The notes below the pieces were generated by a model. It searched no databases. It was not told the DNA's origin and worked only from the letters and a program-made list of their open reading frames with translations. From Bacteroidia bacterium (lineage in GTDB: Bacteria; Bacteroidota; Bacteroidia; UBA4408), in assembly GCA_043778625.1 (NCBI GenBank), contig JAYWFU010000147.1, forward strand, positions 31,516 to 95,515: a stretch of 64,000 bases of DNA, in the 5' to 3' direction. The position numbers and the translations under genes are program-made. The stretch's first letter is position 1. Every line of letters starts with the position of its first letter. Shown here one piece after another: positions 1 through 64,000 of this stretch.

Positions 1-17
1 TTTTTTAAACTAAGTTT

Positions 18-1301
18 ATGCGCATATTTATTTCATTATTTATTAGTACTTTATTTATAACAAGTTGTAAAAAAAATAGTGGCTTAGCCGTTGATGAAAT
101 TCCTGGCGGACAGCAAATTGGGGCCAATTTATTTAACTGCACTAATGTTAAAGTAAAAACAATGTGGGCTTCGGATACCTTAGCCACTAATGGCACACCA
201 CAAACATTACTAGGTACTACTGTTGATGCCGATTACGGCATAACCACCAGTAGTATTATTGCGGCTTATGAAATTGATAAAACCAAAATTGCGCAACTCA
301 GTTTGCCAAAATACTCACGTGTAGGCGATATTAGCTTGTATCTCAAAATAGAAAATATTTACGGTAGTAACTATACCAACGGCGACAGTATGTTGGTAAC
401 GGTGTATAAAAGCAATACTGAATTTGCATCAAAAATTTATAACGCTACTTCATTTAATCCTTATACCACTACACCCGCTTTAGTAGTATACAATGGTTAC
501 ATTCATTTTAATTTAGATAAAAAAGTAAGTTATGCGGGTGCCGACACCACTGAAGCATTAGTTAAGATACAATTAAACGGTACGGCATTAGATAATTATT
601 TACAAACTAACGATGTAAATGGTGTAGCCACTACCAACTACGATGTAGCCTCGTTTTATAAAAACATAGTAATAGTGCCAGTAGCAAGCGCCAAAAACTT
701 TATAGCTAAGGTAAACATGCTTAATACTTTTTCGAGTGTTGTGTTACGAATAGATTCAGCTAATACAATTAAAAACTATATTATTATAAAACCTACTGCA
801 TTAACAGTGTATGCACATAATATTATTAATGATAAAAATATAAGCGCACCAATTACTCAATCGGTTACCAATACTGATAGTTCAGTGGCATACATGCAGG
901 GCGGAGTAAGCCGAGCAAAACTATTTTTTAGTGAATTAAGTATATTAAGTGACAGTGGAAATTTATTAATAAATACAGCCAAGTTAAGTGTAACGCCTAG
1001 TATTAACAACACTTACGGTCCTGCGGCAACTTATAATTTAGGTTACTTAATGCCTAATGGCAGTGTAATAGCGTTAAAAGATTTGTTGTACGAATCTGCC
1101 GCTTATTTTGATGGTGTGTACAATGCAGCCACTAATACAATTAGTTTTAATATAGCACGTCATGTACAAGAGGTAGTTAGTAAAAAACTACCTAACTACC
1201 CTATTGTGTTGGTGTCGTCTTTACAAGCAATAAATCCTAATATTACTAAATTAACGGCAAGCAACGTTAAATTAAACATAACCTATACAAAAATAAAATA
1301 A
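18..1301 (+). CDS. hypothetical lipoprotein (signal peptide with lipobox ...FITSC), T/N-rich beta-rich protein
   Basis: 427-aa ORF; N-terminal hydrophobic segment ending in Cys; no catalytic motif recognised. Confidence 0.5.
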   Translation: MRIFISLFISTLFITSCKKNSGLAVDEIPGGQQIGANLFNCTNVKVKTMWASDTLATNGTPQTLLGTTVDADYGITTSSIIAAYEIDKTKIAQLSLPKYSRVGDISLYLKIENIYGSNYTNGDSMLVTVYKSNTEFASKIYNATSFNPYTTTPALVVYNGYIHFNLDKKVSYAGADTTEALVKIQLNGTALDNYLQTNDVNGVATTNYDVASFYKNIVIVPVASAKNFIAKVNMLNTFSSVVLRIDSANTIKNYIIIKPTALTVYAHNIINDKNISAPITQSVTNTDSSVAYMQGGVSRAKLFFSELSILSDSGNLLINTAKLSVTPSINNTYGPAATYNLGYLMPNGSVIALKDLLYESAAYFDGVYNAATNTISFNIARHVQEVVSKKLPNYPIVLVSSLQAINPNITKLTASNVKLNITYTKIK

Positions 1302-1305
1302 TAAT

Positions 1306-3144
1306 ATGTGTGGAATAGTAGCATACATAGGCAACAGAGAAGCCTATCCAATAGTAATGAAAGGCTTACGACGCCTAGAGTACAGAGGGTATGATAGTGC
1401 AGGTATTGCCTTAATTGATAAAAAACTTACCGTGTACAAATGCAAGGGTAAAGTAGATGATTTAGAAAAATACATTGGCACCCAAAACACTCATGGGCTA
1501 GTAGGTATAGGGCATACACGCTGGGCTACACATGGTGTACCTAACGATGTAAATGCGCACCCGCACTACTCGCAGCACAAAGATTTAACAATAATACATA
1601 ACGGAATTATTGAAAATTACGATGCAATTAAAAAAGCATTAACGCTGCGTGGGCACACATTTACAAGCGATACCGACACCGAGGTACTAATACACCTAAT
1701 TGAAGATATACACAACAACGCCAAGGTTAGTTTGGTAGAAGCTGTGCGTCTTGCACTTAACGAAGCTGTGGGAGCTTATGCCATTGTTATTTTATCGAAA
1801 GATAATCCTAACCAACTAATTGCGGCACGTAAATCGAGCCCATTGGTTATTGGTATTGGTACTGACGAATTCTTCTGTGCATCAGACGCTACCCCTATTG
1901 TTGAGTATACTAAAAATGTAGTATATTTAAATGATGAGGAAATAGCTGTAATAAACCGTGGTGAAGAATTAAAAATTATTACTACCAAAAATATTGCTAA
2001 AACACCTTATGTGCAAGAGCTTGAACTAAACATTGAAGCTATTGAAAAAGGAGGGTACGAGCATTTTATGCTAAAAGAAATATTTGAACAACCACGATCT
2101 ATTCGCGACAGTATTAGAGGGCGAGTACTAGTTGACCAAGGCTTAATAAAATTAGGAGGTATAACTGAATATGCGCAAAAAATAGTAAACGCCAAACGTA
2201 TTATTATTATTGGTTGTGGTACTAGCTGGCACGCTGGCTTAGTGGGCGAATATTTAATTGAAGACTTGGCACGTATACCTGTAGAGGTAGAGTATGCGTC
2301 GGAATTTAGGTACCGCAACCCTATTATTAACGAAGATGATGTGGTAATAGCAATATCGCAAAGTGGCGAAACGGCAGATACACTTGCAGCTATTGAATTA
2401 GCAAAATCAAAAGGGGCGTTGGTATATGGTATTTGTAACGTAGCGGGTTCGAGCATTGCACGTACTACGCACGCAGGCTCATACACACACGCAGGCCCTG
2501 AAATTGGTGTAGCAAGTACCAAAGCATTTACAGCACAGGTAGCCATACTTACTGCGTTTGCACTAAGCGTGGCAAAACAACGTGGTACTATCACCGAAAG
2601 CCGTTACCATCAATTACTTACAGAATTAGATACCGTACCCGAACTAGTACAAAAAGTATTATTACAAAGCGATAAAACAAAAGAGATAGCTACAATTATG
2701 AAAGACGCTCCTAACTGTTTGTATTTAGGGCGAGGATATAGCTTTCCTGTAGCATTAGAGGGAGCACTAAAATTAAAAGAAATTTCGTATATACATGCAG
2801 AGGGTTATCCAGCTGCCGAAATGAAACACGGCCCAATAGCCCTAATTGACGAAGAAATGCCCGTAGTAGTAATAGCTACCAAGGGCGCTAACTATGAAAA
2901 AGTGATAAGTACAATACAAGAAATAAAAGCGCGCAAAGGAATTATAATTGCCATTGTAACTGAGGGAGATAACCATGCTGTGCACCTTGCTGACCATAGC
3001 ATAGCAATACCCGAAAGCGACGACTGCCTTGTACCTATTATAAGTGTAGTACCACTACAATTATTAAGCTATTACATAGCTGTAATGCGTAATTGTAACG
3101 TGGATCAACCACGCAACTTAGCTAAGAGTGTAACAGTAGAATAA
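1306..3144 (+). CDS. glmS: glutamine--fructose-6-phosphate aminotransferase (isomerising)
   Basis: N-terminal MCGIVAY class-II glutamine amidotransferase start; two SIS domains; 612 aa; C-terminal ...KSVTVE. Confidence 0.95.
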   Translation: MCGIVAYIGNREAYPIVMKGLRRLEYRGYDSAGIALIDKKLTVYKCKGKVDDLEKYIGTQNTHGLVGIGHTRWATHGVPNDVNAHPHYSQHKDLTIIHNGIIENYDAIKKALTLRGHTFTSDTDTEVLIHLIEDIHNNAKVSLVEAVRLALNEAVGAYAIVILSKDNPNQLIAARKSSPLVIGIGTDEFFCASDATPIVEYTKNVVYLNDEEIAVINRGEELKIITTKNIAKTPYVQELELNIEAIEKGGYEHFMLKEIFEQPRSIRDSIRGRVLVDQGLIKLGGITEYAQKIVNAKRIIIIGCGTSWHAGLVGEYLIEDLARIPVEVEYASEFRYRNPIINEDDVVIAISQSGETADTLAAIELAKSKGALVYGICNVAGSSIARTTHAGSYTHAGPEIGVASTKAFTAQVAILTAFALSVAKQRGTITESRYHQLLTELDTVPELVQKVLLQSDKTKEIATIMKDAPNCLYLGRGYSFPVALEGALKLKEISYIHAEGYPAAEMKHGPIALIDEEMPVVVIATKGANYEKVISTIQEIKARKGIIIAIVTEGDNHAVHLADHSIAIPESDDCLVPIISVVPLQLLSYYIAVMRNCNVDQPRNLAKSVTVE

Positions 3145-3185
3145 ACCGCTACAGAATAAAACATATAACATAACTAACAACAATA

Positions 3186-3896
3186 ATGGCTGCATACCAA
3201 CTCAAAACAATAGTAGTAGATGACGATGCACTACAACGCAAAATACTAAAGCATTGTGTAACAAGTACTCCATTTTTAGAGTTTGTTGGCGAAGCAAGCA
3301 ATGCAGTTGAGGCACTCGAGCTGTTGGATACGCAACGGGTCGATGTCGTGTTTTTAGACGTTATGATGCCTCAAATGACAGGCATAGAACTCATAGAAAG
3401 CATGAGGCATGCACCACAAGTAGTGCTAGTTACTGCTGACGCACGCCATGCAGCCAAAGCTTACGAGTTAAATGTTATAGATTATTTAGTAAAACCTGTT
3501 GATTTAGCAAGGTTTACAATAGCTGCTAATAAAGTTAAATTTAGTTACGAGGCTAATAAACATTTGCAAGAAAGCAATTATGTATTAGTTAAAACAGAGG
3601 GGGCAATTATTAAACTGTTTGTAAAAGACATTTTATACGTAGAAGCCCTTGCCGATTATGTAATACTATATACTACCACCAAACGCCATACTGTACTATC
3701 AACAATGAAGGGTATGGAGGAAAAATTAGGCAAAACTGATTTTATGCGCACCCATCGCTCTTTTATAATTAATGTAAATAAAATTGCATCAATGGAGCCT
3801 GGCGTAATTAAGTTATTAGAGGTAGATGTAGAAATACCAATAAGTAGAAGCTACAACGATGAGGTAAAACTCAAAATAAAAACAATGAATGAGTAG
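3186..3896 (+). CDS. LytTR-family response regulator (REC + LytTR DNA-binding domain)
   Basis: N-terminal receiver (VVDDD...FLDVMMP...) and C-terminal LytTR-like region (FMRTHRSFIINVNKI); no kinase adjacent. Confidence 0.85.
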   Translation: MAAYQLKTIVVDDDALQRKILKHCVTSTPFLEFVGEASNAVEALELLDTQRVDVVFLDVMMPQMTGIELIESMRHAPQVVLVTADARHAAKAYELNVIDYLVKPVDLARFTIAANKVKFSYEANKHLQESNYVLVKTEGAIIKLFVKDILYVEALADYVILYTTTKRHTVLSTMKGMEEKLGKTDFMRTHRSFIINVNKIASMEPGVIKLLEVDVEIPISRSYNDEVKLKIKTMNE

Positions 3897-3919
3897 TGGG
3901 GGAGAGTTTTACTATAATT

Positions 3920-4675
3920 ATGAAAAATAAATTTTTAGTTTATATACTTCTATTTTTATTAAATTTTATTTACTCTTGTTCCGTACACAAAAAACATTAT
4001 ACTAACGGATACACCATTGCTTGGAACACTAGTAAAAACAAACCTCTTACTAATAATAAATACCTAAGTACGCAAGAAAATAAATCAGTAACCCAAACCC
4101 TTATTGATAGTACTATTACCAAAGCCGATGTATTAACAAGCGCTACTGAGATAAATACTGAAAGCAATACTATTTCTAAGCCTGTAAACTATATAAATAC
4201 CTACAAGAAACTTATACCTAATGTTAGCACTAGCTATAAGCCCACTATTAACGACGAACCGACTGAAGAACCGAAAGCTCGACTAAAGTATAATAGTAAG
4301 GCAATTATTAGTTTTGTAATGGGACTAATTGCTTTGATATTGGTTTTACTTCTTGGAATTGTTACCGTACTTATAGCGCCAATATTTGGATTTGCAGCTA
4401 TATTAGTTGTTCCAATATTTGCAATTATTGCGGTATTGGCAGGCAAAAAATCTTTGTATAAAATAGAGTCTTCGCCCGAAAAATATAAGGGTAAAGAATT
4501 TGCTAAAGTGGGAGTATTACTAGGGAAAATGGCACTTACTCTACTTGCTATCTCTTCATTAATTTTAGTTGCAATAGGAGTTAGTTTTGGTTTAAGTTCG
4601 TTAGGTTATTTTGTTTTTATAGTAATTGCAGCATTGGCAATTATTTTTTTTATACGATATGTAGTAAATGAATAA
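3920..4675 (+). CDS. lipoprotein/membrane protein with C-terminal multi-TM DUF4190-like region
   Basis: ORF 3896-4675; likely start MKNKF at 3920; lipobox IYSCS; C-terminal four hydrophobic helices with GKKSLYKIESSPEKYKGKEF loop. Confidence 0.5.
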   Translation: MKNKFLVYILLFLLNFIYSCSVHKKHYTNGYTIAWNTSKNKPLTNNKYLSTQENKSVTQTLIDSTITKADVLTSATEINTESNTISKPVNYINTYKKLIPNVSTSYKPTINDEPTEEPKARLKYNSKAIISFVMGLIALILVLLLGIVTVLIAPIFGFAAILVVPIFAIIAVLAGKKSLYKIESSPEKYKGKEFAKVGVLLGKMALTLLAISSLILVAIGVSFGLSSLGYFVFIVIAALAIIFFIRYVVNE

Positions 4676-4839
4676 TGTTTTAAATATATGTCCGCAAATA
4701 CTTATAATTAATATTTTTCAGTTATACTAGCAAAGAAAACGGTGTAAATTTATTTAATTTCACAGCAAAGTTTGAGAGGCGAAGAAGCCTTTATAGCGCA
4801 TTTTAAGGGCGAACTAGACACTAAGGGTGTAACTTGTGA

Positions 4840-5497
4840 TGTGGTATAAAACTATACTTTTACTCAGTGCTACTAAAAAAAGGTTTTTCAAGTAAGGAAC
4901 TGCGTAGCGCATAATGAACACCAATTAAAAAACTAAAGTGAATAAATACAAAAACAATTAGGTTTAAAACGCTACGAACCTGTGTGGGCAGCAGCTAAGC
5001 CTCATGAACACGACTAAAATTAACTTGTGAAATGGTTAATAAGTTGTGTAAGGTAATGGGCAAGCGTGATGCACGCTACACTTTAGAGAGAATGATTAAA
5101 ATGAACGAGGGATATTTTACCATTGAATCTAGCTAAATAGAAAAAAGCAAAAGCATTAGAGGACGTGGCGTTGTGGGGAAGCAAAATATTGCACTACTAG
5201 CAGAATCAACTCCTTTGGAGGATATTGAAACTGGAAAGACGTTTAACCAATGTAGCTATTTTAAGGCAAAGGTATTAACTAGCCACAGTGCAACTGAAAT
5301 AAACGGTACAATAAAAGACTCTATTAGTGAAAAAAGTATAGTTTTTAGTGACAAAAGCACCTCTTACGTGAACATAGCAGACTATGTAGGGTTACACTTT
5401 ACTGAAAAATCAAACAAAGAAACTACCAAAAAAGTACTGATTTTCAACATTGAAATTTTTACAGCTAACGCCACTTTATTTGTTTGTAGTTTAGTAC
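4840..5497 (+). pseudogene. degraded IS1595-family (ISXO2-like DDE) transposase remnant
   Basis: Frames across 4.85-5.45 kb give interrupted pieces resembling the IS1595 core (…NEGYFTIES… / …SIVFSDKSTSYVNIADYVGLHFTEKSN…), broken by stop codons; only a 122-aa ORF (5173-5541, GTG start) survives; 3' part overwritten by the convergent 7TM-HD gene. Confidence 0.4.
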
Positions 5498-7539
5498 TAC
5501 TTGTTAGGGTATTCAATTCTCAAATGGTAAATATTGAGTAATTTTTTTTTGAATATTTTTTTAATGGTACTAATGTTTTTAAACGTTATGTCGGAGTTAA
5601 TAAATTGTTGATCTTCAATTTGGCGGTTAATTACTTTATCCACCAAGGCATCAATAGCTTCGGCGTTGTATTGTTTTAGACTGCGTGATGATGCCTCTAC
5701 ACTATCGGCCATCATTAGCACTGCGGTTTCTTTACTAAATGGTATTGGCCCAGGGTATTGAAACATGGTTTCGTCCACCTCCTCGTCAGGATGTATATTA
5801 ATATACGATTGATAAAAATATTGCACCTTACTTGTGCCGTGGTGCGTGCGTATAAAATCAATAATACGATCGGGCAAATTGTTTTTCTTAGCCAATTCAA
5901 TACCTGCTTTTACGTGGCCTGTAATTATGGACGCGCTTTCTTCGGAGTTAATATCATCATGCGGATTAACGCCTGTAGTTTGATTTTCGATAAAATAAAC
6001 AGGCGATGCCATTTTGCCAATATCGTGGTACAAAGCTCCTGCTCGCACAAGTAATGGTGAGCCGCCTATGGCATGTATGGCGTCTTCGGCAAGGTTGGCT
6101 ACCTGCAATGAATGTTGGAAGGTACCTGGCGCTTTTTCGGATAAGGCTCGCAACAATTTACTGTTGGTGTCAGTTAATTCTAACAAAGAAATATCGCTCA
6201 GGAAACCAAATATTTTTTCGCATACGTATATTAGAGGATAGCTAAATAAGGTAATCATACTAGCCACGGCAAAATAACCAAAGTACTCTGGCTCAATACT
6301 TTCCATTCGACCTTGTTGTACTATAGTCATACCAAAATAAGTAACACTATATGCTACAAAAATATAAATAACCGCAATAAATAATTGCGACCTATTACGC
6401 ATATTAACTATGCTAAATATAGTAATCATACCTGCTACCAGCTGTAGCATAAAAAATTCAAAACTATTAGGTACTACTAACCCCACTATTAAGCTGGATA
6501 CAATGTGGGTGAACAATGCCGTGCGGGTATCATAAAACACACGCATTAATACAGGCAAAATGCAGTAAGGCAATACATACAGACTTATTAAATCGGTACG
6601 GAGGGTAAGGGCTGTCATTGTTACGTTTATTACCACACATATTAGTATAAAAGTTACGTTGTTATTGTCGGAAATAATATCCTTACGAAACAAGGTTAAA
6701 AACAAAAACAATAATCCAATGCACACACTTACCAATACTACTTGCCCCGTAAGTATGAGCCAGTAATTAGTTTGTGAGGCAATTTTTTGGCTATACTGCA
6801 TTTTTAACGATTCTAACATTTGATACCTCAACATATCCGTAACCTCACCCTTGGTAATAATAGGTTCGCCTTGTTTTACCATGCCCTGCGTAGGCGATAC
6901 GTCACCTTCAGTTTGGGCTTGTGTTTTTTCAGTCATGGTTGCGTCGTACACAATATTTTGTTTTAGTGCATTTTCGAGCAATGTAACCAATTGTTCATCT
7001 TTGTTATTATTTTTAGCAAGCTCTGTTGTTACATAATCATAGGCTGTTTGCAGGGTAAACACATTACCTAACTCTCGCTCAGTTACTTGGTTATTAGTTA
7101 AAATATTAATGATGTAAGTAGTAGTTTGCCCCTCCAGTTGTTCGTTTAGTTCAATAATACCTTGTGTGTAAATATGGGTAAGTAACTGTACTCCTTGTGC
7201 TTTATTAGCAGGCTTAATGGCTATTACACTGCTATCGCAGGCATTAATAAATGCGCTTATCTGACTATTTAATAACGTAGTATCTACCTTAAAATAAGGG
7301 TGAGTGTTGGATACCGCTATTTTTTTTTCGCGCTTAATATCCTCTTTACTTTTGTATATAGCAAAATCAAAAGGAGCTATTAGCGTGGGGTTCATCCACA
7401 CCTTTCCCATTTTGTATTCGTATTTAAACTTGCCTTCTTTGGGCAAATTATACACAATAACCACTACAGCGAGTACAAATAATATTATTTTAAATACATC
7501 GCCGTGTTTTTCACGGAGTAGGGTATATAGTTTTTTCAT
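5497..7539 (-). CDS. 7TM receptor with intracellular HD hydrolase (HDIG domain protein)
   Basis: 680 aa; N-terminal TM + extracellular domain, 7 TM helices, C-terminal HD domain (ALYHDIGK...HHG). Confidence 0.85.
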   Translation of the reverse strand: MKKLYTLLREKHGDVFKIILFVLAVVVIVYNLPKEGKFKYEYKMGKVWMNPTLIAPFDFAIYKSKEDIKREKKIAVSNTHPYFKVDTTLLNSQISAFINACDSSVIAIKPANKAQGVQLLTHIYTQGIIELNEQLEGQTTTYIINILTNNQVTERELGNVFTLQTAYDYVTTELAKNNNKDEQLVTLLENALKQNIVYDATMTEKTQAQTEGDVSPTQGMVKQGEPIITKGEVTDMLRYQMLESLKMQYSQKIASQTNYWLILTGQVVLVSVCIGLLFLFLTLFRKDIISDNNNVTFILICVVINVTMTALTLRTDLISLYVLPYCILPVLMRVFYDTRTALFTHIVSSLIVGLVVPNSFEFFMLQLVAGMITIFSIVNMRNRSQLFIAVIYIFVAYSVTYFGMTIVQQGRMESIEPEYFGYFAVASMITLFSYPLIYVCEKIFGFLSDISLLELTDTNSKLLRALSEKAPGTFQHSLQVANLAEDAIHAIGGSPLLVRAGALYHDIGKMASPVYFIENQTTGVNPHDDINSEESASIITGHVKAGIELAKKNNLPDRIIDFIRTHHGTSKVQYFYQSYINIHPDEEVDETMFQYPGPIPFSKETAVLMMADSVEASSRSLKQYNAEAIDALVDKVINRQIEDQQFINSDITFKNISTIKKIFKKKLLNIYHLRIEYPNK

Positions 7540-7672
7540 TGAACAATTAATGATTAAAATTTGTGTACTAAAATACTAGATAGTTAGTAGTCGTATGTCA
7601 TATATAATTAAATTCGTGCATTATTTTTAAACAACTGAAGTATAACATCAACCTCACAAAACAATATCTCAA

Positions 7673-8851
7673 ATGAAAGAAGTATTTATAGTAGCCGCCA
7701 AACGTACGCCAATAGGCGCTTTTAACGGAGTATTAAGTTCATTTACAGCGCCACAATTAGGGGCAATAGCTATTAAAGCTGCCTTGGCAGAAGCAGGCAT
7801 AGCACCTGAGCAAGTTAACGAAGTATATATGGGTAACGTGCTATCGGCAGGCATTGGGCAAGCACCCGCCACACAAGCTAGTATTTATGCAGGCATACCT
7901 AACACTGTGCCCACAACTACTATTAACAAAGTGTGTGCATCGGGCACTAAAGCTATTATGTTAGCAGCTCAAAGTATTCAACTAGGTACTAATGATGTAG
8001 TAATTGCAGGTGGTATGGAAAGTATGACCAACGTACCGCATTACTTAGAAAAATCGCGCGCAGGGTTTAAACTTGGACACGCACAATTAACCGATGGCTT
8101 AATAAAAGATGGCCTGTGGGACGTATACAATAACTATCACATGGGTAGTGCTGCTGAGCTATGTGCCAAAGAATTATCGCTAACACGCGAAATGCAAGAT
8201 GCCTTTGCAATACAATCCTACCAACGTGCAGCTGCTGCACACACTGCAGGTAAATTTGCTAACGAAATATGCCCAGTGGAAGTTACCGATCGTAAAGGCA
8301 ATGTTACTAAAATTACTACTGACGAAGAATATACTGCGGTTAGTTTTGATAAAATACCTACACTTAAACCTGTGTTTGTAAAAGACGGAACAGTAACTGC
8401 CGCCAACGCAAGTACGCTTAACGATGGTGCAAGCGCATTAATATTAGTAAGTGGCGAAAAATTAAAGGAATTAGGACTAACACCATTAGCTAAAATTATT
8501 GGCTACGCCGATGCACAACAAGCCCCTGAATGGTTTACCACTGCACCTGCTAAGGCATTGCCTATTGCTATTAAAAATGCAGGCTTAACGGCTGATAAAA
8601 TAGAGTTTTATGAAATTAACGAGGCGTTTTCGGCAGTATCGTTAGCTAACAATAAATTATTGAATTTAGATACTAATAAAGTAAACGTAAACGGTGGCGC
8701 AGTAGCCCTAGGGCACCCACTTGGAAGTTCGGGCGCAAGAATTGTTACTACTTTAATTAATGTACTTACACAAAACAATGCTAAATATGGAGCTGCTGCT
8801 ATATGCAATGGTGGCGGTGGCGCAAGCGCATTAGTTATTGAAAAATGCTAG
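7673..8851 (+). CDS. acetyl-CoA C-acetyltransferase (thiolase II)
   Basis: 392 aa; thiolase N-terminus MKEVFIVAAKRTPIG, active-site Cys region NKVCASG, C-terminal CNGGGGA. Confidence 0.9.
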   Translation: MKEVFIVAAKRTPIGAFNGVLSSFTAPQLGAIAIKAALAEAGIAPEQVNEVYMGNVLSAGIGQAPATQASIYAGIPNTVPTTTINKVCASGTKAIMLAAQSIQLGTNDVVIAGGMESMTNVPHYLEKSRAGFKLGHAQLTDGLIKDGLWDVYNNYHMGSAAELCAKELSLTREMQDAFAIQSYQRAAAAHTAGKFANEICPVEVTDRKGNVTKITTDEEYTAVSFDKIPTLKPVFVKDGTVTAANASTLNDGASALILVSGEKLKELGLTPLAKIIGYADAQQAPEWFTTAPAKALPIAIKNAGLTADKIEFYEINEAFSAVSLANNKLLNLDTNKVNVNGGAVALGHPLGSSGARIVTTLINVLTQNNAKYGAAAICNGGGGASALVIEKC

Positions 8852-8860
8852 TCCAGATAT

Positions 8861-9057
8861 TAGATGTTAGATTTTTGGATAATAGATAATAGATGATTGG
8901 CAATGTTGCAAATCTTTAACATTTGTAAACAAATTTGTTTACAAATGTTAATTAAAGTCTAACTACACTTTAATCTAATAGCTAACTACTAATTATCTAA
9001 AATCTAATTACTCTTTATCTAACTACTAATTACTCACTATCTAATATCTAAAATCAC
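8861..9057. repeat. inverted-repeat-rich intergenic region with a perfect 24-bp palindrome TTTGTAAACAAATTTGTTTACAAA flanked by TAGAT/ATCTA-rich arms
   Basis: Direct reading: agatattagatgttagat ... palindrome ... atctaatatctaaaatc; arms are imperfect reverse complements. Confidence 0.5.
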
Positions 9058-10176
9058 ATGGCAAAGAAAGAAACCAAAAAAGAAAAAAAATCAAAAAGCA
9101 TATTAACTGATAAGTCAGTTGCTTTTTTAGAGCAATATATTAACAACGCATCGCCTACTGGCTTTGAAGCCGAAGGACAAAAACTATGGTTAGAATATCT
9201 TAAACCATACGTGGATACACAATACGTGGATAACTACGGTACTGCCGTAGGAGTTATTAATCCTGAGGCCGAATTTAAAGTAGTGATTGAAGCCCATGCC
9301 GACGAAATTAGTTGGTTTGTAAGCTATATTACTCCCGAAGGTTTTATTTATTTAAAACGTAATGGTGGAGTCGACCATCAAATTGCACCGTCAAAACGCG
9401 TAAATATTCATACCGACAAAGGCATAGTAAAAGCCGTATTTGGTTGGCCTGCAATACACGTGCGTGATGCTGCCAAGGAAGAAGCGCCTAGTGTTAAAAA
9501 CTTGTTTTTAGATTGCGGCTGTAACTCACGCAAGGAAGTTGAAGAACTTGGTGTACACGTAGGTTGCGTGGTAACTTACCCTGACGAGTTTATGGTACTT
9601 AATAACCGCTACTATGTAGGGCGAGCGTTAGATAACCGTGTGGGAGGCTTTATGATAGCCGAAGTAGCACGTTTATTAAAAGAACAAAAAACTAAATTAC
9701 CTTTTGGTTTGTACGTTGTAAACAGTGTGCAAGAAGAAATTGGCTTGCGTGGTGCCGAAATGATTTCACGTACTATTAACCCACACGTAGCTATTTGTAC
9801 CGATGTTACACACTGTACTCAAACACCAATGATGAGTAAAATTGTGAGTGGTGATGTAGCATGTGGCAAAGGTCCAGTACTTACCTACGGCCCTGCGGTA
9901 CAAAACAATTTATTAAAATTAATTATTAAAGCTGCCGATGCTAACAAAATAGACATACAACGTGCAGCAGTATCGCGCTCAACAGGTACTGATACCGATG
10001 CCTTTGCATATTCAACTAATGGTACTGCATCAGCCTTAATATCATTACCATTGCGCTACATGCATACTACGGTAGAAGCGGTTGATAAACAAGATGTAGA
10101 AGATGTTATTCAATTAATTTTAGAATCAGTTAAAACCATTAAAAACAATCACGATTTTAAATACATTAAATTGTAA
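9058..10176 (+). CDS. M42-family metallopeptidase (glutamyl aminopeptidase/FrvX-like)
   Basis: 372 aa; M42 layout with His/Asp metal ligands (EAHADE..., DNRVG, EEIGLRGA). Confidence 0.8.
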   Translation: MAKKETKKEKKSKSILTDKSVAFLEQYINNASPTGFEAEGQKLWLEYLKPYVDTQYVDNYGTAVGVINPEAEFKVVIEAHADEISWFVSYITPEGFIYLKRNGGVDHQIAPSKRVNIHTDKGIVKAVFGWPAIHVRDAAKEEAPSVKNLFLDCGCNSRKEVEELGVHVGCVVTYPDEFMVLNNRYYVGRALDNRVGGFMIAEVARLLKEQKTKLPFGLYVVNSVQEEIGLRGAEMISRTINPHVAICTDVTHCTQTPMMSKIVSGDVACGKGPVLTYGPAVQNNLLKLIIKAADANKIDIQRAAVSRSTGTDTDAFAYSTNGTASALISLPLRYMHTTVEAVDKQDVEDVIQLILESVKTIKNNHDFKYIKL

Positions 10177-10271
10177 GTTAAATTTAATATAATGGTGTCA
10201 AATAAGTAGGGCTCGTTAAACTTAGTTTAACGAGCTCTACTTATTTGTAACTAATATTAAAGTAATAAGTA

Positions 10272-11024
10272 TTATATACAAATATTAGCGTACTCGTAGG
10301 CTAATAATGTAGCAATTAAATTACCGTTAACCGTTTTACCCTCGTTGCCCTCGTTGCATACTAACAAAGAATTGTAGCGTGAGTAGTATTCCTTTTTACT
10401 GTAATGTTGCGGAGCGCAAATATTGTAAGTACCGTAGACAATACGCGTTAATAGTGCTTGTGTTATTAATGCTACTACATCAGTGCCTAGTACCAAATTT
10501 ACAGGCTTATTACTATTATCAATACTTCCTTTTTTAAAAAAAATACTTGGATGTCGAGCTGTAGCACCTATTAATCCAGCTAGCCTAAACATATAGTGGT
10601 TACTAAACTGTTGTTGTATGTACTGCTCGGTAGTGGTAATAGCAGTATTATTTAACGCCGTACTTGCCTCAGTGTGCACTTCATTATTGTTTTGATATAC
10701 TGATATACTACTTGTAAACACTACGCAATTTACGGCTTGCAATGCCTCTACAATAGTACTTAATGCAGTAGTGTAATGTATTGTTTGGCAGGCACTTGGT
10801 GGCAATGTATATATTAAATAATCAATAGCTACACCTGCAAACTGAGCATAATCATTGGCTGAATTCGCATCAAATTGTAGCGCATTTATCCCTTGCTGTT
10901 GCAGTTCGGTAAGCTTGCTAGCCTGCGTAGTAGTTACCGTTACATGGTAGTTGTGCTGTTGCAACCGTTGTGCTAATGGTAATCCAATAAAACCACTACC
11001 AATTATTAATACTGTTTTTTGCAT
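10272..11024 (-). CDS. NAD(P)-binding Rossmann-fold protein (SDR/epimerase-like)
   Basis: N-terminal VLIIGSGFIGLPLAQRL dinucleotide-binding motif. Confidence 0.6.
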   Translation of the reverse strand: MQKTVLIIGSGFIGLPLAQRLQQHNYHVTVTTTQASKLTELQQQGINALQFDANSANDYAQFAGVAIDYLIYTLPPSACQTIHYTTALSTIVEALQAVNCVVFTSSISVYQNNNEVHTEASTALNNTAITTTEQYIQQQFSNHYMFRLAGLIGATARHPSIFFKKGSIDNSNKPVNLVLGTDVVALITQALLTRIVYGTYNICAPQHYSKKEYYSRYNSLLVCNEGNEGKTVNGNLIATLLAYEYANICI

Positions 11025-11029
11025 TAGCG

Positions 11030-11893
11030 TTAATCTACAATTGTTTTAACTATTCCTACCTTAAACATTGCTCCGTACAGTGTTTCAGTCCACATATTAC
11101 CTTTATTGTCCACAGCATATTTTATTCCGTTGTAAACATAATACCATTGATATTGCTTATTGTTAGATGTTTCCTTAGCACCTATAACAATTGCTTTTCC
11201 GGTATTATCATACCAAAGAATTCTATTTTTATCATCAACAAAATAAATATTTTCATCATCGTTAAACATACATTTAAGCAATAATGTAGTGGTAATGGTA
11301 GCTAATTTCGACTCTTTAAAATTAGCTATGGACTGCTGTTGCGCTTCGTACCAACCATTGGTTACCGCTATTAAGCGTATAGCTATTGGCGGGTGTTTAA
11401 TGGTATCCATAGAGGTGTTTACACTTTGTAAAGCCAACTGTGCATCGTGCAAAGTAGCCCCCATTTTTTGTAAAATAAACCCCGAAAATTTATCCGCACT
11501 TAATTCATCTCCTGGGTTTAGTTTGTTGTTTTGTATGGTATGCCCACATAAGTGATGCCCTAATTCATGCGCTATAATACTTACTGTAGCCCAATCGTTA
11601 TTGGTTTTATTATTTATTTTTTTGATGAATTCAGGATTGTAACCAATGTATCTTTTTCCATTTTTAACAAAAGAAACTGCGGTACTCACATTGGCGGAAA
11701 CTATAGTAATATTAGGGGTTAAGCCTGTATACTTTAATATTTGGTTAATGGCTTGTTTGGCTTTTTGATCGGGTTCAAAATTAACTAATTCAGTAAATGT
11801 AATACTATCACTAACTACAAATGCCATATTATTTTGTGACACTATTTGATTACTAATTACTACACAACTACTAATAATAAAAAATAATTTCAT
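11030..11893 (-). CDS. secreted putative zinc metalloprotease (HExxH)
   Basis: Signal peptide; IIAHELGHHLCGH zinc-binding motif. Confidence 0.45.
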   Translation of the reverse strand: MKLFFIISSCVVISNQIVSQNNMAFVVSDSITFTELVNFEPDQKAKQAINQILKYTGLTPNITIVSANVSTAVSFVKNGKRYIGYNPEFIKKINNKTNNDWATVSIIAHELGHHLCGHTIQNNKLNPGDELSADKFSGFILQKMGATLHDAQLALQSVNTSMDTIKHPPIAIRLIAVTNGWYEAQQQSIANFKESKLATITTTLLLKCMFNDDENIYFVDDKNRILWYDNTGKAIVIGAKETSNNKQYQWYYVYNGIKYAVDNKGNMWTETLYGAMFKVGIVKTIVD

Positions 11894-11908
11894 ACGCTAA
11901 ATAAAATA

Positions 11909-13174
11909 TTAAACCTTTAATACATAATTGCCTACCACGCATTGTAAGCATTGCTTGTGCGTACACTTATTTTTGTACAATTGTATTAATGCCTGCGATT
12001 GTGCTGCATCATTGGGTTGCACGTGTGCTTGTGTAAAGCAAGTTATAATACTGTTTTTTTCGGGAGCAATGGCACACAACCAATTATAGGCTTTTTCTTT
12101 AGCGGGTTCGCTTTGGGTGTAATTACCATAAGCAAACAATAACGGCACTACTGTATTAATAAGTATGGTATTAATAGTACTTGTTCCCAAGCCCTTTATT
12201 CGCACACTACTTGGCACACCTAACTGATAATGCGTAAGCCAATATGCACTAGGTTCTACATCAAATAATGGGTAACATTGTTTAACACTGAGAGCTTCAA
12301 TTAATTGTGAAAACAAATGTGTAGCTCCGTGTATTATACTTGCCAGTTGCGCCAAACGCACTGTAGGAAAGTGTGCTGGGCGCAGGCGCATATATTTCCA
12401 TACACTTGCTTCGAGGGGTTGGAGTTGGTATAAGCTTTTTAAATACGTGTACTCGTTAATTAATTGTGCGTGATAGCCATCAGCAGTAGTAGCACGAGGT
12501 GTTAAAAACCCAGCTTGCCCTAATAATAATGCTTCCAGCTGTAATAAATTGTTTTTGTGTTTGGTTAATAATTGCACATCAATACTTTGTGCTAGTAATT
12601 GAAACGCATCGCTATTGATGGGCGCACCCAAGGCTCGGCACAAATAAATAAAAAATGTTTGCTCCCAATTGTTATTATTACGCGTGAGGGTAGTTTCAAT
12701 ATCGTGTACTTTAGTACTCAGGCGTTCAATGGTTAATGACTCTAAATAAGTGTTAAGTAAGTGTTGCGGCACAGTGCTTATTTGAGCAGCGCATAACAAC
12801 TTATTTTGTGTCATTAATTGTTCGTACTTGGCCTCAACACCTCTGTTTAAGAGATGTTTCAGTTCTACTGTTTCTACATTGTGTAGTGCTATGTCTTTAT
12901 CGTTATTAAGCACAACGTGTAGTATTATATTATTATAGACAGGGTTGTGTTGATGCTGGTGTTTGAGGTAATCGCTAGCATTAATGTGCAACTCCACATT
13001 GCCTACTAGGGTTACGTTGTCAATAATTAATTGTGCGTTACTAAAATCAGGCCCTGCGTTGGTGTTGTGTGTACCTACTTTAAGCACCTGCACTGGCAAA
13101 CCTGTAATAGTGAGTAATTGAGCACTATTATAGAGCTGATGTTGCCAAATATAGTGGAGTAATAATTCAGTCAT
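11909..13174 (-). CDS. DUF2851 family protein
   Basis: Characteristic N-terminus ELLLHYIWQHQL; 421 aa, typical of Bacteroidota DUF2851. Confidence 0.75.
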   Translation of the reverse strand: MTELLLHYIWQHQLYNSAQLLTITGLPVQVLKVGTHNTNAGPDFSNAQLIIDNVTLVGNVELHINASDYLKHQHQHNPVYNNIILHVVLNNDKDIALHNVETVELKHLLNRGVEAKYEQLMTQNKLLCAAQISTVPQHLLNTYLESLTIERLSTKVHDIETTLTRNNNNWEQTFFIYLCRALGAPINSDAFQLLAQSIDVQLLTKHKNNLLQLEALLLGQAGFLTPRATTADGYHAQLINEYTYLKSLYQLQPLEASVWKYMRLRPAHFPTVRLAQLASIIHGATHLFSQLIEALSVKQCYPLFDVEPSAYWLTHYQLGVPSSVRIKGLGTSTINTILINTVVPLLFAYGNYTQSEPAKEKAYNWLCAIAPEKNSIITCFTQAHVQPNDAAQSQALIQLYKNKCTHKQCLQCVVGNYVLKV

Positions 13175-13200
13175 ATTATAATAATGTAGTGCGTTATTTT

Positions 13201-14772
13201 TTACTTAACTATTATAATATTTTGATAACTTAATTTATTTTGAATTACCCAGTTTTTTAAATTAATACTATCAGGAATACTCCAATAAGGTGCAAAACCT
13301 GGTGGAGCGCTCGATGAATAACCATTAATAGATTTAATGCCTAACGCTTGTGCAACCATCATTCCGTCAGCTTGTACAGCCTCTGAGTTATCTATTACGG
13401 TAGGGGTATAGGCCAATATACTATTAGGTGTAATACTTTGTAAGTTTATTTTTTGTTGTATCGCTATCTGTCTGTTTTGTACCGCTTGCTTATCAATACG
13501 AATAAAATTTTCTTGGTGTACTAGTTGCTCCAACAATATCACTAATGCTAATAAAGTTATCCATACATAATTATAACGTTTTGTTTCTAAATAATTAAAC
13601 AACGGAACAATACATAATGCGAATAATAACAGTAGCGGGAAAACAATACGCGTTACCGATTTCAAGGCCGAAAAACCAGGCACTACTTGGCGTATGTAAT
13701 TGTAAAAACTAAAATCGTTAACTAAGGTTGTAGTAATAATTATAATTACACAACTGAATGCAATATTATAATACAAATTATTCTTGTTGTTAAAAAATTC
13801 GTAGTTAAAAAAACGAGCAATTATAATTAATAGCAATGCAAATAATACAACGCCTCCTGGAAATAAAAAGTGCTCCCAAAAAACAGGGAGGTTAGTACCC
13901 ACGTTAGTTAAAAAGCCCCAGAAATAACTCCCATTGTAGGCAAACAAGTACGAATTTAAACGCGGTACACAATCTTTAATCGTATCAAAACTACGCATAC
14001 CTACTAAATTACTACTTTGCAAATAATGCGTTAGTAAAGGATAAATTAACACTATATTAATGGCTATAGCAATGGCTATTTTGTAATGCTCTGTTTTAAC
14101 AAAATGAATAATAGAGGCATATAATTTTTTATTTACGATAGTAACTATAGTAAAAATTAAGAGGCTGTAAAAAGATAGAAAACCTAAATATACTCCGCAA
14201 TAAATTTGAAACACAATAGCTAGCATAAATAAGAAAAAATGTTTTATTTTGAAATCAGTTAAAAACAGCACTAACAAATAAAATGCTATTGGAAATATAA
14301 AGCGCGGCATTAATTGGCTGTGATTAGCCTGCGCTATAACTGGCATAGCAAATGCAAAAATAAATGCTACCAAAGCGCTACTGTAAATTTTGTTGCCTAG
14401 CTTAATACTTGCATAAAAACAACCTAAATAATTTAATGCAAATAAACTTATAAACCATAATTGCAGACTTGTTTCGCAATCAAACTTAACTACACGCCAT
14501 AAGGCATACAGAGGCATTGTGCCTACTAAATTTTCGGATAGAGCCAAAGTGTTTTTAGCGGGAAACATAAATGGTGCGTCCCAAAACGAACCATTATTTA
14601 AAAATAAGGATTGGTAACCGTGCTCCAAAAAATAATTTATTAATCGGGTATCGCCTAAGTCGCCAGGTAAGTATTTGTAATCGTAGCCTACTATGCCAAA
14701 TGCAAAAAAGTGCATACCATATAGCAGTACTATAACTGCAAAAATGTACTGTAGTGTTTTATTATTAATCAT
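13201..14772 (-). CDS. polytopic integral membrane protein (possible GT-C-like glycosyltransferase)
   Basis: 523 aa with >10 hydrophobic helices; immediately upstream of a methyltransferase and a GT2 gene. Confidence 0.4.
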   Translation of the reverse strand: MINNKTLQYIFAVIVLLYGMHFFAFGIVGYDYKYLPGDLGDTRLINYFLEHGYQSLFLNNGSFWDAPFMFPAKNTLALSENLVGTMPLYALWRVVKFDCETSLQLWFISLFALNYLGCFYASIKLGNKIYSSALVAFIFAFAMPVIAQANHSQLMPRFIFPIAFYLLVLFLTDFKIKHFFLFMLAIVFQIYCGVYLGFLSFYSLLIFTIVTIVNKKLYASIIHFVKTEHYKIAIAIAINIVLIYPLLTHYLQSSNLVGMRSFDTIKDCVPRLNSYLFAYNGSYFWGFLTNVGTNLPVFWEHFLFPGGVVLFALLLIIIARFFNYEFFNNKNNLYYNIAFSCVIIIITTTLVNDFSFYNYIRQVVPGFSALKSVTRIVFPLLLLFALCIVPLFNYLETKRYNYVWITLLALVILLEQLVHQENFIRIDKQAVQNRQIAIQQKINLQSITPNSILAYTPTVIDNSEAVQADGMMVAQALGIKSINGYSSSAPPGFAPYWSIPDSINLKNWVIQNKLSYQNIIIVK

Positions 14773-14787
14773 TTGCTACGTAATATT

Positions 14788-15525
14788 TTATTTTTGAGCT
14801 ACGGTAATTACTGACAAACCAACGGTGTTAAACAGTACTTTATCTACCAATTTAAAAATAGGCACTAAAGCATTGTACAGTTTCATTTGGCCTGCTGGTA
14901 TTGAGTCATTTTTTTGTAATTTACCTGATACGTACCAACCCAAAATACCAGCACAATTAAAATATTGGCTGCGCGTTATAGCAAGTTTATTATTGGTAAA
15001 TAGCGTATTGAGTGATGTTTTATTATAACGACGGTAGTGCTCAAGCGATTTATCAAACTGATTATATAGCGCTTGGTATGCAGGCACAAGTATTATTAAA
15101 TTACCGCCTTGTTTTAATAGTTTTTTTGCATTGGCAATAGCTAAGTTATCATCGTTAATATGTTCTACAACATTTAGTGCAAACACTGTTTGATAGCTAT
15201 TTAAACTTGAAGCGTATTTTTGTTCAAAGTCGTCCGCAACCAAATCCATGTTTTGTATTGCGTTTACGTAAGTATTATTTTTAAATTTTTGACGAAGTCT
15301 ATCGCAGTAGTTTTCTCTAATATCAGTGAGTGTTATTTGAAATTTATCATCAACAAAAAATTGAGAAATATTACCAATCCCACTTCCTATCTCAAGTACA
15401 TTACCAGTGCAGTAGGGCTTTATGGTTTCATACATCCAATTATTAAACTTGTGCGACTCGGCTATTACATCCAAAATCTCCATACCCTCAGCATCTACTA
15501 TTTTAAAATCAAAGTTATCGTTCAT
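14788..15525 (-). CDS. class I SAM-dependent methyltransferase
   Basis: Motif I VLEIGSGIGNIS; 245 aa. Confidence 0.8.
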   Translation of the reverse strand: MNDNFDFKIVDAEGMEILDVIAESHKFNNWMYETIKPYCTGNVLEIGSGIGNISQFFVDDKFQITLTDIRENYCDRLRQKFKNNTYVNAIQNMDLVADDFEQKYASSLNSYQTVFALNVVEHINDDNLAIANAKKLLKQGGNLIILVPAYQALYNQFDKSLEHYRRYNKTSLNTLFTNNKLAITRSQYFNCAGILGWYVSGKLQKNDSIPAGQMKLYNALVPIFKLVDKVLFNTVGLSVITVAQK

Positions 15526-15548
15526 TAGTGTTTTCTTTTTGAGTAGTA

Positions 15549-16268
15549 TTAGTTGAATAGATTATACTTGAGTATGCAATAAATGGCTCTAAAGCCGTCC
15601 TTCCATGATATTTTTTTGCCCTCTTCAAAAGTTCTTCCATAATACGAAATACCTACTTCGTAAATTCTTATATTGGGTATACGTGCTATTTTGGCGGTTA
15701 CTTCGGGCTCAAAGCCAAATCTATTTTCTTTTAATTGGATGCCTTGTATAATATCGGTTCTAAATAATTTGTAACAGGTTTCCATATCTGTTAAGTTTAA
15801 ATTAGAAAACATGTTTGACAAAAATGTTAAAAATTTATTGCCCAACGTGTGCCAAAAAAACAGAATACGATGTGGTTTTCCTCCACTAAATCGTGAGCCA
15901 AATACTACATCGGCCACACCATTTACTACTGGTTTTAATAATATATTATACTCCTCGGGGTCGTACTCTAGGTCGGCGTCCTGTATTATTAAGTATTGCC
16001 CAGTGGCTTTACTAATACCTGTATGTAAAGCCGCCCCCTTGCCTTTATTGGTGGGATGTACGTAATACTCAATAGCTAAATCGGGGTTGTTGCTAATATA
16101 GTTCTCAATAGCGCCCTTGGTATCGTCGGTGGAGCAATCGTTTACTAATATTACTTGTTTGGCAATACCATTTATTAGTTGTACTTTTTTTACTTTATTG
16201 AGTATTAAATGAATTGTTTTTTCCTCGTTATACACAGGTATTACAATAGATAGCAATTGTATTGGCAT
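15549..16268 (-). CDS. family 2 glycosyltransferase (Dpm1-like)
   Basis: [10 protein letters not shown]-terminus, DADL/ED motifs. Confidence 0.85.
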
Positions 16269-16646
16269 AGTTTAAAATTAAGTATTACACAGATAGGTGG
16301 ATAAATATAATAAAATATTAATATTATGAGTGGTATAATTAATATTGCAAGCAAACTATTTGATAAATACAATGCCTAGGTTGTTGATATAAATAGTCAA
16401 ATCATCTCTCATTATATAATTGATGATCATAGGCTTACTCAAACTACATAAGACACCAAAATTAGTAACCCTAGAAACTAGTAAAAAAGATATACTACTT
16501 ACAACTAATAGTAGTATTCATAACTGAAGAAAAATCAATTATAATTTTTATGCAGCTAGAACTAATAAATAATAGAGGTGTAATAACTTCATAAAAAAAA
16601 TAGTCTGCCTAACACCTAACGTAAGTTTATAATAAAGCTATTAACG

Positions 16647-16946
16647 TTACACTAATTCTAACACCGTTCTAAAGGCCGAAAATTTATCGCCAAATTTATC
16701 TTTGCCTTGTTGTTGTAATAATGGTGCGTATAGTTGCTTGTATTCGTTGAGGTTAGCGTCGCTTTCGCAGGTATATTGCGCACTATAAGTAGTGCCTTGG
16801 GCTTCATCTACACGTACTTTAAATAAGTGGTATGCTGTAAATTGCCCAGTAGCAAGTACCGCAGGCATGTGCTCACTTTTCATCCATTGGAGCCATTGTT
16901 GGCATATATCATCATCTACGTTTACAGTTACGTTGTATATTAGCAT
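16647..16946 (-). CDS. DUF4286 family protein
   Basis: 99 aa; MLIYNVTVNVDDDICQQWLQWMKSEHMP matches DUF4286 N-terminus. Confidence 0.6.
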   Translation of the reverse strand: MLIYNVTVNVDDDICQQWLQWMKSEHMPAVLATGQFTAYHLFKVRVDEAQGTTYSAQYTCESDANLNEYKQLYAPLLQQQGKDKFGDKFSAFRTVLELV

Positions 16947-17046
16947 AGTAGTATTAAATTTTAACGTGTTAATTTTTTTACAAAAACAACAACTATTAAT
17001 TACCTAAGCAATTAATAGTTGTTAAAGTTATTGGTGGGGTAGTTGG

Positions 17047-17397
17047 TTATTTACGTCCTCCGCCTTTTGAGCCCGAGTTTTTCTTTTGAAAACGTTTAAA
17101 GAACTTCTCCATACGTGTATGTGGTGCTCTGCCCTCGTTAATGCGACGCGATTTCTTTGCATCCATACGCATCATTTTACGTGCCGACGCCGATTGACGG
17201 CGCATGAAACCTCTATAATTTTTTTCTTGGTTATTTTTTATTTGAGCACGAGTAATCGATTTCTCTTTGCCTGCGTTTAACTGATTCAAATTTTCGGTAT
17301 CCATACGTTGTGCTTTGGCGGTACTAACGCTTAACACAACTCCTACACTAAGAGTTAAAACAGATTTGGTAATGATTGATGTAAATAATGTTGCCAT
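17047..17397 (-). CDS. hypothetical secreted basic (K/R-rich) protein
   Basis: Signal peptide then highly basic low-complexity sequence. Confidence 0.4.
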   Translation of the reverse strand: MATLFTSIITKSVLTLSVGVVLSVSTAKAQRMDTENLNQLNAGKEKSITRAQIKNNQEKNYRGFMRRQSASARKMMRMDAKKSRRINEGRAPHTRMEKFFKRFQKKNSGSKGGGRK

Positions 17398-17473
17398 TGA
17401 GTTTTAAATAATGCCTAATGTTTATTTTTATATCATGCTAAAATAGTTGCAGAAAGCATTAGTTTTGTGGTAA

Positions 17474-17893
17474 ATGATTAAAATAATAAAATACTTTTTA
17501 ACAATTTGTAGTGCCTTGCTAATGAGCTGTAGCAAGCCTAGCCAAAGCATACCCTACGTAAGCGTTAATATTACTATATACCCGAGCACACCACAATATT
17601 ACAAGTTAAATTCGGTGAGCGGTTGGCAGTATGTGAGCGGTGGTGTTAACGGCATAATTGTGTACCGAAAAGATGTAAACGAGTTTATAGCCTACGAGCG
17701 TACCTCCACCTACGAGCCTACCCAAAACTGTGTGTGCGCAGTAGATACCAGCAATAACGTAGTGGTGCAAGACCCTTGTAGTGGGTCTAAATTTTTGCTC
17801 ACCGATGGTAGTACTATACAAGGCCCTGCAAGTAAATATTTGCTACGTTACAGCACCACTTGGGACGGTAACGTATTACGCATTGTTAATTAA
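17474..17893 (+). CDS. hypothetical lipoprotein
   Basis: Lipobox LLMSCS; 139 aa. Confidence 0.5.
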   Translation: MIKIIKYFLTICSALLMSCSKPSQSIPYVSVNITIYPSTPQYYKLNSVSGWQYVSGGVNGIIVYRKDVNEFIAYERTSTYEPTQNCVCAVDTSNNVVVQDPCSGSKFLLTDGSTIQGPASKYLLRYSTTWDGNVLRIVN

Positions 17894-17902
17894 ACCATTA
17901 GC

Positions 17903-18283
17903 GTGAAACAATTACACCCATCACAGTTATTTTTTTTATTCTTGGTAATAAGTACCCTACAATTTACCCCGCTGTTAGCGGCTCAACCGCCTACTGATAG
18001 TGTAGTAACGGCACGTAAATTAGTAGTTAAAAAACGTATTACTGCCGCCCTACTTACTATTACTATGGGGCCATTAGGCGCGCACCGCTTATATTTGGGT
18101 TGCCCAGCACACGTACCTGTAGCCTACGTGGCCACAGTAGGTGGTGGCGTGGGGCTTATACCCGTGTTAGACTTATTTGCCATACTTTTTACCCGAAATT
18201 TTGCGACGCTCCAAAACAATAAGCAAGTGTTTATGTGGATGAAACCTCCACTCCCCAACACTGACACCCTCACCACAAAATAA
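17903..18283 (+). CDS. TM2 domain-containing membrane protein
   Basis: AALLTITMGPLGAHRLYLG...GGGVGLIPVLD pattern typical of TM2 domain. Confidence 0.5.
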   Translation: MKQLHPSQLFFLFLVISTLQFTPLLAAQPPTDSVVTARKLVVKKRITAALLTITMGPLGAHRLYLGCPAHVPVAYVATVGGGVGLIPVLDLFAILFTRNFATLQNNKQVFMWMKPPLPNTDTLTTK

Positions 18284-18324
18284 CCATTAACTTCGCATAA
18301 TTATTTAGCTAAAAAACCATCATT

Positions 18325-19971
18325 ATGACCACTAAATTAATTTATTTTACCCTACTATTTACTACTAGTATTACTACTGTTTTTGCACAGGCACAACCCA
18401 CTAAACGCCCCAAATTAGTGGTGGGTATAGTAGTGGATCAAATGCGGTACGATTACGTGTATAAATACTGGAACAAGTACGGCAATAAGGGGTTTAAACG
18501 CTTAGTAAGCGAGGGTACATTTTGCCAAAACACACACTACAATTATAGCCCAACGGTAACAGCAGCGGGGCATGCAAGTATATTTACAGGCGCAAGCCCA
18601 TCGCAGCACGGCATTGTGGGTAACGATTGGTATAACCGCACTACCAAAAAAAGCATGTATTGCACCGACGATGAAACCGTGCAATGCCTTGGAGGCACTG
18701 AAAAAGCAGGTAAAATGAGCCCTAAAAATATGCTTACCACCACCATTGGCGATGAACTACGTTTAAACCAACAGTTTAACAACAAAGTTATTGGTGTATC
18801 GCTCAAAGATCGCTCCAGCATACTACCCGCAGGGCACACGGCTAATGGAGCCTATTGGTTTGATGGTAAAACGGGTAATTTTATTTCATCTACCCATTAT
18901 ATGGCTAAATTACCAACTTGGGTAGAGGCGTTTAATAACCGTAAATTACCACAAAGCTACATACAACAACCGTGGACAACGCTATTGCCTATTGAACAAT
19001 ATACCGAAAGTACGGCCGATGAAACCAAGTACGAAGAAACCTTAAAAGGCGAAGACAAACCCACCTTCCCACATAACTTGCAAAAAATATACGAAGCTGT
19101 AGGTAGTTACGAAATGCTGCGCCCTACACCGTATGGCAATACTATAGTGCGCGAAATGGCAGTAAGTGCCATTGAAAACGAGCAACTAGGGCGTAACGAA
19201 AACGTAACGGATATGATTACTATTAGTTTTTCGAGTACTGATTATGTGGGGCATCAGTACGGTACTGATGCTATTGAAACCGAAGACACTTACTTGCGGT
19301 TAGACAAAGAATTGGAACTGCTACTTAATTATATTGATGCCACGGTAGGCAAAAAAAACACGCTATTATTTCTCACCGCCGACCACGGCGCAGTGCCTGT
19401 ACCTAACTTGTTGCTAGACAATAAAATACCCGCAGGCTATACCGATGGCGACTACATAATGGACAGTGCTAACAAATACCTAAAACAAAAATTTGGCATA
19501 GGTGATTTAATTGAAGAGGAAGAAAACAATAACCTATACCTTAACCTTGCTACCATTACTAGTAATAATTTGGATATTGATAAAATAGAACTTGAGTTAG
19601 TACGTTTTTTACAACAGCAAGAGGGTATTAAAACCGCGGTTACCAGCCACGATATAGCCACCCTGAGCAACGCTAATTACACCCAAGAAATGATTGCTAA
19701 CGGCTACTATAACAAGCGTAGTGGTAATGTAGTGTTTGCCCTAAATACGGGCTGGTTAACTTATAAAAAGAAAGGCACATCGCACGGTACGCAATACACC
19801 TACGATACCCACGTACCCTTAATTTGGTGGGGAGCTAATGTACCCAAAGCCAAAGCCGATTACGAGCACCATACCATAACTCAAATAGCACCCACGGTAG
19901 CTGCCTACCTAGGTATTGAAAAACCGAACGGAAGCACCGCCAACCCTATACAGGAGGTTTTAAAAAAGTAA
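18325..19971 (+). CDS. alkaline phosphatase family protein (PafA-type / nucleotide pyrophosphatase-phosphodiesterase superfamily)
   Basis: 548 aa, signal peptide, VVGIVVDQMRYDYV metal-binding start, TADHG, conserved His pairs. Confidence 0.8.
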   Translation: MTTKLIYFTLLFTTSITTVFAQAQPTKRPKLVVGIVVDQMRYDYVYKYWNKYGNKGFKRLVSEGTFCQNTHYNYSPTVTAAGHASIFTGASPSQHGIVGNDWYNRTTKKSMYCTDDETVQCLGGTEKAGKMSPKNMLTTTIGDELRLNQQFNNKVIGVSLKDRSSILPAGHTANGAYWFDGKTGNFISSTHYMAKLPTWVEAFNNRKLPQSYIQQPWTTLLPIEQYTESTADETKYEETLKGEDKPTFPHNLQKIYEAVGSYEMLRPTPYGNTIVREMAVSAIENEQLGRNENVTDMITISFSSTDYVGHQYGTDAIETEDTYLRLDKELELLLNYIDATVGKKNTLLFLTADHGAVPVPNLLLDNKIPAGYTDGDYIMDSANKYLKQKFGIGDLIEEEENNNLYLNLATITSNNLDIDKIELELVRFLQQQEGIKTAVTSHDIATLSNANYTQEMIANGYYNKRSGNVVFALNTGWLTYKKKGTSHGTQYTYDTHVPLIWWGANVPKAKADYEHHTITQIAPTVAAYLGIEKPNGSTANPIQEVLKK

Positions 19972-19979
19972 ACTATACC

Positions 19980-20771
19980 ATGCAAAACGTAAGAGCAAAA
20001 AAACATTTAGGCCAGCATTTTTTAAAAGATCAAGACGTGGCCTGTGCTATTGTTGATGCGCTTGTGGCAACTACCCAATACAAACACGTACTGGAAATTG
20101 GGCCAGGTATGGGCGTACTTACACAGTTTTTATTACAACACACTGCTAAGTACCAAACGTATGTAATTGATATTGATACGGAATCAGTAAACTATTTGCG
20201 CCAAGCATACGTGAGTACTCCGTTAAAAATTATTGAGGGCGATTTTTTAAAATCGAACCTTTCGGAATTATTGCAATTGCAGGGCAATGAGCAGTTTGCT
20301 GTTATTGGTAACTTTCCGTACAACATATCTACCCAAATAATATTTAAAATATTAGATTACAAAGAGCTAGTGCCTGAGGTGGTAGGTATGTTTCAAAAAG
20401 AAGTAGCTGAGCGTTATGCCGCCAAGCACGGCAACAAAATCTATGGCATTACCAGTGTAATAACGCAAGCGTTTTACGACATTGAATATTTAATGACCAT
20501 TGAACCCATATTGTTTGACCCACCACCCAAGGTAAAATCAGCGGTAATACGCCTAACACGCAAGCCTAACTTAACACTGGCTTGCAACGAAACCTTGTTT
20601 ATTAAAGTAGTAAAAGCGGGCTTTAGCCAACGCCGTAAAACATTGAGTAATGCCTTAAAACAATTAGGAATTAACTATATCAACGTACCCGAAACCACAT
20701 TAAAAAAACGTGCCGAACAGTTAAGTGTAAACGATTTTATTGATCTTACTAACTTGCTTGATAATAAGTAA
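19980..20771 (+). CDS. rsmA: 16S rRNA (adenine1518/1519-N6)-dimethyltransferase
   Basis: HLGQHFL start, VLEIGPGMG SAM motif, NFPYNIST. Confidence 0.9.
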   Translation: MQNVRAKKHLGQHFLKDQDVACAIVDALVATTQYKHVLEIGPGMGVLTQFLLQHTAKYQTYVIDIDTESVNYLRQAYVSTPLKIIEGDFLKSNLSELLQLQGNEQFAVIGNFPYNISTQIIFKILDYKELVPEVVGMFQKEVAERYAAKHGNKIYGITSVITQAFYDIEYLMTIEPILFDPPPKVKSAVIRLTRKPNLTLACNETLFIKVVKAGFSQRRKTLSNALKQLGINYINVPETTLKKRAEQLSVNDFIDLTNLLDNK

Positions 20772-20785
20772 TAGAAACAGATATA

Positions 20786-21262
20786 ATGAATACCCTACTT
20801 ATAGACGAAAAATGTTTGCTCGAAAAATTTGAAATTAAGGGTGGGTGGACATTTACACGCTTACCCAATTTTTTTAAAAATAAGCCATTTAATGAGCGCA
20901 AAGTAAAAGGCACTATTGATGGTTTTGAAATTAGTAAATACCACTTAATGCCAATGGCTAGCGGATATTTGTTTTTGCCTATAAGAGCCGAAATTCGTAA
21001 GGCTATACAAAAACAAGCGGGCAATTATGTACAGGTAACGCTTTACTCTGATAACGACCCGCTAATAATACCCGATGAGTTTGCACTTTGCTTGACTGAT
21101 GTACCAGAGGCTTTGCAGTTTTTTAATAGTATATCTAAAAGTGAACAAAATTTATATATAAAATGGATTTTTTCGGCTAAGCGAGAAGTAACAAAAGTAA
21201 ACCGCTTAACAAAAAGTATTGATAAACTTTCGCGGAAGTTAAAACTATATCAACCCGAATAA
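20786..21262 (+). CDS. DUF1905 / YdeI-OmpD-associated family protein
   Basis: N-terminal DUF1905-like (KGGWTFTRLP...) plus C-terminal bacteriocin-protection-like helix region. Confidence 0.6.
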   Translation: MNTLLIDEKCLLEKFEIKGGWTFTRLPNFFKNKPFNERKVKGTIDGFEISKYHLMPMASGYLFLPIRAEIRKAIQKQAGNYVQVTLYSDNDPLIIPDEFALCLTDVPEALQFFNSISKSEQNLYIKWIFSAKREVTKVNRLTKSIDKLSRKLKLYQPE

Positions 21263-21272
21263 TTAAGCTATC

Positions 21273-21887
21273 ATGCGATTATTTATAACTCTTAATCTAC
21301 TTATTAATTTGTTAGGCTACACTTGCTGTGTAGCCCAATTTAATTTAGCTTGGAAACTTCAACTCAACAAAAACAATATTCAGGTATATACCGCCAAGCC
21401 TGCTAACGCCAGTGTTAATGCGGTAAAGGCGCATACTGTGTTTAGCGTAGACCCTAACAAAGTACTGTCGTTTTTAATATCGCCTACTATGCACGTTAAA
21501 AATTTGCCTAATTGCAAAAGTTCTACATTGCTTAAAAACATGGGCGATACCAACTATTATTTTCATCAACAATACGACTTGCCTTGGCCTGTGGCCGATA
21601 GAGAGGTAGTGTATTTATTTAAAGTAAAACACTTACCTAATAATTGTATTGCAATAACATCGCAATCAATGCACAATTATATTCCGCCTAACAAAGGCTA
21701 CATACGTATTACCCAATTTGAAGCTCAGTGGAAACTTACTACCTTACCGCTCACTAAAACCGATGCCCATTATATGGCATTGGCTAATCCTGCGGGGAGT
21801 ATTCCTGCGTGGTTTCTTAATTTGTTTATGGTAGATGGTCCTTACACTAGTTTTAAATTAATGCACGAATATTTTAATGGCAACTAA
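21273..21887 (+). CDS. hypothetical secreted protein (possible START/lipid-binding-like fold)
   Basis: Signal peptide; ~200 aa alpha/beta-grip-like size; weak resemblance only. Confidence 0.35.
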   Translation: MRLFITLNLLINLLGYTCCVAQFNLAWKLQLNKNNIQVYTAKPANASVNAVKAHTVFSVDPNKVLSFLISPTMHVKNLPNCKSSTLLKNMGDTNYYFHQQYDLPWPVADREVVYLFKVKHLPNNCIAITSQSMHNYIPPNKGYIRITQFEAQWKLTTLPLTKTDAHYMALANPAGSIPAWFLNLFMVDGPYTSFKLMHEYFNGN

Positions 21888-24210
21888 ATTATTTTTTATA
21901 CTAATAGTATTAAGCTCTGGCACATTTGCACAAACGCTACAACAGGTAGTACGTGGCAAAGTTATTGATGCAGCTTCGCATCAACCCATACCTGGCGCAG
22001 TAGTACTTGTGGCCAAAACATCGCCAATAATTGGTGTAACTACTGATGCTAACGGTAATTATCGTATTGAAAATTGTCCGCTTGGGCAACAACAAATTAT
22101 AATATCCTATATAGGTTATGCGCCTAATAAAGTGCAAGTAATAGTAAACTCGGGTAAGGAAACTATTATAAACGTGGAGCTGGAAGAAAATTACGTGAAT
22201 ATAAAAGAGGTGGAAATAAAAGCAACAACTGACAACACTAAATCAAGTAACGAAATGGCAACCGCCAGCGCACGCCAATTTAGTGTAGACGAAGCCAACC
22301 GCTACGCAGGCAGTTTTAACGACCCTGCACGTATGGCAAGCAACTACGCAGGCGTATCATTAACGAGCGATATCCGCAACGATATTGTAATACGAGGTAA
22401 CTCGCCAAGTGGTGTGCTATGGCGCCTCGACGGCTTTGATATACCTAACCCTAGCCACTTTAGTGCTACAGGCGTTGGGGGCTCAATAAGTATATTGAAT
22501 AATAATTTTATGGCTAATAGTAATTTTTATACTAGTGCTTTCCCGGCAGAGTATAACAATGCGCTAAGCGGTGTGTTTGATATTAAACTACGCAATGGTA
22601 ATAACGAAAAACACGAGTTTACGGCACAGGTTGGTTTTAATGGTTTTGAGGGCAACGCCGAAGGGCCTATTAGCAAGCGTAGAGGGTCAAGTTACATGGT
22701 GGGGTATAGGTACAGCATATTATCGTTTATAAAAAAACTAGGCATTAACTACGGCACTACCAGCGTGCCTCAGTACCAAGACCTTACCTTTAAATTATTT
22801 TTTCCGTTTACCAAGGGTAGTGTTACTTGGTTTACAGTTGGCGGTATTGGCAGCAACGATATACTAGGCAAAAATGTTGCACCTACTGATTTTGTAGGCG
22901 TAAAAGAATTTAACATTGCCTTTAAATCAATAATGGGAGTTAGCGCAGTATCGTTTAATTACAACCTTAACACTAAATCGTACTTGCGCTGTGTGGCAGG
23001 TGCCACCTACGATGGCAGTGCTTTGGTATTAGACACTGTTATTAACAATGGTATAGCACCGTTTCGTAACGAACAAAATAATAGATTTAAACAAGGCGCA
23101 CATACTTATATTAACACCAAGCATAGCACACGGCTAACGTCTCGCATTGGGCTAATAACCGACAATATAGGCTACCAAAATAGCAATGTGCGTAATTATG
23201 GTGCAGTGGCAAAAACCATATTTAATGCATCAGGCAATGCGTTGCTACTACGTGCCTACGCCGAAAGTAATTATAAAATAACGCCTACACTTACCGCCAA
23301 TACTGGGGTAGCGTATATGCACTTTTTGTTAAATAATACTCAAGCTATTGAGCCACGTGCTGGGCTAGCTTGGCAAGCTCTACCTTTGCATCGCTTTAGC
23401 CTAGCGTATGGTGCACACAATAAGTACCAAGAGTTGCCCATTTATTTTATTGAAACTCCTTTAAAAAATGGCGATGTATCATTGACCAACAAAAACTTAA
23501 AACCCACACAATCGCACCAATTAGTAGCTAGCTACGACTGGAGTATTAATGAATACTGGCGCATAAAAACTGAAACCTATTATCAACAGTTACGCAATGC
23601 GCCTATCGAGCAACGTGCCACATCGTTTAGTATGCTTAATGCAGGAGCGGCGTTAGCTTTACCTTACGTAGATAGTTTGGCAAGCAAAGGCCTAGGGCGC
23701 AACTATGGCGCAGAGTTTACGCTAGAGCAAAGTATGCACAAGGGGTTTTATGGCTTGCTTACATTATCGTTATTTAAAAGTGAATACAAAGGAGGCGACA
23801 ACTTATGGCGTAGAACTGCTTTTAGTAGCAACTACGCCAGCAACGTACTGTTGGGTAAAGAATTTAAACTCAATCAAAAGCTTACTTTAACTAGCGACAT
23901 TAAAATAACCGTAGCAGGCGGTAGGCGTTACAGCCCAGTAGATACGTTAGCTTCGCAAATAGCTGGGTTTGTAGTACGCAACGAAACTAACGCCTACTCG
24001 CAACAATACAAGCAATATCAACGCATGGATATTAGAGTTGGCTGTAGGCAAAATTTTAAACATGCCGCCCACGAGTTAGCCATAAGCCTTACCAATGTTA
24101 CCAACCACAAAAATATATTTGATGTAGTGTATAACCCCACTACCAAAGCTATTTATTATACCTATCAGCTACAATTTGTACCTATACTACTCTACCGTAT
24201 TTATTTTTAA
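21877..24210 (+). CDS. TonB-dependent receptor with N-terminal CarboxypepD_reg-like domain
   Basis: 777 aa; signal peptide, VRGKVIDA...PGAVV carboxypeptidase-regulatory fold, plug region, C-terminal aromatic terminus (RIYF). Confidence 0.8.
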   Translation: MATKLFFILIVLSSGTFAQTLQQVVRGKVIDAASHQPIPGAVVLVAKTSPIIGVTTDANGNYRIENCPLGQQQIIISYIGYAPNKVQVIVNSGKETIINVELEENYVNIKEVEIKATTDNTKSSNEMATASARQFSVDEANRYAGSFNDPARMASNYAGVSLTSDIRNDIVIRGNSPSGVLWRLDGFDIPNPSHFSATGVGGSISILNNNFMANSNFYTSAFPAEYNNALSGVFDIKLRNGNNEKHEFTAQVGFNGFEGNAEGPISKRRGSSYMVGYRYSILSFIKKLGINYGTTSVPQYQDLTFKLFFPFTKGSVTWFTVGGIGSNDILGKNVAPTDFVGVKEFNIAFKSIMGVSAVSFNYNLNTKSYLRCVAGATYDGSALVLDTVINNGIAPFRNEQNNRFKQGAHTYINTKHSTRLTSRIGLITDNIGYQNSNVRNYGAVAKTIFNASGNALLLRAYAESNYKITPTLTANTGVAYMHFLLNNTQAIEPRAGLAWQALPLHRFSLAYGAHNKYQELPIYFIETPLKNGDVSLTNKNLKPTQSHQLVASYDWSINEYWRIKTETYYQQLRNAPIEQRATSFSMLNAGAALALPYVDSLASKGLGRNYGAEFTLEQSMHKGFYGLLTLSLFKSEYKGGDNLWRRTAFSSNYASNVLLGKEFKLNQKLTLTSDIKITVAGGRRYSPVDTLASQIAGFVVRNETNAYSQQYKQYQRMDIRVGCRQNFKHAAHELAISLTNVTNHKNIFDVVYNPTTKAIYYTYQLQFVPILLYRIYF

Positions 24211-24297
24211 ATAATTAACTAGTGGTTAGTTTAATATTAAAACTATGCCTACGCTTTAATTTTTATATTTACGTATTAAAATATTCTTAAAAAAACA

Positions 24298-24819
24298 GTG
24301 GCAAAATTTACACTCGACATAGCCGAAGAAATTGATTTTAACCTAATTGCAGTAGCTAGTCATACCAAAATGTACAAGCTGTGTTGGGCTATTAATGCAC
24401 AGTTGGGCTTTAAGTTCATAAAACACGATGATTTTATTATAAGAGAATCATTTTCGACTTTTAGACATTATTCGAGTTACAAATTTTACCAAGAAAACAC
24501 TGAAATATTTTATCAACTCATTGAAAACAAGGGGCAACTAGTATCGCACAAAAACACTCAAAACCTACCAATTGACGAGGGAGTGAGCTATTTAATAAAA
24601 GAGCATAAAAATTTTAATTATTTTTTGTACATCAACGGAATTTTTATCGAAAGCGATTATCATCTTTTGTTAAAAGAATTACGCAACATACCCCGCATAC
24701 TTACTACATTTGAAATAGATTTACAACAAATTAAAAACCGAAGTATATTTTTAGACTATGATCCCTTTAAACAAAACAAAAATAGTAGCCACATTAGGGC
24801 CAGCGTCCGACAGTCCTGA
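24298..24819 (+). CDS. conserved hypothetical protein immediately upstream of and overlapping pyk (possibly the Bacteroidota pyk-associated small protein family)
   Basis: 173-aa ORF; overlaps the pyk start by about 60 bp in another frame; family assignment uncertain. Confidence 0.4.
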   Translation: MAKFTLDIAEEIDFNLIAVASHTKMYKLCWAINAQLGFKFIKHDDFIIRESFSTFRHYSSYKFYQENTEIFYQLIENKGQLVSHKNTQNLPIDEGVSYLIKEHKNFNYFLYINGIFIESDYHLLLKELRNIPRILTTFEIDLQQIKNRSIFLDYDPFKQNKNSSHIRASVRQS

Positions 24820-26185
24820 AATAATTGAACAAATGATTAAAACTGGCGTGGATGTGTTTCGCGTTAATTTTAGCCATGTAGATTATGATCGTGTGCGCCG
24901 TACCATTGAAACCATACAAGAAATTAATCTACGTCTTAATACGCACGTGGCTATACTAGCTGACTTGCAAGGCCCTAAATTGCGCATAGGCGAGGTAGAA
25001 AACGGATTGGTGGAACTAGTGCCTGGCAACGAAGTAATATTTACTACCGAAAAATGTATAGGTACTGCCGAACGCTTGTTTATTACTTATCCGCAGTTTC
25101 CGAAGGACGTAAAAGTGGGCGAAAAAATATTGGTAGAAGATGGTAAATTTCAGCTAGAAGTAATAGCCACCAACCAAACTGACGAAGTACGTGCACGTGT
25201 ATTATATGGTGGAAAGTTAGCCAGTAAAAAAGGAGTGAACCTACCTAACACCAAAATATCGTTGCCGTGCCTTACCGAAAAAGATTTATTTGATTTGGAG
25301 TTTGCCTTAAGTTGCAACGTAAATTGGATAGGCTTATCATTTGTACGTAATGCAGCCGATATTATTGAGTTGCGCCACATTATTACCAACCACGGACGCC
25401 GTACACGTATTGTAGCAAAAATTGAAAAGCCCGAAGCTATTGTTGATATTGATAATATTATAAAAGAAACTGATGCCGTAATGGTGGCACGTGGCGACTT
25501 GGGAGTTGAAATTCCGTACGAGGAAGTGCCCCTAATACAAAAAGAAATTGTACGCAAATGCCTTGATGCCAGCAAGCCCGTTATTATTGCTACGCAGATG
25601 ATGGAGAGCATGATAACTAACATACAACCTACCCGCGCTGAAGTAAGCGATGTAGCCAACGGTGTATTAGATGGTGCTGATGCTGTAATGCTAAGTGGCG
25701 AAACATCAGTAGGTGCGCACCCTGTAAAGGTTATTGAGGCAATGCAAAAAATTATTGCACAAGTAGAGGCTAAAGGGTACCGTTACAATAGAGTACGCCC
25801 CGCTATTGAAAAAACAAGTGAGCGTTTCATTACCGAAAGCATTTGTTTTAGTGCGGCACAACTTACGCAAGCCACTGGTACTAAGGCTATTGTAACTATG
25901 ACACACAGTGGATTTACAGCATTTAAGCTAAGCGGCTATCGCCCTAATGCTGTTATATACATGTTTACTGACAACCAAGCTATACTAGATATGATGAACC
26001 TAGTGTGGGGAGTACGTGGTTTTTATTATAACAAAAACATAAGTACCGACCACACCATAGCCGATATTAAGCACACTCTTAAAGCTGATGGCTGGCTTAC
26101 CGAAGGCGAGTATATCATAAACATAGCCTCTATACCATTAGGCGAAAAAGGTAAGACCAATATGCTTAAAATAAGCACAATATAG
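24758..26185 (+). CDS. pyk: pyruvate kinase
   Basis: KTKIVATLGPAS start, MVARGDLG, MLSGETS motifs; 475 aa. Confidence 0.9.
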   Translation: MIPLNKTKIVATLGPASDSPEIIEQMIKTGVDVFRVNFSHVDYDRVRRTIETIQEINLRLNTHVAILADLQGPKLRIGEVENGLVELVPGNEVIFTTEKCIGTAERLFITYPQFPKDVKVGEKILVEDGKFQLEVIATNQTDEVRARVLYGGKLASKKGVNLPNTKISLPCLTEKDLFDLEFALSCNVNWIGLSFVRNAADIIELRHIITNHGRRTRIVAKIEKPEAIVDIDNIIKETDAVMVARGDLGVEIPYEEVPLIQKEIVRKCLDASKPVIIATQMMESMITNIQPTRAEVSDVANGVLDGADAVMLSGETSVGAHPVKVIEAMQKIIAQVEAKGYRYNRVRPAIEKTSERFITESICFSAAQLTQATGTKAIVTMTHSGFTAFKLSGYRPNAVIYMFTDNQAILDMMNLVWGVRGFYYNKNISTDHTIADIKHTLKADGWLTEGEYIINIASIPLGEKGKTNMLKISTI

Positions 26186-26258
26186 CACGACTAAAAAATA
26201 CCTAATTAAATAGTTGCAAAACAATAAACTAATAGTAGTTTTGTGCCAGTAATAAAAA

Positions 26259-26335
26259 ATGGTCTGGTAGCTCAGCTGGATAGAGCAACTGCTTTCTAAG
26301 CAGTCGGTCATTGGTTCGAATCCAATCCGGATCAC
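26259..26335 (+). tRNA. tRNA-Arg (anticodon TCT)
   Basis: Cloverleaf read directly: acceptor GGTCTGG/CCGGATC, D-arm GCTC-AGCTGGATA-GAGC, anticodon stem ACTGC/GCAGT with loop TTTCTAA (TCT), T-arm ATTGG-TTCGAAT-CCAAT. Confidence 0.9.
26323..26335. repeat. attL core (CAATCCGGATCAC) within the 3' end of tRNA-Arg
   Basis: Identical 13-mer recurs at 44785-44797 (extended imperfect match GATTCAATCCGGATCAC). Confidence 0.7.
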
Positions 26336-26366
26336 CTTTACACCGTTCTTTATTATCTTGTTTTAG

Positions 26367-26412
26367 CTAATTTGCCCTAAAAACTAGGGTTTTAGGGCAA
26401 ATTAGTTTTTTT
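26367..26412 (+). terminator. rho-independent terminator hairpin (CTAATTTGCCCTAA...TTAGGGCAAATTAG + T7) just inside attL, downstream of tRNA-Arg
   Basis: Perfect 14-bp inverted repeat followed by TTTTTTT. Confidence 0.6.
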
Positions 26413-26445
26413 GGGTTGTTCCTTTTTACTTCGTTTTGACACACT

Positions 26446-26468
26446 TTGTAGAACCATTGTAGAACCAA
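26446..26468 (+). promoter_or_regulatory. two tandem TTGTAGAACCA motifs (candidate integrase arm-type sites) upstream of int
   Basis: TTGTAGAACCAtTGTAGAACCA; related GTAGAACCA motifs recur twice at 44712-44743 near attR. Confidence 0.45.
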
Positions 26469-26473
26469 AAAAA

Positions 26474-27592
26474 ATGAACACTTACACCGTAGTATTACGA
26501 AAAGACAGATTAAACAAAAACGGGCAAGCGCCTATATTATTTGTAGCAACGTTAAATCGTGAACAAGTAAAATTAAGTACAGGTATTACAGTTAATCCTA
26601 AGGATTGGTGTGCAGTATCGTGTACGATACTCAAAAATACAAATAACGATTTAGCTATTATCAAGCTAAATGAAATTATTGCAAAGGCGGACAGATATAA
26701 ATATTTGTTGTTGCTTGATAGTTTGTGTGTAAGCCCTAGCGATTTTGTAAAACACGTATTTGAACAAAAAAAAGAACATTTGCGCCATTGTTTTTATAGC
26801 CTAGCTACTGAAATATTTGAAACAAAGAATGTTTGCCACGAGCGCACAGAACATTACAATGTATTTATTAAACAACTAAGGTTATACGCTCCAAAACTTA
26901 AAGTACAGGAGGTTAACTACAGCTTTTGCGTTAAGTACTTTAATTGGCTAGAGCTTAAGTATAATAATAGTGCAAATACCAAAATACAAAAGCTCAAAAT
27001 TTTAGGGTTAATACTTAACGAAGCCGTTAGGCGTGGCGACATTACCAAAAATACAATTACCGACTATAAAATTAAGGGTACAAAGGGTAAGCGTACGGCC
27101 TTAACTAAGGAAGAATTACAGGTTATTGAAACTAAGTATATAGTTAACGACCTAGTACCACACTTGCAAAATACGTTACAATGCTTTTTGTTTATGTGTT
27201 ATACTGGCATGAGATACAGCGACATGAAAAAATTTAGCCTTACCGATGTTGAAAACAACGTAATTAAAATACAGCAGGGCAAAACCCAAAGCTGGGTGCA
27301 TATACCATTACTGCCACAAGCTCAAAAATTATTAGCTAATAGCGAACTAAAAGTACTAAGCGGCCAAAAGCTCAACCAAAATTTAAAAACTATTGTGCAA
27401 AGTTTAAATTTAACCAAAGCTATTACCTGCCACATAGCACGCCATACGTTTGCTACTATTGGTTTAAATACTGGTGTACCGTTAGAGGTAGTAAGCGAGG
27501 TACTAGGGCATAAATCGTTAGCTGTAACACGTATTTATGCTAAAATGAACGACACCTATAAAATTGAACAAATGGCAAAGTGGGGGCAATAA
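26474..27592 (+). CDS. int: tyrosine-type site-specific integrase (Bacteroidota phage-integrase family)
   Basis: C-terminal catalytic region HIARHTFATIGLNTGVPLEVVSEVLGHKSLAVTRIYAKM; ORF opens at 26411 but the ATG at 26474 (MNTYTVV...) lies past the arm-type repeats. Confidence 0.9.
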   Translation: MNTYTVVLRKDRLNKNGQAPILFVATLNREQVKLSTGITVNPKDWCAVSCTILKNTNNDLAIIKLNEIIAKADRYKYLLLLDSLCVSPSDFVKHVFEQKKEHLRHCFYSLATEIFETKNVCHERTEHYNVFIKQLRLYAPKLKVQEVNYSFCVKYFNWLELKYNNSANTKIQKLKILGLILNEAVRRGDITKNTITDYKIKGTKGKRTALTKEELQVIETKYIVNDLVPHLQNTLQCFLFMCYTGMRYSDMKKFSLTDVENNVIKIQQGKTQSWVHIPLLPQAQKLLANSELKVLSGQKLNQNLKTIVQSLNLTKAITCHIARHTFATIGLNTGVPLEVVSEVLGHKSLAVTRIYAKMNDTYKIEQMAKWGQ

Positions 27593-27654
27593 AATAAGCC
27601 CCTAACAACTTAATGTTAGGGGCTTACTAAAGCAGTTGTAGCCTTACGGGGCTA

Positions 27655-27846
27655 CTATTGAAATCTGCTATTTTTTTTCCATTTGTCTAGGTACATTTTT
27701 ATTGTAAATAAACCTACGAATATACTTACACCGTAGGCTACACCTTGCAATACAGGGTTTATAACACTCATAGTTTCTACTATTTTACCGCCAAAACAAG
27801 CTATAAAAGCTAATAAGGGTTGTTTTTGTATAAAATTTAGTAACAT
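27655..27846 (-). CDS. small two-TM membrane protein
   Basis: 63 aa, two hydrophobic helices. Confidence 0.35.
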   Translation of the reverse strand: MLLNFIQKQPLLAFIACFGGKIVETMSVINPVLQGVAYGVSIFVGLFTIKMYLDKWKKNSRFQ

Positions 27847-27850
27847 AGCT

Positions 27851-28108
27851 TTAGCGTAAAATGGTTATTACACTCTGAAAATCAGCTAGTGAGATTTTGC
27901 CAGTTAAAAAAGCTAATAGCGTACCTATTGTAACTGCGCTTGTGGTAAATCGTAGCCAATCAAACCCACTCAAAGTTGGGTGTTGGCTATCAATATTGGC
28001 TTTAATAGTGCTTACTACAGGTATGCTATCCAATAGGCCTAAGCCTATTGATTTTAATTTTTTCTTTAGTAGTAATCGTTTTAATAGTCCCATAATAATT
28101 AAGTGCAT
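27851..28108 (-). CDS. hypothetical protein
   Basis: 85-aa ORF, tight spacing in minus-strand operon. Confidence 0.35.
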   Translation of the reverse strand: MHLIIMGLLKRLLLKKKLKSIGLGLLDSIPVVSTIKANIDSQHPTLSGFDWLRFTTSAVTIGTLLAFLTGKISLADFQSVITILR

Positions 28109-28113
28109 TTAGT

Positions 28114-28347
28114 TTATTTTTTCTTAGTGGCTTTTTTTCGTGGCGCACGTTTTACCACTTCGTAGCCATGTGGCATTTTGTACCCTAAGCGTTTTAAATC
28201 TTGTTGTACGGTTGTGCTTTTTTTACTTTTTACAGTTGCTTTTTTCTTTGGCGCAACTTTTTTGCGTGCAACTTTCTTAGCTACTTTCTTGGGCGCACGT
28301 TTTTTAACGGCTACTTTTTGGGTTGGTTTTCGTTTTGTGGTTGCCAT
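28114..28347 (-). CDS. lysine/alanine-rich histone-H1-like basic protein (basic tail N-terminal, small domain C-terminal)
   Basis: 77 aa; KKVAKKVARKKVAPKKK repeats then LKRLGYKMPHGYEVVKR. Confidence 0.5.
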   Translation of the reverse strand: MATTKRKPTQKVAVKKRAPKKVAKKVARKKVAPKKKATVKSKKSTTVQQDLKRLGYKMPHGYEVVKRAPRKKATKKK

Positions 28348-28349
28348 AA

Positions 28350-28547
28350 CTATTTTTTCTTAGCGGTTTTACGTACTGTTTTTTTAGCTACTCGCTTTTT
28401 GGGCGCAGCTTTCTTTTTGGCAGCTACTTTTTTAGTTGTTTTTTTGCCACTAGCCATTTTAGACTTGCACGCATTACCTGCGCCGTCAATGTAGTATAAA
28501 TAGCCTTTCTCACGTTTCACTACTCCTTTTTTTATAATTGTTCCCAT
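28350..28547 (-). CDS. lysine/alanine-rich histone-H1-like basic protein (small domain N-terminal, basic tail C-terminal)
   Basis: 65 aa; KGYLYYIDGAGN domain then KKTTKKVAAKKKAAPKKR tail; mirror image of its neighbour. Confidence 0.5.
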   Translation of the reverse strand: MGTIIKKGVVKREKGYLYYIDGAGNACKSKMASGKKTTKKVAAKKKAAPKKRVAKKTVRKTAKKK

Positions 28548-28575
28548 GTTGTTGTTTTGTTTTTTGTTTGAATTA

Positions 28576-28938
28576 TTATTGATTATTTACTGTATTGTCA
28601 ATTGATTTTATGCAATGGTCTTTGTCAATTTTATTGAGTGTGCTTGCTATTAGTTTACCAAACTTGGTAAGCGTATTACGCTGTTGGTTTTTGCCAAGTG
28701 CTGAGCTTATTGTTTCTAATCCGTTGCCAAATAGGTAGCCATTTTTTTTAATTAGCAAATCATTCATTGCATAGCCTAATAGGGCGTTGCCGTAGCGGTC
28801 TTTGCTTAGTGCAAGGTCTAAAGCATACTGGCTGTATTGCTTGCGTTGTAAGCTACGCACCACTCCGTACATGTATCCAAATGGTGTAAGCGTAAGTTTT
28901 AATAACGAGGCAACTTGTAGTAGTAAAAAGTTAATCAT
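28576..28938 (-). CDS. hypothetical protein
   Basis: 120-aa ORF. Confidence 0.4.
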   Translation of the reverse strand: MINFLLLQVASLLKLTLTPFGYMYGVVRSLQRKQYSQYALDLALSKDRYGNALLGYAMNDLLIKKNGYLFGNGLETISSALGKNQQRNTLTKFGKLIASTLNKIDKDHCIKSIDNTVNNQ

Positions 28939-28941
28939 GGC

Positions 28942-29280
28942 TTATATGAATTTATCAATGTTTTTAACTACATACTGTTGTATGATACTTGTAACTGCTA
29001 CTGGCTTACTTAATAACATTATTAGGTAATCGTATGTACCCATGGTTGTGCCGTCGGGCAATGTGGTACTATCGTTGTTGGTAGTTATTAACTGTACTAC
29101 TTTAGGCGCAAAAGTGTTGGTAATATCCACGTCCTGCGCATCGTAATATTTAACTACACACGTTAATGCTATTGCGCTCGTACTTGCTTTTATTTGTAGG
29201 TCTTGTGCATCTACTTTTATTTTAATGCTGGCAAACAAAGGGTGTGTTTTGTTAATGTCAATTTGTATTATCTTATCCAT
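28942..29280 (-). CDS. hypothetical protein
   Basis: 112-aa ORF. Confidence 0.4.
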   Translation of the reverse strand: MDKIIQIDINKTHPLFASIKIKVDAQDLQIKASTSAIALTCVVKYYDAQDVDITNTFAPKVVQLITTNNDSTTLPDGTTMGTYDYLIMLLSKPVAVTSIIQQYVVKNIDKFI

Positions 29281-29307
29281 GATTGTTGTTGTTTTTGAGT
29301 TTATAAT

Positions 29308-30558
29308 TTATGCTATTCTACGCCAATGTCCGCTTGCAAAAGCCATAAACGTTGCGCTACTGCCGTAAGTGCCTACATTGGCTAATGTGGTGGTGGCGGT
29401 AAATGTGCCTGTAAGGTTTTCAATAAGTTGTGTAGGACCTAGTGTGGCTAGGGTTACAGTACCTGCACCAGTTCGTTTAACTACATACACTGTACCTGGC
29501 ACGTTAATAGGGTCGGGCAAGGTAACGGTGCGTGCCACTGCATTGTACATGTATAGTGCGTAGTGAGTGGTGTTTAGGGTAATATCTAAGTCGTTAATAA
29601 TGCCCTTGTGTCTTTCGCTATTATTAAATATTGCCACACCGTTTATGGTATGCGCACCGTTTACTGTAGTGTTACCACCTAGTATAGTAGTACCTGTAAC
29701 ATCAAGCGTGGCAGTGGGTGCAACGGCACTACCTACTCGTAGTTGGCTAGTAACACGTACATGGCTACCCTGTATTTCAATAGGGAATAAATTGCTAAAC
29801 GTTTGCAAATATCCTACTCCAGTTATCCACGCTAGTCTAAAATAATTAGTGGCGTTTAGCCCTACTTCAAGCGTACCGCTGTTGTACAAACTTAGTGTGC
29901 CTGTAGCTAAGTTGTATATAAAGTTAGCACTACTAGCAAGCCTATTAATTGCTGCGCTAAAAAATGGCACACGTGTGGTATTGCCTGTTATTGCGCCTAG
30001 TGCGGTATTAATCTCGTTTTGTTGTGCGGTACTTACGGGCTTAGCTATATCAGCTGTATTATCTACATTACCAAGCCCTACCTGCGCTTTAGTAGTACCG
30101 TGTGGGTTGGCAGTGTTGCCAGTATGTGTGTTTAAATTAATTTGTACCCCTGTAATAGCTGTGTTTTGCGCAGTACTTACTGGTTTATTAATATCACTGG
30201 TGTTATCTACGTTACCAAGTCCTACCTGCGCTTTAGTAGTACCGTGTGGGTTGGCAGTGTTGCCAGTATGTGTGTTTAAATTAATTTGTACACCTGTAAT
30301 AGCTGTGTTTTGCGCTGTACTTACAGGTTTGTTAATGTCGCTGGTGTTATCTACGTTACCAAGTCCTACCTGCGCTTTGGTAGTGCTGTGTGGGTTGGCT
30401 ACATCGCTAGTATGTGCGGTTATATTTTGTTGTGATGTTGTTGCAACATTATCAATATTTGTTTGTAGTGTAGTTGTTACACCATCAACAATAGCTGTTA
30501 CTTCGCCCGAAGTTAAACCGCTAGTTGCATTTACTTTATAAGTACGTTTAAGAGCCAT
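29308..30558 (-). CDS. spike/tail-fibre-like protein with three tandem phage-fibre repeats (Phage_fiber_2-type GLGNVDNTSDxxKPVSTAxQ)
   Basis: 416 aa; repeat NPHGTTKAQVGLGNVDNTSDINKPVSTAQNTAITGVQINLNTHTGNTA x3. Confidence 0.75.
   Translation of the reverse strand: MALKRTYKVNATSGLTSGEVTAIVDGVTTTLQTNIDNVATTSQQNITAHTSDVANPHSTTKAQVGLGNVDNTSDINKPVSTAQNTAITGVQINLNTHTGNTANPHGTTKAQVGLGNVDNTSDINKPVSTAQNTAITGVQINLNTHTGNTANPHGTTKAQVGLGNVDNTADIAKPVSTAQQNEINTALGAITGNTTRVPFFSAAINRLASSANFIYNLATGTLSLYNSGTLEVGLNATNYFRLAWITGVGYLQTFSNLFPIEIQGSHVRVTSQLRVGSAVAPTATLDVTGTTILGGNTTVNGAHTINGVAIFNNSERHKGIINDLDITLNTTHYALYMYNAVARTVTLPDPINVPGTVYVVKRTGAGTVTLATLGPTQLIENLTGTFTATTTLANVGTYGSSATFMAFASGHWRRIA
29995..30425. repeat. 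~144-bp tandem DNA repeat, about 2.8 copies, encoding the fibre repeats
   Basis: Near-identical copies read directly (…tacctgcgctttagtagtaccgtgtgggttggcagtgttgccagtatgtgtgtttaaattaatttgtac…). Confidence 0.8.
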
Positions 30559-30977
30559 TACGAATAATAGGTTACTTGTAATTGATGTGTTTTTTTATCC
30601 TCTAATCCTGTAATTATAAAGTTGTTAATGTTTTGTATTGTTAGTAATTCAATAACTCCACCGTGCCCAATAGGCATACCTACTTCAACGCTTACAGTTG
30701 CCGTTTCGCTATAATGTGCTACAATTGTTTTATCGGTTGTTGTTGCGTCTGCCTCAATAGCTACAATAGCGGTTTTAGCATTGGCAGGAATATCGGGTAA
30801 TACTGTTACAGTACCAAACTCTACAATATCGTTAGCTATGCTAATACAATTATGGTCGGCTGTGTTACCATTTCCACTACCGTTTAGCAGTAGTTGTTCA
30901 AAAATACGTTGCAAGAGTTGCTCGGTATATGGTGAGTAGTCTGTGGCTTGTGGCGTGTATGGGCTAAATGTATTCAT
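30558..30977 (-). CDS. hypothetical protein (virion-associated?)
   Basis: 139-aa ORF abutting the fibre gene. Confidence 0.4.
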   Translation of the reverse strand: MNTFSPYTPQATDYSPYTEQLLQRIFEQLLLNGSGNGNTADHNCISIANDIVEFGTVTVLPDIPANAKTAIVAIEADATTTDKTIVAHYSETATVSVEVGMPIGHGGVIELLTIQNINNFIITGLEDKKTHQLQVTYYS

Positions 30978-31047
30978 TGTTATTTATTTTTTTTGTATAG
31001 GAGTAAAGCTGTCGCAACTAGCACGGTACAAACGATTATAATTAGTA

Positions 31048-31542
31048 CTAATCTTTTTTTTTTACTAATAATTGTTCAACATCTAACGCTAATAAATTAT
31101 GGCTTAGTATTATTGACATTAGTTTGCTAGCGTAATTTTCCCCCTCAGCATAACCTGCGTTTTGCAATGCTTGCGTTTGCTCTTGTGCTGTTGTTGCCGT
31201 AAAAACGCCATTCTTAGCATACCTAGAGTTTTGCAATAAAAAATTAGTGTGGTCGGTTATACTATCTTTTGCAGTATCGTACACTCTAAAATAACTTACT
31301 TTTTGCCCATCTTTTGGCGTGTTAAATGCTATTTTTTTGCCTTTGTAACCGTCTTGCGCTTTTATACCAAAATAGTTGGTTGCTTTTCGTGCCGTAATTC
31401 CGTTGCCAGCTACGCCATTATTATCGGAACTTTCAATAATCATTTGCGCCATTTTAACGCTAGGAAACAATCCTGTACCTAACGTAGTTTTAATTACATC
31501 AGCCTTGTGGGTTTCAATAAATAGTTTGCGAGCTTCGTTCAT
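31048..31542 (-). CDS. endolysin: mannosyl-glycoprotein endo-beta-N-acetylglucosaminidase (FlgJ-type glucosaminidase domain)
   Basis: MAQMIIESS...YFGIKA...GYAEGENYASKL matches glucosaminidase family (PF01832-like). Confidence 0.75.
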   Translation of the reverse strand: MNEARKLFIETHKADVIKTTLGTGLFPSVKMAQMIIESSDNNGVAGNGITARKATNYFGIKAQDGYKGKKIAFNTPKDGQKVSYFRVYDTAKDSITDHTNFLLQNSRYAKNGVFTATTAQEQTQALQNAGYAEGENYASKLMSIILSHNLLALDVEQLLVKKKD

Positions 31543-31700
31543 TACTTAATTATTTTGTGTACAATTATTATTACTAACCCTGCCAGTATAATACCTATTA
31601 CAAGGCTTATGATAGTTTCGGTTTTTATTTCTACTTCTACGGTGGGTAACTTAGCATCGTTGAGTAAGTTGTCCACCAGTTTTGAGTTTAATACGTTCAT
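31542..31700 (-). CDS. unannotated holin-like small membrane protein (52 aa, one C-terminal TM)
   Basis: Hand translation MNVLNSKLVDNLLNDAKLPTVEVEIKTETIISLVIGIILAGLVIIIVHKIIK; stop overlaps endolysin start by 1 nt; below the 60-aa ORF-track cutoff. Confidence 0.45.
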   Translation of the reverse strand: MNVLNSKLVDNLLNDAKLPTVEVEIKTETIISLVIGIILAGLVIIIVHKIIK

Positions 31701-31702
31701 TA

Positions 31703-32134
31703 TTATTGGCAATTAAGGCGTGCTAGTAACGCTAAGGTTTTGTCTTTTACTCCGCTGAAATAGTCGTAGTAGTCTTCTTTTTTTATCCAATCCGTCAAGG
31801 TTTCTTTTTTCTCGTCGTAATACTTTTGGTTAAATGCGTTGTACACTGCTACCACCATATCATCAGTACCTAATTGGTTAAGTTTATTCCAAGCAGCATC
31901 TTTAGTTCCGGTTAGTGTAAATAAGCCACTCATTACATCGTGTAGTTCAATAGCTAACGGTTCGGCATTCCAATCTTTAGGTATGTTAATTGCCCCTTTA
32001 GGATAGCTTGCTTGTGGGCCCTGGGCTTTTTCTTTGCCACGTTTTTTTCCCCAAAAGAAAATAGCAAGGCCAATAACAATTATTATTACTACTGTTATAA
32101 TTACTGGTTTGTAGCTTGAGTAAAATTCTTTCAT
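31703..32134 (-). CDS. N-terminally membrane-anchored protein (paralogue of next gene)
   Basis: Shared core ELHDVM.G.FT....KD.A..KL......V.AVYN.FNQ.YY with 32137-32598. Confidence 0.45.
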   Translation of the reverse strand: MKEFYSSYKPVIITVVIIIVIGLAIFFWGKKRGKEKAQGPQASYPKGAINIPKDWNAEPLAIELHDVMSGLFTLTGTKDAAWNKLNQLGTDDMVVAVYNAFNQKYYDEKKETLTDWIKKEDYYDYFSGVKDKTLALLARLNCQ

Positions 32135-32136
32135 TA

Positions 32137-32598
32137 TTATTTTTTAAATTGTAACGTTTGTAATTTGGCTATTGCCTTTTGTGCAATGCCTGTGTTAGCA
32201 TCGTAGCCTTCGTGCTGTATCCATTGTAATAAATTTTGCCCGCTATCGCTATAGTACAATTGATTAAACAAGTTGTAAACGGCTACTAACTGCACATTAT
32301 TTAATAGCAATAGCTTGCTGTATGCTTGGTCTTTGGTAGCTACACTTGTAAACACACCAGCCATAACATCATGTAGTTCAAGCACTAGCGGTAAGGCGTC
32401 GTACTTATTTGAATTAGTTGATTGGGTTTGTTTAGTGGGTGTAGTTTTTTTGGGTACCGTAGTCGTGCTTTGTGTATTTTCGGTTGCGTCTTTTGGAGCA
32501 ATAGCATCTTTAATTTGTTGCCAATACATATACACTACTGCTAACGTTATTAATAGTATTGCTATAATTAATATAGTATTAGTAGGTATTTTTTTCAT
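32137..32598 (-). CDS. N-terminally membrane-anchored protein (paralogue of previous gene)
   Basis: See above; T/Q-rich linker. Confidence 0.45.
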   Translation of the reverse strand: MKKIPTNTILIIAILLITLAVVYMYWQQIKDAIAPKDATENTQSTTTVPKKTTPTKQTQSTNSNKYDALPLVLELHDVMAGVFTSVATKDQAYSKLLLLNNVQLVAVYNLFNQLYYSDSGQNLLQWIQHEGYDANTGIAQKAIAKLQTLQFKK

Positions 32599-32602
32599 GG
32601 TC

Positions 32603-33433
32603 TTATTTTTTCTTTAAAAAATACCAAGCTAAGCCTGCTACCGTTGCTACTACTGATGCAATAACTATGTAGGCAGTGGTGGGTTTCATGCCCAGTATCT
32701 TTTTTTCGTCAGTAGGGGCTGGGGCATCGGCACCAGGTGCGGTTTCTCTTGCACCTTCTCCACCGTCACCTCCACCACCTCCAAGTACTCTACCTACAGT
32801 ATTAGCCACTGTATCTAATGGCGTTTTACTTGTAATACCTTGTTCTGCTAATGATTTTTCAGCTTCGGCACGTTCTAGTTTTGCTAAGCCTATATTTTTC
32901 TTTTTATCAGCTCGTGAATTTATTACTTCTGTACGTGCAGCCTTTCTGTCCATTTTCATATCAAATTTAGTTTGGCGATTAGCCTTAGCTTGTTTGCCTA
33001 AGCCTAAAAAACTTTGTTCTATTTCTGTTGCGGTCATGTTATCCATTTTGTTTAATAATTGTGTTGCTTTATAATTGTTATTTACTTCACTATCATAACG
33101 TAGTGCGTTTTTGTATTGTTTTTGTAATCGGCCGTAATGTTCAATGTTATTAAACGGCAGTACTTTACTTAGTGCGTATACGGCTTGTGTTAAACTTCTC
33201 CCACTTTTGGCATACTGTTCAAATGCGTAAGCATCAGCTTTAAATTCATCAGTAGTATTTAGTACTATATGCCCTGCTTCGTGGCACAATATAAAATATT
33301 GATAATCGTTAGTTAATGTGTCCCAAATTTTAGCATTTACCTTAACTACTCCTGTATTACGGTAGCATACAGCTGGCGTACTACCTAAATCATACACACG
33401 TTCTACTTTAGTAATTCCGTAAGGTAGTTGCAT
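32603..33433 (-). CDS. HExxH (HEAGH) motif protein with Gly-rich linker and C-terminal TM anchor
   Basis: ILCHEAGHIVL zinc-peptidase-like motif; C-terminal YIVIASVVATVAGLAWYFLKKK. Confidence 0.45.
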   Translation of the reverse strand: MQLPYGITKVERVYDLGSTPAVCYRNTGVVKVNAKIWDTLTNDYQYFILCHEAGHIVLNTTDEFKADAYAFEQYAKSGRSLTQAVYALSKVLPFNNIEHYGRLQKQYKNALRYDSEVNNNYKATQLLNKMDNMTATEIEQSFLGLGKQAKANRQTKFDMKMDRKAARTEVINSRADKKKNIGLAKLERAEAEKSLAEQGITSKTPLDTVANTVGRVLGGGGGDGGEGARETAPGADAPAPTDEKKILGMKPTTAYIVIASVVATVAGLAWYFLKKK

Positions 33434-34017
33434 TATTTTTTCATTTTAACTATGGCTACAATTAGTACTATTACTACTGCTACTACTAAGCCTATTACAA
33501 GTTTGCTATCCACTCCTGCAATTTTTTTGCTTGGTGTATTGTCTGCTGGTGTATCTTCGGCTGCGTTTCCGCCACCTTTAAATACTCCCTTAACATCGTT
33601 GGCTATAACTACGGTTTCTTTGGCTAAACCTATTGTTTGCTTAAATCCGTTTACAAAATTACTCCAGCCTTTGCCTTTTTCTTTTTGTTGATTTTGCTTA
33701 GTATTAGGTAGTACATCATTTGCGCTATCGTCCGATTTGGTAGATGGCGAAAATTTAACATCGTTTTTTAAATTACTACTCGTTTTTTTTGCAAATATTT
33801 TTTTAATTACACCGCCTGCAAAATTTTGTTGGCTATCATGGTTGTGTCCAATATGGTACAATTCCATAATAAACGGCTCTTTAAATAATATGCAAGCTGA
33901 TATAGTGTTTTCGTAATTAACAGGCTTGTAAATTCCGTATTGCTTATACAATAAAGCTACGTCGGTAGGACGTAGCTTTATAATATCCATAACAATACTT
34001 TCAAAACTATTTTCCAT
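33433..34017 (-). CDS. hypothetical tail-anchored membrane protein
   Basis: C-terminal hydrophobic helix + KMKK. Confidence 0.4.
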   Translation of the reverse strand: MENSFESIVMDIIKLRPTDVALLYKQYGIYKPVNYENTISACILFKEPFIMELYHIGHNHDSQQNFAGGVIKKIFAKKTSSNLKNDVKFSPSTKSDDSANDVLPNTKQNQQKEKGKGWSNFVNGFKQTIGLAKETVVIANDVKGVFKGGGNAAEDTPADNTPSKKIAGVDSKLVIGLVVAVVIVLIVAIVKMKK

Positions 34018-34046
34018 TATTGAATTGTTTTAAAAGTGATTATTTT

Positions 34047-34772
34047 TTATCTGCGCATCAATCCTAATGCGTTTATTGTTTGACCTGCTTTGGTTGCTTT
34101 TTTTGCAAGTGAGCGAGCGTTGTTTAACACTGCGCCTATCTTGTAAGTAAGGTCAATACTTTCTCCTGCACCTACTGTAAACAAAATAACGTTTTGGTTA
34201 TCTAACTGAAAATCGTTACGATTTGCTAAGTTGATAAATCCTTTTTTGTCGTTAAATTGTTCTGGGCGTGTAACGTTAGTTAAACTTAACTGGTTTTGAG
34301 ATTGGCGACGGAATGGCGAAATAGTACCCGTTTGTATTACTTTACCAAAGGTAGATGCTGATGTACTGTTAATTACTAACTCTACAATACGAGTAGGGTT
34401 GTATTTAACAAAGCCCATTAAGCCGTTAATACTAAAGTTACTTAGTGAAGCAGTAGCTGTTAAGCCTGCTGTTGCTGAACCTAATAACAAACCGTCTGCA
34501 ATAATAGCATCTACAGTTGAGCCAAAAGATGCTGCCAAGTCCGCAGGTGTTTGAAAATATGCAGCACTTAATGCTACTACTTTGTCTGTTGCGAATGTAT
34601 TAACTAACTTAAAGCTAAATGCAACATCGCTATCTTGTTCGGCTATAAATGATTTTGCAGGGCTTCCGTTAAAACTTAACGCATCGTCTCCCATACCTAC
34701 ATACGATGTTTCATCACCTTCGTAGCTTGATAAATTTCTTTGTGCTTGCATTTCTAAATCTTGAGTTGTCAT
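34047..34772 (-). CDS. hypothetical structural protein (candidate major capsid protein by size and position)
   Basis: 241 aa, beta-rich composition, no TM; inference only. Confidence 0.3.
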   Translation of the reverse strand: MTTQDLEMQAQRNLSSYEGDETSYVGMGDDALSFNGSPAKSFIAEQDSDVAFSFKLVNTFATDKVVALSAAYFQTPADLAASFGSTVDAIIADGLLLGSATAGLTATASLSNFSINGLMGFVKYNPTRIVELVINSTSASTFGKVIQTGTISPFRRQSQNQLSLTNVTRPEQFNDKKGFINLANRNDFQLDNQNVILFTVGAGESIDLTYKIGAVLNNARSLAKKATKAGQTINALGLMRR

Positions 34773-34781
34773 TGTGTTTTT

Positions 34782-34982
34782 TTATTTGTTGGTTAATACT
34801 GTTTTAACGGTTTCTTTTTTTGGTGTAAACAAATGAGGCTCTAAATCACCTATATTCATTGTTGTACCGTCATCTAATTTTTTCATTACTCTTTGTTTAA
34901 TAGCATAACTTAACGCTATACCTACTGCTAAAAAAATTACAGCCATCACTGTAAAATCTAACCATGTTAATTTTAAATTCAT
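34782..34982 (-). CDS. small single-TM membrane protein
   Basis: 66 aa with one hydrophobic helix. Confidence 0.35.
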   Translation of the reverse strand: MNLKLTWLDFTVMAVIFLAVGIALSYAIKQRVMKKLDDGTTMNIGDLEPHLFTPKKETVKTVLTNK

Positions 34983-35053
34983 TTTGTATTTTTTAAGGGT
35001 TATTGTTTGGGTTTATTGTGGTACAAATGTGAGTAATGTGCCAACCCTCAAAA

Positions 35054-35120
35054 CCAGTAAACGCACGTAAACGCTAGTAAGTGCACGTAAAAGCACGTAA
35101 CGCTAACTAAGCGCAAGTAA
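35054..35120. repeat. seven consecutive 10-bp-periodic repeats (nnC[AG]nGTAAn; core GCACGTAA x3)
   Basis: ccagtaaa cgcacgtaaa cgctagtaag tgcacgtaaa agcacgtaac gctaactaag cgcaagtaaa read directly. Confidence 0.5.
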
Positions 35121-35122
35121 AA

Positions 35123-35150
35123 ACCCCACTTTACGCATTGGTAAAGTGGG
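35123..35150 (-). terminator. perfect 11-bp stem hairpin CCCCACTTTAC-GCATTG-GTAAAGTGGGG; T5 follows on the minus strand
   Basis: Inverted repeat read directly; sits downstream of the minus-strand DUF4248 gene. Confidence 0.5.
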
Positions 35151-35233
35151 GTTGGTGGTAAAACGGCAACGGTTCGAACGTTTATTTTTACCTTCCTTTC
35201 AGTAACGTAATTCCTGTTATACTATCCGTTTTA

Positions 35234-35416
35234 TTAAGGTTCGCCTATGTGGTTAATTATTATTAATACTTGTTTTGGGGTGTATGTTTTACCGTTGTAT
35301 ATACCTATTTGGGCGTGTATTGGCTTGAGCCACGAGCGCAGTATACGCAAACTACAACCATACAACTGCGCTAGTTGTTCTTTGCTGTAGGGTTGTATTG
35401 TAAATTCGGGTTTCAT
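35234..35416 (-). CDS. DUF4248-like small HTH protein (Bacteroidota mobile-element associated)
   Basis: 60 aa; ...YSKEQLAQLYGCS...WL...TYTPKQVLIIINHIGEP matches the DUF4248 pattern. Confidence 0.6.
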   Translation of the reverse strand: MKPEFTIQPYSKEQLAQLYGCSLRILRSWLKPIHAQIGIYNGKTYTPKQVLIIINHIGEP

Positions 35417-35566
35417 TTATTTGTTTTTTGTTGTATATTTGTATTCATAAAGAATTTGAAAAGGGAGTTTGTCATCTTTTCTGTAAAAATTTTGAATGCT
35501 TATATACCTCAAAATTTTTTCTAAAAAAAAAAACGAAATAGCCCCTTAGAAGGCACCTGAATGTTT

Positions 35567-35591
35567 CCCCTTTTAGCTGTGCTAAAAGGGG
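35567..35591. terminator. hairpin CCCCTTTT-AGCTGTGCT-AAAAGGGG followed by a T-rich tract on the plus strand
   Basis: Perfect 8-bp stem; overlaps stop codon of 35582-36022. Confidence 0.4.
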
Positions 35592-36022
35592 TTTAATTTT
35601 TTATTGGGCTTCACACTTGTTAAATCGTGGTGATAATAATGTTTTTTAGATCCGTTATCCTTGATTGTAAATCTTACTTCGTGAGGAGTTCCGTCTATCA
35701 TCATTACATAAAAAAAGTAATAAATAGTTTCTGCTCCACTTCTTTTATCCGCAGCCATATCATGTAATAACGCATATTTTAAAACTTCTCTAATTACAGT
35801 AAAAGATTTTATTTTTAATACTGTGGCTCTCGAGTTTATACCATGCTTTACACTTTCAAATTCAATAATAAAACCAGTATGTTTATTTAAAACTGGCTGT
35901 GTATTAATTTCTCCTTTCTTAATCGCATTAAAAATTCGTTGCTTAAAAAACACAAATTCTTTTTTAGGAATGCTACTTAAACCTACATACTTAGGGTAAT
36001 ATTTTGTATCTGCTCTTATCAT
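35582..36022 (-). CDS. hypothetical protein
   Basis: 146-aa ORF; no motif recognised. Confidence 0.4.
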   Translation of the reverse strand: MIRADTKYYPKYVGLSSIPKKEFVFFKQRIFNAIKKGEINTQPVLNKHTGFIIEFESVKHGINSRATVLKIKSFTVIREVLKYALLHDMAADKRSGAETIYYFFYVMMIDGTPHEVRFTIKDNGSKKHYYHHDLTSVKPNKKLNPF

Positions 36023-36026
36023 TTTT

Positions 36027-36593
36027 CTATTTTAAAATACTTATTGTTTCGTAAGGGTTTTTGCTTTGCATTACTTTGTTGTAGGCTCGCTCTACTTGTG
36101 GGTAACAACCTGCCATGGCTTCTTTGCGGTAGCTTGGGTGGTCGCCCGTTTTAAACAATTGAAAGCAATCGGCTATGGTTATTAAGTCTTTCATTACCCA
36201 CGCCCAACTGTGGTACATAAATATCATATCCACATTTTTTTGTTTGGTGTCAATAATGTATTCCTCTACTTCTTTAGGTAGCTTGCGCTTAATTACTTTG
36301 TAGGCGTCCTCTACTACTATTAGCGCGTTCCACACGTGTTCTTTAACTTGGGCTATGGCTTCGTTAAACTCGTAACTAGGTATTATTAAGCGGTACACGC
36401 CTTTTTTCCACGCTGGGAGTTGTGCTATGCTTATTATAGGTATATCAACGTAGGCGTCGTGGGCAAGTGTATCTATAATTAATACTTTCATACCCTTGGC
36501 TAGGTATATGGGTATTAGTTTTTTTAGGTACGTTGTTTTGCCTGTGCCACGGTCGCCCACTAGTACGCTTACCATATTCATACGCTCTGCCAT
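36027..36593 (-). CDS. P-loop NTPase (candidate phage packaging/assembly ATPase; Zot-like or PRD1-P9-like size)
   Basis: Walker A GDRGTGKTT, Walker B ALIVVEDA; 188 aa. Confidence 0.65.
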   Translation of the reverse strand: MAERMNMVSVLVGDRGTGKTTYLKKLIPIYLAKGMKVLIIDTLAHDAYVDIPIISIAQLPAWKKGVYRLIIPSYEFNEAIAQVKEHVWNALIVVEDAYKVIKRKLPKEVEEYIIDTKQKNVDMIFMYHSWAWVMKDLITIADCFQLFKTGDHPSYRKEAMAGCYPQVERAYNKVMQSKNPYETISILK

Positions 36594-37261
36594 TAGTCAA
36601 ACACTACATCAAGTACGCGTTGCCCAATTACATTAATTACCGCAAACGCCATGTGTGCGCCTACTGGTAGTTCAATTTGTTTTTCTTTAAAGTAGCGGCC
36701 AAATACTTCGGCTAGGTCAGTTTCTTCCTGTGGCTGAAAGGGTATTTTTTTGAGCGTACGGTCTTTCTTTGCATCTAGCTTATTGTAGCGTTCAATAAGT
36801 TGCTTGTCGGCATCGGTTAATGTGGCTACATCTGCGTTGGTTTTTTCAATTATACGCTCTTGCTCGTCTTTGGTAAATTGCTTTTGAAACTTACGCTCTA
36901 CCACCAATGTTAGCACTGTGCGCTGCGTAATGTCCAACATACCAATGGCAGTGCGTGCGCTACTTTCCACCACTTTATCAGTTATTTGTTTACCCGCTTT
37001 TTTATCTTCGGGGGCATCAACTGTGGTAGTGGTTTCGGTTTGTTTTTTGGGTAGTAATTCGGGTGTAAAATCATCAGCCTCCCACGAACTATCCGTTTTT
37101 ACCAGACTGTTGGTTTTTGTTTCAGCATTGGTTGTTGCGTCAGCTGATTGTACTTTACTGTTAGTTTTAACATCGGTTGATTTTGATAACTCGGCAAGCA
37201 TATCAAAGTTTTCGGTAGTAATGGTTACTGCTGTTTCGGGGGTGTTGGTGTTATCTTGCAT
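36593..37261 (-). CDS. hypothetical acidic T/E/D-rich protein
   Basis: 222-aa ORF, start overlaps ATPase stop. Confidence 0.4.
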   Translation of the reverse strand: MQDNTNTPETAVTITTENFDMLAELSKSTDVKTNSKVQSADATTNAETKTNSLVKTDSSWEADDFTPELLPKKQTETTTTVDAPEDKKAGKQITDKVVESSARTAIGMLDITQRTVLTLVVERKFQKQFTKDEQERIIEKTNADVATLTDADKQLIERYNKLDAKKDRTLKKIPFQPQEETDLAEVFGRYFKEKQIELPVGAHMAFAVINVIGQRVLDVVFD

Positions 37262-37595
37262 ATTTTTCGAGTAGTGGCATGGTTTCTTTTATGAATGAAA
37301 ATCGTTTTTCTAGCGATGCTTTTTTCATAGGATTAACAAACTCTACCATTAACTTAGGTAGTAAGCCTCCTATAATTGAAAACACATTTTTTTCGTTGTT
37401 GAGTATTTCGGGTTTTATATTGCCGTTTTCGTCTGCTAGGTCTAAGCCTGTTATTATTTTTTTAACAAAATTTTTTAAGTCTTCGATGTCTTGCTTGTAC
37501 TCTGCGTTTTGGTCTAAAACTTGCTTTACTTGCATTTGTTGCTCGTGGTTAAGTACCACATCGGGCAGGCGGTCGGTAATTTGTGGTGTGTTCAT
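37251..37595 (-). CDS. hypothetical protein
   Basis: 114-aa ORF in operon. Confidence 0.4.
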   Translation of the reverse strand: MNTPQITDRLPDVVLNHEQQMQVKQVLDQNAEYKQDIEDLKNFVKKIITGLDLADENGNIKPEILNNEKNVFSIIGGLLPKLMVEFVNPMKKASLEKRFSFIKETMPLLEKYAR

Positions 37596-37613
37596 TTTAT
37601 TTATTTTTTACTA

Positions 37614-38057
37614 TTAAAACTTTTCGCCGTGGCGTTTTTCAATTTGGCGTAATAGTCCACTGTAATCGTCCAGCAAGGCGTGTTTAATACTTTGGTTTAC
37701 TAGGCAGTTGTAAAAATCTTCTGTGTTGTTGGTAGCGTATTTTTTTAAGTAACCGTCGTTAACCATTGTGGGGCGTAGCTTACGAGTAATAACCTTAACG
37801 TTATCGTCAAAGGTTATTATTAGCTCGTTAGGGGTTAATTCAATAGGCGTAGGTACGTTTACCAATACTTCGTTTACGGTTTCTTTAATTACCTCCACTG
37901 GCACCTCAATAGTTTGTGTTGTTGGCTCAGCAGTGGCCAAAGCTCGCAAGGTTGCAAAGGCAGTTTCTTTGTTGGGGTGTTGTTTGCAGTAGTCGTCAAA
38001 CCATTGTTTGTCGGTTACTGCTATACGTGCTGTTAGGGTTATTGTTTTGTTTTCCAT
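37614..38057 (-). CDS. hypothetical protein
   Basis: 147-aa ORF. Confidence 0.4.
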   Translation of the reverse strand: MENKTITLTARIAVTDKQWFDDYCKQHPNKETAFATLRALATAEPTTQTIEVPVEVIKETVNEVLVNVPTPIELTPNELIITFDDNVKVITRKLRPTMVNDGYLKKYATNNTEDFYNCLVNQSIKHALLDDYSGLLRQIEKRHGEKF

Positions 38058-38061
38058 GGGG

Positions 38062-38466
38062 TTATTTGCGTTTAGCTTTGCGTTGTTGGCTACGGTAGGT
38101 TTGTACGGTGTGCTTGCGTGGTATGTAAATAGGGTTAGGCTTATCTACAAATTGATACATTGGATACATTGGTTTTTTGCGTTTAATGAATTTTTTATTT
38201 TTTATTGTAATTATTCTTACACCCCTTTCTGCTATTATAGCTAACGTGTTTGCATCTTGTTTTAAACTTGGTAATGGCGCAGTACATTCAGTAGGTGGTG
38301 TTGTAATCATAGTGTTTGTGTTGTGTGTGGCGTGTTTGTTGGGTTGTTTAGGTTTAAAACAATGTGTTTGGCCGTTGTTTTGATTTAAAACACGATGTTT
38401 GCAATTTGTTTTAAAATGTTTGAGCCTTGTTTCAAAGTCAAACACCGTGTTTGAATTCGTGTGCAA
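38062..38466 (-). CDS. hypothetical basic protein
   Basis: 134 aa, K/R-rich C-terminus. Confidence 0.4.
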   Translation of the reverse strand: MHTNSNTVFDFETRLKHFKTNCKHRVLNQNNGQTHCFKPKQPNKHATHNTNTMITTPPTECTAPLPSLKQDANTLAIIAERGVRIITIKNKKFIKRKKPMYPMYQFVDKPNPIYIPRKHTVQTYRSQQRKAKRK

Positions 38467-38541
38467 ATGTGAAACAAACCCTCCACAAGGGTTTAAGGTT
38501 CTTTAAGGTTCTTTAAACTTTAATTCAAAATAATTTTAAAC

Positions 38542-38575
38542 ACAACAAAAAACCCACACCGTGTAGGGTGTGGGT
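38542..38575 (-). terminator. rho-independent terminator (A6 then CCCACACC-GTGTAG-GGTGTGGG) for minus-strand gene 38603-39004
   Basis: Stem read directly; T-run on minus strand. Confidence 0.55.
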
Positions 38576-38602
38576 TGGGTAAAATTTGGTTATAACTAAC
38601 TA

Positions 38603-39004
38603 CTAGCTGGCTCGGTTACTTGCCCAAGTTATAAGTTCGGTAGCATCGTTAATGGCTATTGTTAGCACATCTTTTTTGCCCACACCATCGTAACCTGCTA
38701 CAAGGTGTAGCAATTGATAACAGCTAACGTAGTAACCTAGCATTTTTTTGTTTATTTTACCTAATGCTTCTTGGTAATCTTTTACGTCTCGGCGTTGTGT
38801 TTTTTTAGCTAATGGGGGTAGTATGTTTGCGTGGTCTAAAGCATATAGTATACCAGTGTAAGCGGTATGCCCAGCCATTTTTACATATTTTTTATCGGTA
38901 TAAAAACTATTTTCCAACTTGCCCTTAGTTTTTAATATTTCTTTGGCATTGCTTATATAACGTTGCCCCTCGGTTAGTACTTCGTTTTTTGTAGTGGTTT
39001 TCAT
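38603..39004 (-). CDS. hypothetical protein; moron-like independently terminated gene
   Basis: 133 aa; flanked by hairpins at 38550-38575 and 39059-39081. Confidence 0.45.
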   Translation of the reverse strand: MKTTTKNEVLTEGQRYISNAKEILKTKGKLENSFYTDKKYVKMAGHTAYTGILYALDHANILPPLAKKTQRRDVKDYQEALGKINKKMLGYYVSCYQLLHLVAGYDGVGKKDVLTIAINDATELITWASNRAS

Positions 39005-39058
39005 AGTGCTATGTTTTTACTTGTACAAATATAATTATTTTTTTACTCCAAAACACAA

Positions 39059-39081
39059 CGCCCACGCATAGTGCGTGGGCG
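39059..39081 (-). terminator. hairpin CGCCCACGCA-TAG-TGCGTGGGCG downstream of minus-strand ORF 39087-39236
   Basis: Perfect 10-bp inverted repeat. Confidence 0.45.
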
Positions 39082-39086
39082 TGGCA

Positions 39087-39236
39087 TTAACCTAAATGCT
39101 TGTGTATTAACTCCAATTGCAATGGCGTAAACTCGCGCTGAAACTTAACCAATATTAAGTTAGGTACTGTACGTAACCACTTGTATAAGGTTGGGTAACT
39201 TATGTTGTAATAGTAGCGTAGCTCTTGCTTGTTCAT
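39087..39236 (-). CDS. unannotated 49-aa DUF4248-like small HTH protein
   Basis: Hand translation MNKQELRYYYNISYPTLYKWLRTVPNLILVKFQREFTPLQLELIHKHLG; C-terminal FTP.Q...I..HLG pattern as in 35234-35416. Confidence 0.45.
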   Translation of the reverse strand: MNKQELRYYYNISYPTLYKWLRTVPNLILVKFQREFTPLQLELIHKHLG

Positions 39237-47123: not shown

Positions 47124-47924
47124 TTGTTACGAACTATGAAAAAAATATTAAATATACTAATTGCCCTAGTGTTTACCGCTGTTTCAGCTAATGCGGCACA
47201 AATAATTATAGAAGGAAACTATCAAGGTAAAAACCTATACATATCCAATCCGTACGCTGGTTCGGGTGTTGGTTTTTGTGTGTACGAGGTGTATGTTAAT
47301 GATAAATTAACTACTGACGAGTGGAACTCAAGTGCGTTTGAGGTTGATTTTACTAATTTTTCGTTAAAAAGTGGAGATAAAGTTACTGTTAAAATAAAAC
47401 ATAAAGACGATTGCAAACCAAAGGTGTTAAATCCTGAAGTATTAAAACCAAAAAGTACATTTGAAATAGTATCAATGAAAGTTGAAAAAGACGGTACTTT
47501 AAATTGGAAAGCAAAAGGCGAAACTGGTAAATTAGGATACGTAGTAGAGCAATTTCGTTGGAATAAATGGATTAAAGTAACCGATGTACAAGGCAAAGGG
47601 CAAGAAGCACCAACTGATTATAGTGCTAAAGTTGTACCACACTCAGGTGAAAACAAATTTAGAGTAAAACAAGTTGATTTTAGTGGTAGTCCTCGTTATT
47701 CTGAGCCTGTAAAATTTCGTTCAATGAGTAAAGAAATTACATTTTCGCCTGTTAAACCTGACAAAGAAGTTACCTTTAGTGATGAAACAATGTTTGAAGT
47801 ATGGGATCAGTACGGTAATATTGTAAAAAAAGGAAGTGGAGCTAAGGTAGATGTTACTAGTTTACAAAAAGGAATTTACTACTTAAATTTTGATAATAAA
47901 ACGGATAAGTTTATAAAAAAATAA
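47124..47924 (+). CDS. hypothetical secreted protein
   Basis: Signal peptide; 266 aa. Confidence 0.5.
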   Translation: MLRTMKKILNILIALVFTAVSANAAQIIIEGNYQGKNLYISNPYAGSGVGFCVYEVYVNDKLTTDEWNSSAFEVDFTNFSLKSGDKVTVKIKHKDDCKPKVLNPEVLKPKSTFEIVSMKVEKDGTLNWKAKGETGKLGYVVEQFRWNKWIKVTDVQGKGQEAPTDYSAKVVPHSGENKFRVKQVDFSGSPRYSEPVKFRSMSKEITFSPVKPDKEVTFSDETMFEVWDQYGNIVKKGSGAKVDVTSLQKGIYYLNFDNKTDKFIKK

Positions 47925-47945
47925 TAGCATAACACAATTTACTAC

Positions 47946-47988
47946 AAAAAGGGAGCAAGCAAATGTGTTTGTTCCCTTTTTAAATTTT
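47946..47988 (+). terminator. rho-independent terminator hairpin (AAAAGGGA...TCCCTTTT + T-run)
   Basis: Imperfect stem then TTTTTAAATTTT. Confidence 0.45.
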
Positions 47989-48007
47989 AACACATCGCAC
48001 CTATTTT

Positions 48008-48910
48008 ATGTTTCCGTATTCATTACCCATAACTAACACACTGCACACTCCCTACGGTAGTATTAATAGCTTTGTAACCACAGCTGTAAATACTGACCAA
48101 GCTACAGTAGAATCGTTTGGCGATGAGTGGACAAAGTTTAATAGTTTTTCAGCTCAAGATATTGCTACTGCAGGCGCTGAGTATTTTGATATAGTTACTC
48201 CCGCTATGCTTAACACTAATAGTACTGTGCTTGATGTAGGTTGTGGTACTGGCCGCTGGAGTATGTACGTGGCTAACAGAGCCAAATTTATTGAGGCCGT
48301 TGACCCCAGTAGTGCTGTGGTAAGTGCGCAACAACTCACACAAGCTAAATGCACTAATGTTAGAATAACACAAGCCAGTGCCGATGCTATTCCGTTTGCT
48401 AACAACTCTTTTGACTTTGTGTTTAGCTTAGGTGTACTGCACCACATACCTAATACCCAGCAAGCTATTATTGATAGCGTGAGCAAGCTCAAGCCTAGCG
48501 GTTGGTTTTTGGTGTACTTGTATTATAATTTGGATAATAGAGGTGTGGGATATAAAATGGTGTTTTACGCATCAACTATTTTACGTTTAATTATTAATAA
48601 ATTACCCGCTACCATCAAGCTAATAGTGGCCGATTGTATAGCTGTTGCGGTGTACATGCCATTGGTGCTATTGGCACGAACACTTGTTAAAATAGGGTGG
48701 GAGAGTAGTGCTAAAAAAATGCCGTTGTATTATTATGTAGATAAAAATTTTCATATTATTAGAAACGATGCATTAGATAGATTTGGTACGCCTTTAGAAC
48801 AACGATTTTCCAAAAAGGAAATTGAAACTATGTTACGCAATGCAGGATTAAGCAACATTACATTTTCAACTAATCAACCTTACTGGCATGCTGTTGGTCA
48901 AAAAATATAA
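48008..48910 (+). CDS. class I SAM-dependent methyltransferase
   Basis: VLDVGCGTGRWS motif I. Confidence 0.75.
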   Translation: MFPYSLPITNTLHTPYGSINSFVTTAVNTDQATVESFGDEWTKFNSFSAQDIATAGAEYFDIVTPAMLNTNSTVLDVGCGTGRWSMYVANRAKFIEAVDPSSAVVSAQQLTQAKCTNVRITQASADAIPFANNSFDFVFSLGVLHHIPNTQQAIIDSVSKLKPSGWFLVYLYYNLDNRGVGYKMVFYASTILRLIINKLPATIKLIVADCIAVAVYMPLVLLARTLVKIGWESSAKKMPLYYYVDKNFHIIRNDALDRFGTPLEQRFSKKEIETMLRNAGLSNITFSTNQPYWHAVGQKI

Positions 48911-50040
48911 TGGAAAACATGGCAACTAACAAGCAATTATTGTTTTTGTGTCCGCACCCTATAAATACCGCGCCTGGGCAGCGATTGAAGTACGAGCAGT
49001 ATTTTGCACACATTGAAAACGCAGGCTACGCAATAACCGTATCGCCATTTATGACCATGCCCTTTTGGAATATTGTGTATAAGAAAGGCTACTTGTTCCA
49101 AAAAATTAGGTTGACATTATACGGATATTTTATGCGTATTAAAATACTATTTACTTTGCATAAATACGATGCCGTATACGTGTTTTTGTGGGCAACACCG
49201 TTTGGTTTCCCAATTATTGAATGGGCTATTTGCAAACTCAACAAAAACATTATTTATGATATTGACGATATGGTTTTTTTGGGGCACTCAAGTACCGCTA
49301 ATCGTTTTATAGAGCGATTTAAAGGCACCGATAAAATGATTTACTTAATGCAACAAGCCAAGCATGTAATAGTGTGTACGCCCAAGCTACACGAATTTGT
49401 AAAGCAATATAACGCTAACAGTACTGATATATCGTCCACTATAAATACTGATACGTACCAAATTGCAAACGAGTACACCAATCATAAACGGTTGGTGCTG
49501 GGCTGGAGTGGTAGCCATAGCACATCAAAATACTTGTTGTTGTTAGAACCTGTGCTACAAAAATTAAAACACGAATTTGATTTTGAAATTAGAGTAATAG
49601 GCGATGCTAACTTTAAATTTAACGAACTAGCCGCTAACGCTATTGCGTGGAACGCCAGTACTGAGGTAGCCGATTTACAACAAATTGATATTGGCCTGTA
49701 TCCATTACCTAACGAAGAGTGGGTGTATGGCAAAAGCGGCTTAAAAGCACTGCAATACATGGCATTGGGCATACCTACGGTTGCCACTGCTATTGGCGCT
49801 AATTACAGAGTTATTGAACACGAAAAAAGCGGTTATTTAGCAAGCTCCGAAACAGAATGGTATGCAGCATTAAAACAACTTATTGAAAACCCATCATTGC
49901 GCCAAACTATTGGCGCAACAGCCCGAGAGCGGGTAGTGCAACACTATTCAATAACAGCTAATAAGCAAACTTATATTGATATAATAACTAAGGTGGTAGC
50001 TACCTATTTTTTAATTTGTATTGTTATCAATTGCACTTAA
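48910..50040 (+). CDS. glycosyltransferase family 1/4 (GT-B)
   Basis: C-terminal GT-B region GIPTVATAIGANYRVIEHEKSGYL. Confidence 0.75.
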   Translation: MENMATNKQLLFLCPHPINTAPGQRLKYEQYFAHIENAGYAITVSPFMTMPFWNIVYKKGYLFQKIRLTLYGYFMRIKILFTLHKYDAVYVFLWATPFGFPIIEWAICKLNKNIIYDIDDMVFLGHSSTANRFIERFKGTDKMIYLMQQAKHVIVCTPKLHEFVKQYNANSTDISSTINTDTYQIANEYTNHKRLVLGWSGSHSTSKYLLLLEPVLQKLKHEFDFEIRVIGDANFKFNELAANAIAWNASTEVADLQQIDIGLYPLPNEEWVYGKSGLKALQYMALGIPTVATAIGANYRVIEHEKSGYLASSETEWYAALKQLIENPSLRQTIGATARERVVQHYSITANKQTYIDIITKVVATYFLICIVINCT

Positions 50041-50757
50041 ATACTTGTTATATAATTCAACAAATATTTTATCAATTAAAATTAGAATACTGAAATAAAT
50101 AAAATAGTTGTCGTATTTATAATTAGGATTTGCTAGTGTATTTAATGTGGGTAAGTTTTGTTGATAAGATAGAGTATTATGAGCAATTCGGTTTCGATGA
50201 TTGTATAATAGTTTATGTTTTTTTTGTAAATTATCTCCAAATAAATTTATACTGTCATGCTTCCCTTTCACGAAAATATCACTTGGAGTTATTTTCATTT
50301 CTATAAAAGTATTAAAATTCTCCTGATCCCAAATTGATAAATTTGTAGCCGCAAAATTATTCTTCACAAAATCAATTGTATTTTCTAACATATTTGTTAA
50401 ATCAATTTCTAATTTAAAATCAAATGTTGAATTGTGTTCTATTACTTGCTTTAGTAGTTGGAGGAAGACTTTGTTTTTATCTGTGTAAGATGAGCATTCT
50501 CCTAATTTTGCTTCATTTGCTAATAAAGTACGTCTATAATCAAAATCATTTGTTGCTATTTCCCAAACAATACACTTTAATTTTTGTTCCTGAAACCCTG
50601 TCATTTTTAAAAAAACTGATGGCATCAAATAATCACGCAAAGAAAATGTTTCAATGCCATTTCCAATTCCGGCACTTGCATGTACCACCTCTTCTAATAT
50701 ATGAGTAATAGATGATTCAATAAACTTTTTATGAACGCTATGATACATCGTTGTCAA
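50011..50757 (-). CDS. HEPN-domain nuclease, MAE_28990/MAE_18760-like family
   Basis: R-x4-H motif in NHRNRIAHN; ~250 aa all-alpha composition; overlaps upstream DUF262 gene by 20 nt. Confidence 0.6.
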   Translation of the reverse strand: MTTMYHSVHKKFIESSITHILEEVVHASAGIGNGIETFSLRDYLMPSVFLKMTGFQEQKLKCIVWEIATNDFDYRRTLLANEAKLGECSSYTDKNKVFLQLLKQVIEHNSTFDFKLEIDLTNMLENTIDFVKNNFAATNLSIWDQENFNTFIEMKITPSDIFVKGKHDSINLFGDNLQKKHKLLYNHRNRIAHNTLSYQQNLPTLNTLANPNYKYDNYFIYFSILILIDKIFVELYNKYLSAIDNNTN

Positions 50758-51937
50758 TTTTCACATACTTATCCATTATTTTGATTGATTTATCAATACG
50801 TTCCCGTAAATACTTTAATGTACTTGGAGACTTTGCATGTAGCTTATCATTTTTAAATACAGTAGTTTCTCTGTTTATATTTGGTTGTAATTCTACCAAC
50901 CTTGCAATATCTATGCTTTTATTTTCAAAAATTACTGCGTAAATCAAACCAAAAAGCATCATGTCTAAGTCAATAATTGAATCAAACTGTTTTGTAAGAA
51001 ACACATCTTCTATTGCTTTCTGTAACAATTCACATTTAGCTTTGAATTCTTTCTGGGGAAAAACAGTTTCGAAATCAACAAATAATCCACAACTCTCATC
51101 ACCTGTAACGGAACAAATATATTTTTCGTAATAGCTTTCCATTCTAGACTTAAAGCCAATTCCTATTTGAGCTGTATTTGAGTCTTTTTTATATTGCGAC
51201 AATAAAGACATATACCTTACGAAGTCGGCACAACCTACATTGTTAACAATTAGTTTTTCGAAAAAATCAGGCGCGAAATAATTAGCTAAACTTTCGTCAG
51301 AGTAATAGAGAGACGCTCTTTTTTCTTGCGCTGATAAAGATTTACCTTCATTATTTATACTCCTAAAAACTGTAGAATAATACTTTTGTTGTTCCTTTTT
51401 ATCTTCACTATGAGGTACTACATAAGAAAAACCTAAAAAAGTATTGCTAAAAAAATCATCCTTTATACCAAGATTCATTATTTTATAATTAGCCTTTTCA
51501 ATGTTTTCAATGCTTTGAATAATTTGATCTTTATTTTTACCAATTTTTGTTAACTCGTCAAATCGCCACACTAAAGCATTATCTTCATCTTCATTTTCAC
51601 TATCATTTTCATCCGCAATTTTTACTGTCTTGTCTTTGTACTTACTGGTATTAGGGAAATAACCTACGTATGCTAGTAAAATACTTGTTAGTCGTTGCTG
51701 TCCATCAAGAATTAAATTAGTTTTAACATCACCACTTTTAACATCACTACTTTTAAATGCACCTATTGTAATTGGCGGAACAAATTGATTGTTTTTTAAT
51801 GCATCGATTAGTGTTTTAACCTTTTTATCATCCCAAACAAAACGCCTTTGATATGCTGGAAGAGTAATGTTTTTTTTGAGAATTAATTCAATCCAATGCA
51901 TGAGCGAATACTGCCCATAATATACTCGGTTTTCCAT
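50738..51937 (-). CDS. DUF262 (ParB-like nuclease / GmrSD N-terminal) domain protein
   Basis: Hallmark LDGQQRLTS motif and N-terminal ...QRRFVWD...; 399 aa; no DUF1524/HNH C-terminal nuclease. Confidence 0.8.
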   Translation of the reverse strand: MENRVYYGQYSLMHWIELILKKNITLPAYQRRFVWDDKKVKTLIDALKNNQFVPPITIGAFKSSDVKSGDVKTNLILDGQQRLTSILLAYVGYFPNTSKYKDKTVKIADENDSENEDEDNALVWRFDELTKIGKNKDQIIQSIENIEKANYKIMNLGIKDDFFSNTFLGFSYVVPHSEDKKEQQKYYSTVFRSINNEGKSLSAQEKRASLYYSDESLANYFAPDFFEKLIVNNVGCADFVRYMSLLSQYKKDSNTAQIGIGFKSRMESYYEKYICSVTGDESCGLFVDFETVFPQKEFKAKCELLQKAIEDVFLTKQFDSIIDLDMMLFGLIYAVIFENKSIDIARLVELQPNINRETTVFKNDKLHAKSPSTLKYLRERIDKSIKIMDKYVKIDNDVS

Positions 51938-51987
51938 AACTGTATTTTTACTGTTGTATTTTTACTTGAATGCAAGTGGTATAAGAG

Positions 51988-54105
51988 TTACTCCACTATT
52001 AATTTCTTCACTACTTTAGTACCATTAGCAGTAAGTTCAATTAAATAAAAACCGCTAGCTAATGCACTGGTATTTATATCATAATTATGCTCGCCTAGTG
52101 CTAGGTTATCATTGGCTACTATTTGTACCGTTTGCCCACAAGTATTGGTAATAATTATATTTACATTGCTAGGGTCTGCTAATACAAAACTAATAGTAGC
52201 TAACCCCGCTGATGGATTAGGCTGTACCTGCACACTCTGTTGCGCCATTGCCACATTAGCTAACCCATTGGCCGTTAAATTAGTAGTAAGCTGTATATCA
52301 TCAATATACAAGTTATTACCTCCAGCTTCAGTAAATACATATTTTAATACTACATTATTATTACCGTAAGCGGTTGATAAATTATTAAGCGTTACTAATT
52401 TCCACTCTGTAGCATCGCCTTTTACTGGCACATAATTACCAAATGTAAAGTTACCTGCTATTGGGCTTAAATCGTTAGTGGGGTTAGTAGTGTTGGCGGT
52501 GCGTGCATAACGTGGAGTACCAACAAAACCTAGGTTACAGTTAGTTTGCATGTATAATTCTAATTTATCTTTATCAGTAGATGTCATTGGTGCGTAGGCA
52601 TATCTAAATGATAATGTAGCTGAGGTTACCCCTGTAAAATCAAGTGGCGGAAAATATACTTCGTCCACCCCTCCGTTGGCATTCGCACTGTTATTAATAA
52701 CTAACGCATTATTACCCGTAAAACTTGTAGCATTGGTGGTTTTAAAATACTTATTGTCGTTATTATTATTTAGTGTAATCCAGTTTTGAACAAATGTGGT
52801 ATTGTTTTCAAATCCTTCGTTGAAGTTAGCTACAGGCATCGCTGCAACGGCACTTAATATGTGCACAATACCTGTTTTGGTAATAGTATTATTACCAGCA
52901 GCGTTGCCTACGGTTAGCGTTACGCTATAAGTGCCAGGTGTGGTATAACTAACTTGCTCAGTTGAGTTGGTTGATGTGGCGGGTGTTCCGCCTTGAAACG
53001 TCCAGTTATAATAACTAGGTACTGCATTACTTGAAATATCAGTAAACGTAATAGGTACATTTACGCACGCTACGTTTTTGGTTTGTTTAAAATCGGCAAC
53101 AGGTGCGCATAGTGTTGGCGTGGTAACCCCTGTAACAGCTAAGTTAGCGGAGCTCCATAAATTATTACGCCCCGAAGTACTTGACTGTAAGGCAGCTTGC
53201 ATACGTTGCGCTTGGCCATGAGTAAACATTTTTTCGCAGTAGGAATAATCCATAAAATTTTGAAAATTTTCATCAACTCCTGTACTACATAATTGGTAAG
53301 TACTGGGATCATTTAAGTTAGGGCAACTTAAATATCCTTTTGATGTTGGAGTATCATATACAAAATCATCGTTGTTACAATCAACACCACATGAGTTCCA
53401 GCCAAAAGTGTGATTTAAATCGAGCCAATGCCCAACTTCATGCGTAAGCACACGTGAACTAAACGGATTTGAAGTGCCTATTGAACCAATGTAAGTGTGT
53501 AGTACCACTATTGCATCGGCGGCATCGCCAGTGTTCCAGGTACCTGGTAGCCAAGTATAGCCTGCTGCATTAAAACCGTTACTTAGTTTAATTGATTTAA
53601 CTACATACACGTTCATATACTTAGTTGGGTTCCATGTTTTGTCATATAGTGTTGCCGATTGATCGTCCCAATTACTATTAGCATCATAATAATGCACAAT
53701 ACCATTGGTACAGTTACCATTGGGGTCTTTAGTGGCTAATTCAAACCTAATGTTAGTTGAGTCCGCAATGGTTTTAAACGAAGGAATAATATCAACTGTA
53801 TCCGCATTTTGTTTGGCGTAGTCAATATTCATAACACGCATTTGGTCAATTACTTGTGCGTCCGAAATGTTTTCAGTTCCTCCTAAGTGCAAAATATGAA
53901 ACACCACAGGTATAGTGTAATTGCCCACATGCTTGGCATTAACGGTACGTAAGGCTTTGTTTTTATTTTCCATCTTTGCTTTTAATGCAGGATTGGCAGC
54001 AAACAGTTCGCGCATTTTAACGTCGGATGCACAGCGTAATTCGTTTTGTGCAAAGGCAGTAACTATTAATGATAGTGCGGTGGCTAGGGATATTATTTTT
54101 TTCAT
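51988..54105 (-). CDS. secreted M43 (cytophagalysin/pappalysin-like) zinc metalloprotease with T9SS C-terminal sorting domain
   Basis: HEVGHWLDLNHTF (HExxHxxGxxH-type); signal peptide; C-terminal beta-sandwich ending ...GTKVVKKLIVE. Confidence 0.75.
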   Translation of the reverse strand: MKKIISLATALSLIVTAFAQNELRCASDVKMRELFAANPALKAKMENKNKALRTVNAKHVGNYTIPVVFHILHLGGTENISDAQVIDQMRVMNIDYAKQNADTVDIIPSFKTIADSTNIRFELATKDPNGNCTNGIVHYYDANSNWDDQSATLYDKTWNPTKYMNVYVVKSIKLSNGFNAAGYTWLPGTWNTGDAADAIVVLHTYIGSIGTSNPFSSRVLTHEVGHWLDLNHTFGWNSCGVDCNNDDFVYDTPTSKGYLSCPNLNDPSTYQLCSTGVDENFQNFMDYSYCEKMFTHGQAQRMQAALQSSTSGRNNLWSSANLAVTGVTTPTLCAPVADFKQTKNVACVNVPITFTDISSNAVPSYYNWTFQGGTPATSTNSTEQVSYTTPGTYSVTLTVGNAAGNNTITKTGIVHILSAVAAMPVANFNEGFENNTTFVQNWITLNNNNDNKYFKTTNATSFTGNNALVINNSANANGGVDEVYFPPLDFTGVTSATLSFRYAYAPMTSTDKDKLELYMQTNCNLGFVGTPRYARTANTTNPTNDLSPIAGNFTFGNYVPVKGDATEWKLVTLNNLSTAYGNNNVVLKYVFTEAGGNNLYIDDIQLTTNLTANGLANVAMAQQSVQVQPNPSAGLATISFVLADPSNVNIIITNTCGQTVQIVANDNLALGEHNYDINTSALASGFYLIELTANGTKVVKKLIVE

Positions 54106-54239
54106 AGTTGTAAATATTAATTTATATAATTTAAAGATATTAAATAATTAACATCAAAATGTATTTTTTCAACGTAAATGCTTTTGTAGCTCGTTATACC
54201 ACGTTTAATTACAAGTTATTTTTACGTAAGTTTACAATT

Positions 54240-54611
54240 ATGAAAAAAGCAATTACCACCATTGTATTACTTGTTTGTTCCAATGCCTTTATGACTTTTG
54301 CGTGGTATGGGCATTTAAAATTTAAACAAATGAATTGGTTTAATAACATAGGCTTAGTGGGCATTATAGTCATTAGTTGGGGTATTGCATTGTTAGAATA
54401 CGCGTTTCAGGTGCCAGCCAACAAAATAGGTTATATTGATAACGGAGGCCCGTTTAACCTTTGGCAATTAAAAGTAATACAGGAGGTAATAACATTAGTA
54501 ATGTTTACACTATTTACGATAACTTTTTTTAAAAACGAAACGCTAAAAACTAATCACTTTATTGGCTTTGGATTTTTGATATTGGCAGTTTATTTCATTT
54601 TTAAAAAATAA
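54240..54611 (+). CDS. small DMT-superfamily-like membrane protein (DUF486-like)
   Basis: Four hydrophobic helices; start MKKAITT at 54240 preferred over ORF-track 54159. Confidence 0.5.
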   Translation: MKKAITTIVLLVCSNAFMTFAWYGHLKFKQMNWFNNIGLVGIIVISWGIALLEYAFQVPANKIGYIDNGGPFNLWQLKVIQEVITLVMFTLFTITFFKNETLKTNHFIGFGFLILAVYFIFKK

Positions 54612-54612
54612 A

Positions 54613-55362
54613 ATGTGTAATTTTAATTTCAAAATGAAATTCACGGCATCGTCTTATTTAATAACTACTACCGCAAACCAAGCCATACTTGTTGTAAGCT
54701 GTTGTATACTATTGATAATTGCCTGTAAAAAAACTACCCCTTTAATAACACCTCCTACTTACTACAACTACCAACGTAATGATGTGGGCTACATAGCTAC
54801 TTATGCTGTGGATTCAACCGTGTACGATGATTTTACTAAAACAACTATTAAGTACCGTTACTATATTAAACTATACAACCAAAGCACTTACACCACGGTA
54901 GATACTTTTGCTATTACGCAACAATTGGTATACAAAAGCAACTACGCTAACGATTCGTTTATGTTTATTAGCGTGCGAGGTAGCCAATATCGCAACAACA
55001 AAACTATTGAACTTAACAACAACGTTAAAAGGATACTACTTAACTATCCGTTAATAAAAAACAAGGTATGGAATATTAATGCCGAAAATAATTTAGTCCT
55101 AAAAAATGTAACCGTAACGGCCATTGATAATAGTTACACCTACAACAATACTAGCTACGCTGATGTACGCGAAATTACGTACGAAAACGATTCTAATTTA
55201 ATAACTAAAAATGTAGAATTATATCAATACGCACCTAGCGTAGGGCTAGTGCATAGGCAAGTTACGCATTTACAATCGCAAACCATTAAGCCTAATATTT
55301 CAATATCATTAAGAGCTACTAGTGGCTATAGCGTTAGTTATAACTTGCTAAATCATAATTAG
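54613..55362 (+). CDS. hypothetical lipoprotein
   Basis: LLIIACKK lipobox; Y/T/N-rich. Confidence 0.45.
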   Translation: MCNFNFKMKFTASSYLITTTANQAILVVSCCILLIIACKKTTPLITPPTYYNYQRNDVGYIATYAVDSTVYDDFTKTTIKYRYYIKLYNQSTYTTVDTFAITQQLVYKSNYANDSFMFISVRGSQYRNNKTIELNNNVKRILLNYPLIKNKVWNINAENNLVLKNVTVTAIDNSYTYNNTSYADVREITYENDSNLITKNVELYQYAPSVGLVHRQVTHLQSQTIKPNISISLRATSGYSVSYNLLNHN

Positions 55363-55462
55363 AGAGTGATGGTTTATACACACAAAGAATAGCACAAAAT
55401 AACATAGTACAACTACACACAATTTTTATACTTTTGTTTAAAATAGTAAATTAAAAATTCTT

Positions 55463-56701
55463 ATGCCAATAATTGATTTAAAAGTTCCAAGTCCAGGAGA
55501 ATCTATTACAGAAGTAGTAATAGCAAAATGGTTAGTAAAAAACGGAGATTATGTACAGAAAGACCAAGAGCTAGCCGAAGTAGATTCTGACAAAGCAACA
55601 CTTACATTAAATGCCGAACATGCGGGAGCGGTACAACTTATTGCTGCAGAGGGCGATACTGTAAAAGTAGGCGATGTGGCCTGCAAAGTAAACACTGATG
55701 CTGTAGCACCCGCCGTTATTACTGCCCCAGTGGCCGAGGCTAAAGTGGTAGCAACTATGCCAACACCTGTGGCACAAGCAATGCCAGTAACCACTACCTA
55801 TGCTAATGGTACACCAAGCCCAACAGCAGCCAAAACAATGGCCGAAAATAATATTGTCGCTAACAAAATTACAGGCACTGGCAAAGACGGACGCATTACC
55901 AACCAAGATGTACTAGCTGCTATGGCTAAAGGCTTTAGCACACAAGATACAGCAAGTAACTGGGCAGGCGAACGCAATGTGGAACGTGTAAAAATGACTC
56001 CCTTACGCAAAAAATTAGCACAACGTTTAGTAAGCGTTAAGCAGGAAACCGCTATGCTTACTACCTTTAACGAAATTGATATGAGCGCAATAATGGAATT
56101 GCGTAACAAGTACAAAGATAAATTTAAAGAAAAACATGGCACTAACTTAGGCTTTATGAGTTTCTTTACTAAGGCCGTAACCGAGGCACTAGGATTGTTT
56201 CCAGCAGTTAATGCAATGATTGATGGCGAAGAAATTGTGTACCACCGCTATGCTGATATTGGTATAGCAGTAAGTGCGCCCAAAGGCTTAGTAGTGCCCG
56301 TATTACGCAATGCCGAAATGATGAGCCTTGCAGGCATTGAAACAGGGATTAAAAACTTGGCATTAAAAGCCCGCGATAATAAAATTACGGTAGATGATAT
56401 GACGGGTGGTACATTTACCATTACCAACGGTGGAGTATTTGGTTCGTTAATGAGTACACCAATTATTAACCCGCCACAAGTAGCTATATTAGGTATGCAC
56501 AACATTGTGGAGCGACCAATAGCAGTTAATGGCGAGGTTAAAATTAGACCAATGATGTACGTAGCACTAAGCTACGACCATAGAGTTATTGACGGGCGAG
56601 AGTCAGTAGGTTTTTTGGTTAAGGTAAAAGAAATGTGCGAGAACCCAATTAAACTATTATTTAGTGCTAAAGACCCTCAAGAGGTTTTATTAGGCTTATA
56701 A
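55463..56701 (+). CDS. sucB: dihydrolipoyllysine-residue succinyltransferase (2-oxoglutarate dehydrogenase E2)
   Basis: N-terminal lipoyl domain (VDSDKATL), A/P-rich linker, E3-binding segment, catalytic [11 protein letters not shown]. Confidence 0.85.
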
Positions 56702-56771
56702 TTACTAAATTAACAACTATACCAAACCTGCAACAGCACAATGCTGTTGCAGGTTTTTAGTTTAACAAGTA

Positions 56772-59387
56772 TTAATTAAAATCATCAGCATTTTGGTGTG
56801 TTTTATCTTTCTCCTTTTTTAACCATTTAGGTTGCTCTTTATGTTTTTTATTTTTTTTCTCGGTGGGTATTTCGGTAGCTGTATTTTCTCTTTTAGTATT
56901 AAAATCTATTCCAATTTCGGCGTGTGGTTTCGTTTTTAATTTAAGCGTAGTGTCTTTTTTAAACCAGCCAAATTCTCGTTTTAATAACGCTTTAAACTGT
57001 TGTTTTTGGTTTATTAAATCCTCTTTTAATTTTTGCTTTAATCCTTTGCGGTCATAACTTATTATGGGTTTATCGGTGGTGCCTTTCATACTTATAAACA
57101 ATCGTATTTTGCCCAATCCATCGCTTTCCTCCTCGCCAAACTCAGTGTTTTCTTTTTTGTTGCGTGCTTTCTTTGCTAATAAATCATTAAGTAATAAACT
57201 AAAGTGGTAATCAATTTTATTATCAAAGGTATGTGTACCACTAGCGGTAATATCTAGCAAGCTACTTTTAATATCCATTTGGGGTATTGTTATTACTCCG
57301 TTTTTAACCGATATGGTATTGTTGAGTTTCGAAAATTTAATGGCGTTTAACTCACTAACAGCTACAAAACGCGAAAGTTTTTTCATAGGTTCAAAGTTAA
57401 TTAGTTCGCCTTTGTCAATAGTGGTATTGGCAATACATGCAAGTGTATTAATATCGGGTTTCAAGGCGTTGTTCCAAGTACATTGTAGCGTAACTTCCGA
57501 CGATAATATACCCGAAATATTAGCATCGGTTACAAACGTTTGTCCAAAATTATTTAGCACATAAAATAGTTGCTTTACATTAATATTTTTAATGTCGGCA
57601 TCAATAGTGGTAGCTAACTTATTGTGTATTGTGTTGTTAATACTGCCCTTGAGTGCTACTGAACCATTGCAGGTATTGAGAGTTAAACCATTGGTAATTA
57701 TTTTTTTATCACTTAATAGTAAATCCCCTTTAATATTAGTGGCTTCTAATTTTCCAAATTTTAATTGTTTAATATCACTTTGCAATGTACAAGTAATATT
57801 ATCAGGCAGGGCTATGTTATATACCGTTATAGCGTTTGTTGTTTTGGTTTCGTTAACTATATCGTCCATGTTAATACTATTACTGGTAAGCACTGCATTA
57901 ATAGTGAGTTGGTTGCTATTGCCTAGCAAGTAGGGTAATATGTTTTTTAATTGCCCACTAAGGTTAAGCGTGGTAGCATTAATACTTACGGGTAATTTTT
58001 CAAATACTAAATCGGTGTTGTTAAATTGCATTGCGGCATCAGCACTGCGTATTATGCGTTTATCGTTAATGAACTGTAGTACTACATTGGTAGCAAGTAC
58101 GTTGCCTTGTAGTTTTTTAATAGTAGGATAATCGGCAGTGCTTTTTAAATTTAATGGGCCTTCGTAATCAATGGTGGCAGTAAGGTTTCCGCTTAGTTGT
58201 TGTAAGGTATCGAGTTTGGCTATACGCTTAACGGCATCTAACTTTACATCAGTAGTAAAATGTGTAATTAGCAATGGCTTATCAAAGTTAGTAATGCTAC
58301 AGCGCCCATTAATAGTGCCTGTGCCTAACTGTGCGTTTAGTTTTGTACAATTAATATAGCCATTGCTAAACACATTATCATAGGTGGCATCAATAGTAAT
58401 ATTAGTTATTTTTTCGCCACTATTTGGTTCAGTAATACTTGCTTGGCTGGCGTGTATAGTTGCTTTAATAATTGGGGAGGCGTTATTATTTTTGCTTGCC
58501 GCAACGTTAAAATTTATGGTGCCATTGGCTTCGTACTGCGCTACTTTATTAGCATACTTATTAGGTAATAATTGTAATAGCGATTTAACCGAGCATGATT
58601 TTGTGCTGTTAATACTTAACGCATACGTTAGTTGGGTAGCGTTGTTAATGTTAGCATTTAGCATTAAATCAATGCCTGCATAACTAAGCGTAGTATTGCT
58701 TAGCTGGTACTTATTATTGTTAATTAATAGTTCGGTACTGGTGCTTATGGCTTTGTTGTTAGGCAAGGAAAAATCATTAGCAGCAAATGATTTTAACGTT
58801 CCGTCAAGGGCTAATTTAAGTGTGGTTTGTTTGTTAAACTTTCCGCTTAACAACGCATGAGTTATTTGTAGATTAAGGTTTGTGGCGTTGGTGTAGTTGT
58901 TAAATTTTAAATTAACATGGTTACTTATTAATTTTTTTAATTCAAATAATGTGTGGCTGTTATAGGCGGTAGTGGCTGTATCGGTCTTCCAAAAATGAAA
59001 ATTATCAGTACCATTTTTAAATAATTTTAAATTAACAGTACCGTTATTTAATTTTACTTGCTGTATGCGATAGGTTTTATTAATAATATCCCAAGCATTT
59101 ATGCCCAGTTCAACGGTGTGCATGATTAATAAATTTTCGGGTTTAGCGGTTGTATTTACCTCCTGCACACTAACATTAGTGAGTAGTATGGCCACACGCG
59201 GAAAGCTTGCTACAAAGGTTAAGTCTACCTTTTCAATTACAACGGGCGTGTTTAGTTGCGTATTTAATTTGCCAAGTACGTATTGTATTACCTCTTGTTT
59301 GCGATAAGTTATAGTATATACTACCACGCCCACAGCCATTAATAGCAAGGCAAGTAGTAACAACAGTATTTTTTTAATAATGCGCAT
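56772..59387 (-). CDS. AsmA-family large membrane-anchored protein
   Basis: 871 aa; N-terminal TM anchor, long beta-rich body, basic K-rich C-terminus. Confidence 0.6.
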   Translation of the reverse strand: MRIIKKILLLLLALLLMAVGVVVYTITYRKQEVIQYVLGKLNTQLNTPVVIEKVDLTFVASFPRVAILLTNVSVQEVNTTAKPENLLIMHTVELGINAWDIINKTYRIQQVKLNNGTVNLKLFKNGTDNFHFWKTDTATTAYNSHTLFELKKLISNHVNLKFNNYTNATNLNLQITHALLSGKFNKQTTLKLALDGTLKSFAANDFSLPNNKAISTSTELLINNNKYQLSNTTLSYAGIDLMLNANINNATQLTYALSINSTKSCSVKSLLQLLPNKYANKVAQYEANGTINFNVAASKNNNASPIIKATIHASQASITEPNSGEKITNITIDATYDNVFSNGYINCTKLNAQLGTGTINGRCSITNFDKPLLITHFTTDVKLDAVKRIAKLDTLQQLSGNLTATIDYEGPLNLKSTADYPTIKKLQGNVLATNVVLQFINDKRIIRSADAAMQFNNTDLVFEKLPVSINATTLNLSGQLKNILPYLLGNSNQLTINAVLTSNSINMDDIVNETKTTNAITVYNIALPDNITCTLQSDIKQLKFGKLEATNIKGDLLLSDKKIITNGLTLNTCNGSVALKGSINNTIHNKLATTIDADIKNINVKQLFYVLNNFGQTFVTDANISGILSSEVTLQCTWNNALKPDINTLACIANTTIDKGELINFEPMKKLSRFVAVSELNAIKFSKLNNTISVKNGVITIPQMDIKSSLLDITASGTHTFDNKIDYHFSLLLNDLLAKKARNKKENTEFGEEESDGLGKIRLFISMKGTTDKPIISYDRKGLKQKLKEDLINQKQQFKALLKREFGWFKKDTTLKLKTKPHAEIGIDFNTKRENTATEIPTEKKNKKHKEQPKWLKKEKDKTHQNADDFN

Positions 59388-59595
59388 ATATAATATTTTG
59401 GCTAAAAATAGTGGCTTGCATGGCTAACTCAACGTGTAGCGTAATATTGTGCTAACAGTACATTGTTAATGTAAATTTATTTTTAGCGCGTTTTATCTTC
59501 TCACAACCACATCTTTTGCTACTTTTATTGGTACAATATTTGATTGCGAAAAATTAACTACTCAAACCTTATTCTAACTAATTATCATACCTTAA

Positions 59596-60264
59596 ATGGA
59601 ACAACTTTTTAAAGCCATATTATTTATACACATTGCCAGCGGTACTGTGGGATTACTGGCAGGTACTATTAATATGGTGCGCAAAAAAGGCGACAAATGG
59701 CACCGAGTTATTGGCAAAGCATTTTTGTACGGTATGTTAAGCACTGGCTTTTGTTCGTTTATATTAGCTAGTATTCACCCTAGTTTATTTTTGTTTATGG
59801 TAGGTGTTTTTACTGTGCATTTGGTAGGTACTGGGCAACGTTATTTAGCCTTAAAACAATTACATAATAACCAACAACCGCAATTGGTTGATTGGGCTTT
59901 AGCAGCATTAATGCTACTTGGCGGGCTCACTCTTATTGGCTTTGGTGTATATTATCTTATTGAAGCTGAAGTATTTGGGCTGGTGTACATTGTTTTTGGT
60001 AGTTCAGGCTTAGCTAATGTATATAGCGATGTTAAAAATTATCAAGGCAAAATTACCAACAAAAACTATTGGTTAGTGCTACACATTGGGCGTATGGTAG
60101 GCGGCTACATTGCAGCTATTACGGCATTTTTAGTAGTAAATAGTAGCCACTTTCCTAGCGTGATGCAGGGTACAGTTTTGTGGTTGTTACCTACATTTAT
60201 TTTTGTGCCACTAATGATTTTTTGGTCTCGAAAAATTAAAAACATACCAGTAACTTCTAACTAA
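59596..60264 (+). CDS. hypothetical polytopic membrane protein
   Basis: 222 aa, six hydrophobic helices. Confidence 0.5.
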   Translation: MEQLFKAILFIHIASGTVGLLAGTINMVRKKGDKWHRVIGKAFLYGMLSTGFCSFILASIHPSLFLFMVGVFTVHLVGTGQRYLALKQLHNNQQPQLVDWALAALMLLGGLTLIGFGVYYLIEAEVFGLVYIVFGSSGLANVYSDVKNYQGKITNKNYWLVLHIGRMVGGYIAAITAFLVVNSSHFPSVMQGTVLWLLPTFIFVPLMIFWSRKIKNIPVTSN

Positions 60265-60277
60265 ACTATAAACCATA

Positions 60278-60730
60278 ATGCAAACTCAATTTATACTACT
60301 CAACAATACTCGTGGTCATTTTATTAAACTAGCGCAAGGCTTGTCAATAGACCAACTTAACCACATACCGCAAGGCTGCACTAATAACATTGCTTGGAAT
60401 TTAGGGCACATATTAGCAAGCCAAATGGGGCTATGCTACCGCTTAGCAGGCGTTGAAAGCCTTATTAGCAAAGAAACTTGGCAATTGTACAAAATTGGTA
60501 GCAAGCCCGAACGTGCATTTACTCAAGCCGAAGTTGATGCCGTAATAGCACAACTTAAAACTGCCGCTACACAAATGGAAACTGACTACAATAACGGTGC
60601 ATTTAAAACTTACACCCCTTACATGGCTGCGGGTTTTGCACTCAATAGTATTGAAGACGCTATAACCTACAACAACATACACGAGGCCTACCATTATGGT
60701 GTAGCCGCCAATATTGCCAAATTAGTATAA
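60278..60730 (+). CDS. DinB/YfiT-like superfamily protein
   Basis: Four-helix-bundle His triad pattern (NIAWNLGHIL...EAYHYG). Confidence 0.7.
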   Translation: MQTQFILLNNTRGHFIKLAQGLSIDQLNHIPQGCTNNIAWNLGHILASQMGLCYRLAGVESLISKETWQLYKIGSKPERAFTQAEVDAVIAQLKTAATQMETDYNNGAFKTYTPYMAAGFALNSIEDAITYNNIHEAYHYGVAANIAKLV

Positions 60731-60768
60731 CTCATTATAAGCAATCATTTAACTAAAAAACTGCAACA

Positions 60769-61182
60769 ATGCAATCACAAATTTTCATTAACCTACCTGT
60801 TGCCAATGTAGATAAATCAATGGCGTTTTACAGCGCTTTAGGTTTTAGTAACAATCCTAATTTCTCTGACGAAACCGCTAAATGTATGGTGTGGAACGAC
60901 AGTATTATGTTGATGATAATGACTCATGATAAGTTTAAAACCTTTACTACTAAGCCTATTGCCGACACTAAAAATACACTAGCCGCACTACTTTCTGTAT
61001 CAGTTGATGGAGTGGATAGAATAAACGAAATTGTTAATAATGGTATTATGGCAGGAGGCACAGAACCCTCGCCATTTAAGGATTATGGATTTATGCAACA
61101 GCGCACCATTGAAGATTTTGACGGCCACACATGGGAAATATTTTGCATGGATTTGACCAAATTTCCTACTCAAGAAAGTTAA
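60769..61182 (+). CDS. VOC (glyoxalase/bleomycin-resistance) family protein
   Basis: 137 aa, paired beta-alpha-beta-beta-beta modules; ...DGHTWEIF. Confidence 0.7.
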   Translation: MQSQIFINLPVANVDKSMAFYSALGFSNNPNFSDETAKCMVWNDSIMLMIMTHDKFKTFTTKPIADTKNTLAALLSVSVDGVDRINEIVNNGIMAGGTEPSPFKDYGFMQQRTIEDFDGHTWEIFCMDLTKFPTQES

Positions 61183-61217
61183 TTAAAACCAGTTAATTAA
61201 AAGTTACCAATTTAATT

Positions 61218-62084
61218 ATGGATACTACCGAGCTATTAAAAAGAGTCCGTAAAATTGAAATTAAGTCTAAAGGCTTGAGTGCGCAATTATTTTCGGGTGA
61301 ATACAAAAGTGCGTTCAAAGGACGAGGCATGAGTTTTAGCGAAGTGCGCGAATACCAACCTGGCGACGACGTACGCTCCATTGACTGGAACGTAACCGCA
61401 CGTACCAACAACGCACACATTAAAGTATATGAAGAGGAACGCGAACTTACCGTAATGTTGCTGGTAGATATATCAGCCTCTGAAAACTTTGGCACACAAA
61501 AACAACTCAAACGAGAGTTAATAGCGGAGTTGTGCGCTACCATTGCTTTTTCGGCTACGCAAAATAAAGACAAAGTGGGCGTGATATTTTTTACGGATAA
61601 AATTGAAAAATTTATTCCTCCCCAAAAAGGCAAAAGCCACATACTACTTATTATTAGAGAGTTGCTAAACATAGCCCCACTAAGTAAAGGTACTAATGTA
61701 AGTGTGGTCATAAAATATTTTGCAAGCGTAATTAAAAAACGAGCTACCACGTTTATCATCTCCGATTTTGAAAGCCCTAACTTTGATGATGAATTAAAAA
61801 TAGCTGCCAAAAAACACACCTTTATTGCCCTTAACATTAGCGACCAACGCGAAAAAGAATTGCCCAACATTGGTCTAATACCCATGCTTGATAACGAAAC
61901 TGGCACCCAACGTTGGGTGGACACCAGCAATGCCAATGTACGCAAGCAATACGCCGCACAGGCACAAGTACAACAAGATAAGTTAAACTCCACATTTAAA
62001 CGCTATGGTGTGCCGTGTGCACAACTTAACACCTTAGATGATTATGTAATATCGCTACGCAATGTATTCAAACAGAAAGTTTAA
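61218..62084 (+). CDS. DUF58 domain protein (vWA-like, MoxR/Bat-operon associated)
   Basis: ...KGRGMSFSEVREYQPGDDVRSIDWNVTAR... DUF58 signature. Confidence 0.8.
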   Translation: MDTTELLKRVRKIEIKSKGLSAQLFSGEYKSAFKGRGMSFSEVREYQPGDDVRSIDWNVTARTNNAHIKVYEEERELTVMLLVDISASENFGTQKQLKRELIAELCATIAFSATQNKDKVGVIFFTDKIEKFIPPQKGKSHILLIIRELLNIAPLSKGTNVSVVIKYFASVIKKRATTFIISDFESPNFDDELKIAAKKHTFIALNISDQREKELPNIGLIPMLDNETGTQRWVDTSNANVRKQYAAQAQVQQDKLNSTFKRYGVPCAQLNTLDDYVISLRNVFKQKV

Positions 62085-63027
62085 CCCACTACTAGCAATG
62101 CTTTGTTGCTTATTAGTTAGTGCATTAACACTAGCGCAAACGCCTAGCAAAACAATAGCTACCAGCATTAGCGGCACTATCATACGCATAGGCGAGCAAG
62201 TTGTACTTACGCTTAATGTACCGTTAGCCAAGGGGCAAAAAATTAAAATTACTAACTACGCTGATACCCTTAATGCACACATTAGCGTAGCACGCCCTGC
62301 AATGTTAGATACTGTAACAACAGGCAGTACCGACACATTGCACGTTAAGTATTACCTAACATCATTCGACAGTGGTTACTGGCCTATACCGCCCATACCA
62401 TTGGTAATAAACAACGACACGCTGTACAGCGATGTAAAATTACTTACCGTAAGCACCATAGCCGTAGACACTACGCAAGACATCAAGGCCATAAAACCTC
62501 CTATGGACGCTCCCTTTAGCTTTAAGGAACTTATCCCGTATATCGTTGTTGCATGGATTATTGCAATCCTCGTTACACTTGGCGTAGTGCTGTATCGCAA
62601 GTATAAAAACAAACACAAAATTCCGCCTGCGCCCGAAACCCTACTTACACCTTACGAGTGGGCAATGTTGCAGTTTACTAATATTGATGCCCAACAACTG
62701 TGGCAACAAGGTTTTGCTAAGGAATACCATTCGGGCATTGCCGACACCCTGAGAGAGTATTTATACAAAGAATTTAAGTTTAATGCTTTAGAGCAAACTA
62801 CCGCACAAACCAAGCGTAGCATTAAACACATTACGGCTATTAACCACGATAATAAGCGTAAATTAATTGATGTATTGGAACTGGCCGACATGGTAAAATT
62901 TGCCAAAGAAACTCCCCTACAAGACGAACACGAAGCCAGCCTGCGCTACGCCCAAACCTTTGTGGAGGGCGTTGCCAAAGCCTTAACAAGCGAACGAGGA
63001 GAAGATGTTAAACCAATTACAGAATAA
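62062..63027 (+). CDS. hypothetical membrane protein of the Bat-like operon
   Basis: Signal peptide, mid-protein TM helix; overlaps DUF58 gene end. Confidence 0.45.
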   Translation: MYSNRKFNPLLAMLCCLLVSALTLAQTPSKTIATSISGTIIRIGEQVVLTLNVPLAKGQKIKITNYADTLNAHISVARPAMLDTVTTGSTDTLHVKYYLTSFDSGYWPIPPIPLVINNDTLYSDVKLLTVSTIAVDTTQDIKAIKPPMDAPFSFKELIPYIVVAWIIAILVTLGVVLYRKYKNKHKIPPAPETLLTPYEWAMLQFTNIDAQQLWQQGFAKEYHSGIADTLREYLYKEFKFNALEQTTAQTKRSIKHITAINHDNKRKLIDVLELADMVKFAKETPLQDEHEASLRYAQTFVEGVAKALTSERGEDVKPITE

Positions 63028-63037
63028 ATATAAAACA

Positions 63038-64000
63038 TGACACATACAGAGTTTTTAAATCATGCGGTTAATGAAGTATTAGCTAATTTCTATAATAGAT
63101 TACAGAATCCAGATGTAACAAAAAAACTTAATGCAGATAAGCAAATTGTTCTTGAAAGTGTTTATAAACTAATAACAAGTAAATTTAAAAACATTGTAGC
63201 GCCTTTAGTAAATGTAGAAATTCTTAATTCAATAAGTGCCGAATTATCTAATGCTACATCACATATTAATGCATTTATAGAGAGTAATAATGAGTCGTAT
63301 TTATTCACAGCACTTAGTCATGTTAATAATGTAATTATTCATGTTGATAAAATACCTAATATACTTCCTTATGCAGAAATTGATTTAAGTAAAGAAATTT
63401 CAATTTTTCATACAAAAATTCAAGAGGATTATAATCAATTAGATACTCTTCAAAAAAAACTCAGTCAAGAGGTAGAAGGTACTAGTGCATTATTATTGGA
63501 AAGACAATCTGAAATAATAAAACTCGATGATGAAATAAAATTAAAAAAAAATGAGATAAATGATTTGTCAATTAATTTTCAAAATCAATTTGATACATCA
63601 ACAGCAGAGTATGTCAAAAAAATCGACGAAGACAGAACCGCTTTAAAAGCAAATGCAGATTCGGACAGACAAAACTTAAAGAGTATTTCAAATGAAATCA
63701 TAGTAGATTTAGAAAAAAAACAAATCGAAGCGAAAAAATTATTAAATATTATAGGAAATATAGGTGTTACAGGTAATTATCAAAAAATTGCAGAAGAGCA
63801 TAAAAAAATTGCAGATACGTGGAGATACATTGCGGGGGGTGTAATGCTAGCACTATCAATTCTCGTAATTTTATCAATATGGAATATTAGCGTAGAAAAC
63901 TATAATGGATTAAAGGCATTAATTAGAATAATTGCATCTGCAATCTTAATTTATCCTGCGACATATGCCTCCAAGGAATCAAATAAACATAGGGTTCTCG
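63038..64000 (+). CDS. hypothetical protein, 3'-truncated by window edge (coiled-coil, C-terminal TM)
   Basis: Open frame to window end; K/E-rich heptad-like region then a hydrophobic helix. Confidence 0.4.

Follow-up and report, generated by a model that had tools for sequence, protein, structure and literature searches.

In the 64,000-nucleotide stretch of Bacteroidia DNA analysed here (the window), two overlapping genes, A and B, lie in an AT-rich patch and encode a DUF262 protein and a predicted HEPN protein. The locus raises the question of whether these two genes form a defence system on their own and, if so, how that system relates to the DUF262- and HEPN-containing systems already described. 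An earlier note on this DNA had proposed an uncharacterised two-gene defence operon, and its individual claims are taken up below with the results that bear on them.

Domains and motifs of the two proteins

The protein-coding features are as follows.

50738..51937, minus strand: gene A, a 399-aa ParB-like DUF262 NTPase whose C-terminal domain is helical, putatively a sensor of DNA
51305..51877, minus strand: DUF262/GmrSD_N domain of gene A, residues 21-211 (Pfam envelope)
51692..51706, minus strand: DGQQR motif of gene A, residues 78-82, the predicted NTP-hydrolysis centre (from sequence)
50741..51304, minus strand: C-terminal half of gene A, residues 212-399, all-helical and comparable to the NsnA-C/'ParBDB' region
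50011..50748, minus strand: gene B, a 245-aa HEPN-fold predicted RNase (putative effector)
50179..50196, minus strand: HEPN catalytic motif R185-N-R-I-A-H190 of gene B, an Rx4H motif whose R is followed by a polar residue
50575..50589, minus strand: E54-Q-K-L-K58 of gene B, the second HEPN motif Ex3[KR], within the long helix 38-67

Both ORFs were found at the coordinates given in the earlier note, on the minus strand, and, judged by sequence, the pair is far above chance, because 1,905 homologues of gene A and 751 homologues of gene B are present in databases, with best E values down to 1e-138 and 1e-96, respectively.

The gene A protein matches the Pfam family GmrSD_N/DUF262 (PF03235) over residues 21-211 with E=6.7e-25, above the gathering score. 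All three motifs, QRxxxW (motif I, YQRRFVW), DGQQR (motif II), and FxxxN (motif III, FRSIN), are intact, and the DGQQR(L)TS hallmark noticed previously is present as LDGQQRLTS at residues 77-85. Motifs I and III are invariant in the gene A alignment (A3 and 70 orthologues); in motif II, D78, G79, and R82 are invariant, and Q80 and Q81 are kept in 69 of the 70 orthologues. The role predicted for DGQQR follows mutagenesis of GmrSD, BrxU, and HEC-06 (bioRxiv 2024.01.29.577857; PMC12137116). No Pfam match was obtained past residue 211, and DUF1524 was not found. In the AF2 model, the C-terminal half is entirely helical (pLDDT mostly 83-97) and the beta-beta-alpha His-Me finger is absent from it; the proposal that this DUF262 protein lacks a DUF1524 nuclease is thus borne out by both Pfam and the model. 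A hidden His-Me motif around the conserved H367-x3-P371 was considered but discarded, since this stretch is helical and its spacing is unlike that of (D/E)HxxP. The C-terminal domain is probably DNA-binding (for the ParBDB concept, see PMC12065111). The gene A profile (A3) gave one marginal DUF262 match among solved structures, and nothing meaningful was returned by an NCBIfam search for either protein.

Gene B encodes a helical protein containing NHRNRIAHN, in agreement with the alpha-helical HEPN protein of ~250 aa with an R-x4-H motif that had been described from the sequence. R185 (nt 50194-50196) and H190 (nt 50179-50181) lie where helix 172-189 ends and the next loop begins, which agrees with the placement given for HEPN proteins, namely an Rx4-6H motif, its R followed by a polar residue, where helix-3 passes into the loop to helix-4 (PMC3710099). 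Proper alignment upheld the motif: R185, N186, and H190 are invariant in all 70 orthologous pairs, and the upstream Ex3[KR] motif, as defined for HEPN proteins in the same work, is also kept (E54 in 70/70; position 58 is K in 68 and R in the remaining two).

The assignment of gene B to a particular HEPN family had to be revised. No Pfam HEPN model was matched by the window protein, and no member of its family reaches a HEPN gathering score; HEPN_MAE_28990 (PF18737) did not match gene B at E<=10 and gave a sub-threshold match in one of 38 relatives. Among 131 diverse relatives, sub-threshold Pfam matches were obtained to Abi_2 (8), HEPN_MAE_28990 (3), and RiboL-PSP (1), and the PADLOC AbiD model matches 16 of the 38 relatives. 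These weak HMM matches appear to point to Abi_2/AbiD more than to MAE_28990, and 'MAE_28990-like' is therefore not the most fitting label. Gene B shares Rx4H with N after R, Ex3K, and a predicted helical bundle with the Abi2/AbiD/AbiF and MAE_28990/RiboL-PSP families (Anantharaman et al. 2013), for which gene-neighbourhood links to ParB/DUF262 genes have been published, but stands apart from them as a discrete family of 488 representatives at E<=1e-3, 416 of which are below 1e-10. Only chance-level matches to solved structures were obtained with the gene B profiles (A1 and A4), and a Foldseek search of the gene B model against the PDB yielded nothing significant.

Conservation of the pair and its insertion site

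The features of the gene junction and the insertion site are given below.

50738..50748, minus strand: A/B overlap of 11 nt, A stop TAG with B start ATG (from sequence)
50007..51987, no strand: inserted cassette of 1,981 bp, in place of 42 bp in the close relative L090 (blastn against L090)
49991..50005, plus strand: remnant of an intergenic terminator hairpin cut by the cassette, with a T-run after it on the plus strand (terminator scan)

The overlap of the A stop and the B start implies translational coupling, as had been suggested; its length is 11 nt and not the 20 nt originally given, a figure that arose from the assumption of a TTG start at 50757. The ATG start at 50748 is favoured by the N-termini of the family and by an exactly matching public gene call of 245 aa (P0001). 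The pair was also found to be conserved together elsewhere: of 80 loci, 77 have A immediately before B in the same orientation, two are at contig ends, and one is apparently decayed. The loci with this order span Bacteroidota, Gammaproteobacteria, Desulfobulbus, Streptococcus, Lactococcus, Lachnospiraceae, cyanobacteria, and Campylobacter, and the A stop and B start overlap or abut in all but two or three of the 77, typically by 4, 8, or 11 nt. Pairwise distances of A and B, with means of 0.52 and 0.53, respectively, are correlated (Mantel r=0.74; reached in none of 999 permutations), from which it follows that the two genes co-evolve. There is no conserved third gene (methylase, ABC ATPase, or other) among 135 immediate neighbours, at most four of which share any Pfam family.

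Comparison with L090 by blastn revealed that positions 46501-50006 and 51988-54265 of the window are collinear with that genome at 84-86% identity and that only 50007-51987 differs. The cassette thus delimited contains exactly two genes, A and B. The empty site of L090 retains the terminator hairpin in full (AAGGTGGTAG...CTACCACCTT), and in a second relative (L092) the same site is filled by an integrase and a PDC-M48B-like protein (5e-29), a different defence candidate. The locus is therefore variable and the cassette an insertion/deletion polymorphism. The convergent GT1 gene (48910-50040, plus strand) overlaps the 3' end of gene B by 30 nt, as noted before, because the insertion displaced the GT1 stop codon and GT1 gained 15 codons by reading into the cassette. 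The gene upstream of the pair, described earlier as a T9SS protease, encodes an M43 peptidase that carries a T9SS sorting domain. The AT-rich character of the patch was likewise confirmed: the GC content of the pair is 28.8%, compared with 36.7% elsewhere in the window, and it is lower than that of the flanks in 64 of 70 loci.

No convincing target-site duplications or terminal inverted repeats were found at the cassette ends, and no tRNA gene adjoins it, the nearest being tRNA-Met at 41817-41890. A sigma-70 promoter scan, with a consensus ill-suited to Bacteroidota, gave nothing above the shuffled expectation. A plasmid or phage origin was not supported, as tblastn of gene B against 72,556 plasmids and 50,697 phage records was without a match, and 2.9 million viral contigs yielded only five loci. 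Since gene B is nearly absent from these sets, it is the patchy distribution and the insertion/deletion polymorphism that suggest that the cassette was acquired horizontally. The term 'small defence islet' holds insofar as there is one two-gene cassette, but no other defence genes were found within ~5 kb of the window pair. Some orthologous loci adjoin DRT3, type I and IIG R-M, pAgo, SoFic, or Lamassu genes.

Relationship to known systems

The DUF262+HEPN architecture is not new: ParB/DUF262-HEPN gene links were published in 2013 (PMC3710099, PMC3632139), and one such system, PD-T4-2, was validated in 2022 (PMC9519451). The description 'uncharacterised' is thus appropriate for the sequence family but not for the architecture. 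PD-T4-2 from E. coli ECOR65 (Vassallo et al. 2022) consists of the DUF262 protein PD-T4-2A and the HEPN protein PD-T4-2B (PMC9519451 Table S1) and confers protection against T4 on E. coli in its native setting as well as after transfer. Like the A/B pair, it comprises two adjacent genes, a DUF262 gene without DUF1524 followed by a HEPN gene, and the families matched by PD-T4-2B in HHpred, HEPN_RiboL-PSP and HEPN_MAE_28990 (PMC9519451), are both among the three Pfam HEPN families weakly touched by gene B relatives. PD-T4-2 is 1.54 kb long, compared with 1.93 kb for the A/B pair. The PADLOC PD-T4-2_A model matches gene A with E=1.4e-7, only between residues 26-128 and positions 55-150 of the 363-position profile; this match is weaker than those to HEC-05 and SspE and no better than those to generic GmrSD-like models, and the relatives of gene A behave alike. 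The PD-T4-2_B model gave no match to gene B (E<=1), to 38 relatives (E<=10), or to five distant relatives (E<=0.1). The A/B family, compared in sequence with PD-T4-2 through PADLOC HMM models, may be regarded as a widespread cousin of PD-T4-2 and a candidate defence system.

Dazbog (Millman et al. 2022; Stokar-Avihail et al.), which consists of the DUF262 protein DzbA and DzbB, acts abortively in response to cytosine methylation of phage DNA (bioRxiv 2022.08.27.505566). It resembles the A/B pair in having two genes, the DUF262 gene first and no DUF1524, and its abortive response to modified phage DNA is the mechanism that we infer for A/B. Dazbog is absent from the list of HEPN-containing systems. 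The DzbA model did not match gene A at E<=1, and the DzbB model did not match gene B and matched one of 38 gene B relatives (7.5e-6). Members from Firmicutes and Proteobacteria were considered as a bridge to Dazbog, an idea that was rejected because the DzbA and DzbB models missed them too. A dzbB deletion yielded no transformants, a hint that the DUF262 partner can be harmful by itself.

NsnA of Menshen (ParB-DUF262 + ParBDB; Li et al. 2025) has QRxxxW, DGxQR, FxxxN, and a helical C-terminal domain in common with gene A, and it provides the sole near-full-length PADLOC match of gene A, albeit a weak one (residues 10-388 against positions 51-375 of the 385-position profile, E=3.3e-7; down to 7e-11 for gene A relatives). 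Menshen also has the NsnB ABC ATPase and the NsnC inPIN-effector, neither of which is encoded in the window or at the orthologous loci; in the A/B pair, the putative effector is instead the HEPN protein of the next gene downstream. Gene A is matched best in structure by GmrSD, BrxU, and SspE, which carry the same N-terminal DUF262 NTPase with DGQQR. In these proteins, DUF262 serves as NTPase and sensor and cleavage requires a fused DUF1524 His-Me nuclease, which gene A lacks, whereas the putative effector of the A/B pair is a separate, RNase-type protein.

Proposed function and alternative explanations

We consider it somewhat probable that the A/B pair is an anti-phage module of two genes, complete in itself and acquired horizontally, with A as sensor and B as RNase effector. 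By analogy with GmrSD, BrxU, SspE, and Dazbog, the ParB-superfamily DUF262 NTPase of gene A would recognize invading DNA, most likely through a DNA modification or else another non-self feature, and would couple recognition to NTP binding and hydrolysis. Gene B, made at a fixed stoichiometry with A through the stop/start overlap, would be a metal-independent HEPN-fold RNase that is inactive while complexed with A. On sensing, A may release or allosterically activate B, which would then cleave host and/or phage RNA (tRNA, rRNA, or mRNA), leading to translation arrest and abortive infection. Such a role in defence would have precedents in PD-T4-2, Dazbog, and HEC-08, in the last of which mutations of the HEPN R/H residues abolish defence. 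The more specific proposal that A/B is a distinct, unnamed defence family, in which no ATPase transducer stands between an NsnA-like ParB-DUF262 sensor and the Abi2-like HEPN RNase that it licenses directly, has about an even chance of being correct.

The pair could alternatively be a toxin-antitoxin or addiction module in which B is a HEPN RNase toxin neutralized by A, as HEPN toxins are by MNT, and which persists mainly by post-segregational or selfish stabilization without dedicated phage sensing. This is unlikely, as A is a 399-aa enzyme with invariant NTPase motifs rather than a small labile antitoxin, lies upstream of B, and evolves as slowly as B, and as the nearest validated architectures, PD-T4-2 and Dazbog, are phage defence systems; the two roles are not mutually exclusive. 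DNA-targeting, type IV-like restriction, in which A would nick or cleave modified DNA with B as a regulatory or nucleic-acid-binding accessory, is a decidedly doubtful reading, because A lacks the domain needed for cleavage in its GmrSD-type counterparts and because a purely structural partner would have no need of the invariant catalytic R/N/H/E set of B. The resemblance of gene A to NsnA would also fit an incomplete fragment of a larger system (for example Menshen lacking its NsnB and NsnC genes, or a ParB-HEPN-methylase system) that is non-functional alone or needs unlinked genes. This is very improbable: no ABC ATPase, methylase, or other family recurs among the 135 immediate neighbours of the pair, which is intact with its active-site motifs in ~70 diverse genomes and makes up the whole of the window cassette.

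If the sensor-effector reading is correct, the A/B family would represent a minimal 'sensor plus RNase' form bridging Menshen, Dazbog, and PD-T4-2, and it could reveal which DNA feature is sensed and how NTP hydrolysis by DUF262 reaches a separate effector. The conceptual picture is unchanged, since the architecture and its logic have already been published and experimentally supported. Validation would add a widespread two-gene system missed by current PADLOC models and provide a simple setting for studying the control of a separate HEPN RNase by DUF262, a question shared with PD-T4-2, Dazbog, and Menshen. With its empty, filled, and alternatively filled alleles, this one locus is a clean natural case of defence-cargo turnover. 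The family comprises ~490 clusters at 50% identity from at least five phyla; it occurs mainly in Bacteroidota and is also present in Streptococcus, Gilliamella, Moraxella, Lachnospiraceae, and cyanobacteria.

Gene organization and insertion site

The DUF262–HEPN gene pair recognized in the earlier note was confirmed. It consists of two overlapping ORFs on the minus strand (window 50011-51937), flanked as follows.

48910-50040 (+): GT1/GT4 glycosyltransferase gene (GT1), convergent with gene B (30-nt overlap)
50011-50748 (-): gene B, 245 aa, ATG start at 50748
50738-51937 (-): gene A, 399 aa, DUF262 protein
51988-54105 (-): M43 peptidase gene with a T9SS sorting tail, on the other flank of the pair

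Gene B had first been listed with a TTG start at 50757. Because the public protein P0001, which is identical to the gene B product, is 245 aa long and the N-termini across the B family align with the ATG at 50748, gene B was assigned to 50011-50748; the reported overlap of the two genes is therefore retained, with a length of 11 nt instead of 20 nt. The convergent GT1 neighbour, the T9SS protease and the AT-rich patch (GC content of 28.8% for the pair versus 36.7% in the remaining window) were found as described in that note. A tRNA-Met gene (41817-41890, -) lies ∼8 kb off the cassette carrying the pair and is neither adjacent nor obviously tied to the insertion. A 249-aa ORF without a Pfam match (54613-55362, +) is kept beside a DMT-family gene in all contigs carrying the locus, and a 266-aa protein (47124-47924, +) has a T9SS sorting tail below the threshold.

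The cassette is a 1,981-bp insertion at a variable site. L090, a metagenomic contig of a close relative (GT1 protein 92% identical), shares a collinear arrangement with the sequence flanking the cassette on either side (84-86% nucleotide identity), and its gap between the GT1 and peptidase genes is only 42 bp (3525-3566), whereas that in the window is 1,981 bp (50007-51987). In this empty site, the GT1 stop codon (TAG) resides in the loop of a perfect, intact terminator hairpin. The cassette starts inside the hairpin, so that the GT1 stop codon is displaced and GT1 runs 15 codons into the cassette, generating the 30-nt overlap with gene B. The GT1 tail (49996-50040, +; 15 residues, YFLICIVINCT...) is read from the strand opposite the 3′ end of gene B, and GT1 is 376 aa long in the window versus about 360 aa in most homologues.

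At the equivalent site of a second relative (L092, 3170-5935; GT1 87% identical), a tyrosine integrase adjoins a protein similar to PDC-M48B, a PADLOC candidate (5e-29), together with a 200-aa protein weakly matching Csx27. The site downstream of GT1 thus has three allelic states (empty, DUF262–HEPN, and integrase plus PDC-M48B-like) and looks like a small hot spot for defence cargo. No target duplication or terminal repeats were found at the cassette ends; searches with gene B gave only five matches in viral contigs and none among plasmids or phages.

Products of genes A and B

The only Pfam match of gene A was GmrSD_N/DUF262 (residues 21-211, E=6.7e-25). Motifs I (YQRxFVW), II (DGQQR, the hallmark pointed out previously) and III (FRxIN), which are linked to NTP binding and hydrolysis in the GmrSD/BrxU/NsnA literature, are invariant or nearly so when 40 relatives are aligned and, again, across 70 orthologues drawn from genomes. 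In the AF2 model (pLDDT 80), the N-terminal half is mixed α/β and the C-terminal half is purely helical with high confidence. In PADLOC, near-full-length similarity was confined to a weak match with NsnA, the sensor of Menshen (E=3.3e-7 over residues 10-388), whereas matches to HEC-05, SspE, HEC-06 and PD-T4-2_A covered the DUF262 core only. The product is therefore a ParB-DUF262 protein without a nuclease domain, in line with the lack of DUF1524 pointed out earlier, and with a helical domain probably comparable to NsnA-C/‘ParBDB’ (PMC12065111). A 15-nt tandem duplication (51721-51750, -; two copies of TTTTAACATCAC[C/T]AC on the + strand), encoding SDVKS/GDVKT, adds five residues to the DUF262 domain, in a loop modelled with low confidence (residues about 63-72); none of the 39 aligned relatives has this insertion.

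Gene B had no match in Pfam, PADLOC or NCBIfam, and its 751 database relatives are all unnamed and lack precomputed Pfam domains. An exhaustive profile search set the family apart as discrete, with 488 representatives reaching E≤1e-3 and 416 of these below 1e-10. R185-N186-x3-H190 is invariant in 70/70 orthologues, as is E54-x3-K58 except for two K58R substitutions. In the AF2 model (pLDDT 80.5, pTM 0.83), the former motif closes helix 172-189 at its C-terminus, with its last residue opening the loop that follows, and the latter lies inside a long helix (38-67). This placement agrees with the HEPN active site described by Anantharaman et al. (PMC3710099), namely Rx4-6H where helix 3 ends, its R followed by a polar residue, and Ex3[KR] farther upstream. 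The only HMM families matching more than a couple of B relatives were HEPN families: PADLOC AbiD (16/38, best 1e-5) and, among 131 relatives, Pfam Abi_2 (8), HEPN_MAE_28990 (3) and RiboL-PSP (1), with single matches to DzbB, PD-Lambda-5_A, Csx1 and Cas13a. No family member reached the Pfam gathering score, and a Foldseek search of the model against PDB found nothing. The gene B product is very probably a HEPN protein, but the MAE_28990 label given earlier suits it less well, the family being nearer Abi2/AbiD. Eight members of 300-440 aa (P0258, P0262, P0264, P0277, P0306, P0319, P0331 and P0371) match the profile in two stretches, which implies either that the variable region between the Ex3K and Rx4H helices has taken up a large insertion or a putative fusion.

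Conservation of the pair

A scan covering one genome per species yielded 80 loci coding for B relatives, and these confirm that A and B are conserved as a unit. An A relative is located directly upstream of B on the same strand in 77; in two of the exceptions (L046 and L061) the locus runs off the contig, and L040 has a shortened B without A. The start of B overlaps or abuts the stop of A, typically by 4, 8 or 11 nt, with two or three loci as exceptions, and the pairwise distances of A and B are correlated (r=0.74, reached in 0/999 permutations). Copies with a prematurely stopped A and a 120-nt gap before B (L025:6837-7880), an A without its N-terminal half (L033:7286-8005) and a B of 199 aa (L040:3817-4518) appear to have decayed.

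Hosts include Bacteroidota, Gammaproteobacteria (Gilliamella, Moraxella, Idiomarina and Saccharospirillum), Desulfobulbus, Streptococcus, Lactococcus, Lachnospiraceae, cyanobacteria and Campylobacter. The GC content of the pair is lower than that of its flanks in 64/70 loci (means, 31.7 versus 40.9%). Among 135 non-redundant immediate neighbours, every Pfam family occurs four times or fewer and no conserved third gene (methylase, ATPase or other) was found; a minority are defence genes (DRT3, type I and IIG R-M, pAgo, SoFic, LmuB and PDC candidates). The context recurs within genera, as lineage-specific islands: a ∼649-aa gene upstream and 248- and 124-aa genes downstream in Streptococcus (L052-L054, L057-L059, L064, L067 and L068), an upstream block of ∼380/380/570/600/300-aa genes in Lachnospiraceae and relatives (L071, L072 and L074), and ∼1,435- and 172-aa genes upstream in Prevotella (L062, L065 and L066).

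Possible function and relation to known systems

The domain identities, intact catalytic residues, coupling, co-evolution, self-sufficiency and accessory nature of the pair are directly supported. In the best-supported reading, the gene A product would act as a sensor of foreign and probably modified DNA and, by hydrolysing NTP, license the HEPN RNase B, which would halt translation and abort infection. We infer the trigger, direction of control, RNA target and outcome from GmrSD, SspE, HEPN and Dazbog precedents, the last being a two-gene abortive system with DUF262 first, triggered by a phage cytosine methylase (bioRxiv 2022.08.27.505566). As a caution, dzbB could not be deleted from Dazbog, possibly owing to toxicity, so that taking the HEPN partner as the toxin is not a secure assumption. 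That the pair is instead a TA or addiction module is unlikely; a DNA-targeting system with A as the nuclease is slightly less likely still, and a fragment relying on unlinked genes is highly improbable. The pair is widely distributed and makes a good candidate for experimental validation and for dissecting DUF262-to-effector signalling.

The earlier interpretation was essentially right but overstated the novelty: the combination is conceptually not new, ParB/DUF262-HEPN fusions and operons having been reported in 2013 (PMC3710099, PMC3632139). PD-T4-2 of E. coli ECOR65, annotated as ‘DUF262, HEPN’, guards against T4 natively and in K-12, and HHpred assigned its B protein to HEPN_RiboL-PSP and HEPN_MAE_28990 (PMC9519451); it shares the architecture of the present pair but has smaller proteins. 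In Menshen, the NsnA sensor works alongside an ABC ATPase and an RNase effector that varies (PMC12065111). Because the PD-T4-2_B, DzbA and DzbB models recognise neither the present pair nor distant Firmicutes and Proteobacteria members, and the other two Menshen genes are absent, the pair was filed as a variant outside every named system.
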